Assembly: GCA_900551615.1 (NCBI GenBank)
Contig: URWN01000003.1
Span: forward strand, 2,812-66,811
Origin: an uncultured Clostridium sp.
Lineage (GTDB): Bacteria; Bacillota; Clostridia; TANB77; CAG-508
Length of the DNA stretch: 64,000 nt
Direction: 5' to 3'
Numbering within the stretch: the first letter of the stretch is position 1; the number at the start of each line of letters is the position of its first letter. The notes under the pieces were generated by a model. It was not told the DNA's origin. It saw only the letters and a list, made by a program, of their open reading frames with translations, and searched no databases. Positions 1 to 64,000 of this stretch are shown here, piece after piece. The position numbers were made by a program, and so were the translations under genes.

Positions 1-2
1 AA

Positions 3-983
3 GATATAGTTATAATAAAAGCAGATGGATTACCAACATATCACTTTGCACATGCAGTTGATGACCACTTAATGCATACAACACATGTAATAAGAGGGGA
101 TGAATGGTTATCATCAGTACCATTACATTTACAATTATTCCATGAATTAGGATTTAAAGCTCCTAAATATGCACATATTGCACCAATCATGAAAAATGAT
201 AATGGAAATAAAAGAAAATTAAGTAAAAGAAAAGATGCAGAGGCTGCTGTTAGTTATTATGCTGAAGAAGGTATTCCAGCAGAAGCTGTAAAAGAATATT
301 TAATGAATATTGCAAATTCTACATTTGAAAATTGGAGAAGAGCAAATCCAGATAAATCTATGGATGAGTTCCAATTACAATTAAATAAAATGAGTGTTAG
401 TGGTGCTTTATTTGATATGGTTAAATTATTAGATGTATCAAAAACAGTAATATCAAAAATGTCAGCAGAAGAAGTATATGAAAATGCTTTAAATTGGGCG
501 TCAAAATATGATCAAGAATTAGCTGAAATTTTAAAAGATAAAGAATACGCTTTAAAAGTTTTTGGAATAGAAAGAGGAAACAAAAAGCCAAGAAAAGATA
601 TATCAAAATGGTCAGATGTTAAAGAAAATGTTGAATATATGTATAATGAATTATTTGATAAAAACCAAGATGAATATCCATTCCAAGTAATAAATGATAA
701 AGAATCAATTAATAAGATATTAAAATTATATGTTGAAAAATATTACAATGAAAATGACGATAAACAAACTTGGTTTGACAAAATAAAAGAATTATCAGGT
801 GAAATGGGTTATGCTAAAGAAGTTAAAGAATTTAAAGCAAACCCAGGAATGTATGCAGCACACGTTGGTGATGTTAGTACAGTTTTAAGAGTAGCTTTAA
901 CAAAGAGAACTAATACACCAGATTTATATGAAATAATGCAAGTTTTAGGAAAAGATGAAATTGTAAGACGTTTTTCAAAATAA
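3..983 (+). CDS. gltX: Glutamate--tRNA ligase, C-terminal part (5' end upstream of window)
   Basis: Frame is open from the window edge. DGLPTYHFAHAVDDHLMHTTHVIRGDEWL block and KLSKR (KMSKS-type) loop are class I Glu-tRNA synthetase signatures. Listed ORF 72..983 is the in-frame tail. Confidence 0.85.
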   Translation, partial: DIVIIKADGLPTYHFAHAVDDHLMHTTHVIRGDEWLSSVPLHLQLFHELGFKAPKYAHIAPIMKNDNGNKRKLSKRKDAEAAVSYYAEEGIPAEAVKEYLMNIANSTFENWRRANPDKSMDEFQLQLNKMSVSGALFDMVKLLDVSKTVISKMSAEEVYENALNWASKYDQELAEILKDKEYALKVFGIERGNKKPRKDISKWSDVKENVEYMYNELFDKNQDEYPFQVINDKESINKILKLYVEKYYNENDDKQTWFDKIKELSGEMGYAKEVKEFKANPGMYAAHVGDVSTVLRVALTKRTNTPDLYEIMQVLGKDEIVRRFSK

Positions 984-1005
984 AGTTTGTACTGTATAGG
1001 GAGGA

Positions 1006-1203
1006 ATGAAAAACAAGATGGACTATAATATTGGTGATATTGTTAGAACGAAAAAACAACATCCTTGTGGGAGTAAGCTATGGGAGATAACTCGTGTAGG
1101 AGTCGATTTTAAGTTGAAATGCCAAGGTTGTGGACACATTGTGATGGTTCCAAGGGAAAAGGCTTTGAAAATGATAACTAAGAAAATAGAAAATAATCAA
1201 TAG
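1006..1203 (+). CDS. Small DUF951-like zinc-ribbon protein
   Basis: 65 aa with GDIV..KKxHPCGS...CxGCGH pattern. The start could instead be ATG 1018, because the GGAGG lies only about 2 nt before 1006. Confidence 0.55.
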   Translation: MKNKMDYNIGDIVRTKKQHPCGSKLWEITRVGVDFKLKCQGCGHIVMVPREKALKMITKKIENNQ

Positions 1204-1247
1204 ACTTAAATATGAGATGTAAAGAAATAAATTAGATATATTAAGAA

Positions 1248-1276
1248 AAAAGATGTCGAAAATTGACATCTTTTTA
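1248..1276 (+). terminator. Rho-independent terminator
   Basis: AAAGATGTC / GACATCTTT stem followed by a T-run, just after the 1006..1203 ORF. Confidence 0.6.
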
Positions 1277-1340
1277 TTATGCTTATCATAATATATAGTA
1301 TAGCACAATAAATAAAAGTGTTATGCAGGAGGTGACTTTT

Positions 1341-1610
1341 ATGGAGCCGCAAGAAGTATTTTGCTATGACAAAAAAGAAGATAAATGCAATAACAATAAA
1401 TGTTTTGGAATTATAACAGTAATATTAGCAATTGCTCTTGCATTTGTTGTTGGATTACTAGTTGGTGCAGCAGCAATATCGTCTGAAATATTAGCATCTT
1501 TTGGAGCAATAATTGTATTAGCTGTAGTACTTGCGTTACTTCTAGTTTTATCTATAATATTATTAATTTGTAATAGAAAAAAAGATAAAAAAAGAAAATG
1601 TTGTTGCTAA
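1341..1610 (+). CDS. Small hydrophobic membrane protein with Cys-rich ends (hypothetical)
   Basis: AGGAGG at 1327-1332 favours ATG 1341 over 1323. Two predicted TM helices and a C-terminal KKDKKRKCCC tail. Confidence 0.5.
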   Translation: MEPQEVFCYDKKEDKCNNNKCFGIITVILAIALAFVVGLLVGAAAISSEILASFGAIIVLAVVLALLLVLSIILLICNRKKDKKRKCCC

Positions 1611-1653
1611 AAAAACGGGATTTGGAGTATTGGCTCCTTAATCCCGCTTTTTT
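1611..1653. terminator. Bidirectional terminator between convergent genes
   Basis: CGGGATTTGGAG-loop-CTCCTTAATCCCG hairpin flanked by an A-run and a T-run. Confidence 0.7.
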
Positions 1654-2233
1654 AAATATATTTTTCAATTTCTTTCCAAACATCATCCATATAAATTTTT
1701 CTTTCAGAAGAAAATGGAAAAGTTGGAATATCTCCAATTGGATTTAAAGTTTTTTGCAATTTATTAGCGACATCTGAAACTTTAGTAACGGCAATTTTAT
1801 CAGCCTTATTTGCTAAAATTATGCAAGGTAAACCAGAGCGTATAACATAATCATACATAAGTTTATCATTTTCAGTAGGAGAGTGGCGAATATCTACTAA
1901 AAAGATAATCAAAGAAATTTGTTCTCTATTAAATAAATATTGTTCAATAAATTTACCAACTTGTTCTTGTTCTTTTTTAGACATTTTGCTGTAGCCGTAT
2001 CCAGGTAAATCAACAAAATAAAATTTTTCATCAATATTGTAGAAATTTATTTGTCTTGTTTTACCAGGTTCACTACTTGTTCTAGCAAGTTTTTTTCTGT
2101 TTATCATAGTGTTTATAAAACTTGATTTACCAACATTAGATTTACCAACCAAAACGATTTCAGGTAAATTATTTTTTGGATATTGAGCAGGTCTTACTGC
2201 AGATACTTCAAATTTTGGATTATTAACTATCAT
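1652..2233 (-). CDS. engB: Ribosome-biogenesis GTPase YsxC/EngB
   Basis: P-loop GKSNVGKSS, then ...ARTSSEPGKTRQINFY and DLPGYGY, NKADK G4 motif. Confidence 0.9.
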   Translation of the reverse strand: MIVNNPKFEVSAVRPAQYPKNNLPEIVLVGKSNVGKSSFINTMINRKKLARTSSEPGKTRQINFYNIDEKFYFVDLPGYGYSKMSKKEQEQVGKFIEQYLFNREQISLIIFLVDIRHSPTENDKLMYDYVIRSGLPCIILANKADKIAVTKVSDVANKLQKTLNPIGDIPTFPFSSERKIYMDDVWKEIEKYI

Positions 2234-2295
2234 TTTTCACTCCTTATTTTTTATAAAGTAGATGCTTTAATAAGAACAATTCTAAATGGATAAAG

Positions 2296-2324
2296 TGTCC
2301 AAAAAGAACCGTCCCTATTGGACA
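2296..2324 (+). repeat. REP-like palindromic repeat, subfamily A (1 mismatch)
   Basis: TGTCCAAAAAGAACCGTCCCTATTGGACA, lying between the serS stop and the engB start on the - strand operon. Confidence 0.85.
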
Positions 2325-3611
2325 TTATTTTTTAGGAAGAATTTTTTCAGTTCCACCCATATAAGGTCTTAAAACCTCTGGAACAGTAACACTTCCATCT
2401 TCATTGTAATTGTTCTCTAATACAGCGATTAGTCCTCTTGGTGTTGCAACGACTGTATTGTTTAATGTATGTAAGAAGTAATTTCCTTTTTCACTTTTTA
2501 CACGAATTCCTAAACGTCTAGCTTGAGCATCTCCTAAGTTAGAACAACTACAAACTTCAAAGTATTTCTTTTGTCTTGGGCTCCATGCTTCTATATCACA
2601 AGATTTTACTTTTAAATCTGCTAAGTCACCAGAGCAGCAGTCAAGTTGTCTTACAGGGACATTAAAGCTTCTGAATAAGTCAACACTTAATTTCCACATT
2701 TTATTGTACCAAGTCATAGAATCTTCAGGTTCGCATAAAACTATCATTTCTTGTTTTTCAAATTGATGAACACGGTATAGACCTCTTTCTTCCAAACCAT
2801 GTGAACCAATTTCTTTTCTAAAACATGGAGAGTAAGATGTCATGCTAATTGGAAGTTCTTCTTTTTTTATTAATTGGTCTTTAAATCTACCAATCATAGA
2901 ATGTTCAGAAGTTCCGATTAAATATAAATCTTCACCTTCAATTTTGTACATCATATCATACATTTCTTCAAAACTCATAACACCAGTTACAACATCACTA
3001 CGAATCATAAATGGTGGTATAGCATATGTAAAGCCATTATTGATCATGTAGTCTCTAGCGTATGCAAGCATTGCTTCATGAAGTCTTGCAACATCACCAA
3101 TTAAATAATAGAAACCTACACCACTTGTACGTCCAGCAGATTCTTTATCCATTCCGTTAAATCTTGCAATAATATCTGCATGATATGGAATTTCGTAATC
3201 TGGAACAACTGGTTCACCAAATCTTTGAACTTCTACATTTTCACTGTCATCTTTACCGATTGGAACAGAAGGGTCCATGATATTTGGTATTTTCATCATT
3301 CTTGATTTTATTTCTTCTGCATATTTTGCTTCTAATTTTTCGTTTTCTTCAAGTTTTGCATTTATTTCTTGAACTTTTACTTTTATGCTTTCAGCTTCTT
3401 CTTTTTTGCCTTGTTTCATAAGTCCACCAATTTCGGCACTTAAAGATTTTCTTTCTGCTCTTAAGTTATCTCCATTTAATTTTGCTTCTCTGTTTTTTAC
3501 ATCTAAATCGATGACTTCATCAACTAATACTAATTTTTCGTCTTGAAATTTGTTCTTGATGTTTTGTTTAACAACATCTGGATTTTCTCTTAAAAATTTG
3601 ATATCTATCAT
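2325..3611 (-). CDS. serS: Serine--tRNA ligase
   Basis: 428 aa. N-terminal coiled-coil arm (MIDIKFLRENP...) and class II core motifs (e.g. GLYRVHQFEK..., TLNNTVVATPR). Confidence 0.92.
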   Translation of the reverse strand: MIDIKFLRENPDVVKQNIKNKFQDEKLVLVDEVIDLDVKNREAKLNGDNLRAERKSLSAEIGGLMKQGKKEEAESIKVKVQEINAKLEENEKLEAKYAEEIKSRMMKIPNIMDPSVPIGKDDSENVEVQRFGEPVVPDYEIPYHADIIARFNGMDKESAGRTSGVGFYYLIGDVARLHEAMLAYARDYMINNGFTYAIPPFMIRSDVVTGVMSFEEMYDMMYKIEGEDLYLIGTSEHSMIGRFKDQLIKKEELPISMTSYSPCFRKEIGSHGLEERGLYRVHQFEKQEMIVLCEPEDSMTWYNKMWKLSVDLFRSFNVPVRQLDCCSGDLADLKVKSCDIEAWSPRQKKYFEVCSCSNLGDAQARRLGIRVKSEKGNYFLHTLNNTVVATPRGLIAVLENNYNEDGSVTVPEVLRPYMGGTEKILPKK

Positions 3612-3866
3612 TTTTTTCCTCCTAGAAATTTATAAAAATAGAAAGTATATTTCTATTTAAATTATCTTAATAAATTATGAAACTATTATATACTAAATTT
3701 ATGGAAATATCAAGGAAAATTGGTATAAAAAAAGAAACAGAAGTGAAATAAGGCTAAAAATAATTTGTTAATTTATACCATTTTTTTATGGATTTGTAAA
3801 TAGAATAAAATTCAAAAAAAAGGTAAAAATATAAATTAAGGAAAATGGTAAAAGGAGCAATAGCAG

Positions 3867-4712
3867 ATGATTGTAGAAATAATAAAATTTATATTATATT
3901 CAGGATTAATCGTATTAATTTCTAAATATATATTAGTTTCAACATTAAGAAAGCTAGCAGAAGCATTAAATTTAAAAGCGAAAACAGTAGGGGATATAGC
4001 AGGATATGCAACTTCAGTACCTGAATTATTAACAATAACAACATCAAGCTTAAGAGGATTAACAGGAGCAAGTGTATATAATATTTTAAGCTCAAATGTT
4101 ATAAATTTAATTCAATATTTAGGTGCTATTGTGTTAAATAAAAATACTTCAAAGTTACGTAATAGAGCTATAATAACTGATTTAGTATTAGTATTTTTTA
4201 CAATTGCAATTCCAATTGCTTTTTTAAAGCTTAATATAGAATTAAAATTAGCAGTAGTTCCATTATTTGTTATTTTGTATATTCTTTTTAGAGTTTTAAA
4301 TAATCATGTTCATAAATTATATTTAAAAAATGAAGATGCGGAAATCGCAGAAGAAATAGAAGAGGAAAGAGAAGAACAAAAGAAAAATACTAAAAAAGTG
4401 TTGATATATGCTGTTGTTTTAATTGTAACAGGAATTTTATTATTTGTTATTGGTGAATTATTGGGTAATACTCTTGAGAATTTGTGTAATTTATTTGGAG
4501 TTTCAGAAGTTATTGTTGGAATTTTATTAGGATTTGTTACAAGTTTGCCTGAATTGATAACTTTTTTTGAGGCTCAAAGACATTATAAAAAGGTTGATGA
4601 CGATATGCTTGGTGTTGTTGAAGCTACTAATAATTTGCTGACTTCAAATATCTTAAATTTGTTTTTAATACAAACAATTGGAATTTTAATATTAAGTTTA
4701 GTTAAAGCCTAG
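3867..4712 (+). CDS. CaCA-family (YrbG-like) cation/Ca2+ exchanger
   Basis: Polytopic protein with two internal alpha-repeat motifs, GYATSVPELL and GFVTSLPELI, separated by an acidic loop. Confidence 0.6.
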   Translation: MIVEIIKFILYSGLIVLISKYILVSTLRKLAEALNLKAKTVGDIAGYATSVPELLTITTSSLRGLTGASVYNILSSNVINLIQYLGAIVLNKNTSKLRNRAIITDLVLVFFTIAIPIAFLKLNIELKLAVVPLFVILYILFRVLNNHVHKLYLKNEDAEIAEEIEEEREEQKKNTKKVLIYAVVLIVTGILLFVIGELLGNTLENLCNLFGVSEVIVGILLGFVTSLPELITFFEAQRHYKKVDDDMLGVVEATNNLLTSNILNLFLIQTIGILILSLVKA

Positions 4713-4743
4713 GAAGGCTTTATATTTTTTTGCATAGTTAATG

Positions 4744-4761
4744 TTCACAAAAAATTCACAA
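4744..4761 (+). repeat. Two TTCACAA motifs phased 11 bp apart upstream of the hrcA promoter
   Basis: TTCACAAaaaaTTCACAA. This is the reverse complement of the TGTGAA pair upstream of groES. Confidence 0.5.
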
Positions 4762-4766
4762 TTTTT

Positions 4767-4793
4767 TTAGCAAAATGTATTGACAAGTGCTAA
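4767..4793 (+). promoter_or_regulatory. CIRCE-like operator 1 (degenerate), overlapping the -35
   Basis: TTAGCAAAA-N9-AAGTGCTAA compared with consensus TTAGCACTC-N9-GAGTGCTAA. Confidence 0.6.
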
Positions 4794-4808
4794 AAAAGGA
4801 TATAATAT
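4780..4808 (+). promoter_or_regulatory. SigA-type promoter of the hrcA operon
   Basis: TTGACA (4780-4785). The -10 is either TATAAT at 4801 (15-bp spacer) or TAATAT at 4803 (17-bp spacer). Confidence 0.65.
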
Positions 4809-4817
4809 ATAGAAAGA

Positions 4818-4844
4818 TTAGCAAACAAACAAAAAGAGTGCTAA
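4818..4844 (+). promoter_or_regulatory. CIRCE operator 2 (HrcA binding site)
   Basis: TTAGCAAAC-AAACAAAAA-GAGTGCTAA, between the -10 and the RBS of hrcA. Confidence 0.85.
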
Positions 4845-4857
4845 AAGAGGTGAGAAA

Positions 4858-5868
4858 ATGCTAGATGATAGAAAAAAGAAAGTATTACAAGCCATAGTAG
4901 AAGAATATATAAACACAGCAGAGCCAGTAAGCTCAAATGCACTAACCAACAACGAAGAATTACAATACAGCAGTGCAACAATAAGAAACGAAATGGCGGA
5001 CCTTGAAAAAGCAGGATATCTAGAAAAAACACATACATCAAGTGGAAGAATACCATCAGAAAAAGGATATCGATACTATGTAGACGAATTATTAAAAGAC
5101 GACAACATAAGTATGGAAGAAATTAAATATATAAGTGACAAATTAGAAACAAAAGTAAATGAAATAGAAGACTTAACCAAAATTGCAACAACAACAATTT
5201 CAGAAATAACACATTATACAACATTAGCAATTGGCCCAAGTTCACAAGATTTGCTAATTGAAGAAATAAAATTTGTTTTACTAGGGCCAAGAATGTTAAT
5301 GGCAATTATATTGACAAATACGGGAATGGTAAAAGAAACAATAATAAAATTTGATGAAGACATAACAGATAAACAGGTAGAAACAATAAATTATATGTTC
5401 AATCAAAAATTAAAAGGCCAACCACTTCAAATAATAGATGTTCCATTAGAAGAATATCTAATAAATGAAATGAAATATAGTGTAAAAGTTATAAAACCAA
5501 TAATAGAACAAATAAAAAAAGTTATTTCAGAAGATAGGCAAGTATATCTAGAAGGAGCAAATAAATCATTTGATTTACCGGAATTTAATAGCTTAGCTGT
5601 TGCTAAAAACTTTGTAAATATAATTGATGAAAAAGATTTAATGACAGATATATTAAATTCAGGATTTGCAAAAGATATTAATGTTTATATTGGCGATGAA
5701 AATGAAAAAGAAGAACTTAAAGATTTTAGTGTTATAACTTTTAAGCATAAAGTTGGAGACAAAGATATGGGAACAATAGGAATTATAGGACCTAAAAGAA
5801 TGGACTATTCAAAAGTTATTTCAGTTATGAAATATATAAACAAAAAATTAAAAGATAAAGGAATATAA
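4858..5868 (+). CDS. hrcA: Heat-inducible transcription repressor HrcA
   Basis: N-terminal winged-helix block (RKKKVLQAIVEEYINTAEPVSS..., SSATIRNEMADLE), position ahead of grpE-dnaK, and a CIRCE upstream. Confidence 0.9.
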   Translation: MLDDRKKKVLQAIVEEYINTAEPVSSNALTNNEELQYSSATIRNEMADLEKAGYLEKTHTSSGRIPSEKGYRYYVDELLKDDNISMEEIKYISDKLETKVNEIEDLTKIATTTISEITHYTTLAIGPSSQDLLIEEIKFVLLGPRMLMAIILTNTGMVKETIIKFDEDITDKQVETINYMFNQKLKGQPLQIIDVPLEEYLINEMKYSVKVIKPIIEQIKKVISEDRQVYLEGANKSFDLPEFNSLAVAKNFVNIIDEKDLMTDILNSGFAKDINVYIGDENEKEELKDFSVITFKHKVGDKDMGTIGIIGPKRMDYSKVISVMKYINKKLKDKGI

Positions 5869-5909
5869 AATCTTTTAAAGATTAAAATAAAAAAGAAAGA
5901 GGCGATAAG

Positions 5910-6416
5910 ATGTCAGAAAAAAATGAAAATGTTGAACAAGAAGTAACAGAAGAAATAAAAAAAATAAATGAAGAAAAAAGTGAATTACAAAAAAAACAGC
6001 AAGAATTAGATGATTTGACAGATAGATATAAAAGAATTTTAGCTGAATTTGAAAATCATAAAAAAAGAAGCCAAAAAGAAAGAGAAGGAATGTATAATTC
6101 AATTTTAGGTGATGTTGTAGAAGTTATGCTTCCAATATTAGATAATCTAGAAAATGCGGCAAAAGTTGAAACTCAAGATGAAAATTATAAAAAAGGTGTT
6201 GAACTTGTTTTAAAACAATTTCAAGATGTACTTAAAGCTAAAGGCGTAGAAGAAATAAAGGCTCTTGGTGAGACTTTTGATCCAGAATTACATGAAGCTG
6301 TTAGTAGCGTTCAAGATGATTCTAAAGGAGAAAAAGAAATTGTTCAAGAGTATAGAAAAGGTTACAGGATAGGACATAGAGTTATTAGACATTCTATGGT
6401 AGTTGTAGCTAATTAA
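5910..6416 (+). CDS. grpE: Nucleotide exchange factor GrpE
   Basis: DRYKRILAEFENHKKR and a C-terminal GYRIGHRVIRHSMV motif. Located in the dnaK operon. Confidence 0.92.
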   Translation: MSEKNENVEQEVTEEIKKINEEKSELQKKQQELDDLTDRYKRILAEFENHKKRSQKEREGMYNSILGDVVEVMLPILDNLENAAKVETQDENYKKGVELVLKQFQDVLKAKGVEEIKALGETFDPELHEAVSSVQDDSKGEKEIVQEYRKGYRIGHRVIRHSMVVVAN

Positions 6417-6437
6417 TTAGTTATTAATTTAAAAAAA

Positions 6438-6468
6438 GTTGTCAAAAGGGACGGGAAATTTTGACAAC
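6438..6468 (-). repeat. REP-like palindromic repeat, subfamily B
   Basis: GTTGTCAAAAGGGACGGGAAATTTTGACAAC in the grpE-dnaK spacer. Confidence 0.85.
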
Positions 6469-6488
6469 TAAAAATATAAAAATAAAAA

Positions 6489-6518
6489 GTTGTCAAAAAC
6501 CCCCGTCCCTTTTGACAA
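6489..6518 (+). repeat. REP-like palindromic repeat, subfamily B, inverted partner of 6438..6468
   Basis: GTTGTCAAAAACCCCCGTCCCTTTTGACAA, 20 bp from its partner. Confidence 0.85.
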
Positions 6519-6526
6519 GAATTTAG

Positions 6527-8858
<2,332 letters not shown>

Positions 8859-8878
8859 TTTTAAGAAGGATAAGGAAA

Positions 8879-10039
8879 ATGGCTGAAAAAAAAGATTATT
8901 ATGAAGTTTTAGGTGTTAATAAAAATGCCACTGAGGATGAGCTAAAAAAAGCTTATAGAAAAATGGCTAAAAAATATCATCCTGATGCAAACCCGGATAA
9001 TAAAGAAGAAGCAGAGAAAAAATTTAAAGAAGTTAATGAAGCATATGAGACACTTTCTAATCCTCAAAAAAGAAGAATGTATGACCAATTTGGAACAGCC
9101 GACCCACAAGGTTTTGGAGGGGCCGGCGGACCATTTGGAGGTGGAAGTTATACATATTCTACTTCTGGATTTGATGGTTTTGGTGACTTTGGAGATTTAG
9201 GGGATATATTCTCATCATTTTTTGGTGGTGGTTTTGGAGGCAGACAATCTGCTAGAAAAAACAATGGACCAAGAAAAGGCGCAGACTTAAACTTAAATAT
9301 GGACATTACATTTGAAGAGGCTTTTTTAGGTGTTGAAAAAGAAGTTGTAATAACAAGAAATGAAACTTGTGAACATTGCCATGGAACAGGTGCAAAGCCT
9401 GGAACAAATCCAATAAAATGTCCGGATTGTCATGGAACAGGTCAAGTAACACAAGTTCAAAATACAATTTTAGGTCAAGTTCAAACAACTAGAACTTGTG
9501 GTAAATGTCATGGTACAGGAGAAGTTATTACAGAAGTTTGTGAAAACTGTAAAGGCAAAGGAACAATAAGAAAACAACCAAAAATAAAAGTTAAAATTCC
9601 AGCGGGAATTGACGATAATCAAACTGTAGTATTAAGAGGAGAGGGAGAACCTGGAGTAAAAGGTGGGCCTAAAGGTGATTTATATATTACATTAAGAATA
9701 AAAAAACATAGTATATTTACTAGAAAAGGTAATAATGTTTTATGTGATATTCCAATTACTATGACTCAAGCAGCATTAGGAGCTGAACTTGAAATACCAA
9801 TGGTTGATGGTAGTAAAGAAAAATATAAAATTCCAGAAGGTACTCAAACAGGTACTAAATTCACAATTAGAAATAAGGGATTTAAGTATGTAAATTCAAC
9901 ATCAGTGGGAGATTTTGTATTTACGGTACAAGTTCAAACTCCAAAAAGATTAACTAAAGAGCAAAGAGAATTACTTACTCAATTAGCTAAAACTATGAAT
10001 GAACAACCACCTGTTAAGAAAAAAGGAATTTTTGGATAG
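8879..10039 (+). CDS. dnaJ: Co-chaperone DnaJ
   Basis: J domain with HPD (KKYHPDAN), a G/F-rich linker and four CxxCxGxG zinc-finger repeats. Confidence 0.96.
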
Positions 10040-10073
10040 AAATATATAGTAAAAATAAAATTTATATAATTTG

Positions 10074-10117
10074 AAAAAGTTGTTTAAAGTTATGATACTT
10101 GGGACAACTTTTTTTGT
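10074..10117 (+). terminator. Terminator of the dnaK operon
   Basis: AAAAAGTTGT ... ACAACTTTTT stem with a T-run. Confidence 0.6.
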
Positions 10118-10124
10118 ATTTTAC

Positions 10125-10153
10125 TAGACAGAAAAACAAATAAAATGTATAAT
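10125..10153 (+). promoter_or_regulatory. Putative SigA promoter of the glycan cluster
   Basis: TAGACA, a 17-bp spacer, then TATAAT preceded by TG. Confidence 0.45.
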
Positions 10154-10193
10154 ATACAAAGAAAAAACAGAAATTTTAGAGGAGCAAATAAAA

Positions 10194-10664
10194 ATGAAAA
10201 AAGTACTATTTATATCAAGTACAGGAGGACACTTAAACGAACTTTTGCAACTATCTCCTTTATTTGAAAAATACGATTATCATATAATAACAGAAAAAGA
10301 CAAAGCAAACGAAAATCTAAAAAAACAATATGGAAAAAAAATAGATTTTTTGCCATATGGAACAAGAGCAAAACTATTTACATATATATTTAAATATTTT
10401 TATCTATGTTTAAAAACAATATATTTTTATTTTAAATTAAGACCAAATGTAATAGTAACAACAGGAACACATACAGCAGGACCAATGTGTTATTTAGGAA
10501 AAATATTCGGAAGTAAAATAATATATATAGAAACATTTGCAAACAAAAACAAAAAAACTGCTACAGGAAGACTAATATATCCGATAGCAGATTTGTTTAT
10601 AGTACAATGGAAAGAAATGTTAAAATTATACCCAAAAGCAACATATGGGGGATCAATTTATTAA
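10194..10664 (+). CDS. Alg14-like / Cps14F(PssD)-family glycosyltransferase membrane subunit
   Basis: MKKVLFISSTGGHLNELLQL N-terminus typical of Cps14F/PssD/Alg14-type proteins. About 155 aa. Confidence 0.65.
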   Translation: MKKVLFISSTGGHLNELLQLSPLFEKYDYHIITEKDKANENLKKQYGKKIDFLPYGTRAKLFTYIFKYFYLCLKTIYFYFKLRPNVIVTTGTHTAGPMCYLGKIFGSKIIYIETFANKNKKTATGRLIYPIADLFIVQWKEMLKLYPKATYGGSIY

Positions 10665-10684
10665 AATAAGAAATAAAAGACATC

Positions 10685-10724
10685 TGTCCCTAATGGGACA
10701 ATTTTGTCCCATCAGAACCGTCAC
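10685..10724 (+). repeat. Two degenerate REP-like fragments
   Basis: TGTCCCTAATGGGACA palindrome, then TGTCCCATCAGAACCGTCAC (the left half of the subfamily A element). Confidence 0.55.
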
Positions 10725-10757
10725 AACTGGTTTTACTGGCACAAAAAATGGCAAAAA

Positions 10758-10786
10758 TGACCAAAAAGAACCGTCCCTTTTGGACA
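10758..10786 (+). repeat. REP-like palindromic repeat, subfamily A (1 mismatch)
   Basis: TGACCAAAAAGAACCGTCCCTTTTGGACA, ending 11 nt before the ATG at 10798. Confidence 0.85.
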
Positions 10787-10797
10787 AGGAGGAAATA

Positions 10798-11277
10798 ATG
10801 ATATTAGTATTATTAGGAACGCAAAATAATAGTTTTCACAGGCTTTTAGAAGAAGTGGAAAAAAATATAAAGGATAAAACAATAAATGAAGAAGTAATTG
10901 TACAGGCAGGTTATACAAAATATCAATCTGACAAAATGAAGATAATTGATTTGATGTCAAAAGAACAGTTATCAAAATTTCAAGATGAAGCTAGTTTAAT
11001 AATAACACATGGAGGAGTTGGCTCAATAGTTTCATCTATTGAAAAAGGTAAAAAAGTTATAGCTGTACCAAGAAAGCATGAATATGGAGAACATGTAAAT
11101 AATCATCAAGAAGAGATTGTTAAAGATTTTAATAGTAAAGGATATATAATAGGAATAGAAAATGTAGAGGATTTAAAACAAGCAATAATAAAAGTAAAAG
11201 ATTTTAAACCCAAAAAGTATAAACCAAATAATCAAAAAATGTTAGAAATATTAGAAAATTTTATTGAAAATATATAA
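10798..11277 (+). CDS. Alg13-like / Cps14G(PssE)-family glycosyltransferase catalytic subunit
   Basis: MILVLLGTQNNSFHRLLEEV... and ITHGGVGSI motif (GT28 C-terminal domain type). GGAGG precedes 10798. The listed ORF start 10645 reads through the repeats. Confidence 0.65.
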   Translation: MILVLLGTQNNSFHRLLEEVEKNIKDKTINEEVIVQAGYTKYQSDKMKIIDLMSKEQLSKFQDEASLIITHGGVGSIVSSIEKGKKVIAVPRKHEYGEHVNNHQEEIVKDFNSKGYIIGIENVEDLKQAIIKVKDFKPKKYKPNNQKMLEILENFIENI

Positions 11278-11284
11278 AAGGTTT

Positions 11285-11340
11285 AAGGAGTGTCCCCAAA
11301 TCCCTATTAGGAGGGATTTTAAGGAACGTCCCTAAATCCC
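11285..11340 (+). repeat. Composite repeat, subfamily C
   Basis: AAGGAGTGTCCCCAAATCCCT-ATTAGG-AGGGATTTTAAGGAACGTCCCTAAATCCC, very similar to 48896..48951. Ends 18 nt before the ruvB ATG. Confidence 0.8.
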
Positions 11341-11358
11341 TCGAGGAAAGGATAAAAC

Positions 11359-12387
11359 ATGAGTGAAGATAGAATAATTAATCCAGAGTTAGGTGATATA
11401 GGAGAAGAGAGATTAGAAAATACTTTGAGACCTCAAACTTTGGATGAATACATAGGACAAGATAAAGTGAAAGAAAATATGAAAATTTATATAGAAGCTG
11501 CTAAAAAAAGAGGAGAAGCTTTAGACCATGTTTTATTATATGGACCTCCAGGACTTGGAAAAACAACACTTTCAAATATAATTGCAAATGAAATGGGGTC
11601 AAATATAAAAATAACATCAGGACCAGCAATTGAAAGACCTGGTGATTTAGCTTCTTTACTTACAAATTTAGCTGAAAATGATATGCTTTTTATAGATGAA
11701 ATTCACAGATTGAGTAAAAATGTGGAAGAAATATTATATCCAGCATTAGAAGATTACACAATAGATATAATGATTGGAAAAGGGCCAAGTGCAAGGTCTA
11801 TAAGATTAGATTTACCTAAATTTACATTAATAGGTGCAACTACAAAAGCAGGTTCTTTAACAACACCATTAAGAGATAGATTTGGAATTGTAAATAGACT
11901 AGAATTATATTCAGTAGAAAATTTAAAGCAAATTGTAAAAAGGTCAGCAAAAATTTTAGATGTAGAAATAGATGATAAAGCTGCTGAAGAAATTGCAAGA
12001 AGGTCTAGGGGAACACCAAGAATTGCAAATAGACTTTTAAAAAGAGTTAGAGATTATGCAGCTGTTTTGGGAGATGGAAATATAGATCTAAAAATTGCAA
12101 AACATGCATTAAATAAATTAGAAATAGATGAATTAGGATTAGATGAAATTGATAGGAAATTGTTAGATACAATGATTGTTCAATATGCGGGTAGACCTGT
12201 TGGAATAGAGGCTTTAGCTGTTACTGTTGGAGAAGAAGTTGATACAATAGAAGATGTTTATGAACCATATTTGATTCAAATTGGTTTTATTTCTAGAACA
12301 TTAAGAGGTAGAGTTGTACTACCACCAGCTTACAAACATTTAGGTTATAATTATAATGGTGAAAATGGACAACAAAGTTTTATTTAA
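11359..12387 (+). CDS. ruvB: Holliday junction branch-migration helicase RuvB
   Basis: [12 protein letters not shown], Walker [10 protein letters not shown], Walker [21 protein letters not shown]. Confidence 0.96.
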
Positions 12388-12432
12388 AGCAAGTATTTAA
12401 TAATGATAATAGGAAAATAAGAGGAATAACAA

Positions 12433-13941
12433 ATGAAAAACCAAATTTTAAATAAACAAAATATATATTATATACTAATATTTGTAATAGTAACAATTTT
12501 AGCAATATTAGGATTAAGTTCATCACCATTAAACAAAGGAGTAATACAAAATGATTCAGCAGTATTTCAAATAATGGGGAGAGGGATGCTAAATGGACAA
12601 GTAATCTATAAAGATTTATTTGATCATAAAGGACCAGTAATGTATGTAATAAATGCAATTGCATATATAATCAATCCACAAATTGGATTATTTATAATTG
12701 AAATATTATTTATATATATAGGAGCAGTTTTTATATTTAAAACATCAAAAATTTTTGTAAACCAAAAAATATCTGTAATAATGGCATTAGTATATGTAAT
12801 GTTAATATTTACAAATATTTTAGGAGGAAATTTTACAGAAGAATATGCAATGACTTTTACAAGTATAGCCCTATATTGTATTATGAAAATAATTTACAAA
12901 AATGAATATGAAAATAAAATTTTATGGGGAATAATAGGAGCAACTTTTGCGTTAAACTTTTTCATAAAACCAACATATATAGCAATTTGGATAGCATTTG
13001 GAATTATACAATTTATATATTCAGTAAAAGAGAAAAAGGTAAAAGAATTAATTAAATATATATTTTATATGATGATAGGAATTATAGTAATTACACTACC
13101 AATAATTATATATTTAGTATTAAATAATGATATATATTATTTTATAAATGCATTTTTTGTTTTAAATATGAAATATTCAAAAGCAAGTTTATTAAGAAAA
13201 GCTCAAACTTTTTGGGAATTAATAAATAAGTATAAATTTATTAGATACATTGTTATAGGAGTTATATGTAATATATTAATATCATTTAATAAAAAAATAG
13301 ATTTAAAAAATAGATTGTTCGTAACAAGTTTTTTTGTTATATCAATAATATTAACAGCATGGGCTCCACGAGCTTATAAACATTATTTAACTCAATTAGT
13401 ACCTGTAATTGTTTTAGAGTTAATAGAAATATGTTTATATATAAAAGAAAATTTAAAATTAAATGAAAAGGAAAGTAAAATATTAAAAAAATTACCGCAA
13501 AATTTAATATTAATCTTAATAATATGTTGCATGGTAGGAGTTACAGGAAATGAGATATCAAAAAAGACAGGGATTTTTTCAAGAATGTCACAAAATGGAG
13601 AATTAATAAATAATGAGTTAGATAAATTAAAAAAATATTTAAATGAAGAAGATGAGATTATAGTATTAGGAAATCAGCCATATTATTACATGTATTTAAA
13701 TAAATATCCTAAATTCAAATATTTTTTTCAACTGCCAATAATATTATATGATAATTCTATAAAAGATGAGGCTCAAAACTATATAATGGAAAATAAACCT
13801 AAAATGGTAATAAAATATATGGTGGGATATGGTGAAAAAGTTTTTAATAATATATATGGAAAAGAGTTGGAAGATTATATAAATAATAAATATAATGAAT
13901 ATGAAAGTTATCAATTTAAATATTATGTATTGAAAGATTAA
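12433..13941 (+). CDS. Polytopic GT-C-fold membrane glycosyltransferase (ArnT/PMT-like)
   Basis: 502 aa, more than 10 predicted TM helices. First extracytoplasmic loop DSAVFQIMGRGMLNGQVIYKDLFDHKGPV resembles the GT39/GT83 DxD-like loop. Confidence 0.5.
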   Translation: MKNQILNKQNIYYILIFVIVTILAILGLSSSPLNKGVIQNDSAVFQIMGRGMLNGQVIYKDLFDHKGPVMYVINAIAYIINPQIGLFIIEILFIYIGAVFIFKTSKIFVNQKISVIMALVYVMLIFTNILGGNFTEEYAMTFTSIALYCIMKIIYKNEYENKILWGIIGATFALNFFIKPTYIAIWIAFGIIQFIYSVKEKKVKELIKYIFYMMIGIIVITLPIIIYLVLNNDIYYFINAFFVLNMKYSKASLLRKAQTFWELINKYKFIRYIVIGVICNILISFNKKIDLKNRLFVTSFFVISIILTAWAPRAYKHYLTQLVPVIVLELIEICLYIKENLKLNEKESKILKKLPQNLILILIICCMVGVTGNEISKKTGIFSRMSQNGELINNELDKLKKYLNEEDEIIVLGNQPYYYMYLNKYPKFKYFFQLPIILYDNSIKDEAQNYIMENKPKMVIKYMVGYGEKVFNNIYGKELEDYINNKYNEYESYQFKYYVLKD

Positions 13942-14030
13942 AATACATATAATTTTGTGCATCAACAGATTTACTAAAGAAACCTTCAATTTTATAGGTT
14001 GGTGTTATGAAAAAAGGAGATATAGAGAAA

Positions 14031-15356
14031 ATGAAGATAGGAATAATAGGAGCGGGATATGGAGGATTAAATATTGCAAAAGAACTAGAAAAAAATGGAC
14101 AAGAAGTAACATTATTTGAAAAAAATCGATATGTTGGAGGTATGGTAGACACTGTATCAATATATGAAACAAGGCTAGAAAAATATTATAGGCACATCTT
14201 TAAAAGCGATAAAGAAGCAATAAGTTTAATAGAAGAAATGGGATTAAAAAATGAACTAATATGGCCAGCAACTAAAATGGGGTACTTATCAAATAGAAAA
14301 ATTTATGAATTCGGAACACCAATATCACTATTAAAATTTAAAGAATTAAATTTTATACAAAAATTAAGATTTGGATTTAATGTTATACATATAAAACTAA
14401 TAAATGATTATAAAAAAATAGAAAAAGAAACAGCAGAAAGTTGGTTAAAAAGCAGAATAGGAGAAAAAGTATATTCAAAAATTTGGGAACCATTGTTGCT
14501 TTCAAAATTTGGAGAAAAAAAATCTCAGGTAAGTATGGCATGGCTGTGGGGAAAAATAAAATTAAGAAGTACCTCAAGTACAAAAGATGGAGAACAATTA
14601 GGGTATATAGAAGGAAGTTATCAAAAATTAACAGATAATTTTTACAAATATTTAATTGATAGAAAAGTAAAAATTAATCTAAATGCTAAAATAACAAATG
14701 TAGAAAAAGAAAATGGAAAATATGCTGTAAAATATGAAGAAAATGGTGCAGAAAAAGAAGAAAAGTTTGATATTATAATATCAACAATAAACTATCAGGA
14801 CTTTGAAAAAATATTTGAAAAATTCATAACAACAAATGAAAAAGAAAAACTAAACAAAGTTAAATATACATCAGCAAGAACAATGGTTATAAGTAGCAAT
14901 AAAAGCTTTAGTCCATTTTATTGGTTGAATGTTGGAGATAATGATATACCATTTGGTGGAATAATTGAACATACAAATTTTATAGACAAATCAAATTATG
15001 AAAATAACCATATTATTTATATATCAAATTATATGACTGAAGATAATAAATTATATAATTTATCAGAAGAAGATTTATTAAAAGAATATATGAAATATTT
15101 AACACAAATAAACAAAGATTTTACAATAGATAATATAAAAGAATATCATGTATATGACGAAAAATATGCACAACCAATAATAGAATGTAATTATTCAAAT
15201 TATATAATGAAAGATAAATTAGAAAATGAAAATATTTACTTATGCACAATGCCACAAATTTATCCAGAAGACAGAGGAATGAATTATGCTATTAGAGCAG
15301 GAAATAAAATAGCAAAAGAAATATTAGAGAATGATAAAAATAAGATGGGAAAATAA
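14031..15356 (+). CDS. FAD/NAD(P)-binding oxidoreductase (amine-oxidase / Glf-like Rossmann fold)
   Basis: MKIGIIGAGYGGL dinucleotide-binding motif followed by LFEKNRYVGG. AAAGGAGA RBS favours ATG 14031 over 14007. Confidence 0.6.
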   Translation: MKIGIIGAGYGGLNIAKELEKNGQEVTLFEKNRYVGGMVDTVSIYETRLEKYYRHIFKSDKEAISLIEEMGLKNELIWPATKMGYLSNRKIYEFGTPISLLKFKELNFIQKLRFGFNVIHIKLINDYKKIEKETAESWLKSRIGEKVYSKIWEPLLLSKFGEKKSQVSMAWLWGKIKLRSTSSTKDGEQLGYIEGSYQKLTDNFYKYLIDRKVKINLNAKITNVEKENGKYAVKYEENGAEKEEKFDIIISTINYQDFEKIFEKFITTNEKEKLNKVKYTSARTMVISSNKSFSPFYWLNVGDNDIPFGGIIEHTNFIDKSNYENNHIIYISNYMTEDNKLYNLSEEDLLKEYMKYLTQINKDFTIDNIKEYHVYDEKYAQPIIECNYSNYIMKDKLENENIYLCTMPQIYPEDRGMNYAIRAGNKIAKEILENDKNKMGK

Positions 15357-16433
15357 ATGAATAATAAGAAACAAAATGTAGATTCAAATATTGCAATAAT
15401 TAAAATACGTGATTCAAATATAGAGCTATTAAGGATAATTGCTATGATTTTAATAATATTACACCATATGGTATACCATACGAAAATATATATGTATAGT
15501 GGAGAAAATCATTTTATTTCACTTATATTATTGGCTGGTGGAAAAATATCGGTAGTTATATACATATTAATAATGGGATATTATTCAAAAGAATCAAAAT
15601 TTAATGTAAAAAGACCGTTGAATATAATTTTTAAGGTTATAATATATTCAACATTGTTTATAATAATATTCAAAGACAAGGGACACACTATAAAGGAATA
15701 TACACAATATTGGTTTGTAAATACATGGTTAATTTTATTATTTCTTACCCCGATCATATTAAGATTTGAGAAGGAGGTTTCTAAGAAAGTTAGAATTATT
15801 TTATTTATATATATAACTGTTATTTTCATATTACCAAGTAGAAGAAATACTAATATAGAAGCATTTATATACTTTTATTTATGTGGAAGGCATGTATTAC
15901 CATATTTTGTTAAAATATTTAATAAAACGATTTTAAATATTCTTATAGTAAGCACATTATATTTAATTATAATAACTTTTAGATTAGAAATGGAACAAAA
16001 TACAATATTTCCATTAGTAACAGCAATGTTTATATTTGCAATATTTTTAAGCATAGACATAAAAAATAATTTAATAAATAAAGTAGCAAAATATACGATG
16101 GGAGTATATTTAATACATGACAATACTAATGTAAGAGAAGAAATAATAATAAAAAGATTAAACATGTTGAGTATTTATCATGGTAAATATTTTCTAATAT
16201 CAACATTAAGCATAAGTTTAATAATATTTGTGGTATGTATGGTTATAGATTACTTAGTTAGTATAATCATAGAAAAAACAATATTCAAATGCAAAAAAAT
16301 CAATGAGGAGATTTTGGAAATCAATACATGTATCAACAATTTTATAAATAATGAAAGGAAACAAAATGAAAATAAACAAAAAAAGTGTGTTGAAAAATCT
16401 ATTAATAACAATAGTAATATTATTAATATATAG
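15357..16433 (+). CDS. Acyltransferase family 3 membrane O-acyltransferase
   Basis: SNIELLRIIAMILIILHH N-terminal motif and about 10 predicted TM helices. Confidence 0.6.
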   Translation: MNNKKQNVDSNIAIIKIRDSNIELLRIIAMILIILHHMVYHTKIYMYSGENHFISLILLAGGKISVVIYILIMGYYSKESKFNVKRPLNIIFKVIIYSTLFIIIFKDKGHTIKEYTQYWFVNTWLILLFLTPIILRFEKEVSKKVRIILFIYITVIFILPSRRNTNIEAFIYFYLCGRHVLPYFVKIFNKTILNILIVSTLYLIIITFRLEMEQNTIFPLVTAMFIFAIFLSIDIKNNLINKVAKYTMGVYLIHDNTNVREEIIIKRLNMLSIYHGKYFLISTLSISLIIFVVCMVIDYLVSIIIEKTIFKCKKINEEILEINTCINNFINNERKQNENKQKKCVEKSINNNSNIINI

Positions 16434-17832
16434 TCCACTATTGATAGGACATTATTCAACAGATACATATAGATTAATAGAAATGGGATATAACAAATAT
16501 AGTATAGAATATTCATTAAATGATGGACGAATATTTATGTATATAATTGGTCAAATAGCTGCCAAAATTAATATCAATATAAATATGTATGTAATCTTGC
16601 TAACATTTTTAGCAATTATAATATCAGTTATTTGTATAATTTTAATAGAAAAAATTTTGAAAAAGTATAATAAAAGAGAACAATCTATAATAGTAGCTTT
16701 AATAGCATATGTAACAATAATGAATTTTATGTACTTAGAAAATTTATATTTTACAGAATGCATAGTAATGGCAATGAGTATATTGCTATATATAATAGCT
16801 GCAAAAATGCTAAATGAAGGTGGAAATATATTAAAAATATTTTTGCTGGTATTATTAGGAGTATTTTGTTATCAAGGTACAATAAATGTATTCATAACAT
16901 TTTACTTTTTATTTGCATTAATTGAAAATAAAACAATTAATAAAACAATTTTAAAAAATATGTGTATTGTTTTAGGTATATCATTAATTAGTATTGCTAT
17001 TAATATGTTACAAATAAAATTGTGTGGGAAAATATATGGATTAGAGCAAACAAGGACAGGAAAGATAAATGAGATATGGTTTAATATTGTTTATATAATA
17101 AAAAATATTGATACACTATTAATACAGTCAAGTGATTTATTTCCTAAATATGTTTTTCTAATATTTTTAACATTAATAATGATTTGTATAGTTATTTGGG
17201 ATAAAAAGGAAAAAGAAGGGTTTAATAATTTTATAAACATTGTGTTATTAACTATTGTTGCAATTGTTAGTTCTGTAATAATAAATGTTGTTTCATTATC
17301 AAGTTTTGGACTAGGAAGAATGGTATTTTCAGTAGGAGCATTAATTGGAATGATATACATGTATTTATATTCTACAACTGCAATAATGGATAAAAAAACG
17401 TTTTTCAAATATATTATGATAATAATACTGGTTGGTTATACAATTATTAATATTTGCAATACCTTAAATATTTTAATTTCACATCAAAGAGCAAATAAAT
17501 TAGATAAAGAAGAAGCCATACAAGCAAATAAATTTATAGATGAATATGAAAATGAAAGTGGTATAAAAGTTAAACATATAGCAGTAGCATATGATAATGA
17601 TATTACATGGAACTATAAAGAAATAAAACATAAATCACTATACACACATAGAGCACTAATGATATGGTGGTGTAATGTCCAAACTATAAATTATTTTGGC
17701 AATAGAAATTTAGAGAAAGTACCAATGGATACAGAAATATATAATGAAAACTTTTATGGAAAAAACTGGGATAGTTTAAATAAAGAACAATTTGTTTTTA
17801 AAGGAGATACATTATATTATTGTGTATATTAA
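16366..17832 (+). CDS. GtrII-like membrane glucosyltransferase-domain protein (paralog 1)
   Basis: LIGHYSTDTYRL..YSLNDGRIF N-terminal motif and conserved C-terminus KEQFVFKGDTLYYCVY shared with 21112..22623. The start at 16351/16366 overlaps the upstream gene. Confidence 0.5.
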   Translation: MKINKKSVLKNLLITIVILLIYSPLLIGHYSTDTYRLIEMGYNKYSIEYSLNDGRIFMYIIGQIAAKINININMYVILLTFLAIIISVICIILIEKILKKYNKREQSIIVALIAYVTIMNFMYLENLYFTECIVMAMSILLYIIAAKMLNEGGNILKIFLLVLLGVFCYQGTINVFITFYFLFALIENKTINKTILKNMCIVLGISLISIAINMLQIKLCGKIYGLEQTRTGKINEIWFNIVYIIKNIDTLLIQSSDLFPKYVFLIFLTLIMICIVIWDKKEKEGFNNFINIVLLTIVAIVSSVIINVVSLSSFGLGRMVFSVGALIGMIYMYLYSTTAIMDKKTFFKYIMIIILVGYTIINICNTLNILISHQRANKLDKEEAIQANKFIDEYENESGIKVKHIAVAYDNDITWNYKEIKHKSLYTHRALMIWWCNVQTINYFGNRNLEKVPMDTEIYNENFYGKNWDSLNKEQFVFKGDTLYYCVY

Positions 17833-17844
17833 AGGGAGTTTTAT

Positions 17845-19354
17845 ATGAAAAAGAACGATTTATTAATAGTTATATTTATATTTATAACAATATTTTCAAT
17901 AATTATAGTAAAACCAATAAGTGATTTAGATGAAATCTGGAATTATAATACAGCAAGAGTTATCTCAGAAGGATTAATACCATATAAAGATATAAGTATG
18001 ATAACAACACCATTATTACCAATGATAACAGCATTATTCTTAAAAATAATTGCAAATGAATTAATAGTTTCAAGAATAATAGCAGCGATACTGTGGACAG
18101 GAATATTATATACAGTTTATAAAATATTTGGAGAATTATTTAAAGAGAAAAATGTTGCATTAATTTGTACAGCATTAATAGGAATATTGTGCAGAGATAT
18201 TTATTGTATAGACTATAATGTAACAGTATTATTTATAGCATTAATTGTATTATATCAAGAATTAAAAAATATAAATTCACAAGATTTTGACAAAAGGAGA
18301 GAATTTTTAATTCGGAATATTAGCAGGATTTGCAATATGTACAAAACAGAGTATAGGAGTTACACTTGCAATAATTGTTGTAGGATATAAATTATTGTTT
18401 GTGGAAAATAAAGAGCAGTTTAAAGATTATTTAAAAATAGCTGGAATGCGAATAATTGGAATATTATTACCGGTATTAATAATGTTTATTTATTTAGTTG
18501 TAAATGGAGCTATAAAAGATTTTGTGAATTATGCAATACTTGGAATAAGTACATTTTCAAATAAAATAAAATATGTAAAATTATTTTCAAATGATAAAAT
18601 AGAAATACGTATTTTGTCAGTATTAATGCCTGTTTCAATTATTATTATGTTAATGATATTAATAATTGCAAATATTTTAAAAAAAGAAAACAAAAACTTA
18701 ATAAATTTATTAACAATTTTAGTATATAGTTTGTCAATAATAATTGTGATGTATCCAATTTCAGATGAAATTCATTTCTTGATAGGTGGATTAATAGCAA
18801 TAATTGGTTTAATTTATGTAACATTCTTACTTTGCAAAATTATATATGATAAAATTAAAATTAATAAAAAATTTAAAATTTATAAATTACTAACATCTTT
18901 AATATGTGTCATAGTGTTTGGATTTATTTTAAAAACAATGTTATCTAATATATATGATTATATGAAAATAGAAAAAAATGTTGAAATATCACATTATAAG
19001 AATATAGAAGTTTCAGAAAATTTAGTAGAAAGAATAAAAAATATGGATAATTATATCTTACAAAAAGAACAAGAAGGACAAAAGGTATATATTTTAGATT
19101 CAGATGCAGCAATTTATATGATACCTATAAATAAATATAATAAAGATTATGATATGTTTTTAAATGGAAATATAGGTAAAGATGGAGAACAAGGTCAAAT
19201 TGAAAGAATTAAAAATAAAGATAAAAATGAATTATTGTTAATAAGAAAACCAAAATTTAAATCTAATTGGCAAACTCCATTAGAAGTTATAAAATATATA
19301 AGAGATAATTTAGAAAAAATAGATAGCGTAAGTATATATGATGTTTATAAATAG
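17845..19354 (+). pseudogene. GT-C-fold membrane glycosyltransferase with the reading frame broken near 18308-18313
   Basis: ORFs 17845..18390 and 18395..19354 are two halves of one polytopic protein. The downstream frame is open from 18311 and reads FGILAGFAICTKQSIGVTLAIIVVGYKLLFVENKEQ straight into the second ORF. The tail of the first ORF (RNISRICNMYKTEYRS...) looks like out-of-frame sequence. Confidence 0.6.
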
Positions 19355-19383
19355 TAAAAAATATAAAATAGGGAGAAGAAAAA

Positions 19384-19938
19384 ATGAAATTATTAATGCA
19401 TACTTGTTGTGCACCATGCAGTGTATATTGTATAGATACTTTAAAAAAAGAAGGAATAGAACCAACAATATATTGGTATAATCCCAATATTCATCCATAT
19501 ATGGAATATAAAGCCAGAAGAGATACATTAAAAGAATATGCAAAGAGTTTAAATTTAGATGCAATATTTGATGAGGATTATGGACTAGATGAATTTTGCA
19601 AAAATGTAATTGGTGATATTTCTAATAGATGCACAAATTATTGTTATCCGGTAAGATTAAGAAAAACTTTTGAATATGCAAAAGAAAACGGATATGATGC
19701 AGTAACTACAACTCTTTTATATAGTATTTATCAAAATCATGATTTTATAAAAGAATATATGGAAAAACTAAGTGAAGAATATAATGTTAAATTTTTGTAT
19801 AGGGATTTTAGAGTTGGCTTTAGAGAAGGACAAGCAAAAGCAAGAGAAATAGGACTATATATGCAAAAATATTGTGGGTGTATTTTTTCTGAAGAAGAAA
19901 GATATGCAAAAAAAATAAAAAAAGATAGTTGTCAATAG
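19384..19938 (+). CDS. queH: Epoxyqueuosine reductase QueH (DUF208)
   Basis: MKLLMHTCCAPCS...YNPNIHP and C-terminal YCGC motif. Confidence 0.8.
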   Translation: MKLLMHTCCAPCSVYCIDTLKKEGIEPTIYWYNPNIHPYMEYKARRDTLKEYAKSLNLDAIFDEDYGLDEFCKNVIGDISNRCTNYCYPVRLRKTFEYAKENGYDAVTTTLLYSIYQNHDFIKEYMEKLSEEYNVKFLYRDFRVGFREGQAKAREIGLYMQKYCGCIFSEEERYAKKIKKDSCQ

Positions 19939-19958
19939 GGACGCCCCCTTTTGACAAC
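19928..19958 (-). repeat. REP-like palindromic repeat, subfamily B
   Basis: GTTGTCAATAGGGACGCCCCCTTTTGACAAC. It contains the queH stop codon. Confidence 0.85.
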
Positions 19959-19985
19959 TTTAATTTTTGTATATTTAAAATAATA

Positions 19986-20383
19986 TTGTTCTTAGCAATA
20001 ACATTTGCTATAAATGCAAATAAAAATGATGTATTAAGTAGTGGAAATACAATTCACAGGTTCCAAGCAAAGGACAAGTAACATTTGAATTTCAAATAGC
20101 AACAATAAATCCATATTATAAGCAGGAAAATATAATAATAAAAAATACAGGAAGTACGAAAATACATTCTTGTCAATTTGACGTAAAATTTGAAAATGAA
20201 ACAACAATAGAACAAATGTGGAATGTAAAAATAGAAACAGTAAATACAAGTCAACATAGAATATCAAATTCGGATTATAATGGAATGATACAACCAGGAG
20301 TAGAAGCAAGTTTTGGAGGAATAATAAGAAGTGCTGTAAAGGAAAATAATAATGAAATTATTAATATAAAATTGAATTATTAG
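19986..20383 (+). pseudogene. Remnant of a secreted beta-sandwich (carbohydrate-binding-module-like) protein
   Basis: No usable start codon. Frame 0 reads LFLAITFAINANKNDVLSSGNT (signal-peptide end) up to a stop. Frame 2 (20042..20383) reads ...VTFEFQIATIN...IKNTGSTKI..WNV...SNSDYNGMIQPGVEASFGGII... with no ATG before residue 59. Confidence 0.35.
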
Positions 20384-20478
20384 TAACTAAAAATTTTATA
20401 AATGTTATTTACATAGTAGAAAAAAATATATTCCTATGATATAATTCCAATAAATATCAAATATGTAAGGAGAAAGAA

Positions 20479-21081
20479 ATGTTAAAAAATAAATTAGGAA
20501 TAACAAATCAAATAGAACTTGCAGATGTAGAAGAAAAAATCACAAAAAAGAAAGCACTTGAATTATTCGAAACAAAAAAACTTTCTAATATTGAAGTAGG
20601 AACATTTAAAGGCTTAGCCGAGATACATAAATATTTATTTGAAGATATATATGAATTTGCAGGAAAAATTAGAAATGAAAATATATCAAAAAGTAATTTT
20701 AGATTTGCATCAGCAATGTACTTAAAAGAAGTATTAAATAAAATAGATGAAATGCCACAATCAAATTTTGATGAAATAATCGAAAAATATATAGAAATGA
20801 ATATAGCACATCCATTCAGAGAAGAAAATGGAAGAAGTACAAGAATATGGCTAGATGAGATATTAAAAAAAGAGCTAAGTAAAGTTGTTGACTGGAGTAG
20901 AGTGGATAAAGAAGATTATCTATTAGCAATGGAGAGGAGTCCAATAAAAAGTACAGAGATTAAAGCAATTTTAAAAAATGCATTAACAGATAAAATTGAA
21001 GATAGAGAAGTATATATGAAAGGTATTGATGCAAGTTACAATTATGAGGGCTATAGTGTATATAAAACAGAAAATCTATAA
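20479..21081 (+). CDS. fic: Fic-domain protein, class III-like (C-terminal inhibitory helix)
   Basis: Fic motif HPFREENGRSTR (20809..20844) and C-terminal S-YNY-E-G (21034..21051), which fits the [S/T]xxxE[G/N] autoinhibition motif. 200 aa, as in E. coli Fic and NmFic. Confidence 0.8.
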   Translation: MLKNKLGITNQIELADVEEKITKKKALELFETKKLSNIEVGTFKGLAEIHKYLFEDIYEFAGKIRNENISKSNFRFASAMYLKEVLNKIDEMPQSNFDEIIEKYIEMNIAHPFREENGRSTRIWLDEILKKELSKVVDWSRVDKEDYLLAMERSPIKSTEIKAILKNALTDKIEDREVYMKGIDASYNYEGYSVYKTENL

Positions 21082-21111
21082 AATGGAACTTGTAAAACAG
21101 GAGTACATGCA

Positions 21112-22623
21112 ATGAAAAAAATAAACAAAAGAAATATAATAACATTTATTATAATATTAATAATAACATGCACTATATATGTACCATTACTGATGGGGCA
21201 TTATGCAACAGATACTTATAATATAATAAATAAAGGATATGAAAAATATGCAATAACATATTCATTAAATGATGGAAGACCAATAATGTGCATAATAACA
21301 TTAATAGCACAAAAACTAAATATGCCAATAATGCTATATGTTGTAAGTTTGACTGGAATAGCATTAATTATTTCTAGTATAAGTGTTATAAAACTGAAAA
21401 ATACAATATTAAAATATACAGAAAAAACAGATAAGAAAACAGAATGTATAATACTTGCAATATCATATATAATAATTTTCAATTTTGCATATCTAGAAAA
21501 TCTTCAATTTGCAGAAAGTGCAATAATGTCAGTAAGTATTTTAATGAGTATAATTTCTGCTCAAATTGTAGTAGAGAAGAATAAAAATTATATATTAAAA
21601 GGTCTAATATTATCTATTATTTCGGTAATATTTTATCAAGGGACAATAAATTGGTTATTTACAATAACATTTGTATTATCATTATTTAAAGAAAAAAATA
21701 TAAATAAGCAAGTTATAAAAAATTTGATTTTAAGTGGAATATTTGGTGGAATAGGATGTGTAGTGGATTTAATCCAAATAAAAATTACTGGACAGATATT
21801 TAATTTAAGTCAAACAAGAACGGGAAGTTTTGAAAATATACCAAGTAATTTTAGATATATTTTAAAAAATATGAATGAAGTATTATTAAATACATATAAT
21901 TTATTTCCAAAAAATATGTTATATATATATTTAGTAATATTATTGATATATGCATTAGTTTTTATGGTAAAAGATTATGAAAAAAATATTCAATTAAATA
22001 TCCTTGAAATAATTTTTATTTGTGTAGCTACAGTATTTGCTCCAAATCTTATAACATTGGCTGCATTCGGAACAGGAAGAATGGCATATTCAATTGGTGC
22101 AATGATAGGCTTGATAATTTTGTATTTATATTGTAATTTGAAACGAACAAAAAAAATTCAATTAAAGGAAATAATATTTTATATTATATTAATTTCATAT
22201 ATAATTATATCTTTAGGAAATTCTATGTTAATTATGTATGAACATAAAAAAGTAAATATCCAAGATAAACAAGAGTGTGAATTAGTAGGAAAATGGATAA
22301 AAGAATATGAAGGATCTCAAAATATTGAAGTAAAAAATATTGTTTTTATACATAACAATAATAGCAAATCTTATTATGAGGATATAAAAAATCATTCGGC
22401 GCTTTGCTATAAAGCTTTGGGGACAGAATGGTCTCGAGTTGGAGCGATAAATTATTATAATAATAGACATTTTAATGACGTATTAAATGATATTAAAAAT
22501 TATGGAGAATATATAGACAAAATAAATTATTATAAAAATTATTTTTTTGATAAGATGTGGGACAAGCTAGATAAAGAACAACTTGTTTTTGAAGGAGATA
22601 CATTATATTATTGTTTATATTGA
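21112..22623 (+). CDS. GtrII-like membrane glucosyltransferase-domain protein (paralog 2)
   Basis: LMGHYATDTYNI..YSLNDGRPIM and C-terminal KEQLVFEGDTLYYCLY, clearly paralogous to 16366..17832. Confidence 0.5.
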   Translation: MKKINKRNIITFIIILIITCTIYVPLLMGHYATDTYNIINKGYEKYAITYSLNDGRPIMCIITLIAQKLNMPIMLYVVSLTGIALIISSISVIKLKNTILKYTEKTDKKTECIILAISYIIIFNFAYLENLQFAESAIMSVSILMSIISAQIVVEKNKNYILKGLILSIISVIFYQGTINWLFTITFVLSLFKEKNINKQVIKNLILSGIFGGIGCVVDLIQIKITGQIFNLSQTRTGSFENIPSNFRYILKNMNEVLLNTYNLFPKNMLYIYLVILLIYALVFMVKDYEKNIQLNILEIIFICVATVFAPNLITLAAFGTGRMAYSIGAMIGLIILYLYCNLKRTKKIQLKEIIFYIILISYIIISLGNSMLIMYEHKKVNIQDKQECELVGKWIKEYEGSQNIEVKNIVFIHNNNSKSYYEDIKNHSALCYKALGTEWSRVGAINYYNNRHFNDVLNDIKNYGEYIDKINYYKNYFFDKMWDKLDKEQLVFEGDTLYYCLY

Positions 22624-22676
22624 TATAAATAATTAAAGTGATGTGTTATCTAACTTATTTAGAAAGGATACAAAAA

Positions 22677-24176
22677 ATGAAAGAAATAGAAGAAAAATAT
22701 AAGAAAGCAACTAAATATTTTTGTAAAAATAAAATATTTGTTATAGCAATTATTTTGGTAACAATATTAAGTTTTGGTTTTACAATAACAAATTCATCGG
22801 TAGGGATGGATGATACTGCTTTTGATAGATATTATAGTGAAAAAGAAATGCTAGCGATAGGAAGATGGGGAGCATATGTAGTATATCAAATTTTAAATAT
22901 AACGGAATTTATACCATTTTGGTTAGATTTTGTAGCTGCAAGTGTAATAATGCTAACAGCAGTAATGTGGTGTATATTTTTAAAGAAAAATGTAGATGAT
23001 AAATTTTCAATTGGAGTATATATTATTTTTGTAGCGGTATTTATTTCTTTTCCAATAATAAATGAAATATTTATATTTGAAAATTGTAATATTGCAGTTA
23101 TGTTAGGAACATTGCTGGCCTCTTTGGGAATAATGCTGTTTTATGAGAATTATAATAATATTCATAAAAAAGGTATTTATATATTATCTGGAGTAATATT
23201 AACAGTAGCAATGTCAATGTATGAAGCATGTGTACAAACAATGTTAGTATCAATTTGTATAACTGCTATTTTAATGATATATACAGATAAAAATAAAAAA
23301 ATAAAGGATATTTTTAAATACATAATTTGTGCATTGGGAGTTTTAGGTGCAGCAGTTATTTTGGATGAAATAATAGTAAAAATAATAAATTTTGCTGGGG
23401 TTAAGCCATCAGATGCAGCGGAAAAGGAAATAAACTGGGGAAAATACGGAATATTAGAAAGTTTGCAATTGATAATAGTAAATATTATTAGTGCTATAAA
23501 AAATATCAAATATTATCCAGTATTAATATTTGATATTGTATCAGTAATTGGACTAGCAATAGGAATTTTGCAATCTGATAAAAAGAAGAATTGGATGATT
23601 TTAGTAATATTTATAGCAATGTTTTTATCAAATTTTGGTATAAGTATATTGCAATTAGATTCTGTTATGTATAGAACTTGTGCATCTTGGGGACTATTTA
23701 CTGCCGCAATTGTTATGGTTGCTTATAGATTTTTAAGTGAATATAAAATAACCCAAATATTAGCTATTATAGTAATTAGTATTTTAGTATTGCAACAAAC
23801 TAAAACATTAAATCAATTATTTTACAATGATTATATGAGATATCAAAAAGATTTACATATTGCATATGAATTAATATATGATTTAGAAAAGGATTATGAT
23901 ACATCTAAGCCATTGGTAATTATGGGAACACCATATAAAGGAATTGGTAAATATGGTGCACAATCAAATAGTTTATCAGTTCTTTGGTGGGGAAAGAAAG
24001 CATTTAATGATAATGGAAGAGAATTTATAAAATTTCTAAATTCTTTAGGATATGATTTTAAAGTACCAACAGATGAGGAATATGAAAAAGGAAAAATAGA
24101 AGCGGAAAAAATGGGAAATTATCCAAAAGCTGGTTCTATTAAAGAATTAGAAGATTGTATTGTTATTAATTTTTAA
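22677..24176 (+). CDS. Polytopic membrane protein, GtrII-like (paralog 3, more divergent)
   Basis: SSVGMDDTAFDRYY..IGRWGAYV N-terminal loop and many predicted TM helices. AAAGGA RBS favours ATG 22677 over GTG 22638. Confidence 0.4.
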   Translation: MKEIEEKYKKATKYFCKNKIFVIAIILVTILSFGFTITNSSVGMDDTAFDRYYSEKEMLAIGRWGAYVVYQILNITEFIPFWLDFVAASVIMLTAVMWCIFLKKNVDDKFSIGVYIIFVAVFISFPIINEIFIFENCNIAVMLGTLLASLGIMLFYENYNNIHKKGIYILSGVILTVAMSMYEACVQTMLVSICITAILMIYTDKNKKIKDIFKYIICALGVLGAAVILDEIIVKIINFAGVKPSDAAEKEINWGKYGILESLQLIIVNIISAIKNIKYYPVLIFDIVSVIGLAIGILQSDKKKNWMILVIFIAMFLSNFGISILQLDSVMYRTCASWGLFTAAIVMVAYRFLSEYKITQILAIIVISILVLQQTKTLNQLFYNDYMRYQKDLHIAYELIYDLEKDYDTSKPLVIMGTPYKGIGKYGAQSNSLSVLWWGKKAFNDNGREFIKFLNSLGYDFKVPTDEEYEKGKIEAEKMGNYPKAGSIKELEDCIVINF

Positions 24177-24196
24177 AAAAATTAGGAGGAAAAACT

Positions 24197-26953
24197 TTGA
24201 AAAAATTAGTATTGATTGACGGAAATAGTATAATGAATAGAGCATTTTATGGAATAATGGGGAGTAAGGCATTAACAACAAAAGATGGAAAATATACAAA
24301 TGCTATATATGGCTTTTTAGCGATTTTATTTAAGTTATTAGAAGATGAAAAGCCAGATTATATAGGAGTTACATTCGATTTAAAAGCTCCAACAGCAAGA
24401 CATAAAATGTATGAAGGATATAAAGCAAATAGAAAAGGCATGCCAACAGAACTTGCTGAACAAATGCCAATTATAAAAGATGTATTAAGAGCTATGAATA
24501 TTGATATAATAGAAAAAGAAGGTTATGAAGGTGACGACATAATAGGAACACTTTCAAGATATGGAGAACAAAAAGGGCTAGAAGTTGTAATACTTTCTGG
24601 AGATAGAGATACATTTCAATTGGCTACAGACAATGTTAGAATAAATATCCCTAGAACAAAAGGCGGAAAAACAGAAACAGAAATATTTAACAGAAAAAAA
24701 GTAAAAGAAGTTTATGGAATAGAACCAAAACAATTAATAGAAGTAAAAGGATTGCAAGGGGATACATCTGACAACATTCCGGGCGTACCAGGAATTGGAG
24801 AAAAAACAGCTCTTTCATTAGTACAAAAATATGAAACAATTGATAATTTATATGCAAAATTAGAATCTGGAGAAGCTGATGTAAAAGGAAAACAAAAGGA
24901 AAAATTAGAACAGAATAAAGATTTAGCATATCTTTCAAGGACATTAGGTGAGATAAATACAAAAGTTCCAATAGAAGATACTTTAGAAGAATTAAAACTT
25001 GAAGAATGGGACAAGCCAAAGGTTTTAGAGATTTTTAAAGAATTAAATTTCAAAAGATATATAGACAGATTTAATTTGCAAAATGAAGTTGGCATTGAAA
25101 AATTACAAGATGAAAAAAATATAGAAAATCAATATGAAATAAAAGAAAAAAGTATAGAAGAAATTAAAGAAATTTTAAAGAAACAAAAGCAAATGATTTT
25201 TTATGTAAATACTGTAAAAGATGAAGATGAAAATAAAATAATAAAAGAAAAAATATCAGGTATATCAGTTTTTAATCCAATTGTAAGTGAAGCGTATTAT
25301 ATAAATTTAAAAGAAGAAAATACTAAAATTCAAGATTTGAAAGAAATTTTTGAAGATGAAGAAATAAAAAAAATAGGAATAGATTTAGGAAGAATATATA
25401 TATTATTAAGGCAAGCTGGAATAGATTTTAATGGATTAAGTTATGATGCAAGTATAGCTGCATACATTTTAAATCCAACTAATAATAAACTAAAATTAGA
25501 TGATTTAGCAGAACAATATTTAGAGATAGATATAAATGAGATTTTAGGAAATAGCTCAGAACAAAAAGGTCAACAAATAAATCTATTTGATGCAATGCAA
25601 ACTATAGAAGAATCAGATGAAAAATTGAAAGAAGAAAATGCTAAAAAGTTAGAATCAGAAAAATATGCATTATATTCATATATAATTTATAAATTGCAAG
25701 AAGTTACAATGAAAAAGTTGGAAGAAATTAATGCTGTAGAATTATTTAACAAAATAGATATGCCAACAGTAACAGTTTTAGCAAATATGCAGTGGAATGG
25801 AATGTATGCAGATGAAGAAGAACTTAATAAATTTGGAAACCAATTAAAAGAACAATTAGAAATAAAAACGAAAATGATATATGAAATGGCAGGGGAAGAG
25901 TTTAATATAAATTCAACAAAACAATTAGGAGAAATCTTATTTGAAAAAATGAAATTACCTGTTGTAAAGAAAACAAAAAGCGGATATTCAACAGATGTAG
26001 ATGTATTAGAAAAACTAAAATCTGAAGATCCAATAATTTCAGAAATATTAGACTATAGACAATTAATGAAATTAAACTCAACATATGTAGAAGGTTTAAA
26101 ACCATATATAAATCCAAAAACAAAAAGAATACATTCATTTTTCCATCAAACAATAACAGCAACAGGAAGAATAAGCTCAACAGAACCAAATTTACAAAAT
26201 ATACCAACAAGATTTGAATTAGGAAAACAAGTAAGAAAGATATTCAAACCAGAGCAAGGAAAAGTATATATTGATGCAGACTATTCACAAATTGAATTAA
26301 GAGTATTAGCACATATGTCAGAAGACACACATATGGTTCAAGCCTTTAAAGAAGGGCAAGACATACACAAACAAGCAGCATCAAAAGTATTTAAAACACC
26401 AATGGAAGAAGTAACAAAAGAACAAAGAAGTAATGCAAAAGCAGTAAACTTTGGAATAGTTTATGGAATAAGTGACTTTGGATTAGGAGAACAATTAGGA
26501 ATATCAAGAAAAATTGCAAAAAAATATATAGAAGAATATTTGCAAGAATATGCTGGAATAAAAAACTTTATGGATGAGATGAAAGAAAAGGCAAAGGAAA
26601 CAGGATATGTAGAGACATTATTTAATAGAAGAAGGTATATTCCTGAATTAAAATCAAATAATTATATGGTAAGACAATTTGGCGAAAGAGCGGCAATGAA
26701 TACTCCTATACAAGGAACAGCTGCTGATATTATGAAAATTGCAATGATAAATGTCTATAAAAAGTTGATAGAAGAAAAATTAGATGCTAAAATAGTTTTA
26801 CAAGTTCATGATGAAATGATGATAGAAACATCATTAGAAGAGGCAGATAGAGTAAAAGAAATTGTAAAAAATGAAATGGAAAGTGCAATTGAGCTTAAAG
26901 TTCCATTAATAGCAGAAGTATCAGAAGCGGAAAATTGGTACGAATGCAAATAA
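24197..26953 (+). CDS. polA: DNA polymerase I
   Basis: TTG start after AGGAGG. 5'-nuclease domain (LIDGNS.., GDRD), polymerase motif A DYSQIELRVLAH, motif B RSNAKAVNFGIVYG, motif C QVHDE. Confidence 0.96.
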   Translation: MKKLVLIDGNSIMNRAFYGIMGSKALTTKDGKYTNAIYGFLAILFKLLEDEKPDYIGVTFDLKAPTARHKMYEGYKANRKGMPTELAEQMPIIKDVLRAMNIDIIEKEGYEGDDIIGTLSRYGEQKGLEVVILSGDRDTFQLATDNVRINIPRTKGGKTETEIFNRKKVKEVYGIEPKQLIEVKGLQGDTSDNIPGVPGIGEKTALSLVQKYETIDNLYAKLESGEADVKGKQKEKLEQNKDLAYLSRTLGEINTKVPIEDTLEELKLEEWDKPKVLEIFKELNFKRYIDRFNLQNEVGIEKLQDEKNIENQYEIKEKSIEEIKEILKKQKQMIFYVNTVKDEDENKIIKEKISGISVFNPIVSEAYYINLKEENTKIQDLKEIFEDEEIKKIGIDLGRIYILLRQAGIDFNGLSYDASIAAYILNPTNNKLKLDDLAEQYLEIDINEILGNSSEQKGQQINLFDAMQTIEESDEKLKEENAKKLESEKYALYSYIIYKLQEVTMKKLEEINAVELFNKIDMPTVTVLANMQWNGMYADEEELNKFGNQLKEQLEIKTKMIYEMAGEEFNINSTKQLGEILFEKMKLPVVKKTKSGYSTDVDVLEKLKSEDPIISEILDYRQLMKLNSTYVEGLKPYINPKTKRIHSFFHQTITATGRISSTEPNLQNIPTRFELGKQVRKIFKPEQGKVYIDADYSQIELRVLAHMSEDTHMVQAFKEGQDIHKQAASKVFKTPMEEVTKEQRSNAKAVNFGIVYGISDFGLGEQLGISRKIAKKYIEEYLQEYAGIKNFMDEMKEKAKETGYVETLFNRRRYIPELKSNNYMVRQFGERAAMNTPIQGTAADIMKIAMINVYKKLIEEKLDAKIVLQVHDEMMIETSLEEADRVKEIVKNEMESAIELKVPLIAEVSEAENWYECK

Positions 26954-26958
26954 TTTTT

Positions 26959-26987
26959 TGTCCAAAAGGGACGGTTCTTTTTGGACA
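26959..26987 (-). repeat. REP-like palindromic repeat, subfamily A (perfect)
   Basis: TGTCCAAAAGGGACGGTTCTTTTTGGACA, 5 nt after the polA stop, followed by two CTTTTGGATA arm-like repeats (26988..27007). Confidence 0.9.
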
Positions 26988-27029
26988 CTTTTGGATACTT
27001 TTGGATAAAAAGAGAGGAGTGATTTTAAA

Positions 27030-27605
27030 ATGTTTATTGTAAATATAACTAAAAAACAAATAACAATTACAGCAATAGTATTAATTTTATGTATGATAAT
27101 AGCATTTTTAAACATTCCTATTAGAATACAAAAAATAATATACAAAAAAGATTACAAAGAATATGTACAAAAATATGCTCAAGAATATAATGTGGATGAA
27201 AATTTAATTTATGCACTTATAAAAGCAGAAAGCAATTTTAATTCAAATGCAAAGTCTAGTAAAGATGCAATAGGGTTGATGCAGTTAATGGAAAGTACTG
27301 CACAAGATGTATGTAAAAAAACAGATTTACAAATATCGAGTGATGAATTAAGTGAAAAATTATTAGAACCAGATATTAATATAAATATTGGAACTAAGTA
27401 CTTATCAATCTTAATACAAAAATATGGAAATATTGCAATTGCTATAACAGCATATAATGCTGGAATTGGAACTGTTGATAATTGGATAGAAAAAGGTATT
27501 ATAAATTCTGATGGTTCTAATGTTGAAAATATTCCTTACAAAGAGACTAATAATTATGTAAGAAAGATTTTAAGAGATTATAAAATTTATACTAATTTAG
27601 AATAG
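27030..27605 (+). CDS. Membrane-anchored lytic transglycosylase (SLT domain)
   Basis: N-terminal TM helix. Catalytic region ALIKAESNFN...GLMQLM and AYNAG motif. Confidence 0.8.
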   Translation: MFIVNITKKQITITAIVLILCMIIAFLNIPIRIQKIIYKKDYKEYVQKYAQEYNVDENLIYALIKAESNFNSNAKSSKDAIGLMQLMESTAQDVCKKTDLQISSDELSEKLLEPDININIGTKYLSILIQKYGNIAIAITAYNAGIGTVDNWIEKGIINSDGSNVENIPYKETNNYVRKILRDYKIYTNLE

Positions 27606-27629
27606 TGTATGTTTTATAAGTTATAATAT

Positions 27630-27771
27630 TAAAAAATAATATATGTTTTTTTATACCTTGGTGTCGCAATCTCCATAAAAAATTAACTAGTATGTTGATT
27701 GCTCCAACTCGCACTCGTTTTCACTCGTTTGGTCGCTTACGCGGTATTTCAAAAACATATATTATTTTTTT
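27630..27771. other. Unassigned structured element: 21-bp perfect inverted repeat enclosing a roughly 100-nt GC-enriched core
   Basis: TAAAAAATAATATATGTTTTT (27630-27650) pairs with AAAAACATATATTATTTTTTA (27751-27771). The stem extends through ATACC/GGTAT. The core has GCAATC/GATTGC pairing and a CACTCGTTT direct repeat. It lies between convergent genes. Confidence 0.4.
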
Positions 27772-27784
27772 AATAAATAGTAAT

Positions 27785-28219
27785 TTATAAATACTTTTTT
27801 AAGGTTTCAACACTATCTTCTTGCATTACTATAAAATCATTTAAAATATTTTTAACATCAGATTCAATATTTTGATTTTGATTTAACAAACGACGACCTT
27901 CAATAATACCCATATTAGTACCTTGCATTAGCAACTCAGATAATTTAGAAGTACTATCGTCAGTCATGGTTTTCATTTGAATACCATACCAAGTCATCAT
28001 TTTATTCATAGCATTTGTTTCATGAGGCTCTTTATTGCTATAATTATCATATAAATTATTAACTCTATTAGAGATATCTTTATATTTATTATATTCAGTA
28101 TTAAGAACTTCTTTAAAATCATTGTCTACAACTTTTTCTGAAACATATGATATTGCATCCATTCCCATTGTAGCACCTTTATTAACTTCATCCAAAATAT
28201 TTAAATTTTGATTTTCCAT
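27785..28219 (-). CDS. Hypothetical helical protein (possibly a ferritin-like four-helix bundle, DUF2383-like)
   Basis: 144 aa, predicted all-helical, GATMGMDAI motif. Family assignment is tentative. Confidence 0.45.
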   Translation of the reverse strand: MENQNLNILDEVNKGATMGMDAISYVSEKVVDNDFKEVLNTEYNKYKDISNRVNNLYDNYSNKEPHETNAMNKMMTWYGIQMKTMTDDSTSKLSELLMQGTNMGIIEGRRLLNQNQNIESDVKNILNDFIVMQEDSVETLKKYL

Positions 28220-28240
28220 GTGTTTTAAACCTCCTATAAC

Positions 28241-28265
28241 ATTTTAAAAGCAATACTTTTAAAAT
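28241..28265. promoter_or_regulatory. Perfect 10-bp palindrome next to the RBS of the 27785..28219 gene
   Basis: ATTTTAAAAG-CAATA-CTTTTAAAAT, 22-46 nt upstream of the - strand start codon. Confidence 0.3.
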
Positions 28266-28440
28266 ATGAAGTGAGAATGAATATTATATATATTTATTGC
28301 TCACAATTTTAGTATAAACATAAATTCGAAAATTATACAAAAATACTAGACAAATGACGAAAAATGCAATAAAATATTAGGAGTAAAAAATCGGAAAACA
28401 ATAACTTATATATGTTTTTACAATTTAAAGGAGAAAACAC

Positions 28441-29670
28441 ATGATTTTAGAACAATTAATTTTTACAATATTAGCATTTGGAATATTTGTTTATATGTTT
28501 TTTAAAATGATAAGAGAAAATGACACGAATTATATAGGAGTTCTAATAATAGAAGCTATAGGAATATCATTAAATTTTATAGAAGTTTTGAAAAAAATTC
28601 AATTAGGACCATTTTTTACAATAATAAAATATATATTAGCAATAATATTACCAATAACAATAATGATGTTAGATAAAAAAGGAATTCCATTAATACAAAT
28701 TTTAAATGTATTAAAAGCTAAGATATATTTAAAATTAGGAAATAATAAAAAAGCAAAAGAGCAATTAATCAATTTAGTAACTAAGTATCCAGAAAATTAT
28801 ATAGGACATAAAATGCTTGCAGAAATATATGAACTTGAAGGTGGAATGAGAAAAGCAATAGATGAATATGTGCAGGCTATAGATGCAAATAAACAAGATT
28901 ATGATTCATATTTTAAAATCGCTGAATTATTAAATAACTTAGAAAAGCCAGATGAGGCAGCAGAAATGTTATTTAATTTATTAAATAAAAAACCAGATTA
29001 TTATAAAGCAACAGAATTATTAGGAGATATTTTAATATCAAAAGATATGTATAAAGAAGCAGTTAATGTATATCAAAATGCATTAAAATATAATCCATTA
29101 AGTTTTGAAATAAATTACAATTTAGGTATAGTATATACAATGTTAAATGATTTTCAAAATGCTAAAATATGCTATGAAAGAGCGGCTGATATAAATTCAC
29201 TTTCATATAATTCTAAATATTCTTTAGCTGAAATTGCATTAATATATAAAGAATTAGAAGAAGCTGAAAAATATTTTATGGAAGCATTAGAAGATGATGA
29301 ACTTTCCGCAGATAGTTATTATGAACTTTCAAAAATAGCTATGATAAAAAATGAAAAAGATAAAGCAATACAATTTGCTAATATAGCAATAGATATAGAT
29401 GCTGCAAAAGTTGTTCCAAAAATAAAAAAAGATCCTATTTTTATACCAGTTATAGCAAGAATATCAATACCATTTAATATAAATTCAAATGATGATATTG
29501 AAAATAAATTAGAAGAAAAAGAATTGAAGGCAAAAGCACATTTGGAAGATATGTTTGATATAACTAGAAATTTAAGTTATGCAGATATAAAACTTTTAAA
29601 AGAAGAAAAGAATGGAAAAAAGCAAAATAAAATAGAAGAAAATCAAAATGAAAATCAAAGAGATTTCTAA
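28441..29670 (+). CDS. Membrane-anchored TPR-repeat protein
   Basis: Three N-terminal TM helices followed by repeated 34-aa A/Y/L-patterned TPR units. Confidence 0.65.
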   Translation: MILEQLIFTILAFGIFVYMFFKMIRENDTNYIGVLIIEAIGISLNFIEVLKKIQLGPFFTIIKYILAIILPITIMMLDKKGIPLIQILNVLKAKIYLKLGNNKKAKEQLINLVTKYPENYIGHKMLAEIYELEGGMRKAIDEYVQAIDANKQDYDSYFKIAELLNNLEKPDEAAEMLFNLLNKKPDYYKATELLGDILISKDMYKEAVNVYQNALKYNPLSFEINYNLGIVYTMLNDFQNAKICYERAADINSLSYNSKYSLAEIALIYKELEEAEKYFMEALEDDELSADSYYELSKIAMIKNEKDKAIQFANIAIDIDAAKVVPKIKKDPIFIPVIARISIPFNINSNDDIENKLEEKELKAKAHLEDMFDITRNLSYADIKLLKEEKNGKKQNKIEENQNENQRDF

Positions 29671-29748
29671 ATGTATAAATAAAACTCATAAAATTTATAA
29701 AATTAAATATACTAATAAAGAATTAGAATAAAAAGAAAGAGTGATTTT

Positions 29749-30627
29749 ATGAGTACAAATTTTTCAGTAATAGGTGGAGACTTAAGAATAATAAAACTAG
29801 CAAAAATGTTAGCAGAAGATGGTAATAATGTATACACATATGGAATGGAAAAAGCAGAAGAATTAAAGGAAAATAAAAATATTATAATGTGTAATAAATT
29901 GCAAGAAACAGTAAAAAAATCTGAAATTATAATAGGACCAATACCATTTTCAAGTAATGGAAAAGACATTAATGCACCATTTAGTGATAATATTATATCA
30001 ATTAGAGAACTTATGCATGTTATAAATGCTAAAATTTTAATTGCAGGGAGTATAACACCTGATGTATACGATTTAGCAAATGATGAATATATAGAGATAA
30101 TTGATATAATGAAAAGAGAGGAATTAGCAGTTTTAAATACAATATCTACAGCAGAAGGAACAATTGAAATTATAATTGCAAATACGAATAAAATAATTCA
30201 TGGAAGCAAAGTCTTAATATTAGGATTTGGAAGAATAGGAAAAGTACTTGCAAGAAAACTTGCAGGGCTTTCAGCTAAAGTTACATGTGCAGCAAGAAAA
30301 GATGAAGATTTGGCATGGATTAGAGCATATGGACATATGGAAACAAACATAAATGCAATAGGTGAGAATTTATCAGAATATGATGTAATTATAAATACTG
30401 TTCCACATTTAGTATTAACAAGTGAAAAAATCAAATATGTAAAAGATGACTGTTTATTAGTAGATTTAGCTTCTAATCCAGGTGGGATTGATAAAAAAGC
30501 AGCTAAAGATAAAAACTTGAAATTAATATGGGCATTGGCTTTACCAGGAAAGGTTGCACCAATTACAACAGCAGAATTTATAAAAGATACAGTTTATAAT
30601 ATTTTGAAAGAAATATATAAAAAATAA
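29749..30627 (+). CDS. dpaA: Dipicolinate synthase subunit A (SpoVFA/DpaA-like)
   Basis: Collinear with B. subtilis SpoVFA: VIGGD.R, NTISTAEGTIEIII, HGSKVLILGFGRIGK, DLASNPGG, LPGKVAP. Confidence 0.8.
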   Translation: MSTNFSVIGGDLRIIKLAKMLAEDGNNVYTYGMEKAEELKENKNIIMCNKLQETVKKSEIIIGPIPFSSNGKDINAPFSDNIISIRELMHVINAKILIAGSITPDVYDLANDEYIEIIDIMKREELAVLNTISTAEGTIEIIIANTNKIIHGSKVLILGFGRIGKVLARKLAGLSAKVTCAARKDEDLAWIRAYGHMETNINAIGENLSEYDVIINTVPHLVLTSEKIKYVKDDCLLVDLASNPGGIDKKAAKDKNLKLIWALALPGKVAPITTAEFIKDTVYNILKEIYKK

Positions 30628-30651
30628 AAAACGAAAGAGAGGAAGAAAAAA

Positions 30652-31491
30652 ATGAATGAAATTTTACAAGCACTAGTTTTAGGAGTAGTTCAAGGATTAA
30701 CAGAATTATTACCAATATCAAGTTCAGCACACTTAAACTTATTTCCATGGATATTTGGATGGAACGAGATAAGCCCATCATTTGATGTGGCACTACATAT
30801 AGGAACATTATTTGCAATAGTTTTATTTTTCTTTAAAGATTGGGTAAATCTAATAAAAGGTGGATATAAACAAGTCGTAAAAAAAGAAAAATCAACAGAA
30901 GGAAAAATATTTTGGTACATAGTAATATCAACAATTCCAACAGGAATTTTATGCTTAGTATTAGATAAACTTTCAGGAAAACTAATAGAAAAACTTGCTA
31001 CAGCTTTCAATGTTCAAGAAACATTAGTAGAAATGTTTATGATAGCGATTGCGTTAATTGTAATGGGTATAATTTTATATGTGGTAGATAAAAAATCAAA
31101 ATCAGAAATTGAATATAAAGATATGACTTTTAAACAATCACTTTTGATTGCAATGTCACAAGCAATAGCAGCAGCTTTCCCTGGAGTATCAAGATCAGGA
31201 ATTACAATGACAGTAGGTAGGGGAATGGGATTAAAAAGAGAATCAGTAGCAAAATATTCATTTTTATTATCAACACCAGTTGTTGCAGCAGCAGCATTAT
31301 TTGATTTAAAAGATTTTGTATTTAATCCAGCATTTTTTGTAGGTGTATTAGCTAGTTTCGTAGTAGGTGTATTGGTAATTAAATTTTTATTAAATTATCT
31401 ACAAAAAGGAAGCTTTAAAGTATTTGCAATTTATAGAGTAATTTTAGGATTATTTGTTATTGGATTATGTATTTCAAGATTACATATGTAA
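30652..31491 (+). CDS. uppP: Undecaprenyl-diphosphate phosphatase
   Basis: GVVQGLTELLPISSSAHL and PGVSRSG motifs. About 8 predicted TM helices. Confidence 0.93.
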   Translation: MNEILQALVLGVVQGLTELLPISSSAHLNLFPWIFGWNEISPSFDVALHIGTLFAIVLFFFKDWVNLIKGGYKQVVKKEKSTEGKIFWYIVISTIPTGILCLVLDKLSGKLIEKLATAFNVQETLVEMFMIAIALIVMGIILYVVDKKSKSEIEYKDMTFKQSLLIAMSQAIAAAFPGVSRSGITMTVGRGMGLKRESVAKYSFLLSTPVVAAAALFDLKDFVFNPAFFVGVLASFVVGVLVIKFLLNYLQKGSFKVFAIYRVILGLFVIGLCISRLHM

Positions 31492-31496
31492 AAAAA

Positions 31497-31535
31497 ATTC
31501 GGATTGAGAGAAAATTTTCAATCCGAATTTTTTTA
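31497..31535. terminator. Bidirectional terminator
   Basis: ATTCGGATTGA ... TCAATCCGAAT stem flanked by an A-run and a T-run, between convergent uppP and the VWA gene. Confidence 0.8.
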
Positions 31536-31538
31536 TTT

Positions 31539-32894
31539 TTATTTCATGCTATTTGTAACTACAATATATTTAATACCAAATGCAGTAGCTATTACTAAAA
31601 CAATTCCCATAAATCCAAAGAATATAGTTGAACCAGCTTTAGGTAGTACTGTAGGTAATTGTTCTGTAAGTTTAACTTTTGGAGTTACATCAGAACTTTT
31701 TGTATTGGTTTTATTATCTGAATCAGTGTAAGATAAATCTAATTTTGTATTAGTATTTAATACTTTATTAATAATATCTTCACTATAATTTGTTTTTAAT
31801 TTTAATTTGTATTGAACAATTGCAGTCTCTCCAGATTTTAGTTCTGGAATTGTCCATAAAATTGAATTTGTTTTTGTATCAATTTTATCTGAAATAGTTC
31901 CAATATTAGGATTTTTTACATAAGAAAAATCGAAGTTTTCAACTATTTCTTTAGTAAAATAATCAGTAACTTTTAAGTTTGTAAAAGATTTTGATACTGG
32001 TAATAAGTCTTTGTAAATATCATTTGTTATTGTAGTTTCTATTTTATCATCAGTTACATAATAGAATTTACCAATTGTTGGTTTTTCAGTAGTTCCAAAA
32101 ACAGATTCAATAATTTGATTGTATGTTTTTGTTGAAGGTGTAGCTGTTGCTTCACCATTTGAAATACCAGTAAGCATTATATAAACATTGTCTGTAACTT
32201 TTGAAAGTGATTGTAATTCAGCTTTTGTTTTTGCAATAACATCATCTGAATAGTAATTTTTGTCATAATTAATAGCAACGTTTGGAACACCATCTGATAA
32301 AACTATAATATATTTATGAGAATTATCAGTTTTGTCGGAAAAAGATTCTTTAGCTAAATTAACACCTGCTTGTAAGTCTGTTCTTGGTCCATCATATTGA
32401 ATATTTGAAATTGATTTTATTAATTTGCTTGAATCATTTGTTAATGCAGAAACTAATTTTGCATCTTCAATTGTTCCTTCTTTAGAAATATCTGTATTTG
32501 TTGAAAAACTTACAGCTCCTATTTTTAATTGAGTATTATCTTTTAATAGATTTGTAATTAAAGTTTTTGCAGAATCTATAACTAAATCTTCTCTGGTTTT
32601 TCCATTTGATGTAGTATCTATCATACTTTTTGAGTTATCAATAACAAGCATTACTTCACCAGTTGGTTTTGATGATTCTTCATTGTTTGTTACTTTTAAT
32701 TGTAATGTTATTTCTTTGTTTTTTAAATCTTTTGAAATAACACTTCTTTCTACTGTTGATTTTGTCCCAAAGTTAATTGTAGCTGTTGACTCTTCCACAA
32801 CAGTCATTGTTACATCATTATATGCAGCACTTGAAATTGTTGCAATTAATGTAATTAGTAAAAATAAAGTTAGTAAAATTTTTGATTTTTTCAT
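31539..32894 (-). CDS. Cell-surface von Willebrand factor A-domain protein with a sortase-type C-terminal anchor
   Basis: Signal peptide MKKSKILLTLFLLITLIATISSA, MIDAS DNSKS (VMLVIDNSKSM), and C-terminal LPKAG (31632..31646) followed by a hydrophobic helix and a Lys-containing tail. Confidence 0.75.
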   Translation of the reverse strand: MKKSKILLTLFLLITLIATISSAAYNDVTMTVVEESTATINFGTKSTVERSVISKDLKNKEITLQLKVTNNEESSKPTGEVMLVIDNSKSMIDTTSNGKTREDLVIDSAKTLITNLLKDNTQLKIGAVSFSTNTDISKEGTIEDAKLVSALTNDSSKLIKSISNIQYDGPRTDLQAGVNLAKESFSDKTDNSHKYIIVLSDGVPNVAINYDKNYYSDDVIAKTKAELQSLSKVTDNVYIMLTGISNGEATATPSTKTYNQIIESVFGTTEKPTIGKFYYVTDDKIETTITNDIYKDLLPVSKSFTNLKVTDYFTKEIVENFDFSYVKNPNIGTISDKIDTKTNSILWTIPELKSGETAIVQYKLKLKTNYSEDIINKVLNTNTKLDLSYTDSDNKTNTKSSDVTPKVKLTEQLPTVLPKAGSTIFFGFMGIVLVIATAFGIKYIVVTNSMK

Positions 32895-32913
32895 TTGAAC
32901 ATTTCTCCTTTTT

Positions 32914-32945
32914 ATATATTTGTATACATTTTAATACAAATATAT
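32914..32945. promoter_or_regulatory. 12-bp perfect inverted repeat in the leader of the VWA gene
   Basis: ATATATTTGTAT-acatttta-ATACAAATATAT, immediately upstream of the - strand RBS. Confidence 0.3.
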
Positions 32946-33131
32946 GCAAAAAACAATGATTTTTTTGAAATTTTATAAATAAAAAGCTAAGGCAATTATT
33001 GTAAGATGTCTTAGTTTTTAAGATTAGTGTTTGTAAAAATAAAATATTAGAACATAATTTTACTAGAAATTTATTAAAAATTGTGCTATTATATATATTA
33101 CATAAAAAAACAAAAAGTAGGAGAGACAAAA

Positions 33132-34970
33132 ATGTTAGAAAAAATAAATTCATCAGAAGATGTAAAAAAACTGAAAATAGAAGAAAAAAAGAAACTAGCA
33201 CAAGAAATAAGAGAATATATATTACAAGTAGTATCAGAAAATGGAGGGCACTTAGCATCAAACCTAGGAGTGGTAGAATTAACACTGGCGTTACATAGTG
33301 TATTTAATACTCCAAAAGACAAAATAGTATGGGATGTTGGACATCAAGCATATACACATAAAATAATAACAGGAAGAAGAGAACAATTTAAAACGTTGAG
33401 GCAAAAAGATGGACTTGCAGGTTTTCCAAAAACAAGTGAATCAGAATATGATAGTTTTAATACAGGACATAGTAGCACATCAATATCAGCGGCATTAGGA
33501 ATGGCAAGAGCAAGAGATTTAAAAGGTGAAAATAATCAAGTAATTGCAGTAATAGGTGATGGTGCATTAACAGGCGGAATGGCATTAGAAGCATTGAACG
33601 ATGCAGGCTTTAGCAAAACACATATGACAGTTATATTAAATGATAATGAAATGAGTATATCTAAAAATATTGGTGGATTAAATATGTTTTTAAGCAAATT
33701 AAGAACAAAAAAATTATATACAAAATCAAACATATCGGGTAAAAAAGTAATTAGTAAAGTACCAATTATTGGAAAATCAATAGTAAGAATAGTTCAAAAA
33801 ATTAAAAGAAGCATAAAACAATTAATAATACCAAAAATGTTTTTTGAAGATATAGGTTTTACATATTTAGGACCAGTTGATGGACATGATATTGAACAAT
33901 TAGAAAATATAATGAGACTTAGTAAACAAGTAACAGGACCAGTGTTAATACATGTATTAACAAAAAAAGGAAAAGGATATAAAATAGCAGAAGAAAATCC
34001 AGACAAATTCCATGCAACAGCACCATTTGATATTGAAACAGGAAAAACAAAAAAAGAAAAAAAGGAAGATTATTCAAAAATATTTGGAGAAAAATTAGTA
34101 AAATTGGCTGCAAATGATAAAAGAATTGTAGCTGTTACAGCATCTATGAAAGATGGTACAGGACTTACAAAATTTGCAAAAGAATTTCCAACAAGATTTT
34201 TTGATATAGGAATTGCAGAGCAACATGCGTTAACAATGGCAGCAGGAATGGCAAAGGAAGGAATGATACCATTTGTGCCAATATATTCATCATTTTATCA
34301 AAGAGCTTATGATCAAGTAATACATGACATAGCAATGCAAAATCTACCAGTAATAATGTGTGTAGATAGGGCCGGAATTGTAGGGGCAGACGGAGAAACG
34401 CATCAAGGTACATTAGATATGGCATTTTTTAGATTAATACCAAATTTAACAATAATGGCACCAAAAGATTTTAAAGAATTAGAAGATATGATGGAATTTG
34501 CAGTTAAATTAAATAAACCAGTTGTTATAAGATATCCAAGAGGTGGACAAGATGAAAATATAAAATTTGAAGAACATCAAGAAATAGAATTAGGAAAATC
34601 AGAAATTTTAAAAGAAGGAAAAGACATTAGTATTATAGCAATTGGAAAAAGAGTAGCAGATGCAATGAAAATGGCTGAAAAATATAAAAAAGAAGATGGA
34701 ATTGAAGCAGAAGTTGTAAATGCAAGATTTTTAAAACCATTAGATGTGGAAACTATAAAAAAATCAATTGAAAAAACAAAAAATGTAATAACAATAGAAG
34801 ATGGCACAAAAATTAATGGATTAGGAACAGCTATTGAAGAATTAATAGCGGAAAATAATTTACAAAATATTAAATTTGAAAAACAAGCATGGCCGGATGA
34901 ATTTTTAAAGCAAGGGACCACTTGGGACGTTTCTGATGGTACAAAAATGTCCCAAAGGAACCGAGGTTGA
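33132..34970 (+). CDS. dxs: 1-deoxy-D-xylulose-5-phosphate synthase, with a repeat-derived C-terminus
   Basis: ATG 33132 after GGAGAG. GGHLASNLGVVELT, GHSSTSISAALG, GDGALTGGMALEALN (TPP motif). The tail after PDEFLKQG is encoded by degenerate REP copies. Confidence 0.92.
   Translation: MLEKINSSEDVKKLKIEEKKKLAQEIREYILQVVSENGGHLASNLGVVELTLALHSVFNTPKDKIVWDVGHQAYTHKIITGRREQFKTLRQKDGLAGFPKTSESEYDSFNTGHSSTSISAALGMARARDLKGENNQVIAVIGDGALTGGMALEALNDAGFSKTHMTVILNDNEMSISKNIGGLNMFLSKLRTKKLYTKSNISGKKVISKVPIIGKSIVRIVQKIKRSIKQLIIPKMFFEDIGFTYLGPVDGHDIEQLENIMRLSKQVTGPVLIHVLTKKGKGYKIAEENPDKFHATAPFDIETGKTKKEKKEDYSKIFGEKLVKLAANDKRIVAVTASMKDGTGLTKFAKEFPTRFFDIGIAEQHALTMAAGMAKEGMIPFVPIYSSFYQRAYDQVIHDIAMQNLPVIMCVDRAGIVGADGETHQGTLDMAFFRLIPNLTIMAPKDFKELEDMMEFAVKLNKPVVIRYPRGGQDENIKFEEHQEIELGKSEILKEGKDISIIAIGKRVADAMKMAEKYKKEDGIEAEVVNARFLKPLDVETIKKSIEKTKNVITIEDGTKINGLGTAIEELIAENNLQNIKFEKQAWPDEFLKQGTTWDVSDGTKMSQRNRG
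34914..34966. repeat. Two degenerate, mutually inverted subfamily A fragments inside the dxs 3' end
   Basis: GGGACCACTTGGGACGTTTCTGATGGTACA and TGTCCCAAAGGAACCGAGG. Confidence 0.6.
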
Positions 34971-34990
34971 ATAAAATTTATAACTAAAAA

Positions 34991-35019
34991 TGTCCAAAAA
35001 GAACCGTCCCTTTTGGACA
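34991..35019 (+). repeat. REP-like palindromic repeat, subfamily A (perfect)
   Basis: TGTCCAAAAAGAACCGTCCCTTTTGGACA between dxs and the ylmH-like gene. Confidence 0.9.
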
Positions 35020-35041
35020 TATTGGGCAAGAAGGAGGAAAA

Positions 35042-35845
35042 ATGGATAAACAAAAAATTTTAAGTGACTATAAAAAACAAGAAGATAAAATACTGTTAGC
35101 ACAAATATTAGATAAAATTGAATTCTCAAAACAAAGAGAAAAATTAGAATATACAGACTTTTTAGATATGTATCAAGTTGCATTAGTAAAAACATTTATG
35201 AAAAAAATAGAGTTTTTAAATTATGTTTTATATGGTGGATTTGAAAATGCAGAAAGAAATATACTCATAATATATCCTGAAAAATACGATATGAGTATGG
35301 TAGAAAAAAACTATTCAAAAATAATTAAAGTTATTAGAGTTTCATTAGGTGATGAAGAAAAAGGAAAATATATTCATAGAAATTATTTAGGTGGAATTAT
35401 TAAATTAGGAATGAAAAGGGAAAAAGTAGGAGATATATTGGTTTCAGAAGATGGAGCGGATATTTTAGTAAAAGAAGAAACTGTTGAAACATTGAAACAG
35501 GAATTAGGAACTTTAACAAGATTTGAAAATGCAAAAATAGAAATTGTAGAATTACAAGAATTAAGAGAACAAGAAATAAAAGTAGAAGAAATGAATATAA
35601 TTGTTCCATCTTTGAGACTTGATAATTTTGTTTCAGATTTAGCAAGGACTTCTAGAAGCAAGGCTGTTCAAATTATTGATAGTGAAAGAGTTTTTATTAA
35701 CGGTCAGAATGAAACAAAGGCTTCAAAACAAGTGAAATTAGGTGATGTTATAACAATTAGAGGAAAGGGAAGATTTGTTGTTAAAGAATTTGGTGGAAAT
35801 ACTAGAAGTGGCAGAACAGTTGTAAAAATAGAAAAATATGTGTAA
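35042..35845 (+). CDS. ylmH: YlmH-like S4-domain RNA-binding protein
   Basis: N-terminal ...LAQILDKIE...YTDFLD and C-terminal S4 motif LRLDNFVSDLARTSRSKAVQII..RVFINGQ. Confidence 0.6.
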   Translation: MDKQKILSDYKKQEDKILLAQILDKIEFSKQREKLEYTDFLDMYQVALVKTFMKKIEFLNYVLYGGFENAERNILIIYPEKYDMSMVEKNYSKIIKVIRVSLGDEEKGKYIHRNYLGGIIKLGMKREKVGDILVSEDGADILVKEETVETLKQELGTLTRFENAKIEIVELQELREQEIKVEEMNIIVPSLRLDNFVSDLARTSRSKAVQIIDSERVFINGQNETKASKQVKLGDVITIRGKGRFVVKEFGGNTRSGRTVVKIEKYV

Positions 35846-35905
35846 ATATGTTGGATATAAGTTATAAAAAATATGAAAATTTTAAGATTAGTAAGGAGTA
35901 AAAAT

Positions 35906-36487
35906 ATGATAATAGGAATAGATATAGATGACACATTAACAGATATAAGAGATGAAGTTGGAGCAGAAGCGTTAAAATATGCTAAAAGTTTGAATAAGGA
36001 AATTGATGAAAAAAAAGTAGTTTGGGATAAAAATAATAATGGTAGTAGTTTTAAAGAAAGATATAATTTGAATTATGATGAACTACTATACTTTTTCGGA
36101 AATATCCAAGAAAAAATAACAAAAAAAGCTAAACCAAGAGAAGATGTTGTGGAAGTATTGAAAAATTTAAGAAAAGATGGACATAAAATATATATTGTAA
36201 CTGCTAGAGACAGTGAGTTTCACCATGATCCATATGGATTAAGTAAAACATGGCTTGACAAAAATAATATAGAATATGATAAATTAATTGTTGATGCAAG
36301 AGATAAAGCAAAAGTATGTAAGGAACAAAATGTAGATTTATTTATAGATGATAAATTATCAAATTGTCAAGGCGTTTCAAATGAGGGGATTACAACAATT
36401 AGAATAACAAATTATACAGATCCACATCAAAATATAATAAATAAGAAAAATTGGAAAGAAATATATGAATATATAAAACAATTATAA
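35906..36487 (+). CDS. HAD-superfamily 5'(3')-nucleotidase-like hydrolase
   Basis: AAGGAG precedes ATG 35906. The DxDxT nucleophile motif GIDIDDTLTD is at the N-terminus, with IVTARD and FIDD motifs downstream. Confidence 0.6.
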   Translation: MIIGIDIDDTLTDIRDEVGAEALKYAKSLNKEIDEKKVVWDKNNNGSSFKERYNLNYDELLYFFGNIQEKITKKAKPREDVVEVLKNLRKDGHKIYIVTARDSEFHHDPYGLSKTWLDKNNIEYDKLIVDARDKAKVCKEQNVDLFIDDKLSNCQGVSNEGITTIRITNYTDPHQNIINKKNWKEIYEYIKQL

Positions 36488-36493
36488 AATAAT

Positions 36494-36529
36494 AAAGTCC
36501 TTTTGAAAAATGACTATCAAAAGGACTTT
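36494..36529. terminator. Bidirectional terminator
   Basis: 13-bp stem AAAGTCCTTTTGA / TCAAAAGGACTTT between convergent genes. Confidence 0.75.
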
Positions 36530-36578
36530 AAAATGTTATATAAGTAAGTTCATAAGTTTAATTAATATCTATTTTATA

Positions 36579-37019
36579 TTATAAATGTTTACTCATTATA
36601 ATGGCATCACTTTCACCATTATAATATTTTTTTCTAATACCTAATCTATCAAAAGAAAACTTATCATATAAACGAATAGCAGAAAGGTTATTTTCATTAA
36701 CTTCCAAAGTAATAGTTTTTAAATTTAATTTTTTTGAATAATTAATTAAATCATCTAATAAAATAGAGCCAATACCATTATGTCTAAAATCTTTTTTTAC
36801 AACAATATTCATGATATTTGCTTCATCTAAAATAACTTTTAAACCTGCAAAACCAACAATAATATTTTCGCTATTTTTTGCAACTATTACATAAGAATTA
36901 TCACATTCTAATTCATCCTCTAATACATCATAACTCCAAAAGTTATCAAAATTAGAAGATAGAATATCTTTAATACTTTTTAAATCTTCAATAGACATTT
37001 TACTAATTTCAAAATCCAT
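36579..37019 (-). CDS. rimI: Ribosomal-protein-alanine N-acetyltransferase
   Basis: GNAT fold with RHNGIGSILL acetyl-CoA motif. Position downstream of tsaE-tsaB. Confidence 0.8.
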   Translation of the reverse strand: MDFEISKMSIEDLKSIKDILSSNFDNFWSYDVLEDELECDNSYVIVAKNSENIIVGFAGLKVILDEANIMNIVVKKDFRHNGIGSILLDDLINYSKKLNLKTITLEVNENNLSAIRLYDKFSFDRLGIRKKYYNGESDAIIMSKHL

Positions 37020-37029
37020 AATTAATCTC

Positions 37030-37698
37030 CTAAATATTTGATTTTAATTTAGCCTCTAATTGAATTTGGGCTTGAGGCTTTTTTAAGTATAATGGCAAAA
37101 TATTTTCACCAATTTTATTTTGTGCTATAAATTTTTTATATCCTGCAATTCCTAAATTTTCAACATTTAAATAGTTAAAAATATCTATTGAAGTGGAAGA
37201 GATTCCGTCTCCAACAAAAGAAATATTTTTATTTTGATATTTGTCATTTAATAATTCTAAAACTTCATTAACAGATTTTGAACAAGGTTCTTGTAAAACA
37301 TTATAATTTTCAGATATTAGTTCATACAAGGCAAAATAGCAATTGTCATTTTTGCAATCAATAGTACTACAAATAATTCCGCCTTTTTTAATGTTGTAAG
37401 CTAAAACCTCTAAACTAGAAATTCCAATGCATGGAATATTTATGCTGTCAGAAAAAGCCTTGCAAGTAGCAACTCCAATTCTTATACCAGTAAAAGAACC
37501 AGGACCTATATCAGATACTAATAAATCAATATCTTTTAAACTTAAGTTACATTCTTTAAGTAGTTGTTGAACTAGAGGCATTAGTGTTTCAGAATGTGTA
37601 AGACCATTATCTAATTCTAATTTTTTTATTAAACTTGTATCTTCCAAAATTGCAACACTGCACAATTTACTAGAAGTATCAATAGCTAAAACTTTCAA
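37030..37698 (-). CDS. tsaB: tRNA t6A37 biosynthesis protein TsaB
   Basis: MKVLAIDTSS...GPGSFTGIRIGVA motif. Confidence 0.85.
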   Translation of the reverse strand: MKVLAIDTSSKLCSVAILEDTSLIKKLELDNGLTHSETLMPLVQQLLKECNLSLKDIDLLVSDIGPGSFTGIRIGVATCKAFSDSINIPCIGISSLEVLAYNIKKGGIICSTIDCKNDNCYFALYELISENYNVLQEPCSKSVNEVLELLNDKYQNKNISFVGDGISSTSIDIFNYLNVENLGIAGYKKFIAQNKIGENILPLYLKKPQAQIQLEAKLKSNI

Positions 37699-37700
37699 AA

Positions 37701-38171
37701 TTATTCTCCTTTCAAAGTATCAATAATATCATCATATTTTTTGCCAAGTGATTGAATATTTAAAATTCTTTCATTTTCATTTAATTCGTTTCTTGTAAAA
37801 TTAATTTTAATGTATTCATTTGGAAGAGCATCTTGAATTAGTTCACCCCATTCAATCAGGCATATACCATTTTCAAAATATTCTTCTCCGCCAATTGCAT
37901 AGAACTCAGAAGAGTCTTCTAATCTGTAAACATCAAAATGGTAAATGTTAATATCATTTTTTTTATATTCATTTACAATAGTAAAAGTAGGGCTTGAAAT
38001 TTCGTTTTCTAGACCAAAATAAGATAAAAAGCCTTCAGTAAATTTTGTCTTTCCAGAGCCTAATTCACCACAAAGTACTATTAAATCACCTTTTTTTAGT
38101 TTTGAGGCTAGTACTTTTGCTATTTTTTTTGTATCATTTTCAGATTTTGAATTATATATATAATTTTTCAT
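37701..38171 (-). CDS. tsaE: tRNA t6A37 biosynthesis ATPase TsaE
   Basis: LCGELGSGKTKFT P-loop, SPTFT..., HFDVYRL. Confidence 0.88.
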   Translation of the reverse strand: MKNYIYNSKSENDTKKIAKVLASKLKKGDLIVLCGELGSGKTKFTEGFLSYFGLENEISSPTFTIVNEYKKNDINIYHFDVYRLEDSSEFYAIGGEEYFENGICLIEWGELIQDALPNEYIKINFTRNELNENERILNIQSLGKKYDDIIDTLKGE

Positions 38172-38234
38172 TTAAATCTCCTAAAAATTTTATATAAATT
38201 ATTATAAATTGCAATTCATTTATATATTTTGTTG

Positions 38235-38383
38235 AAAAGGTTGTATATATAATATTTTAAATTGAGTTTGAACTGATTAATTTATTAATATTTATGTTTG
38301 TAGTGTGTATCTATGATTTGAATTTGTAGTATCTTAAACGCCTTGGAAAACGGGAATTTCAAATATTATAAATACAACCTTTT
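38235..38383. repeat. 22-bp inverted repeat (1 mismatch) enclosing 105 bp in the tsaE/mreB divergent intergenic region
   Basis: AAAAGGTTGTATATATAATATT (38235-38256) against AATATTATAAATACAACCTTTT (38362-38383). Confidence 0.5.
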
Positions 38384-38445
38384 ATTTATGTAATTTTGAT
38401 TGTAACTATTATAATATAAAAAAACAAAAAATTCAATGAAATCTA

Positions 38446-38474
38446 TTGATAAATTTTATTAATTGTAATATAAT
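38446..38474 (+). promoter_or_regulatory. Putative SigA promoter of mreB
   Basis: TTGATA, a 17-bp spacer, then TATAAT. Confidence 0.55.
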
Positions 38475-38506
38475 CGTAACGAAAATGTAACAAAAGTGAA
38501 ACAAAT
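38463..38506 (+). repeat. Four 11-bp-phased GTAAC-type units
   Basis: TTGTAATATAA / TCGTAACGAAA / ATGTAACAAAA / GTGAAACAAAT, spanning the -10 and the mreB 5' leader. Confidence 0.55.
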
Positions 38507-38529
38507 AAAAAAGGAAGGGAAGAAGTTAC

Positions 38530-39537
38530 GTGTTAAAATTTGGATTTGGACAAGATGTTGGAATAGATTTAGGAACAGCAACAGTAATTGTATATATAAA
38601 AGGAAAAGGAATAGTATTAAGAGAACCATCAGTAGTAGCTGTAGATAGAAACTCAGGAGATGTATTAGCAGTTGGTGGAGAAGCAAGAAGAATGATAGGA
38701 AGAACACCAGGAAACATAATAGCAACAAGACCATTAAGAGACGGTGTAATTTCTGATTATACAGTAACAGAAAAAATGTTAAAACATTTTATAGGAAAAG
38801 TATGTGGAAAATCAATATTTGCACCAAGAATAATGATTTGTATACCATCACAAGTAACAGAAGTTGAAAAAAAGGCAGTAATAGATGCTGCAATTCAAGC
38901 AGGAGCAAGGAAAGTGTATCTAATAGAAGAGCCAATAGCAGCAGCAATAGGAGCTGGAATAGATATATCAAAACCATGTGGAAATATGGTAGTAGATATT
39001 GGTGGTGGAACAACAGACATAGCAGTAATCTCATTGGGAGGCTCAGTTGTAAGTACATCTTTAAAAGTTGCTGGAGATAAATTTGATGAATATATAGTAA
39101 AATATATTAAGAAAAAACATAATATAGCAATAGGTGAAAGAACAGCAGAAGACCTAAAAATCAATATAGGATGTGTATATCCAAAAATCCAAGACACAGA
39201 AATGGATATAAGAGGAAGAGACTTAACAACAGGATTACCAAAAACAATAACTGTACATTCAAGCGAAATGTTAGAAGCATTAATAGAACCAGCAATGATG
39301 ATTGTTGATGCAGTTCATAGTGTATTAGAAAGAACACCACCAGAATTAGCAGCAGACATAAGTGACAAAGGAATATATATGACAGGTGGAGGTTGCTTAA
39401 TAGATGGACTTGATAAGTTATTACAAGAAAAAACAGGTATAAATGTAATGATTGCTCAAGACTCAATTTCATGTGTAGCATTAGGAACAGGAAAAGCATT
39501 AGATAACTTAGATACATTAGATGGAAAATCAAAATAA
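38530..39537 (+). CDS. mreB: Rod-shape-determining actin homolog MreB/Mbl
   Basis: GTG start. DLGTATVIVY, EPIAAAIGAG, VVDIGGGTTD, MTGGG motifs. Confidence 0.95.
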   Translation: MLKFGFGQDVGIDLGTATVIVYIKGKGIVLREPSVVAVDRNSGDVLAVGGEARRMIGRTPGNIIATRPLRDGVISDYTVTEKMLKHFIGKVCGKSIFAPRIMICIPSQVTEVEKKAVIDAAIQAGARKVYLIEEPIAAAIGAGIDISKPCGNMVVDIGGGTTDIAVISLGGSVVSTSLKVAGDKFDEYIVKYIKKKHNIAIGERTAEDLKINIGCVYPKIQDTEMDIRGRDLTTGLPKTITVHSSEMLEALIEPAMMIVDAVHSVLERTPPELAADISDKGIYMTGGGCLIDGLDKLLQEKTGINVMIAQDSISCVALGTGKALDNLDTLDGKSK

Positions 39538-39543
39538 AAATAA

Positions 39544-39572
39544 GTGTCCTTTTGGGACGGTTCTTTTTGGAC
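39544..39572 (-). repeat. REP-like palindromic repeat, subfamily A variant
   Basis: TGTCCTTTTGGGACGGTTCTTTTTGGACA. The left arm has TTTT in place of AAAA, which breaks the long stem. Confidence 0.8.
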
Positions 39573-39648
39573 ATCGTCTTTTAAAAGGACATTTTTAAAT
39601 ATGGATTTATAGTTGTTTTAAAAGAACACAAATGGAAGGAAAAATAAA

Positions 39649-40986
39649 ATGAGTAAAGTAGTAAGATTTGTAACATTAGGATGTAAAGTAAATCAATATG
39701 AGACAAATGCAATGGCACAAAAATTTCTAGAAAAAGGATATAAAATAATAGAAGAAATAACACCAGAAAATGAGCATATAAATCCTGATATATGTATAAT
39801 AAATACATGTACTGTAACAAATATGTCAGACAGAAAATCAAGACAAATGCTAAGAAGAATGAAAGAAAAAAATCAAAATACAATAGTAGTTGCAGTTGGA
39901 TGTTATGCACAAGTTGCAAAAGAGGAATTAGCAAAAATTCCGGAAATTGATTTAGTTCTAGGAAATAATGAAAAAGTAGAAATTGTAAAATATGTAGAAG
40001 AGTACCTAAATAATCATATAGATAATATAAAACTTGATGATGTAATGTATTCAAAGGAATTTTCTGATTTTGGAGATGTAACATATACAGAAAAAACTAG
40101 AGCAGTTATTAAAATTCAAGATGGATGTGATAGATTTTGTTCATATTGCATAATACCATATGCTAGAGGAAGAGTAAGAAGTAGGAAACCAGAAAGTATA
40201 TTGTCAGAAATAACACAAATAGCATCAAAAGGAATAAAAGAAGTTGTAATAACAGGGATTCACATAGCGTCATATGGAAAAGACTTTGCAATGAGCAAAG
40301 ATTCAAAATTAGAAAATTATAGATTAATAGATTTATTAGAAGAAATAAATGAAATCAAAGGAATAGAAAGAATACGATTAGGTTCAATAGAGCCATTACT
40401 TATAACAGAAGAATTTGTAGGAAGACTAAAAAAATTGGAAAAAATATGTCATCATTTTCATTTATCATTACAAAGTGGATGTGATGAAACTTTAAAAAGA
40501 ATGAATAGAAGATATACTATTGAACAATTTAAAGAAATTGTAAAAATATTACGAAAAACATATGATGATGTTAATTTAACAACAGATATAATAGTAGGTT
40601 TTCCAGGTGAAACAGAAGAAGAATTTAACAAAACATATCAATTTTTGGAAGAAATCAAATTTTATAAAATGCATGTATTTAAATATTCACCACGAAAAGG
40701 GACAAAAGCTGCAGTGATGCCAAATCAAATAGCTGGGAATATAAAAGAAGAAAGAAGTAAAAGATTAATAGAACTATCAGATAAAAATGAAATGGAGTAT
40801 AATGAATCATATATTGGAAAGAAAGTAGAAGTATTATTTGAAGAAGAAAAATCAGAAACATATAAAGGACATACACAAAATTATATAATGGTACACTGCA
40901 AATCTGATAAAAATCTTGATAATAAAATAGTTAAGGTAATATGCAAAAAAGCAGAAAAAGAACATATTGAAAGTGAAGTTTTATAA
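39649..40986 (+). CDS. mtaB: Radical-SAM methylthiotransferase MtaB (MiaB-like)
   Basis: N-terminal FVTLGCKVNQYE, radical SAM CDRFCSYC, C-terminal TRAM-like domain. Confidence 0.88.
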   Translation: MSKVVRFVTLGCKVNQYETNAMAQKFLEKGYKIIEEITPENEHINPDICIINTCTVTNMSDRKSRQMLRRMKEKNQNTIVVAVGCYAQVAKEELAKIPEIDLVLGNNEKVEIVKYVEEYLNNHIDNIKLDDVMYSKEFSDFGDVTYTEKTRAVIKIQDGCDRFCSYCIIPYARGRVRSRKPESILSEITQIASKGIKEVVITGIHIASYGKDFAMSKDSKLENYRLIDLLEEINEIKGIERIRLGSIEPLLITEEFVGRLKKLEKICHHFHLSLQSGCDETLKRMNRRYTIEQFKEIVKILRKTYDDVNLTTDIIVGFPGETEEEFNKTYQFLEEIKFYKMHVFKYSPRKGTKAAVMPNQIAGNIKEERSKRLIELSDKNEMEYNESYIGKKVEVLFEEEKSETYKGHTQNYIMVHCKSDKNLDNKIVKVICKKAEKEHIESEVL

Positions 40987-40995
40987 AATAGGAAA

Positions 40996-41024
40996 ATGTA
41001 ACAAAAATGTAATATTTATGTAAT
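40996..41024 (+). repeat. Three 11-bp-phased ATGTAAC/ATGTAAT units
   Basis: ATGTAAC (40996), ATGTAAT (41007), ATGTAAT (41018), upstream of a TTGATA...TATAAA promoter-like pair. Confidence 0.55.
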
Positions 41025-41121
41025 AAAAACTTAATACAAAAAAAGTTTAAAACCCTTGATAAATATTTTTAAATGTAGTATAAAATATGTAGAGATAATT
41101 AATACAAAGGAGGAACTACAG

Positions 41122-41433
41122 ATGGCAGAAATAAATCAAGAAAACGGTGTATTTGGCGGAGTTTCATTTGGAAATGAAGTAAATGAAAATGCTGTTGTTG
41201 AAAATGCAGGAACAATTAGAAATGAAGCATTACCAGCAAAAGTAGGATTTTGGCAAAAATTCAAATCTTTCTGGTTACAAGATATTGATTGGAATAAAGA
41301 AATAAAAGTTGAATTAACACCAGGTCAACAAAAAGTTGAAGATGAAATAAATGAATTTTTACATCAAGAAATCACTTGGGAAAAAGTACATGATTTCTTA
41401 TTCCAAGATATTTCTTTTGGAAAGAAAAAATAA
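41122..41433 (+). CDS. Hypothetical small protein
   Basis: AAGGAGG precedes ATG 41122. 103 aa, Trp-rich C-terminal half. No family recognised. Confidence 0.5.
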   Translation: MAEINQENGVFGGVSFGNEVNENAVVENAGTIRNEALPAKVGFWQKFKSFWLQDIDWNKEIKVELTPGQQKVEDEINEFLHQEITWEKVHDFLFQDISFGKKK

Positions 41434-41446
41434 TTTAGGCTAATTG

Positions 41447-41475
41447 TGTCCAAAAGGGACGGTTCTTTTTGGACA
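41447..41475 (-). repeat. REP-like palindromic repeat, subfamily A (perfect)
   Basis: TGTCCAAAAGGGACGGTTCTTTTTGGACA. Confidence 0.9.
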
Positions 41476-41524
41476 TTTTATTATTTATAAGTAATATAAA
41501 TAATGTGAATTTTTTGTAAAAATT

Positions 41525-41569
41525 AAAAAAAGTATAGCACATCAATAAAAAATGTGTTATACTTTTTTT
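41525..41569 (+). terminator. Rho-independent terminator
   Basis: AAAAAAGTATAGCACAT ... ATGTGTTATACTTTTTT long stem with a T-run. Confidence 0.7.
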
Positions 41570-41633
41570 GTTTAATTGCTATTTTTGGGGGAAAATAGAA
41601 AATATTTAAAATAAAAATTAAAGGAGTGATTTT

Positions 41634-42467
41634 TTGCCTAGAATAGCGAGAATGTATAGTGAGTTAAAGGTTTATCATATAATAATACGAGGAATTGATA
41701 AACAAGACATATTTTTAGATACATATGATAAAGATAAATTTTTAAAGATAATACGTGATACAAAAGAAAAATATAATTATGAAGTTTATGCATATTGTTT
41801 AATGGATAATCATGTTCATTTGATAATCTATGATAAGGATGAAAAGATTTCAAAAATAATGCAAAGTATAGAAATAAGATATGTATCATATTTTAATCTT
41901 AAATATGATAGAGTGGGACATTTATTTCAAGATAGATTTCATAGTAAAAGAATAGGAGATAGAGAATACTTAAAGTTGGCTTGTAGATATATTCATCAAA
42001 ATCCGGCAAAAGCAGGCATAGCAAAGACAGAAGAATATAAGTGGAGTAGTTATAAAGAATATATTAAAACTCCTGAAATAATAAATAATAAACTTCTATT
42101 ATTAGTTTTTTCTAAAGATGAAAATGTTGCAAAACAAGAATTTATAAGGTTTCATAATGTAAATGCTAATGAAGATAAGAAAACAGAAATTACAAACATA
42201 TTGGAATATGAATTAAATGTAAAATTTACAGATGATGAAATTAGAAAATATATTTGTGATTTACTAGAAATAAAAAATGTTTATGATATTTCCAAATATA
42301 ATGCTAAAATAAGAAAAGAGCAGTTATTAAAAATAAAATGTTTGAAGAAAGTTTCTATAAGTCAATTAGCAAGGGTACTAGGAATTAATAGAAAAATAAT
42401 AGAAAGAACGTTAAAAAATGTCCAAAAAGAACCGTCCCTTTTGGACATGGACACAAAAAGGAGGTAG
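41634..42467 (+). CDS. IS200-like HUH/Y1 transposase homolog of the REP-associated tyrosine transposase (RAYT) type, with a C-terminal HTH-like region
   Basis: TTG start 7 nt after AGGAG. YHIIIRG, AYCLMDNHVHLII (HUH), GHLFQDRFHS, ACRYIHQNPAKAGI (catalytic Tyr helix). The last approximately 12 codons are read from a REP copy. Confidence 0.8.
   Translation: MPRIARMYSELKVYHIIIRGIDKQDIFLDTYDKDKFLKIIRDTKEKYNYEVYAYCLMDNHVHLIIYDKDEKISKIMQSIEIRYVSYFNLKYDRVGHLFQDRFHSKRIGDREYLKLACRYIHQNPAKAGIAKTEEYKWSSYKEYIKTPEIINNKLLLLVFSKDENVAKQEFIRFHNVNANEDKKTEITNILEYELNVKFTDDEIRKYICDLLEIKNVYDISKYNAKIRKEQLLKIKCLKKVSISQLARVLGINRKIIERTLKNVQKEPSLLDMDTKRR
42419..42447 (+). repeat. REP-like palindromic repeat, subfamily A (perfect)
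   Basis: TGTCCAAAAAGAACCGTCCCTTTTGGACA, inside the 3' end of the RAYT-like ORF and 24 nt before the radA GTG. Confidence 0.9.
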
Positions 42468-42470
42468 AAC

Positions 42471-43836
42471 GTGGCAAAGAATAAGACAGTTTTTGTATGT
42501 AATGAATGTGGATATGAATCAGGAAAATGGCTAGGAAAATGCCCTGCGTGTGGTAGTTGGAATACTTTTTTTGAACAAAAAATAGTAGAAAGTAAAAATA
42601 GTTCATTAAAAGCTGAAAAAAATACAAATAATATACCACAAAGACTTGATTCATATGAAGCTAAAGAGACAATAAGGACATCAACAGGTTTTGATGAATT
42701 AGATAGAGTTTTGGGTGGTGGACTTGTAAAGGGTTCATTAATTTTACTAGGAGGAGAGCCTGGAATTGGTAAATCTACTTTAATATTACAGTTATGTGAT
42801 AAAGTAAAAGGAGAAGGACAAGTATTATATGTTTCAGGAGAAGAGTCAGCAGAACAAATAAAATTAAGAGCTGATAGATTGCGGAATTCATAATGAGGAT
42901 ATATTATTTTTAGGTGAGACTGATATTGATATTGTAAACCAAAATATAATAAATTTAAATCCAAAATTAGTAATAATAGATTCAATTCAAACAATGTATT
43001 CAGAAGAAATTTCGGCAGCAGCTGGAAGCGTAAGCCAAGTAAGAGAAATAACATCACAGATAATGAGAGTGTGCAAATCTAGAAATATAACAACAATAAT
43101 TATAGGACATGTAACAAAAGATGGAAACATAGCAGGACCAAGAGTTTTGGAACATATGGTAGATACAGTTTTATATTTAGAAGGAGAAAGATATTTTTCT
43201 TATAGAATATTAAGAGGAGTAAAAAATAGATTTGGTTCTACAAATGAAATAGGTATGTTTGAAATGAAAGGAGAGGGAATGTGCGAAATAACTAATCCTT
43301 CAGATGTATTAATTTCAGAAAGAGAAGATAATCCACCAGGCTCATGTATTGTATCTTGTATGGAAGGTACTAGGTCAATGCTAGTAGAATTGCAAGCATT
43401 AACAACGCAAAGTGTATTTGGATTTCCTAAAAGGACTGCAAATGGTATAGATTATAATAGATTAGCGTTATTGATTGCAGTTTTGGAAAAAAGAGCTGGT
43501 ATGAATTTAGGAAGTCAAGATGTTTATTTAAATGTTGTAGGTGGTTTGAAAATAAATGAGCCTTCTATAGATTTAGGAATTATAATGGTAACCGCATCAA
43601 GCTATAAAAATATTCCAATTGAAAAAAACGTTGCTATAATGGGAGAAGTTGGTCTTACAGGTGAAGTTAGAAGAATTAATATGATAGAAAAAAGATTAAA
43701 AGAAGCGGAAAAATTAGGATTTAAAAAATGCATAATTCCAGAAAGTAATAAAAAAGGCTTGAAAGAAAATTTTAAATTAGATATAATAGGTGTCAAAGAT
43801 GTAAATGAGGCAATGAAAAAATTGGGACTAAAGTAA
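42471..43836 (+). pseudogene. radA: DNA repair protein RadA/Sms, frame broken by an apparent 1-nt insertion near 42881
   Basis: ORF1 has the zinc ribbon CNECGYESGKWLGKCPACGSW and Walker A GGEPGIGKST, and ends ...RADRLRNS*. The +1 frame is open from 42868 and reads GIHNEDILFLGETDIDIV...LVIIDSIQTM into ORF2, which carries KNRFG and the Lon-like C-terminal domain. Confidence 0.7.
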
Positions 43837-43856
43837 TTAAGGACAAAATACCAAAA

Positions 43857-43892
43857 TGTTAAAACTGTTAAAAGTATTAAAAGTATCAAAAG
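43857..43892 (+). repeat. Four 9-bp arm-like tandem units leading into the REP copy
   Basis: TGTTAAAAC TGTTAAAAG TATTAAAAG TATCAAAAG, then TGTCCAAAAAG.... Confidence 0.6.
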
Positions 43893-43921
43893 TGTCCAAA
43901 AAGAACCGTCCCTTTTGGACA
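43893..43921 (+). repeat. REP-like palindromic repeat, subfamily A (perfect)
   Basis: TGTCCAAAAAGAACCGTCCCTTTTGGACA in the radA-disA spacer. Confidence 0.9.
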
Positions 43922-43944
43922 TGCCCCGAAGGGAGGAATAGATT

Positions 43945-45003
43945 TTGACAGCAGATTTGCTTAAATTAATAGCACCTGGAACTCCAATAAGAGATGGGCT
44001 TGAAAATATACTAAGAGCAAAGACAGGGGCTTTATTACTTATAACAGATAATAATGATGTAATAAAGGAAATTGTTGATGGCGGATTTTATATAAATGAA
44101 GAATATACATCTTCAAAATTATATGAATTAGCTAAAATGGATGGAGCAATTGTTTTAAGTGGTGATTTAAAAAGAATTTTATTTGCAAATGCACAACTTA
44201 TACCTTCAAGGGAGATTGAAACAAGAGAAACTGGAACTAGACATAGAACAGCTGAAAGAACTGCAAAACAAACTGGTGAATTGGTAATAAGTATATCTCA
44301 AAGAAGAAATATAATAACAATTTTTAAAGGAGATTTTAGATATATATTAGAGGACACAAATGCTGTTTTAAACAAGGCAAACCAAGGTATTCAAACACTT
44401 GAAAGATATAAAAAAGTATTTGATAATAAACTTGCAATATTAAACGAATATGAATTTAATGATATAGTTACATTAAAAAATGTAATTGATGTAATACAAA
44501 GAGCAGAAATGGTAAGAAGAATTTCTTATGAAATCAAAAATCAAATATATGAACTTGGTGAGGATGGAAGACTTGTAAATATGCAATTACAAGAATTAAT
44601 GGGAGGCTTAGAAAAAGAGGAAGCCTTAATTATAAAAGATTATATAGTTGTAAAGAAATCAACTAAGAATAAAAAAACACCCGAAAAAGTAATAGAAGAA
44701 TTATCAAAAATGCAATATGAGGAGATGACAAGAGAAACTACAATAGCTAAATTGTTAGGATATGATACATTTGATAATTATGATGAAGTTGGTGTATACA
44801 CAAGAGGTTATAGAATTATAAATAAAATACCAAGAATGCCATCAAATATTGTAGAAAATTTAGTAATGTCATTTAAATCATTTCAACATATTTTGGCAGC
44901 TGATATAGAAAGTTTAGATGAAGTTGATGGAATTGGTGAAGTTAGAGCAAGAACAATTAGACAATCTTTAAGAAGGATGCAAGAGCAATTTATATTTGAG
45001 TAA
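43945..45003 (+). CDS. disA: DNA integrity scanning protein DisA (diadenylate cyclase)
   Basis: TTG start after GGGAGG. DAC domain DGAIVL, TGTRHRTAER. C-terminal HhH (VDGIGEVRAR). Conserved radA-disA synteny. Confidence 0.93.
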   Translation: MTADLLKLIAPGTPIRDGLENILRAKTGALLLITDNNDVIKEIVDGGFYINEEYTSSKLYELAKMDGAIVLSGDLKRILFANAQLIPSREIETRETGTRHRTAERTAKQTGELVISISQRRNIITIFKGDFRYILEDTNAVLNKANQGIQTLERYKKVFDNKLAILNEYEFNDIVTLKNVIDVIQRAEMVRRISYEIKNQIYELGEDGRLVNMQLQELMGGLEKEEALIIKDYIVVKKSTKNKKTPEKVIEELSKMQYEEMTRETTIAKLLGYDTFDNYDEVGVYTRGYRIINKIPRMPSNIVENLVMSFKSFQHILAADIESLDEVDGIGEVRARTIRQSLRRMQEQFIFE

Positions 45004-45056
45004 TATTTAAATAAGCAAATATTTTAAAACAAAAATAAGGAGGAACTAAAAGAAAA

Positions 45057-45830
45057 ATGAAAAAAGTTGGAAAAATAATTTGGATAGTAGCGTTAATAGC
45101 TATAATAGTATTAATAGGAGTTGTAGGATTTGGATATTATAAAAAAGCAACATTTACAAGCCAAAATCCTGTAGCAACAATGGAAGTTGAAAACTTTGGA
45201 ACAATCAAAATGGAATTATATCCAGACCAAGCACCAGAAGCGGTTGCCAATTTTATAAAATTGGCAAATAACGGATTTTATGATGGAACAACATTCCATA
45301 GAATTGTAAAAGATTTTATGATTCAAACAGGTTCAAAAGATGGTGATGGTAAAACAGGGGCAAAATTGAGTAATTTAAAAGATGGCGGAGAAAATAAAGA
45401 TTATTCAATAAAAGGTGAGTTTTTAGCAAATGGAGTAACAAATACTATAAAATTTGAAGAAGGAACTGTTGCAATGGCTAGAGCTGATTATACACAGTAT
45501 TCTTCAAACCTAAAAGAAAAATCATATAATTCAGCATGTTCACAATTTTTTATAATGACTAAAGAAAATACAAACTTAAATGGATATTATGCAGCATTTG
45601 GAAAAGTAACAGAAGGAATGGATGTTGTACACAATATAGAAAATGTTGAAGTTAAAGCGACAGAAGGACAAGAAAATACAGAAAATGCTGAAGTGAGTAC
45701 ACCAGTAAATGCTCCAAAAGTTACATCAATAAGAGTTGAAACATTTGGAATTGATTATGGTATGCCAAATACATTAACGCCATTTGATTATACATCTTGG
45801 TTATATAAACAATATGGAATAGGTCAATAA
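45057..45830 (+). CDS. Membrane-anchored cyclophilin-type peptidyl-prolyl isomerase
   Basis: N-terminal TM helix. FHRIVKDFMIQTG, VAMAR, SQFFIM motifs. Confidence 0.85.
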   Translation: MKKVGKIIWIVALIAIIVLIGVVGFGYYKKATFTSQNPVATMEVENFGTIKMELYPDQAPEAVANFIKLANNGFYDGTTFHRIVKDFMIQTGSKDGDGKTGAKLSNLKDGGENKDYSIKGEFLANGVTNTIKFEEGTVAMARADYTQYSSNLKEKSYNSACSQFFIMTKENTNLNGYYAAFGKVTEGMDVVHNIENVEVKATEGQENTENAEVSTPVNAPKVTSIRVETFGIDYGMPNTLTPFDYTSWLYKQYGIGQ

Positions 45831-45836
45831 AATTTC

Positions 45837-45872
45837 TGTCAATAGGGACGCCCCTTTTTGACATTTTTGACA
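45837..45872 (-). repeat. REP-like palindromic repeat, subfamily B, with a duplicated right arm
   Basis: TGTCAATAGGGACGCCCCTTTTTGACA followed by a second TTTTTGACA. Confidence 0.8.
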
Positions 45873-45964
45873 GAAAATTAGCTACAGTTCAGTAAAAATT
45901 AATGTCAAGTAAAAAAATTAGAAAAACACTTGCCAAATAAAAAGGCAAGTGTTAAAATAATAAT

Positions 45965-46014
45965 AGATTAAAAAAAAACCGCATTTGCCGGAAAAATTTT
46001 TTTAATCTTTTTTT
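45965..46014 (+). promoter_or_regulatory. Terminator-like hairpin in the pyrG leader (possible attenuator)
   Basis: AGATTAAAAAAA ... TTTTTTTAATCT stem followed by a T-run, about 55 nt upstream of the pyrG ATG. Confidence 0.3.
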
Positions 46015-46056
46015 ATTTTTAAAAACAAGGCAAAAATGATTTTTTTTATTTTTTAG

Positions 46057-47676
<1,620 letters not shown>

Positions 47677-47795
47677 CTATAATTATGGATAGAAAACTAT
47701 TTGCACTATTGACGATTTACATAATTTGCAAATTGTTTGAAATTATGCTATAATATAAATACAATAAAATTATATATTTATATGGAGGTTTACAT

Positions 47796-48293
47796 ATGAA
47801 AAAGAATCCAAATGATAACTATTATACAACTGACAATGAGATGATTTTGGAGGATGGTGATACTGGAGAGCAGTATATTTTTTTGATAGATAGAAAGAAT
47901 ATGCTAGTTATACGGTCTTTCTTAGAAGAGGATATAAAACCATTCATTTTAAATTATGATGGAGTTACTTCTAAGGAAAGAAGAGAAAAGAAAAGAGTCT
48001 TATATAATGAACTTCCAAAAGAAAATTCTCAATATTCATATTTTGTGATTGAGCAAATTATTGGAAAAACAAATAAAAGGGATGAAAATTCTATATATGG
48101 TTTACCAAGGATACCGATTGGAATGGGAGCTAGATGCAGAGCAACGGCAGTAACTGAAAAACCACAAGATGCCATAGAAATGTATATATTTACAAAATAT
48201 GAGAATCTTGCAGAAGCTGTATCATTTACGCTTAAAAAACTAGCAGACTTTTTTAACATTGAAGGTAATGCACAAATTTATCCAGTAATTTAA
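47796..48293 (+). CDS. Hypothetical protein
   Basis: 165 aa with its own RBS (GGAGG) and a terminator at 48301. No family recognised. Confidence 0.5.
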   Translation: MKKNPNDNYYTTDNEMILEDGDTGEQYIFLIDRKNMLVIRSFLEEDIKPFILNYDGVTSKERREKKRVLYNELPKENSQYSYFVIEQIIGKTNKRDENSIYGLPRIPIGMGARCRATAVTEKPQDAIEMYIFTKYENLAEAVSFTLKKLADFFNIEGNAQIYPVI

Positions 48294-48300
48294 ACTTCAA

Positions 48301-48333
48301 AAAGGACCTAGAGTTATTCTAGGTCCTTTATTA
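48301..48333 (+). terminator. Rho-independent terminator
   Basis: AAAGGACCTAGA / TCTAGGTCCTTT 12-bp stem. Confidence 0.75.
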
Positions 48334-48428
48334 CGAATTATGTCATATAAAGTTATTAATTTTTTAACTAATATTATTTTATGAAAAAGTAATAAAAATG
48401 TTATATAAATAATATAATATAACGTCAA

Positions 48429-48448
48429 ATGTGAATTCTATGTGAATT
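48429..48448 (+). repeat. Two ATGTGAATT motifs phased 11 bp apart upstream of the groES promoter
   Basis: ATGTGAATTCT ATGTGAATT. Confidence 0.5.
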
Positions 48449-48475
48449 TTAGCAAACTCTATTGACAATTGCTAA
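48449..48475 (+). promoter_or_regulatory. CIRCE-like operator 1 (degenerate), overlapping the -35
   Basis: TTAGCAAAC-TCTATTGAC-AATTGCTAA. Confidence 0.6.
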
Positions 48476-48490
48476 AAAAAGGTATAAATT
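48462..48490 (+). promoter_or_regulatory. SigA-type promoter of groESL
   Basis: TTGACA (48462-48467). The -10 is TATAAA at 48483 or TAAATT at 48485. The layout matches the hrcA promoter. Confidence 0.65.
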
Positions 48491-48491
48491 A

Positions 48492-48849
<358 letters not shown>

Positions 48850-48895
48850 AAAATAAATTTTGGGATTGAACTAAAATCTTGAAAAAAGTAAATTA

Positions 48896-50612
<1,717 letters not shown>

Positions 50613-50687
50613 AAAATTATAAAACATGCATGAAAACTGTATTTTAGAAAAATTGTAACAAAAAAAATAAAAATTTTCAAAAAACTC

Positions 50688-50716
50688 TTGACAGTTATAA
50701 AAAAATACATTATAAT
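50688..50716 (+). promoter_or_regulatory. SigA promoter of tRNA-Gly
   Basis: TTGACA, a 17-bp spacer, then TATAAT, about 20 nt upstream of the tRNA 5' end. Confidence 0.7.
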
Positions 50717-50736
50717 TTATAACTGTCAGGAGAAAT

Positions 50737-50810
<74 letters not shown>

Positions 50811-50814
50811 ACTC

Positions 50815-50839
50815 AAACGACTAATATAGTCGTTTTTTT
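50815..50839 (+). terminator. Terminator after the tRNA
   Basis: AAACGACTA-ATA-TAGTCGTTT stem with a T-run. Confidence 0.75.
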
Positions 50840-50932
50840 GTATTTACAAATAAATATCAAAAAATCACCAAAAACAGTTGATATTTTTAGCAAATTAATA
50901 TAAAATCTAGAAAGACAAAAAGGAGGTAACAG

Positions 50933-51592
50933 ATGATAACTTTAAAAGACATAAAAGAAAACAAAGAGCTAGATGCTCTTATAAGAGGAGCACAAAAACA
51001 ATTAAACGCAATAGGGTATACAGAACATGGGCACAGACACATATCAATAGTATCAAAAAGAGCCGGAGATATATTAGAAAAATTAGGATATCCAGAAAGA
51101 ACGGTGGAATTAACAAGAATAGCAGGATATATGCATGATATAGGAAATTGTGTAAACAGAGTAGACCATGCACATACTGGAGCAATACTTGCATACAACA
51201 TTTTAAAAGAAATGGGAATGCCAATAGAAGAAATAACAGAAATAATGATGGCAATAGGAAATCATGATGAAAACACAGGGACAGCAGTAAGTGATATATC
51301 AGCAGCATTAATATTAGCAGACAAATCAGATGTACATAGAGACAGAGTTGTAAATAAAAATTTATCAACATTTGATATACACGATAGAGTAAATTATGCA
51401 GTAACAGATGCAGATTTAATAATGAATGCAGAAGAAAGAAAAATAACATTAAATCTAACAATAGACACAAAAATCAGTCCAGTATTAGATTATTTCGAAA
51501 TATTTATGCAAAGAACAATGATGTGTAAATATGCTGCAAAATATTTAAAAATATGGTTTGAATTAATAATAAATGACACAAAATTATTATAA
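50933..51592 (+). CDS. HD-domain phosphohydrolase
   Basis: HGHRH...YMHDIGN...GNHDE metal-binding pattern. Confidence 0.7.
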   Translation: MITLKDIKENKELDALIRGAQKQLNAIGYTEHGHRHISIVSKRAGDILEKLGYPERTVELTRIAGYMHDIGNCVNRVDHAHTGAILAYNILKEMGMPIEEITEIMMAIGNHDENTGTAVSDISAALILADKSDVHRDRVVNKNLSTFDIHDRVNYAVTDADLIMNAEERKITLNLTIDTKISPVLDYFEIFMQRTMMCKYAAKYLKIWFELIINDTKLL

Positions 51593-51596
51593 TAAA

Positions 51597-51738
51597 TTTT
51601 GGATGAAGAAGAGCAAATTAAAATAAGATTTGGCAGACAAAATTTTTGTTAAAAAATTTTGGATGACGATGAGCAAATTAAAATAAGATTTGGCAGACAA
51701 AATTTTTGTTAAAAAAATTTTGGATGACGATGAGCAAA
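51597..51738 (+). repeat. Tandem direct repeat, 60/61-bp unit, about 2.35 copies
   Basis: Units 51597-51656 and 51657-51717 differ at 2 positions plus 1 extra A. A third partial unit (51718-51738) continues into unique sequence before secD. Confidence 0.9.
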
Positions 51739-51764
51739 CGAAGTGAGCGAAAGGAAATTGAAAA

Positions 51765-53147
51765 ATGAAAAATGATAATAAAAAAAGTAAAAATGTAATG
51801 AAAACAATAAAAATAATAACAATTATTTTATTAATTGTTTTAATTTCAATGATAGGATTTTTTGGAATATACAAACAAAACAAAAATCAAATGTCTAATA
51901 TTGTAAAAGACTACACATATGCAATGGACATAAATGGAGCAAGAACATTAAAATTAACATTAAATTCTGAAAATGGAGACGATGTAAAAACAGCAGAAAA
52001 TTATGAAACAGCAAAAACAATAATAGAAAAAAGATTAAAAAAATTAGATGTTCAAGAATACAAAATAGGAGTAAATGAAGAAACAGGAGAAATAACAGTC
52101 CAAATACCAGAAAACACACAAACAGATGAAATAGTTTCAAATTTAACAACAGTAGGAAAATTTGAAATTATAGATAGTGAAACAAATGATGTATTATTAG
52201 ACAATAGTTCAATAAAATCATCAAAAGTTTTATATAATACTACACAATCAGGAACATCAGTATATTTAGAAATTTCATTTGATAAAAATGGAAAAAATAA
52301 ATTAGAAGAAATAAGTAAAACATATGTAAAATCAGAAAATAATACAACAGAAAATACTACTTCAGAAGACACAAACAGTACTGAAGAAAAAGAAAATAAC
52401 ACAGAAGAAACAAACACAACATCTGAAAATTCAAAATCAACAGAAAAGAAAATAACAATGAAAATTGATGATGATGAAATAATGTCAACATCTTTTGATG
52501 AAGCAATAACAACTGGAAAAATACAATTATCAGTTGGACAAGCATCAACAGATTCTTCAACAGTACAAGGATATGTAAAACAAGCACAAAATGTAGCAAC
52601 AGTATTAGATACTGGAAAATTACCAGTAAAATATGATGTAGAAAAAAATCAATATGTACTTTCAAATATATCAAAGCAAGATTTAATTTATGTAGCAATT
52701 GCGATGGCTGTTGTAACAATTATAGGAATAATTGTTTTAATAGTAAAATATAAAACAAATGGATTATTAGCTGGAATTTCATATATAGGTTTATCAGCGT
52801 TATATTTAATAGTAATTAGATATACAAATGTTACTATATCAATAGATTCAATATTTGCTATAGGAATAATATTAATATTAAATTATATATTTATATATAT
52901 GTTATTATCTAATATTAGAAAAATGAATGATTCAAAAATTGAAAATGTAGTTGGTAAATCAGTATCAGAAACATATAAAAAATTCTTTATGAGAATAATA
53001 CCAATTTGTGTTGTAGTAATTACATTCTGCTTTGCAAGTTGGATACCAATGAATAGTTTTGGCATGACAGCATTCTGGGGAATTGCAATTATAGCAATTT
53101 ATAATGCAATTATAACAAATGGACTATTAAGAATAAAAAATAAATAA
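51765..53147 (+). CDS. secD: Divergent SecD-like translocase subunit
   Basis: N-terminal TM helix, a large extracytoplasmic domain (AMDINGARTLKL resembles the GLDLxGG start) and a C-terminal 5-TM bundle. Contains an N/T/E/S-rich low-complexity insert. Confidence 0.5.
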   Translation: MKNDNKKSKNVMKTIKIITIILLIVLISMIGFFGIYKQNKNQMSNIVKDYTYAMDINGARTLKLTLNSENGDDVKTAENYETAKTIIEKRLKKLDVQEYKIGVNEETGEITVQIPENTQTDEIVSNLTTVGKFEIIDSETNDVLLDNSSIKSSKVLYNTTQSGTSVYLEISFDKNGKNKLEEISKTYVKSENNTTENTTSEDTNSTEEKENNTEETNTTSENSKSTEKKITMKIDDDEIMSTSFDEAITTGKIQLSVGQASTDSSTVQGYVKQAQNVATVLDTGKLPVKYDVEKNQYVLSNISKQDLIYVAIAMAVVTIIGIIVLIVKYKTNGLLAGISYIGLSALYLIVIRYTNVTISIDSIFAIGIILILNYIFIYMLLSNIRKMNDSKIENVVGKSVSETYKKFFMRIIPICVVVITFCFASWIPMNSFGMTAFWGIAIIAIYNAIITNGLLRIKNK

Positions 53148-53206
53148 AATGAGTTAATGATTGTTGGCAGTATAGCAATATTGCTAACAAAACTTCAAAG
53201 GAAGGA

Positions 53207-53866
53207 ATGAAAAAAATGAAACAAAAAAGTGCAAAAATAATAATAGCTTTAATAGCAATCATATTAATAGCAGGAACAATAATGTTATGCACAAAAGGTT
53301 TGGTATTTGGATTAAATTATGAAGATAGCAAAAAAGTAGAAATAAATTTAGGAAAACAATTTGAAGAAAAAGATATAAAAGAAATAACAAATGATGTATT
53401 TGGGAAACAACCTGTTTTAATACAAGCAATAGAAGTATATAAAGATGCAGTAAGCATAACAACAACAGAAATTAGTGATGAACAAAAAGCAAATTTAATA
53501 ACAAAGCTAAATGAAAAATATGGAACAGATATATCAACAGATGATATAACAATAGAGGCAAATGCCCATATTAGAGGAAGAGATATAGTAAAACCATATA
53601 TAGTTTCTTTTGCAATAGCAACAGTAATAGTTTTAGTATATTTATCAATTAGATATTATAAATTAAATTCATTAAAAGTTTTGGCAAAATCAATAGGAAT
53701 TATGTTATTGGCTCAATTAATATTATTAGCAATTATAGCAATTGCTAGAATTCCAATAGGAGTATTAACAATGCCAGTTGTATTATTAATATATGTATTA
53801 TCAACATATATCTGTACAACAAAATTTGATAAAGATTTAGATAAAAAATTACAAGAAAACAATTAA
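53207..53866 (+). CDS. secF: Short SecF-like translocase subunit
   Basis: N-terminal TM helix, a small P1-like domain and a C-terminal hydrophobic bundle. Position after secD. Shorter than typical SecF. Confidence 0.4.
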   Translation: MKKMKQKSAKIIIALIAIILIAGTIMLCTKGLVFGLNYEDSKKVEINLGKQFEEKDIKEITNDVFGKQPVLIQAIEVYKDAVSITTTEISDEQKANLITKLNEKYGTDISTDDITIEANAHIRGRDIVKPYIVSFAIATVIVLVYLSIRYYKLNSLKVLAKSIGIMLLAQLILLAIIAIARIPIGVLTMPVVLLIYVLSTYICTTKFDKDLDKKLQENN

Positions 53867-53936
53867 GCTTGTTATAAACAAATGAATAATGAAAAAAGTT
53901 TTAAAAACATGTCTTGAGGAAGGGATGATATAAAAA

Positions 53937-56225
53937 ATGGGAAACATAGTTTTACTTGATGACCTAACTATAAATAAAATAGCAGCAGGAGAAGTTATAG
54001 AAAGACCAGCTTCAGTTATAAAAGAAATGGTTGAGAACTCAATAGATGCAGGAGCAAATAATATAACAGTAGAAATAAAAAATGGTGGAATATCATATAT
54101 AAGAGTTTCTGATAATGGAAAAGGAATTGCTCCAGATGACCTAGAAATTGCTTTTGAAAGACATGCTACAAGTAAAATAAGAAAAGCAGAAGACCTAGAT
54201 GTTGTAACATCAATGGGATTTAGAGGTGAGGCATTAGCAAGTATAGCAGCTATTGCAAATGTAGAAATGACATCAAAAACAGAAAGCCAAGATACCGGAT
54301 ATAAAATAACTGTAGAAGCTGGAAATATATTAGATAAACAGGAAGTTGGATGTCAAACAGGTACAACTATAGTTGTTCAGAACCTATTTTTTAATACACC
54401 AGTAAGATACAAATTTTTGAAAAAAGATTATACAGAAGCAGGATATATTGAAGATGTAATTACAAGAATCGCTTTAGTAAATCCCAACATAGCAATAAAA
54501 TTAATAAATACAGGGAAAACAGTAATTCAAACAAATGGTAATGGTGATATGAAAAGTGTAATTTATAGTATATACGGAAAAGATGTTGCAACAGGAATAT
54601 TACCAGTTGATTACACATATGAAGATATAGAAATTACCGGAGTTATAGGAAAACCTGAAATAGCAAGGTCAAACAGATCAAATCAATTATTTTTTGTAAA
54701 TAAAAGATATATAAAAGATAAGATGTTGACAGCTGCAACAGAACAAGCATATAAAGGTTTAATTCCAATTGGAAAATATGGATTTGTTGTATTAAATATT
54801 AATATGAATCCTTCAAAAGTTGATGTTAATGTGCATCCAGCAAAATTGGAAGTAAGATTTGAAGAAGAAAATAAGATATTTCAATCAATATATCATGCAA
54901 TAAAAAATACTTTACTAAAAAGTGAATTGGTTGCAGATACAGAAAAAAGTTCAGAAAGATCAGAACAAGTAAAAAATGAACCTTCAAAAGGATTATTTGA
55001 TTTTAGAAAAAATGAAACTAAAAAAATAGAACAATATAATGATGAAGAAAGCAAAATTAAGACAAATGTTGGACAAGTTGAACATGGTGAAAATTTTTCA
55101 AATATTAATATTGGACAAGGTGGTCCTGTTAATACTGCAGACATATTAGAACAATTGAAAAAAATGAAAGAAAATCTTCAAAAACAAATAGAGAATAAAC
55201 CAAAGATTGATGTTGAAGTGCAAGAAAATGAACAAAAAAATGAATCAGAACAATTAAATCAAGAAGATGAAAAAGAAAATAAAATTATTGATGAAAATAA
55301 TGATAAAACAGAAGAAAATTTGCAAAAACAACCAGAAAAAGACAATGAAGAAGAACTAGAAAAAGAACAGGAAGAAGAAAAACAAAATGTTGAAGAAACT
55401 GTGGTAACAGGAACAAAACCAGAGGAAAAATTAGAAGAAATAAAAGAACAGATAAAAGAATTAGAAAACATAAATTATGAAGAAACAACACCACAAGATT
55501 TTAATACAATGTATGAAAAATTATTTGGTAGAAAACCAATAGAAAATGAACAATTACCAGAAGAACAACCAAAAGAAAATAAAAATACAGCAGTAGATTT
55601 AATAAATGATAATATATCAGTATTTGAGCAAAGAGAAGAATATAAAAAACCAATATATAAATTTATAGGAATAGCATTTAATACATACATAATTATAGAA
55701 ATGGATAAAGAAATGTATATAATAGACCAACATGCAGCACATGAAAGAATTATGTACGAAAAAGTTAAGAAAAATTATTATAGTGAATCTTCAAAAGACT
55801 CACAAATGTTACTATTACCAGATGTTATAACATTAACACATAAAGAAATGGAAATAGCAAAAGACAATATGGATTTATTTAAAAATGCTGGATTTAGCTT
55901 AGAAGAATTTGGAGAGAACACAATAAAATTAACAGGTGTACCAACAGTATGCTTAGATATAGATAACAAAGAATTGTTTTTAGAAACATTAGATGAAATA
56001 AATACAATTGCAAGGACTGCAAAACAAGAAAAAGAGGAAAGATTTATTGCAACAGTAGCATGTAAAGCAGCAGTGAAAGCAAATATGGTGTTAGATAAAG
56101 CAGAGGTAGAAAATTTAATGGACAAATTATTAGAATTACCAAATCCATTTACATGTCCACATGGTAGACCTACAGCAATAAAAATGAGCAAATATGATAT
56201 TGAAAGAAAATTTGCAAGAAAATAG
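53937..56225 (+). CDS. mutL: DNA mismatch repair protein MutL
   Basis: GHKL ATPase motifs (IAAGEVIERPASVIKEMVENSIDAG, DNGKGI, GFRGEAL). C-terminal dimerisation and endonuclease motifs (DQHAAHERI, CPHGRP). Very long acidic linker. Confidence 0.95.
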   Translation: MGNIVLLDDLTINKIAAGEVIERPASVIKEMVENSIDAGANNITVEIKNGGISYIRVSDNGKGIAPDDLEIAFERHATSKIRKAEDLDVVTSMGFRGEALASIAAIANVEMTSKTESQDTGYKITVEAGNILDKQEVGCQTGTTIVVQNLFFNTPVRYKFLKKDYTEAGYIEDVITRIALVNPNIAIKLINTGKTVIQTNGNGDMKSVIYSIYGKDVATGILPVDYTYEDIEITGVIGKPEIARSNRSNQLFFVNKRYIKDKMLTAATEQAYKGLIPIGKYGFVVLNINMNPSKVDVNVHPAKLEVRFEEENKIFQSIYHAIKNTLLKSELVADTEKSSERSEQVKNEPSKGLFDFRKNETKKIEQYNDEESKIKTNVGQVEHGENFSNINIGQGGPVNTADILEQLKKMKENLQKQIENKPKIDVEVQENEQKNESEQLNQEDEKENKIIDENNDKTEENLQKQPEKDNEEELEKEQEEEKQNVEETVVTGTKPEEKLEEIKEQIKELENINYEETTPQDFNTMYEKLFGRKPIENEQLPEEQPKENKNTAVDLINDNISVFEQREEYKKPIYKFIGIAFNTYIIIEMDKEMYIIDQHAAHERIMYEKVKKNYYSESSKDSQMLLLPDVITLTHKEMEIAKDNMDLFKNAGFSLEEFGENTIKLTGVPTVCLDIDNKELFLETLDEINTIARTAKQEKEERFIATVACKAAVKANMVLDKAEVENLMDKLLELPNPFTCPHGRPTAIKMSKYDIERKFARK

Positions 56226-56241
56226 ATAAGGAGATAAATAT

Positions 56242-56667
56242 ATGGCACTTATTATAGGAATAATAATAATATTACTTTTAGTTTTACTAGGTTGGACATG
56301 GCATAATTTAGGAACAATTGAAAATAAAACAAAGATCATATGTATAGTTTCAGGATTAGTAATTGTATATATAATTACATTTATAATTTTCAGTATATCA
56401 AAAGTGGGAATAAACTATGAAAATAAAGAAATATTAAAACTAGTACAAACAATATTTGTAATATTATTTACAATAATAAATGGATATATATTGTTACCAT
56501 ACATATTTAAAAAGCTAGAACAAATAGATAATGATGAAATTGAAAAAGAAAAATTAGTTAAAGGAATTGTAATTTTATTAGTTTTGTTTATATTTATTGC
56601 AATATTTGAAGTGTCATATTTAGGTAGCATTCAAAGTGGTATATTAGATATGATAAAGAGAAGATAG
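56242..56667 (+). CDS. Hypothetical 4-TM membrane protein
   Basis: 141 aa, hydrophobic. Sits between mutL and miaA. Confidence 0.5.
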   Translation: MALIIGIIIILLLVLLGWTWHNLGTIENKTKIICIVSGLVIVYIITFIIFSISKVGINYENKEILKLVQTIFVILFTIINGYILLPYIFKKLEQIDNDEIEKEKLVKGIVILLVLFIFIAIFEVSYLGSIQSGILDMIKRR

Positions 56668-56707
56668 GTGTTTAATAGGTTGGAACTTTTAGGAGGAATG
56701 AGATAAT

Positions 56708-57646
56708 ATGGAACAAAAAGAAAAAGTCATAGTAATATGTGGACCAACAGCATCTGGGAAAACAGCACTTTCAATAGAACTTGCGAAAAAAATAAATGGT
56801 GAAATAATATCAGCAGATTCCATGCAAATATACAAAGACATGAATATAGGAACTGCAAAACCAACATTAGAAGAAATGCAAGGCATTAAACATTATCTTT
56901 TAGATTTTGTATCTCCAAATGAAAGATACAGTGTTGCACAATATAAAAAAGATGCAAAAAAAGCAATAAAAGAAATTTTACAAAAAGGAAAAACACCAAT
57001 TATTGTTGGTGGTACAGGACTATATGTTGATAGTTTGATATATGAAATAGAATATAATGATATTAAGCTAGATATGAATTATAGAAAAGAATTAGAAGAA
57101 ATAGCAGAACAAAAAGGCTTGGAAATTTTGTATAATAAAGCTTTAGAAATAGATCCAAAGGCAATGGAAAAAATAAGCAAAAATGATAAAAAAAGAATAT
57201 TAAGAGTTTTAGAAATTTATAAAGCAACAGGAAAAACAAAGACTGAGCAAGAAATGGAATCAAGAAAAAATCCTGTGGAATATGATTACAAAGTATTTGC
57301 AATAAATTGGGAAAGAGAAAAATTATATCAAAGAATAAATAAAAGAGTAGATATAATGATAGAACAAGGATTAATAGAAGAAGTGAAATTAATTTTGAAA
57401 AAATATAATGAATTTCCAACAGCAATGCAAGGCTTAGGATATAAAGAAGTTGTAGATTATTTAAATGGAAATTATACTAAAGAAGAAATGATAGAAAAAA
57501 TAAAAATGGAAACACGAAGATATGCTAAAAGACAATTAACATGGTTTAGAAAAAATAAGCAGACAATATGGCTTGAAGGAACAAATGATATACAAAATAA
57601 TATAAATATTATTTTGGAGGGAATAGATATTGAAAGAAGAAAATAA
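56708..57646 (+). CDS. miaA: tRNA dimethylallyltransferase
   Basis: ICGPTASGKT P-loop, ISADSMQIYKDMNIGTAKP, GGTGLY. Confidence 0.95.
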   Translation: MEQKEKVIVICGPTASGKTALSIELAKKINGEIISADSMQIYKDMNIGTAKPTLEEMQGIKHYLLDFVSPNERYSVAQYKKDAKKAIKEILQKGKTPIIVGGTGLYVDSLIYEIEYNDIKLDMNYRKELEEIAEQKGLEILYNKALEIDPKAMEKISKNDKKRILRVLEIYKATGKTKTEQEMESRKNPVEYDYKVFAINWEREKLYQRINKRVDIMIEQGLIEEVKLILKKYNEFPTAMQGLGYKEVVDYLNGNYTKEEMIEKIKMETRRYAKRQLTWFRKNKQTIWLEGTNDIQNNINIILEGIDIERRK

Positions 57647-58910
57647 AGAGAAGAAAAAAACTAAAAATAAAGTTAATAGAAAAAAAATAGTTATGTATAT
57701 AGTATTAGCTTTGGTTATAATGTATTTAGTATATGCAGTATATCTATTAGTAAAACAACCTACAGACAAAGTTACAGTAGAAAATGGTACTTTATATTTA
57801 GAAGAAACAGACATAGGATACATAATAAGAGATGAGCAAGTTGTAAAGGGCAATAATTATAAAAATGGTATGGAGAGAATTAAGAATGAAGGTGAAAAGA
57901 CAGCAAAAGGAGACTCAATATATCGATATTATAGTAAAAACGAAGATAAATTAAAAGAACAAATAGCTGAATTTGATAATAAGGTACAAGAGGCATTAAA
58001 AGGTCAAGAAGGAACACTTACTTCAGATATAAAATTATCAGAAATAAAACTACTAGAAAATCAACTGGATGAAAAAATTGCATTGTTAAATAAAACATCA
58101 GATATATCAAAAATTACTGAATATAAAAAGGAAATAAATGATTTAGTAAGTAAAAAAGCTAAACTTACAGGAGAATCCAGTGCAGCAGGAAGCTATTTAA
58201 AACAATTATATAATCAAAGAGCTAAATTAGAAGAACAACTGAATTCAGGAGCAGAATATATAAAAGCGCCTGAAAGTGGAATTGTTTCTTATAAAGTTGA
58301 TGGATTAGAAGAAACATTAACACCTAATAATTTTTCAACGATAAATAAAGAATTTTTAGAAAACTTAAAATTAAAGACGGGACAATTAATAGCAACAAAT
58401 GATGAATGTGGAAAAATAATAGATAGCTCAAAATGCTATATAGCTACAATTTCTAATTCCGAACAAGCAAAACAAGCCCAAATAGGGGATTCGGTAAAGG
58501 TGAGATTATCAAACAGTAAAGTGATTAAAGCCACTATAACGTATACATCACAAGAAAGTGAAGAAGAAACATTAATAATTCTAGAAATAAATAAACAAAT
58601 AAGTGAACTTGCAAATTACAGAAAAATATCTTTTGACTTAATTTGGTGGAATGAAACAGGATTAAAAGTTCCAAATCAAGCAATTGTAGAAGAAAATGGA
58701 TTTAATTATGTAGTTAGAAATAGAGCGGGTTATTTAGACAAAATACTTGTAAATGTTACAAGAAAAAATGACAAATATTCAATAGTTACTAATTATAGTA
58801 CAGATGAACTTAAAAATTTAGGATTTTCAAGTACAGATATTCAAAAAATGAAAAGTATATCTATTTATGATGAATTAATATTAAATCCTGATTTGAGTAA
58901 AGCAAATTAA
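57630..58910 (+). CDS. Membrane-anchored HlyD/membrane-fusion-like protein
   Basis: TTG start overlapping the miaA end. Lys-rich N-terminus, one TM helix, a long coiled-coil segment and a beta-rich C-terminus. Family call is tentative. Confidence 0.4.
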   Translation: MKEENKEKKKTKNKVNRKKIVMYIVLALVIMYLVYAVYLLVKQPTDKVTVENGTLYLEETDIGYIIRDEQVVKGNNYKNGMERIKNEGEKTAKGDSIYRYYSKNEDKLKEQIAEFDNKVQEALKGQEGTLTSDIKLSEIKLLENQLDEKIALLNKTSDISKITEYKKEINDLVSKKAKLTGESSAAGSYLKQLYNQRAKLEEQLNSGAEYIKAPESGIVSYKVDGLEETLTPNNFSTINKEFLENLKLKTGQLIATNDECGKIIDSSKCYIATISNSEQAKQAQIGDSVKVRLSNSKVIKATITYTSQESEEETLIILEINKQISELANYRKISFDLIWWNETGLKVPNQAIVEENGFNYVVRNRAGYLDKILVNVTRKNDKYSIVTNYSTDELKNLGFSSTDIQKMKSISIYDELILNPDLSKAN

Positions 58911-58954
58911 AATGTTACAAAAATGTTACAGAAATATTAAAAATTTATTACATT
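58911..58954 (+). repeat. Four 11-bp-phased TGTTACA/TATTACA units
   Basis: AATGTTACAAA AATGTTACAGA AATATTAAAAA TTTATTACATT, just upstream of a TTGACA at 58966 ahead of sepF. Confidence 0.6.
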
Positions 58955-59034
58955 TTAAAAAAGTATTGACAATAAACAAAAAAAAGTAGATACTATTAGC
59001 ATAATATGTAAGAAAAAATTTAGGAGGTTTTTTT

Positions 59035-59523
59035 ATGTCAGGAGCATTAATGAATAAAGTTTGGGATTTATTTGGAATGGATTCAGCTGAACCAGAAGGA
59101 TATGAAGATGAAAATATCTATGATTATGATAATAATGAGGAAGAAGAAACAGAAGATAACAAAAAAATATTTGGAAGAAAAAATAACAAAGTAGTAAATA
59201 TGCCACAAGCACAAGGTCAAGCTATAAAAATGGTTATATCACAACCAACAACATTTGAACAATCAGATGAAATTTGTAGCTTTTTAAAAGAAAAAAAATC
59301 TATAATTGTTAATCTAGAATATGTAAATAAAGATGTTGCTAGAAGAATAGTAGATTTTATTAGTGGTGGAGTTTATGCATTAGATGGCTATATCCAAAAA
59401 GTATCAAATTCAATCTTTTTAGTTGCACCATCAAACTATGAAATAACAAATGAAATGGCAAGAGAAGAAATGAAAAGCAAATTATCAGTTTCATGGTTAA
59501 AAAATAACAATGTAAATAATTAA
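59035..59523 (+). CDS. sepF: Cell division protein SepF
   Basis: N-terminal MxxVWDLFG membrane-targeting helix and a conserved C-terminal domain (IVNL..., DFISGGVYALDG...). Confidence 0.9.
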   Translation: MSGALMNKVWDLFGMDSAEPEGYEDENIYDYDNNEEEETEDNKKIFGRKNNKVVNMPQAQGQAIKMVISQPTTFEQSDEICSFLKEKKSIIVNLEYVNKDVARRIVDFISGGVYALDGYIQKVSNSIFLVAPSNYEITNEMAREEMKSKLSVSWLKNNNVNN

Positions 59524-59554
59524 TTAAATAATTTTTTACATGTAGGAGGAAAAA

Positions 59555-60007
59555 ATGATTACACCGTTAGATATAGATAATAAAAGATTTTCAAAACAAA
59601 TGGTAAATGGATATAGTGTTGAAGAAGTTGACGATTTTTTAGATGAATTAACTGCAGATTATTCTAAAAATTATAAAGAAGTTAACGAATTAAGAGCGAA
59701 AGTTGAAGAATTAAATAATAGTTTAGTTCAATATAAAACAATTGAGTCAACTTTACAGAATACATTAGTAATGGCTCAATCAACAGCAGAAGAAGTAAAA
59801 AATGTAGCAAAACAAAAAGCTGACCAAATAGTAGATGAAGCTAAAGTAAATGCCCAAAAACAAGTAGATGAATTGAACAATGAAATAATAATGAGACAAA
59901 AAGAATTAGATGATGTAAAAAAACAATTCGATATATATAAAGCAAAAATGGAGTCTTTATTAATTTCTCAATTGGAGTTATTGAAAGATGTAAATAAAGA
60001 AGATTAG
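59555..60007 (+). CDS. divIVA: DivIVA-domain protein
   Basis: MITPLDIDNKRFSKQMVNGYSVEEVDDFLDEL followed by coiled coil. Confidence 0.9.
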   Translation: MITPLDIDNKRFSKQMVNGYSVEEVDDFLDELTADYSKNYKEVNELRAKVEELNNSLVQYKTIESTLQNTLVMAQSTAEEVKNVAKQKADQIVDEAKVNAQKQVDELNNEIIMRQKELDDVKKQFDIYKAKMESLLISQLELLKDVNKED

Positions 60008-60148
60008 AAGAAGTTTAGCCATAGGGTTAGGCTTTTTTTGGCATTTTACATAATTTAGTGTATAATTAAAATGTATAATAAATATTTATTAATATAATTC
60101 CTCGTGTAGAGGCTTAAAGATATATGAAACTATAAACAAAAATTATTT

Positions 60149-60559
60149 TTGGAGGAAAAAAAGATGAAAGAAAAACTTTTAAGATTAGCATTTAATGAGG
60201 ATAAAGTACAGAATAAATTATTTATTTTAACCACAATTTTGGTTTGGGTGTTGTATGGATTAACTGGCTGCGAATTCCTATTTGCTTTAGTAGGAATTAT
60301 GGTTTTTGGTATTGCATTTGTATATGAAATCAAGGAAATAGGAATACCAAAGATAAAAAAGAATGGAATTATAAAGATTCTTGTTTCAACGTGGACAGTT
60401 TGGTTCATAGTACTTGGCTTAATATTTGTTTTTATAATTAAATACTATATGACAATATCGTCAGACATAATCAATTGCATAATTACAGCAATTGTAGGAA
60501 TAATCGCAATGTGCGTTGTGGCTTTTGAACTTAAACATATATTTTATAAAAAACTTTAA
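60149..60559 (+). CDS. Hypothetical 4-TM membrane protein
   Basis: 136 aa (alternative start 60164). Terminator at 60593. Confidence 0.45.
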   Translation: MEEKKMKEKLLRLAFNEDKVQNKLFILTTILVWVLYGLTGCEFLFALVGIMVFGIAFVYEIKEIGIPKIKKNGIIKILVSTWTVWFIVLGLIFVFIIKYYMTISSDIINCIITAIVGIIAMCVVAFELKHIFYKKL

Positions 60560-60592
60560 TTTATCCGTATTAAATAGTAAAAGTTACAAAAA

Positions 60593-60625
60593 TGTAGGCA
60601 GGAATCCTGCCTACATTTTTGTTTT
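60593..60625 (+). terminator. Rho-independent terminator
   Basis: TGTAGGCAGG-AAT-CCTGCCTACA stem with a T-run. Confidence 0.8.
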
Positions 60626-60692
60626 AATTATATTTTTTATTGTTATCAATATAATTATTCAATTGAAAATTTTAGAAAAATATTGACGAAAA

Positions 60693-60744
60693 ATATTACA
60701 AAATTGGAACAATATTACAGAACTATTAAATATATATTACAATT
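60693..60744 (+). repeat. TATTACA/TATTAAA units, mostly 11-bp phased, upstream of the rsmD promoter
   Basis: TATTACA at 60694, 60713 and 60735. TATTAAA at 60724. TGGAACA at 60705. Confidence 0.45.
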
Positions 60745-60807
60745 GTGTTAATTCTATTGACATTGACAGAAAAAACGATAAAATTATAACATAGGAGAAA
60801 AAGCAAA

Positions 60808-61365
60808 ATGAGAATAATAAGTGGAACAGCCAGAGGTACGAAATTATATACATTAGAAGGAAAAGCAACAAGACCAACATTAGATAGGGTAAAAGAATCA
60901 TTGTTTAATATAATACAAAATGAAATAATAAATTCCAATTTTTTAGATGTATTTTCAGGTAGTGGAGCAATAGGATTAGAGGCAGCAAGTAGAGGATCAA
61001 AAAAAGTTATATTATGTGATAAATCAAAAGACGCAATAAATATAATAAATAAAAATATAGAAAAAACACATTTAAAAGAAAAGGTAGAATTATATAATTT
61101 AGATTATGAGACATTGCTAAAAAATAAAGTGAAAGAAAAAATGGATATCATATATATAGATCCACCATATAATTCAGATTTTGCAATAAAATCAGTTGAA
61201 TATATAATTAGTCAAAAAATAGCTGATGAAAATTCAACAATAATAATAGAAACAGATAATGAAGAAAAAGTATTAAATGAACTAAAGAAAATAGATATTG
61301 AGATAATAGATAAAAGAAGATATGGAAGAGCAACATTAATCTTTATAAAAATTAGAAAGGGGTAA
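60808..61365 (+). CDS. rsmD: 16S rRNA (guanine966-N2)-methyltransferase RsmD
   Basis: MRIISGTARGTKL...RPTLDRVKESLFN, DVFSGSGAIGLEA, and a DPPY motif. Confidence 0.9.
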   Translation: MRIISGTARGTKLYTLEGKATRPTLDRVKESLFNIIQNEIINSNFLDVFSGSGAIGLEAASRGSKKVILCDKSKDAINIINKNIEKTHLKEKVELYNLDYETLLKNKVKEKMDIIYIDPPYNSDFAIKSVEYIISQKIADENSTIIIETDNEEKVLNELKKIDIEIIDKRRYGRATLIFIKIRKG

Positions 61366-61369
61366 AACC

Positions 61370-61873
61370 ATGGAGATATTTGAACTACTAGAAACTTTGG
61401 AGGATATAATTGAAAAAAGTAGAAATGTACCATTTTCAAGTAAAGGAATTGTAGATAAAGAAGAAATGCTAGACTTAATAAAGGAAATAAGACTAAAACT
61501 TCCAGATGAGCTAAAACAAGCTAAATGGGTAAAAGAAGAAAGACAACGTATATTAGTAGAAGCTCAAAAAGAAGCAGATGGAATAGTAAAAGAAGCAGAG
61601 AATAGAATTATATCAATGATAGATGAACATGAAATTACAAGAAAAGCATATGAACAAAAGAAAGAAATAATTGAGAATGCTAATGAAAGATCAAGAGAAA
61701 TATCTAATGGAACTAAAGAATATGCAGATGAATTATTAGCACATACAGAAGATGTATTAACACAAACATTAGGTGGATTAGAGAAAAATATATCAGAAGC
61801 TCTAAAATTAATGGAAATGTCTATAGAAGACACATTAAAAACAGTTCAAAATAGTAGAAAAGAATTAAAATAA
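61370..61873 (+). CDS. Hypothetical coiled-coil protein
   Basis: 167 aa, charged and helical. No confident family. Confidence 0.45.
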   Translation: MEIFELLETLEDIIEKSRNVPFSSKGIVDKEEMLDLIKEIRLKLPDELKQAKWVKEERQRILVEAQKEADGIVKEAENRIISMIDEHEITRKAYEQKKEIIENANERSREISNGTKEYADELLAHTEDVLTQTLGGLEKNISEALKLMEMSIEDTLKTVQNSRKELK

Positions 61874-61907
61874 AGGGAAAGGTGGCAGGGCTTTTTTCCC
61901 TTTTTAT
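61873..61907 (+). terminator. Probable terminator
   Basis: AAGGGAAA ... TTTCCCTT stem with a T-run. Confidence 0.5.
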
Positions 61908-61945
61908 TATAATGTAACATTTTTAAGAAAAAACGGAGGAAAAAC

Positions 61946-64000
61946 ATGGCAAAAAGAAAAACTAAAAGAAAGTCAAATACTAGAGCAAAAAAAAGAGCAT
62001 CAAATACAGATTTAGCGGTAGTTGGATTAATAATATTAAGTGTATTATTATGTGTATTAATATATGGAAAATCAGGTATTATTGGAATAAAATTAAATGA
62101 AATATTGGGTGGAATGATGGGAATTATAAAATACATTTTACCAGTAGGAACCTTTTTAATAGGAATAAAAATAGCTTTAAATGATGATGAATATCTTACT
62201 TCAAAATTGACACAATATGCAGTTTTATTAATAAGTATAGCGGTATTAATGACTGCATGGCAAATAAATTCTGGAGAAATGACAATATTGGATAAAAATA
62301 TGCAAACAATAGTAAAAGATGCATATAGCTTAGGAATGCAAGATAAAGGTGGAGGAGCACTTGGAGCAATACTTGCAACACCGCTTGCAAATTTGTTAAG
62401 TCCAGTTGGAGCAATAATATTGTGTGTAGGTATTGTAATTATGCTTGCAGTATTCACATTTGGAATAAATATATCTGAAATGATAAATAACTTTGTTGAA
62501 AAAACAGAAGAGAGTAGAGAAGAAAAATATGAAAGAAGACAACAATTAAGAGAAGAACAAGAAAAAGCTAGACAAGAAGCAAAACAACAAGCTTTAGAAA
62601 ATAAGAAAAAATCTAAATCAATACAAAAAGAACAGGCAATGAGAGAAGCATTAGAAGAAGAGGATGTTGGAGAACAAATAAAAATCAATTTTGGTGGTAG
62701 AATATTAGAAGAAGAAGACAAAAAAGGAAGAAAAAAATATGACCATAAAGATGATGATTTAACACCATTAACAAAAGAATCTAAAAAAACACAATCAATT
62801 CAGCCAGATGTTATAGAAAACAATTTATTTAGACAAGAAGAAGAGAAAAAAGAAGATAAAACAAAAGAAGTATTACAACTTGAACATGCGATGGTTGTTG
62901 AAGATGAAAATTATGAGTATCCACCAATTGAATTACTAAGCAAACCAGATAAGAAAAAATTAAAAGGTGGAGCAAAAGCCTTAACAGATACAGCAACAAA
63001 ATTGCAAAAAACATTATATAGTTTTGGTGTATCAGCCAAAGTTGAAAATGTTTCTGTTGGACCTGCAATAACAAGATATGAGCTAAAACCAGCAGAAGGT
63101 GTAAGAGTAAGTAAAATAGCAAATCTAGCAGATGATATCGCCTTAAATTTAGCTGCTGAAACAATAAGAATTGAAGCACCAATTCCAGGAAAACAAGCAG
63201 TTGGAATAGAAGTTCCAAATAAAGAAAAAGAAGCAGTTCACTTAAGAGAAGTATTAGAAAGTGAAGAATTCCAAAATAATAAATCAAAATTAACAGTAGC
63301 ACTTGGAAAAGATGTTGCAGGAAATATACAATTAGCAGACATAGCAAAAATGCCACACGTTTTAATTGCAGGTTCTACAGGTTCAGGAAAAAGTGTATGT
63401 ATAAACACAATAATTTCAAGTATTATATATAATGCTAAACCAAGTGAAGTAAAAATGGTAATGGTAGACCCTAAAGTAGTTGAATTATCAGTATATAATG
63501 GAATACCACATTTATTAATACCAGTTGTAACAGACCCTAAAAAAGCAGCAGGAGCATTAGCATGGGCTGTTCAAGAAATGGATAATAGATATAATTTATT
63601 TGCAGCAAAAGGAGTAAGAGACATCAAGGGATATAATAAAGCAATAGAAAAAGAAGAAGGACAAGGTAAATTACCACAAATAGTAATAATAGTAGACGAG
63701 TTAGCAGACTTAATGATGGTTGCTGCAAAAGATGTTGAAGAGGCAATATGTAGATTAGCACAAAAAGCAAGAGCTGCTGGAATGCACTTAGTAATTGCAA
63801 CACAAAGACCATCAGTTGATGTAATTACAGGATTAATAAAAGCAAATGTACCATCAAGAATAGCATTTGCGGTATCATCACAAGTAGACTCAAGAACTAT
63901 ATTAGACTCAGTTGGAGCTGAAAAATTACTAGGAAAAGGTGATATGCTATTTTTCCCAACAGGATATCCAAAACCAGTTAGAGTTCAAGGTGCATTTGTA
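61946..64000 (+). CDS. ftsK: DNA translocase FtsK/SpoIIIE (3' end beyond window)
   Basis: ATG after GGAGG. Frame stays open to the window edge, so it is absent from the ORF track. N-terminal TM helices, a Lys/Glu-rich linker, and the motor domain with Walker [10 protein letters not shown] and [13 protein letters not shown]. Confidence 0.93.

Follow-up and report, generated by a model that had tools for sequence, protein, structure and literature searches.

A RAYT-like Y1/HUH gene bracketed by inverted REP-like hairpins in an uncultured gut Clostridium

The stretch of DNA analyzed here (the window, 64 kb from an uncultured gut Clostridium) carries a REP/RAYT-like system, in a bacterial group for which no such system had been described. 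Its central component is a gene for a Y1/HUH protein that is nearer to E. coli TnpA-REP than to the IS200 transposases; this gene is single-copy, vertically inherited and probably domesticated. Inverted copies of a short hairpin flank it on both sides, an arrangement that holds across the protein family as a whole and is no local accident. We consider it likely that the locus comprises a domesticated Y1/HUH single-stranded DNA enzyme together with its cognate REP-like hairpin family, and thus represents a REPtron in the broad sense or, more exactly, a TIRtron/TIRYT-type unit. Among replicators that persist within bacterial genomes through long-term vertical inheritance, REP/RAYT systems are the prime example. 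To our knowledge, almost all that is understood about them comes from Proteobacteria, and a single enzyme, E. coli TnpA-REP, has been structurally solved with its REP.

The Y1 gene and its protein

The Y1 gene (41634..42467, + strand) encodes a 277-aa protein from a TTG start located 7 nt 3' of AGGAG, and one copy is present within the window. The codons of H60-V61-H62 lie at 41811-41819 and that of Tyr119 at 41988, all of which agrees with an earlier note on this DNA. The protein consists of a Y1 core (residues ~13-140, containing the HUH histidines H60/H62, Tyr119 and the WSS motif at 137-139), a helical linker C-terminal to it, a helix-turn-helix (HTH) at residues ~231-262, and a read-through tail. 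The Y1 identity proposed in the note was borne out by the Pfam Y1_Tnp profile (57.8 bits; cut-off 23), and the alignment holds through the HUH and Tyr motifs, both of which are invariant in 32 homologues. Across these homologues, with identity down to 33%, there is little or no variation at H15, N59, H60, H62, Y119 and WSS; W137, S138 and S139, which form a Ser motif following the catalytic Tyr helix, are strictly invariant. The invariance of the HUH histidines and the catalytic Tyr throughout the family argues for retained catalysis.

The assignment to the RAYT type rather than to IS200 was likewise upheld. The NCBIfam REP_Tyr_transpos model (NF047646) scores the protein at 73.9 bits, which is below its equivalog cut-off of 80 bits, versus 20.1 bits for the IS200 transposase model, whose cut-off of 55 bits is not passed. 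A phmmer search of the PDB with the window protein as a single query yielded no match, and the search with the family profile returned 4ER8, E. coli TnpA-REP, as the sole significant match (E=9.6e-6). The AF2 model (pLDDT 85.5) also has 4ER8 as its top Foldseek match (TM 0.75, rmsd 2.6 Å), above the IS608, ISDra2 and IS200 transposases; the shared Y1/HUH catalytic fold gives an E value of ~1e-5 against IS200/IS605-family transposases. The C-terminal HTH suggested earlier is matched in the window protein by HTH_23 below threshold (E=0.023), and it is detected in the homologues by HTH_23 in 12 of the 32 (best 4.6e-7) and by HTH_28 in three; the C-terminal domain of the AF2 model is helical. The homologues stop at ...IIERA, which corresponds to a native length of ~259 aa, and the window gene has no native stop and continues for 18 read-through residues. 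About 10 codons of this tail (residues ~262-271) derive from the right-hand repeat and six more from the spacer preceding radA. The repeat had been credited with the last ~12 codons; it does encode part of the C-terminus, with a somewhat smaller share.

The neighbors of the gene are mtaB, an ORF of 103-125 aa, and radA. We read 23 contigs that encode the identical protein, for which the assembly collection lists 187 blocks; the mtaB-orf-Y1-radA-disA context was found at all six distinct places shown for it. The mtaB–Y1–radA–disA position is also kept in species whose proteins are 73% and 63% identical. No tnpB was found among the neighbors in the window species or at the syntenic loci, and over the window and the contigs read the gene is not multi-copy, as the note had led us to expect; it has one chromosomal context wherever it was found.

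Membership in the IS200/IS605 family was rejected on the basis of the IS200 score, the protein length, the single syntenic copy and the lack of tnpB. The transposases of that family (IS608 and ISDra2 TnpA) share the Y1/HUH catalytic fold and, presumably, the recognition of single-stranded DNA hairpins with the protein described here, but they are short (~130-150 aa) and multi-copy, whereas the present protein has 277 aa (about 259 native) and a single syntenic copy. Direct subterminal hairpin ends, a frequent tnpB, and mobility of the whole element are typical of that family, and none of these applies here. It is therefore very improbable that the locus is an ordinary or decaying IS200/IS605-type insertion sequence, in which the two hairpins are the ends and the gene and ends transpose together. 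The bracketing of a Y1_Tnp-fold gene by hairpins fits such an element, and the patchy taxonomic spread of TnpA-Y1 subclass 2.1.2 is suggestive of horizontal transfer (PMC6006769); however, the IS200 model falls far short of its cut-off, tnpB is absent, and the single-copy gene has kept its chromosomal position across species at 63-73% protein identity. Furthermore, the bracketing hairpins are inverted and identical, whereas the LE and RE hairpins of IS608-type elements are direct and differ from each other, and solo hairpins occupy 12 other sites in the window.

Hairpins in the window and beside distant homologues

The Y1 gene lies between a perfect copy of the 29-mer TGTCCAAAAGGGACGGTTCTTTTTGGACA at 41447-41475 (+) and its exact reverse complement at 42419-42447 (-), confirming the bracket described earlier. 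The left copy begins 13 nt past the upstream ORF stop, has its G strand on +, and is followed by a T-run that gives it a terminator-like appearance; the right copy is situated in the extended 3' end of the Y1 gene, with 23 nt separating it from the radA start. Three more perfect copies had been announced together with variants, and all are present, bringing the window total to five perfect copies, two with one mismatch and seven variants, effectively all extragenic. With at most one mismatch, the 29-mer occurs seven times in the window versus none in 100 dinucleotide-preserving shuffles. The GGGACG core occurs 15 times versus about 2.3 expected, and 14 of these 15 lie in hairpins of three stem types (A, B and C); the conserved repeat motif in the window reads AGGGACGG. 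Twelve of the 14 hairpins are located wholly within the non-coding 11% of the window. The two exceptions are the hairpin in the read-through tail of the Y1 gene and one that falls only within a maximal ORF, 5' of the point where the next gene probably begins.

Type A, to which both bracketing copies belong, includes perfect copies at 26959..26987 (+), 5 nt past a stop codon; at 34991..35019 (-), between dxs and a ylmH-like gene; and at 43893..43921 (-), between radA and disA, a copy that is missing from the orthologous site in two related loci (L019 and L021). The copies with one mismatch are found at 2296..2324 (-), immediately past the stop of gene 2325..3611 on the minus strand, and at 10758..10786 (-), just 5' of an RBS/ATG at ~10798. 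A variant with the 5' arm TGTCCTTTT occupies 39545..39573 (+), 7 nt past the mreB stop. Two type B hairpins, at 6437..6469 (+; stem TTGTCAAAA, GGGACGG tip) and 6490..6518 (-), constitute the left and right halves of a REPIN-like inverted doublet; another, with the tip GGGACGCCCCC, overlaps the stop of a gene (19928..19958, +), and the fourth follows a PPIase gene (45837..45863, +) within a 69-nt segment missing from two of six conspecific strain contigs. Type C is represented at 11311..11342 (-; stem GAGGGATTT, tip GGGACGTTCC), inside a composite of 76 nt in which GGGGACAC is found as well, and at 48924..48951 (-), in a composite (48854-48967) between groES and groEL that is missing from four of the six conspecific contigs. 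No conserved sequence was observed 5' of the type A copies, and the hairpin flanks are not conserved; the 3' YTTTT of type A appears to be part of the repeat unit. Weak covariance-model matches at 61870, 48301, 60590 and 29420 were set aside, and that at 61870 proved on inspection to be an ordinary terminator-like hairpin. Outside the window, the exact 29-mer was found in six species-level MAGs of uncultured Clostridium/Clostridia (one being Clostridium sp. 28_17) and in one labelled Opitutales, with a maximum of 13 copies in one MAG in a contig scan for the exact 29-mer.

To place the bracket in a wider frame, we analyzed 80 metagenome loci of distant homologues, with protein identities of 32–53% and GC contents of 27–59%. 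The top 8-mer of their flanks is GGGGACGG, present in the flanks of 56 of the 80 loci and in none of the 80 gene bodies; a minority of the loci carry GGGGACAG in its place. The longest inverted repeat joining both flanks, identified without reference to any motif, includes GGGACG in 35 of 54 loci. Orientation is strongly biased: within 300 nt upstream, a + copy is found in 44 of 69 loci and a - copy in two, and at or past the stop, a - copy is found in 42 of 69 and a + copy in seven. Typically, one hairpin precedes the gene by ~60–100 nt and a second, inverted one lies at its stop codon. The motif density adjoining the gene is 2.61 per kb versus 0.125 per kb elsewhere, a 21-fold enrichment, and L021 has just one canonical copy in 20.8 kb, situated at the gene's 3' end. 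The association of the gene with its cognate hairpins is thereby shown. Coincidence, in which a common intergenic repeat came by chance to lie on both sides of an unrelated transposase relic, is scarcely credible. Within the window taken by itself, 14 copies among about 60 intergenic spaces would leave a chance of a few percent, by our estimate, that both neighboring spaces are filled; however, a bracket with the identical tip motif and orientations recurs in most of the 80 independent distant loci, and neither the enrichment beside the gene nor the lone copy in L021 fits this account. Chance adjacency is effectively refuted by the motif and density counts of the 80 loci.

Hairpin structure, placement and turnover

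In the homologue loci, GGGGACGG forms part of the hairpin tip GGGGACGGTTCT, and the stems vary from locus to locus and covary. The conserved motif GGGACGGTTCT is apical and not located at the foot of the hairpin. The CGTCCC core in the earlier note is indeed conserved, and we can add that CGTCCC/GGGACG is the hairpin tip rather than a foot tag. The tip, GGG-ACGGT-TCT, is an invariant 11-nt unit whose short loop is closed by three pairs, two of them G·T and one G-C. Compensatory changes were detected at 9 of 12 stem pairs, and 90.5% of the cells are paired; the 12-pair alignment had been pre-selected for pairing, which inflates the latter value and leaves the count of compensatory changes unaffected. 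The covariation score of 0.746 exceeds those of shuffles (0.19) and of slid controls (0.13-0.22). In an unselected control, at least seven of nine Watson-Crick pairs form at 86 of 190 sites, versus 2.8% when the arms are swapped between loci. In silico folding of the single-stranded DNA indicates that both strands fold (z -3.7 to -6.2), with different structures: the G strand contains G·T pairs where the C strand has A·C mismatches.

The hairpins are closely associated with gene boundaries. The forward copies begin 0-20 nt past stop codons, and the reverse copies end 16-23 nt before start codons. A terminator scan of 41000-44100 identified six candidates versus 0.5 expected, and the forward copies with their T-run fit its pattern. 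Beside the homologues, a -35 element in or next to the 3' arm, combined with a -10 element at 16-18 nt, was found for 25 of 49 upstream copies (51%) versus 11 of 199 others. In many relatives, the 3' arm of the upstream hairpin supplies the -35 box of the putative promoter of the Y1 gene, and binding of the enzyme at this site would make it autoregulatory. The left copy of the window clade lies at a distance of 158 nt from the Y1 start, so the promoter-overlap argument applies to the relatives and not directly to the window.

These features bear on the possibility that the hairpins are mainly host regulatory elements (terminators, mRNA-stabilizing 5'/3' hairpins or operators), with the protein acting as an HTH regulator that binds them, including at its own promoter, the Y1 fold perhaps being idle and the repeats having spread by other means. 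The terminator scan, the proximity of forward copies to stop codons and of reverse copies to start codons, the -35/-10 overlap in about half of the distant upstream copies, and the C-terminal HTH are all consistent with this explanation, and the G·T pairs of the tip would become G·U in RNA. Nevertheless, half of the window copies are antisense to local transcription and have their T-run on the wrong strand, and terminators have no need of an 11-nt tip that is invariant across GC contents of 27-59%. The explanation also leaves unaccounted for the invariant HUH histidines and catalytic Tyr, the near-identical copies at non-orthologous sites, and the turnover between species. We regard it as unlikely, though the least unlikely of the alternatives considered here, and favor a Y1 enzyme paired with its own hairpin family.

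Turnover was assessed in syntenic segments of ~20 kb, which hold seven, six and one copies in three species. At orthologous intergenic sites the hairpin copies differ between species, and one site carries opposite orientations in two species. In six conspecific strain contigs (±10 kb of the gene, 94-100% identity), every type A copy is fixed, and hence no very recent type A transposition was observed in this region. Segments with types B and C are polymorphic for presence and absence among conspecific strains. The comparison of strains proposed in the earlier note revealed polymorphism for these two types only; the indels lack clean element-sized boundaries, and the six contigs gave no indication of a target site or of the position of cleavage.

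Relation to known systems and proposed mechanism

Set against published class descriptions, the system comes nearest to the TIRtron/TIRYT class (Di Nocera et al. 2013, PMC3733652), which probably equals TnpA-Y1 subclass 2.1 (2.1.2) according to Quentin et al. 2018 (PMC6006769). As in TIRYTs, the Y1 protein is RAYT-like but exceeds canonical RAYTs in length, and it has both an HTH at its C-terminus (HTH_23/HTH_28/DnaA_C-like) and a Ser motif past the catalytic Tyr. As in TIRtrons, terminal inverted repeats flank the gene at roughly fixed distances and sometimes overlap its 3' end. The TIRtron motif GGGGWSAS is fitted at seven of eight positions by the GGGGACGG of most loci and exactly by the minority GGGGACAG; the corresponding motif in the window is AGGGACGG. 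Some published TIRs are self-complementary and belong to moderately abundant dispersed families (PMC3733652). The present system differs from TIRtrons in its host, an AT-rich gut Clostridium, and in its REP-like density of 14 copies in 64 kb. Quentin et al. found no REP-like structures near subclass 2.1 genes by automatic and manual searches (PMC6006769), whereas the repeats here clearly form hairpins, whose stems covary and whose 11-nt tip is invariant. Subclass 2.1 is the second largest TnpA-Y1 subclass, occurring in ~15% of strains (PMC6006769).

The note had likened the locus to the REPtron arrangement of Gammaproteobacteria. The inverted-hairpin bracket in that comparison holds family-wide, and the nearest described class is the TIRtron/TIRYT rather than the GTAG REPtron. 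With canonical REPtrons (E. coli TnpA-REP/RayT/YafM with REP/BIME; Pseudomonas RAYT-REPIN), the system shares a single-copy, vertically inherited Y1/HUH gene surrounded by inverted, dispersed extragenic palindromes, REPIN-like inverted doublets, and 4ER8 as the best structure and sequence match. In contrast to them, it has no GT[AG]G tetranucleotide at the hairpin foot, the conserved motif being at the tip; its protein bears an extra ~120-aa helical and HTH extension and scores under the NCBIfam equivalog cut-off; and its hosts are Firmicutes, not Proteobacteria. The CGTC-tagged REPs are also short extragenic palindromes, and CGTC occurs in the C strand of the present hairpins, but the resemblance is confined to this tetranucleotide. 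In those REPs, CGTC is an unpaired tag on one end of a stem of 8-9 bp, the loop has 4-5 nt, there is a CCA tail, and a dedicated transposase is reported to be lacking (PMC3733652). Membership was rejected because CGTCCC is apical between the arms here, the CCA tail is missing, and the hairpins are accompanied by a dedicated Y1 gene.

The note's view that the arrangement is new for AT-rich Clostridia is in line with the literature. A search combining RAYT/REPtron with Clostridium, Firmicutes or Bacillota found no such system described, and a full-text search for GGGACGGTTC, GAACCGTCCC and neighboring strings gave unrelated primer or oligo matches only. The texts of PMC3733652 and PMC6006769 never tie REP/TIR families or subclass 2.1 to Firmicutes and name Clostridia only for subclass 1.1; Firmicutes are unmentioned in Nunvar 2010 and in the 'Ancient Darwinian replicators' preprint.

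Most probably, the Y1 core would bind the folded single-stranded hairpin, reading the sequence of the invariant tip and the shape of the stem. The enzyme would then cut and rejoin single-stranded DNA beside the hairpin, in the way that E. coli TnpA-REP processes REPs, and would thereby copy, move or remove intergenic hairpins, probably at the replication fork. The strand-specific folds (G·T versus A·C) could allow it to distinguish the strands, and the C-terminal HTH probably binds duplex DNA. What the sequences show directly is the anatomy of the locus, the association across the family, the covariation of the stems, the synteny, and the turnover between species and strains; from there, mobilization of the hairpins by the enzyme, as well as their binding and cleavage and autoregulation, is what we infer. 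Side effects on the host may follow from where the copies lie: forward copies with a T-run resemble intrinsic terminators directly past stop codons, reverse copies lie just 5' of ribosome-binding sites, and one copy has taken the place of the native stop of the Y1 gene.

A broader interpretation, which we offer tentatively and hold to be possible rather than likely, is that these hairpins are the 'missing' cognate REPs of TnpA-Y1 subclass 2.1. The enzyme would read the apical GGGGACGGTTCT, with its conserved G·T pairs and differently folding strands, and the stems would drift freely, unlike in canonical RAYT-REP pairs. With the upstream copy providing its own -35, the unit would be a self-regulated, vertically inherited intragenomic replicator that may be widespread in anaerobic Firmicutes and may, in gut Clostridia, be an active force in reshaping terminators, 5' leaders and the ends of genes.

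The locus and its 80 related loci provide a large, uncharacterized Y1/HUH branch with a defined and experimentally tractable partner. This partner is an invariant 11-nt hairpin tip on a stem that is free to vary, for a branch to which surveys had assigned only 'TIRs' or no hairpins. The strand and nucleotides read by the enzyme, the role of the extra HTH, and self-repression of the promoter through the hairpin are now directly testable. In a prevalent, uncultured, AT-rich Clostridium of the human gut, a sizeable share of intergenic signals derives from one putatively mobile hairpin family, its copies serving to build terminator-like hairpins, sequences abutting ribosome-binding sites, and the C-terminus of a gene. 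Such a family is relevant to the annotation, assembly and binning of these genomes.

The Y1 gene and its genomic setting

The Y1 gene (41634..42467, +) begins with TTG 7 nt 3' of AGGAG and encodes 277 aa; this start, the HUH codons at 41811-41819 and the Tyr codon at 41988 lie exactly where the earlier note had placed them. The Pfam Y1_Tnp model scores 57.8 bits on the protein (cut-off 23), and the helix-turn-helix (HTH) look of its C-terminal part recurs as weak Pfam matches to HTH_23 and HTH_29 at residues 231-265. The NCBIfam model 'REP-associated tyrosine transposase' reaches 73.9 bits, slightly below its 80-bit equivalog cut-off. Across an alignment of 32 homologues, with identity down to 33%, the HUH and Tyr residues are kept: H15, R19, G20, N59, H62, Y119, H121, N123, P124 and W137-S138-S139 are invariant, and H60 is nearly so. 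A profile of this alignment found a single significant sequence in the PDB, E. coli TnpA-REP 4ER8 (E=9.6e-6). The same entry is the best structural match of the AlphaFold model (pLDDT 85.5; TM 0.75 on target, rmsd 2.6 Å, 149 columns), followed by the IS608, ISDra2 and IS200 transposases. Homologues are typically ~255-265 aa long and end in ...IIERA; the native stop after this end is lost in the window gene and in its 73% identical relative on contig L019, both of which read through into the right-hand repeat. Clustered at 50% identity, the family comprises 829 clusters at E<1e-30 and 12,872 at E<1e-10.

The gene is present once in the window, in line with the single-copy status proposed earlier, and public assemblies, most of them human-gut metagenomes, list the exact protein in 187 blocks. 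The order mtaB, 103-aa ORF, Y1, radA, disA, PPIase, pyrG was found at all six distinct places listed (23 contigs read). This synteny is kept on L019 and on L021, a contig of a second related species whose Y1 protein is 63% identical, and the adjoining housekeeping proteins on both are 78-96% identical to those of the window. No tnpB accompanies the gene, as had been noted. Since it is single-copy, constant in synteny across species and free of tnpB, the Y1 gene behaves like one that has been domesticated and is inherited vertically, and not like an insertion sequence. An ordinary IS200/IS605 element, whose transposases do appear among the structural matches, was rejected as the identity of the unit on the 20.1 bits of the NCBIfam IS200 model and the conserved synteny, and is highly improbable beside a REPtron (a Y1 gene bracketed by inverted REPs) or TIRtron.

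Two neighbouring genes show irregular reading frames. The radA gene (42471..43836) is broken by a +1 frameshift at ~42880-42886, directly 3' of ...QIKLRADRL, where the sequence is AGA TTG C GGA ATT; read on in frame 0, it passes a rare CGG and then meets stop codons. An identical extra C occurs at the same codon in the independent assemblies L019 (~11280) and L021 (~11262), with synonymous differences around it between species (TTA for TTG, GGC ATA for GGA ATT). This recurrence amid synonymous change points to a conserved, possibly programmed frameshift, and would disfavour a sequencing error or pseudogene. The CTP synthase gene pyrG, a single 535-aa ORF in the window (46069..47676), is called as pieces of 31 aa and ~485 aa in L019 (14329-15937) and L021 (15389-17006).

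Hairpins of the window and of distant homologue loci

The 29-mer TGTCCAAAAGGGACGGTTCTTTTTGGACA brackets the gene as previously described, with a perfect copy at 41447-41475 (+) and its exact reverse complement at 42419-42447 (-). The three further perfect copies lie at 26959 (+), 34991 (-) and 43893 (-), and copies with one mismatch at 2296 (-) and 10758 (-), giving seven matches in the window versus none in 100 shuffles. Its GGGACG core occurs 15 times in this 26.5% GC sequence, where ~2.3 are expected, and 14 of the 15 cores sit within hairpins, which include the variants mentioned in the earlier note. By stem, the hairpins form three groups: TGTCCAAAA in type A; TTGTCAAAA or TGTCAATA in type B, whose members lie at 6437, 6490, 19928 and 45837; and GAGGGATTT, with the tip GGGACGTTCC, in type C (11311 and 48924). 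The window is ~89% coding, yet 12 of the 14 hairpins are wholly in non-coding DNA; one lies within the tail of the Y1 gene, and one is inside a maximal ORF only, 5' of the next gene's probable true start. The exact 29-mer was also found in seven MAGs that represent species; six bear the label uncultured Clostridium or Clostridia (among them Clostridium sp. 28_17), the seventh Opitutales, and one of the seven has 13 copies.

Composite arrangements were also observed. The type B pair at 6437-6518 is inverted with a 20-nt spacing, forming a REPIN-like doublet, and similar inverted or tandem doublets adjoin many homologue genes (e.g. loci L047, L081, L085, L086 and L097). Type C composites at 48854-48967 and 11282-11357 hold both GGGACGTTCC and GGGGACAC, the latter an exact GGGGWSAS match, and stand directly 5' of start codons, bringing their own GGAGG ribosome-binding site. 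Separately, the intergenic region 51579-51738 contains three tandem ~60-nt direct repeats (AAAATTTTTGTTAAAAAATTTTGGATGACGATGAGCAAA...), to which sequence in the L021 disA-PPIase spacer is related.

The flanks of distant Y1 homologues were analysed at 80 metagenome loci (identity 32-53%, contig GC 27-59%). In a motif-blind count, the most widespread flank 8-mer was GGGGACGG, found in the flanks of 56/80 loci and in none of the 80 gene bodies, and the 8-mers overlapping it together spell AAGGGGACGGTTCTC. The longest inverted repeat between upstream and downstream flanks, likewise motif-blind, contains GGGACG in 35/54 loci, and several of those lacking it carry GGGGACAG. Under a strict definition (exact GGGACG and at least 6/9 Watson-Crick stem pairs), a + element lies within 300 nt upstream in 44/69 loci (median 75 nt, mode ~62 nt) and a - element in only 2/69. 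At or shortly past the stop codon the orientations are reversed, with - elements in 42/69 loci, 11 of them overlapping the gene 3' end, and + elements in 7/69. Strict elements reach 2.61 per kb adjoining the gene versus 0.125 per kb elsewhere on the same contigs; next to such densities, a merely fortuitous adjacency of gene and hairpin has almost no probability compared with a REPtron/TIRtron. Because the same bracket and orientations are enriched at these distant loci, the bracket of the window is the signature of this protein family as a whole.

Stems vary between loci (GTGTCAAG/CTTGACAC, GAGTCA../..TGACTC, GGAGACA/TGTCTCC, GCGCGCA/TGCGCGC), while the tip is constant. Among 87 distinct hairpins, a set pre-selected for pairing, 90.5% of cells are paired, compensatory double changes occur at 9 of 12 stem pairs, and the covariation score is 0.746, where shuffles give 0.19 and slid registers 0.13-0.22. 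At 190 unselected sites, at least 7/9 Watson-Crick pairs form in 45% with their own 3' flank versus 2.8% with that of another locus. The three pairs below the loop stay G·T, G-C and G·T in 80-86 of the 87 hairpins, so the loop of the G strand can narrow to 3-5 nt; in the C strand (AGAACCGTCCC) such closure is prevented by the A·C mismatches that would form. In silico, both strands fold as ssDNA (ΔG ~ -7.6 kcal/mol, z ~ -4). A covariance model of the hairpins recovers seven canonical copies at 40-45 bits plus variant copies in the window, and 148 hits in the homologue loci.

A REPtron/TIRtron, in which a domesticated Y1/HUH enzyme is paired with cognate hairpins, is the best-supported reading of what was observed: the anatomy, the association across the family, the stem covariation, the synteny and the turnover. 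It bears out the REPtron-like unit first proposed and extends its bracket to the protein family. We infer that the enzyme would recognise the folded single-stranded hairpin through its invariant tip and would cut and rejoin ssDNA beside it, by which hairpins may be disseminated or pruned. The HTH domain may bind duplex DNA, for autoregulation or targeting.

Turnover and expression signals

The hairpin at the 3' end of the Y1 gene is kept in all three species (the window's, L019 and L021), and the stem changes with lineage on the same tip (TGTCCAAAA.., TGTCCAAAC.., TGTCCCATG..). Other sites differ. The radA-disA and mreB-mtaB sites each hold one copy in the window and none in L019 or L021; the disA-PPIase site holds two in L019 only; and the dxs-ylmH site has one reverse copy in the window, a forward copy (G strand on +) with half-copies in L019 and none in L021. 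Among six conspecific strain contigs (L104-L109; 94-100% identity), the presence/absence polymorphism raised earlier holds for type B and C segments and not for the type A copies near the gene, which are fixed. The 69-nt segment 45838-45906 with a type B hairpin is missing from 2/6 contigs, and the 105-nt type C composite 48854-48967 (groES-groEL) from 4/6, where another ribosome-binding site, GGGAG, is used.

'Half elements' such as TGTCCATTTGGGACAGATCT, which have the tip GGGACAG but lack a 3' arm, adjoin full hairpins and the Y1 gene in L019 (4270-4359, 9811-9870) and L021 (9832-9860); they may be remnants of decayed copies or represent a second class of motif. At ~50734, a 118-nt segment (tRNA-like sequence and spacer), single in the window, is tandemly duplicated in 5/6 conspecific contigs. 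Downstream of it, some strains carry a serine-recombinase gene in place of window sequence, which suggests that the tRNA is an integration hotspot.

All seven forward copies in the window start 0-20 nt past a stop codon (one overlaps it by 11 nt), carry a T-run and are rated terminator-like by a terminator scan, and for each of the seven reverse copies the next start codon follows at a distance of 11-23 nt. At the distant loci, a -35 of the form TTGnnn lies within or touches the 3' arm, and a -10 follows at 16-18 nt, in 25/49 upstream copies versus 11/199 others, an overlap suggesting that the promoter of the enzyme is embedded in its own hairpin. A purely terminator or regulator role, with which these positions agree, is nevertheless unlikely relative to the REPtron/TIRtron reading: half of the copies in the window run antisense to local transcription, and such a role leaves the turnover between species unexplained. 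Between the left repeat and the Y1 start, 41533-41577 forms a 16-bp-arm palindrome (AAAAAGTATAGCACAT-N9-ATGTGTTATACTTTTT) followed by a T-run and including an extended -10-like TGTTATACT. It is near-identical base by base in L019 and L021, while the surrounding intergenic DNA diverges, and could be a terminator, attenuator or operator for the gene.

Relation to known systems

In TIRtrons, terminal inverted repeats flank a RAYT-like gene termed 'TIRYT'; many of these repeats share GGGGWSAS, some are self-complementary and some belong to dispersed families (Di Nocera et al. 2013, PMC3733652). TnpA-Y1 subclass 2.1, probably equivalent to TIRYT, carries a Ser motif and, at the C-terminus, a Bac_DnaA_C, HTH_23 or HTH_28 domain; automatic and manual searches found no REP-like sequences near its genes (Quentin et al. 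2018, PMC6006769). The present family matches this group in domain architecture and Ser motif; its GGGGACGG agrees with GGGGWSAS at 7/8 positions, and GGGGACAG, present at some loci, agrees exactly. Beyond that group, it adds a clear hairpin whose apical motif is invariant, a density in a Clostridium genome that is REP-like, and vertical inheritance of the gene in the window's clade. Group 1 RAYTs also occur in Clostridia, with a weak association to repeated 16-mers (Bertels et al. 2017, PMC5581495). The canonical GT[AG]G REPtron was rejected as the class of the present system. The 'CGTC-tagged' REPs, which have no dedicated transposase (Di Nocera et al. 2013, PMC3733652), were likewise rejected, because CGTC is apical in the present hairpins and a foot tag in that class. 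A literature search found no description of this tip motif or of such a system in Firmicutes, in agreement with the earlier view that the arrangement with a CGTCCC-core repeat was uncharacterised in an AT-rich Clostridia-like genome. The hairpins give a large, uncharacterised branch of Y1/HUH enzymes a DNA partner that is concrete and conserved, and a REP-like system is shown in a prevalent gut Clostridium.
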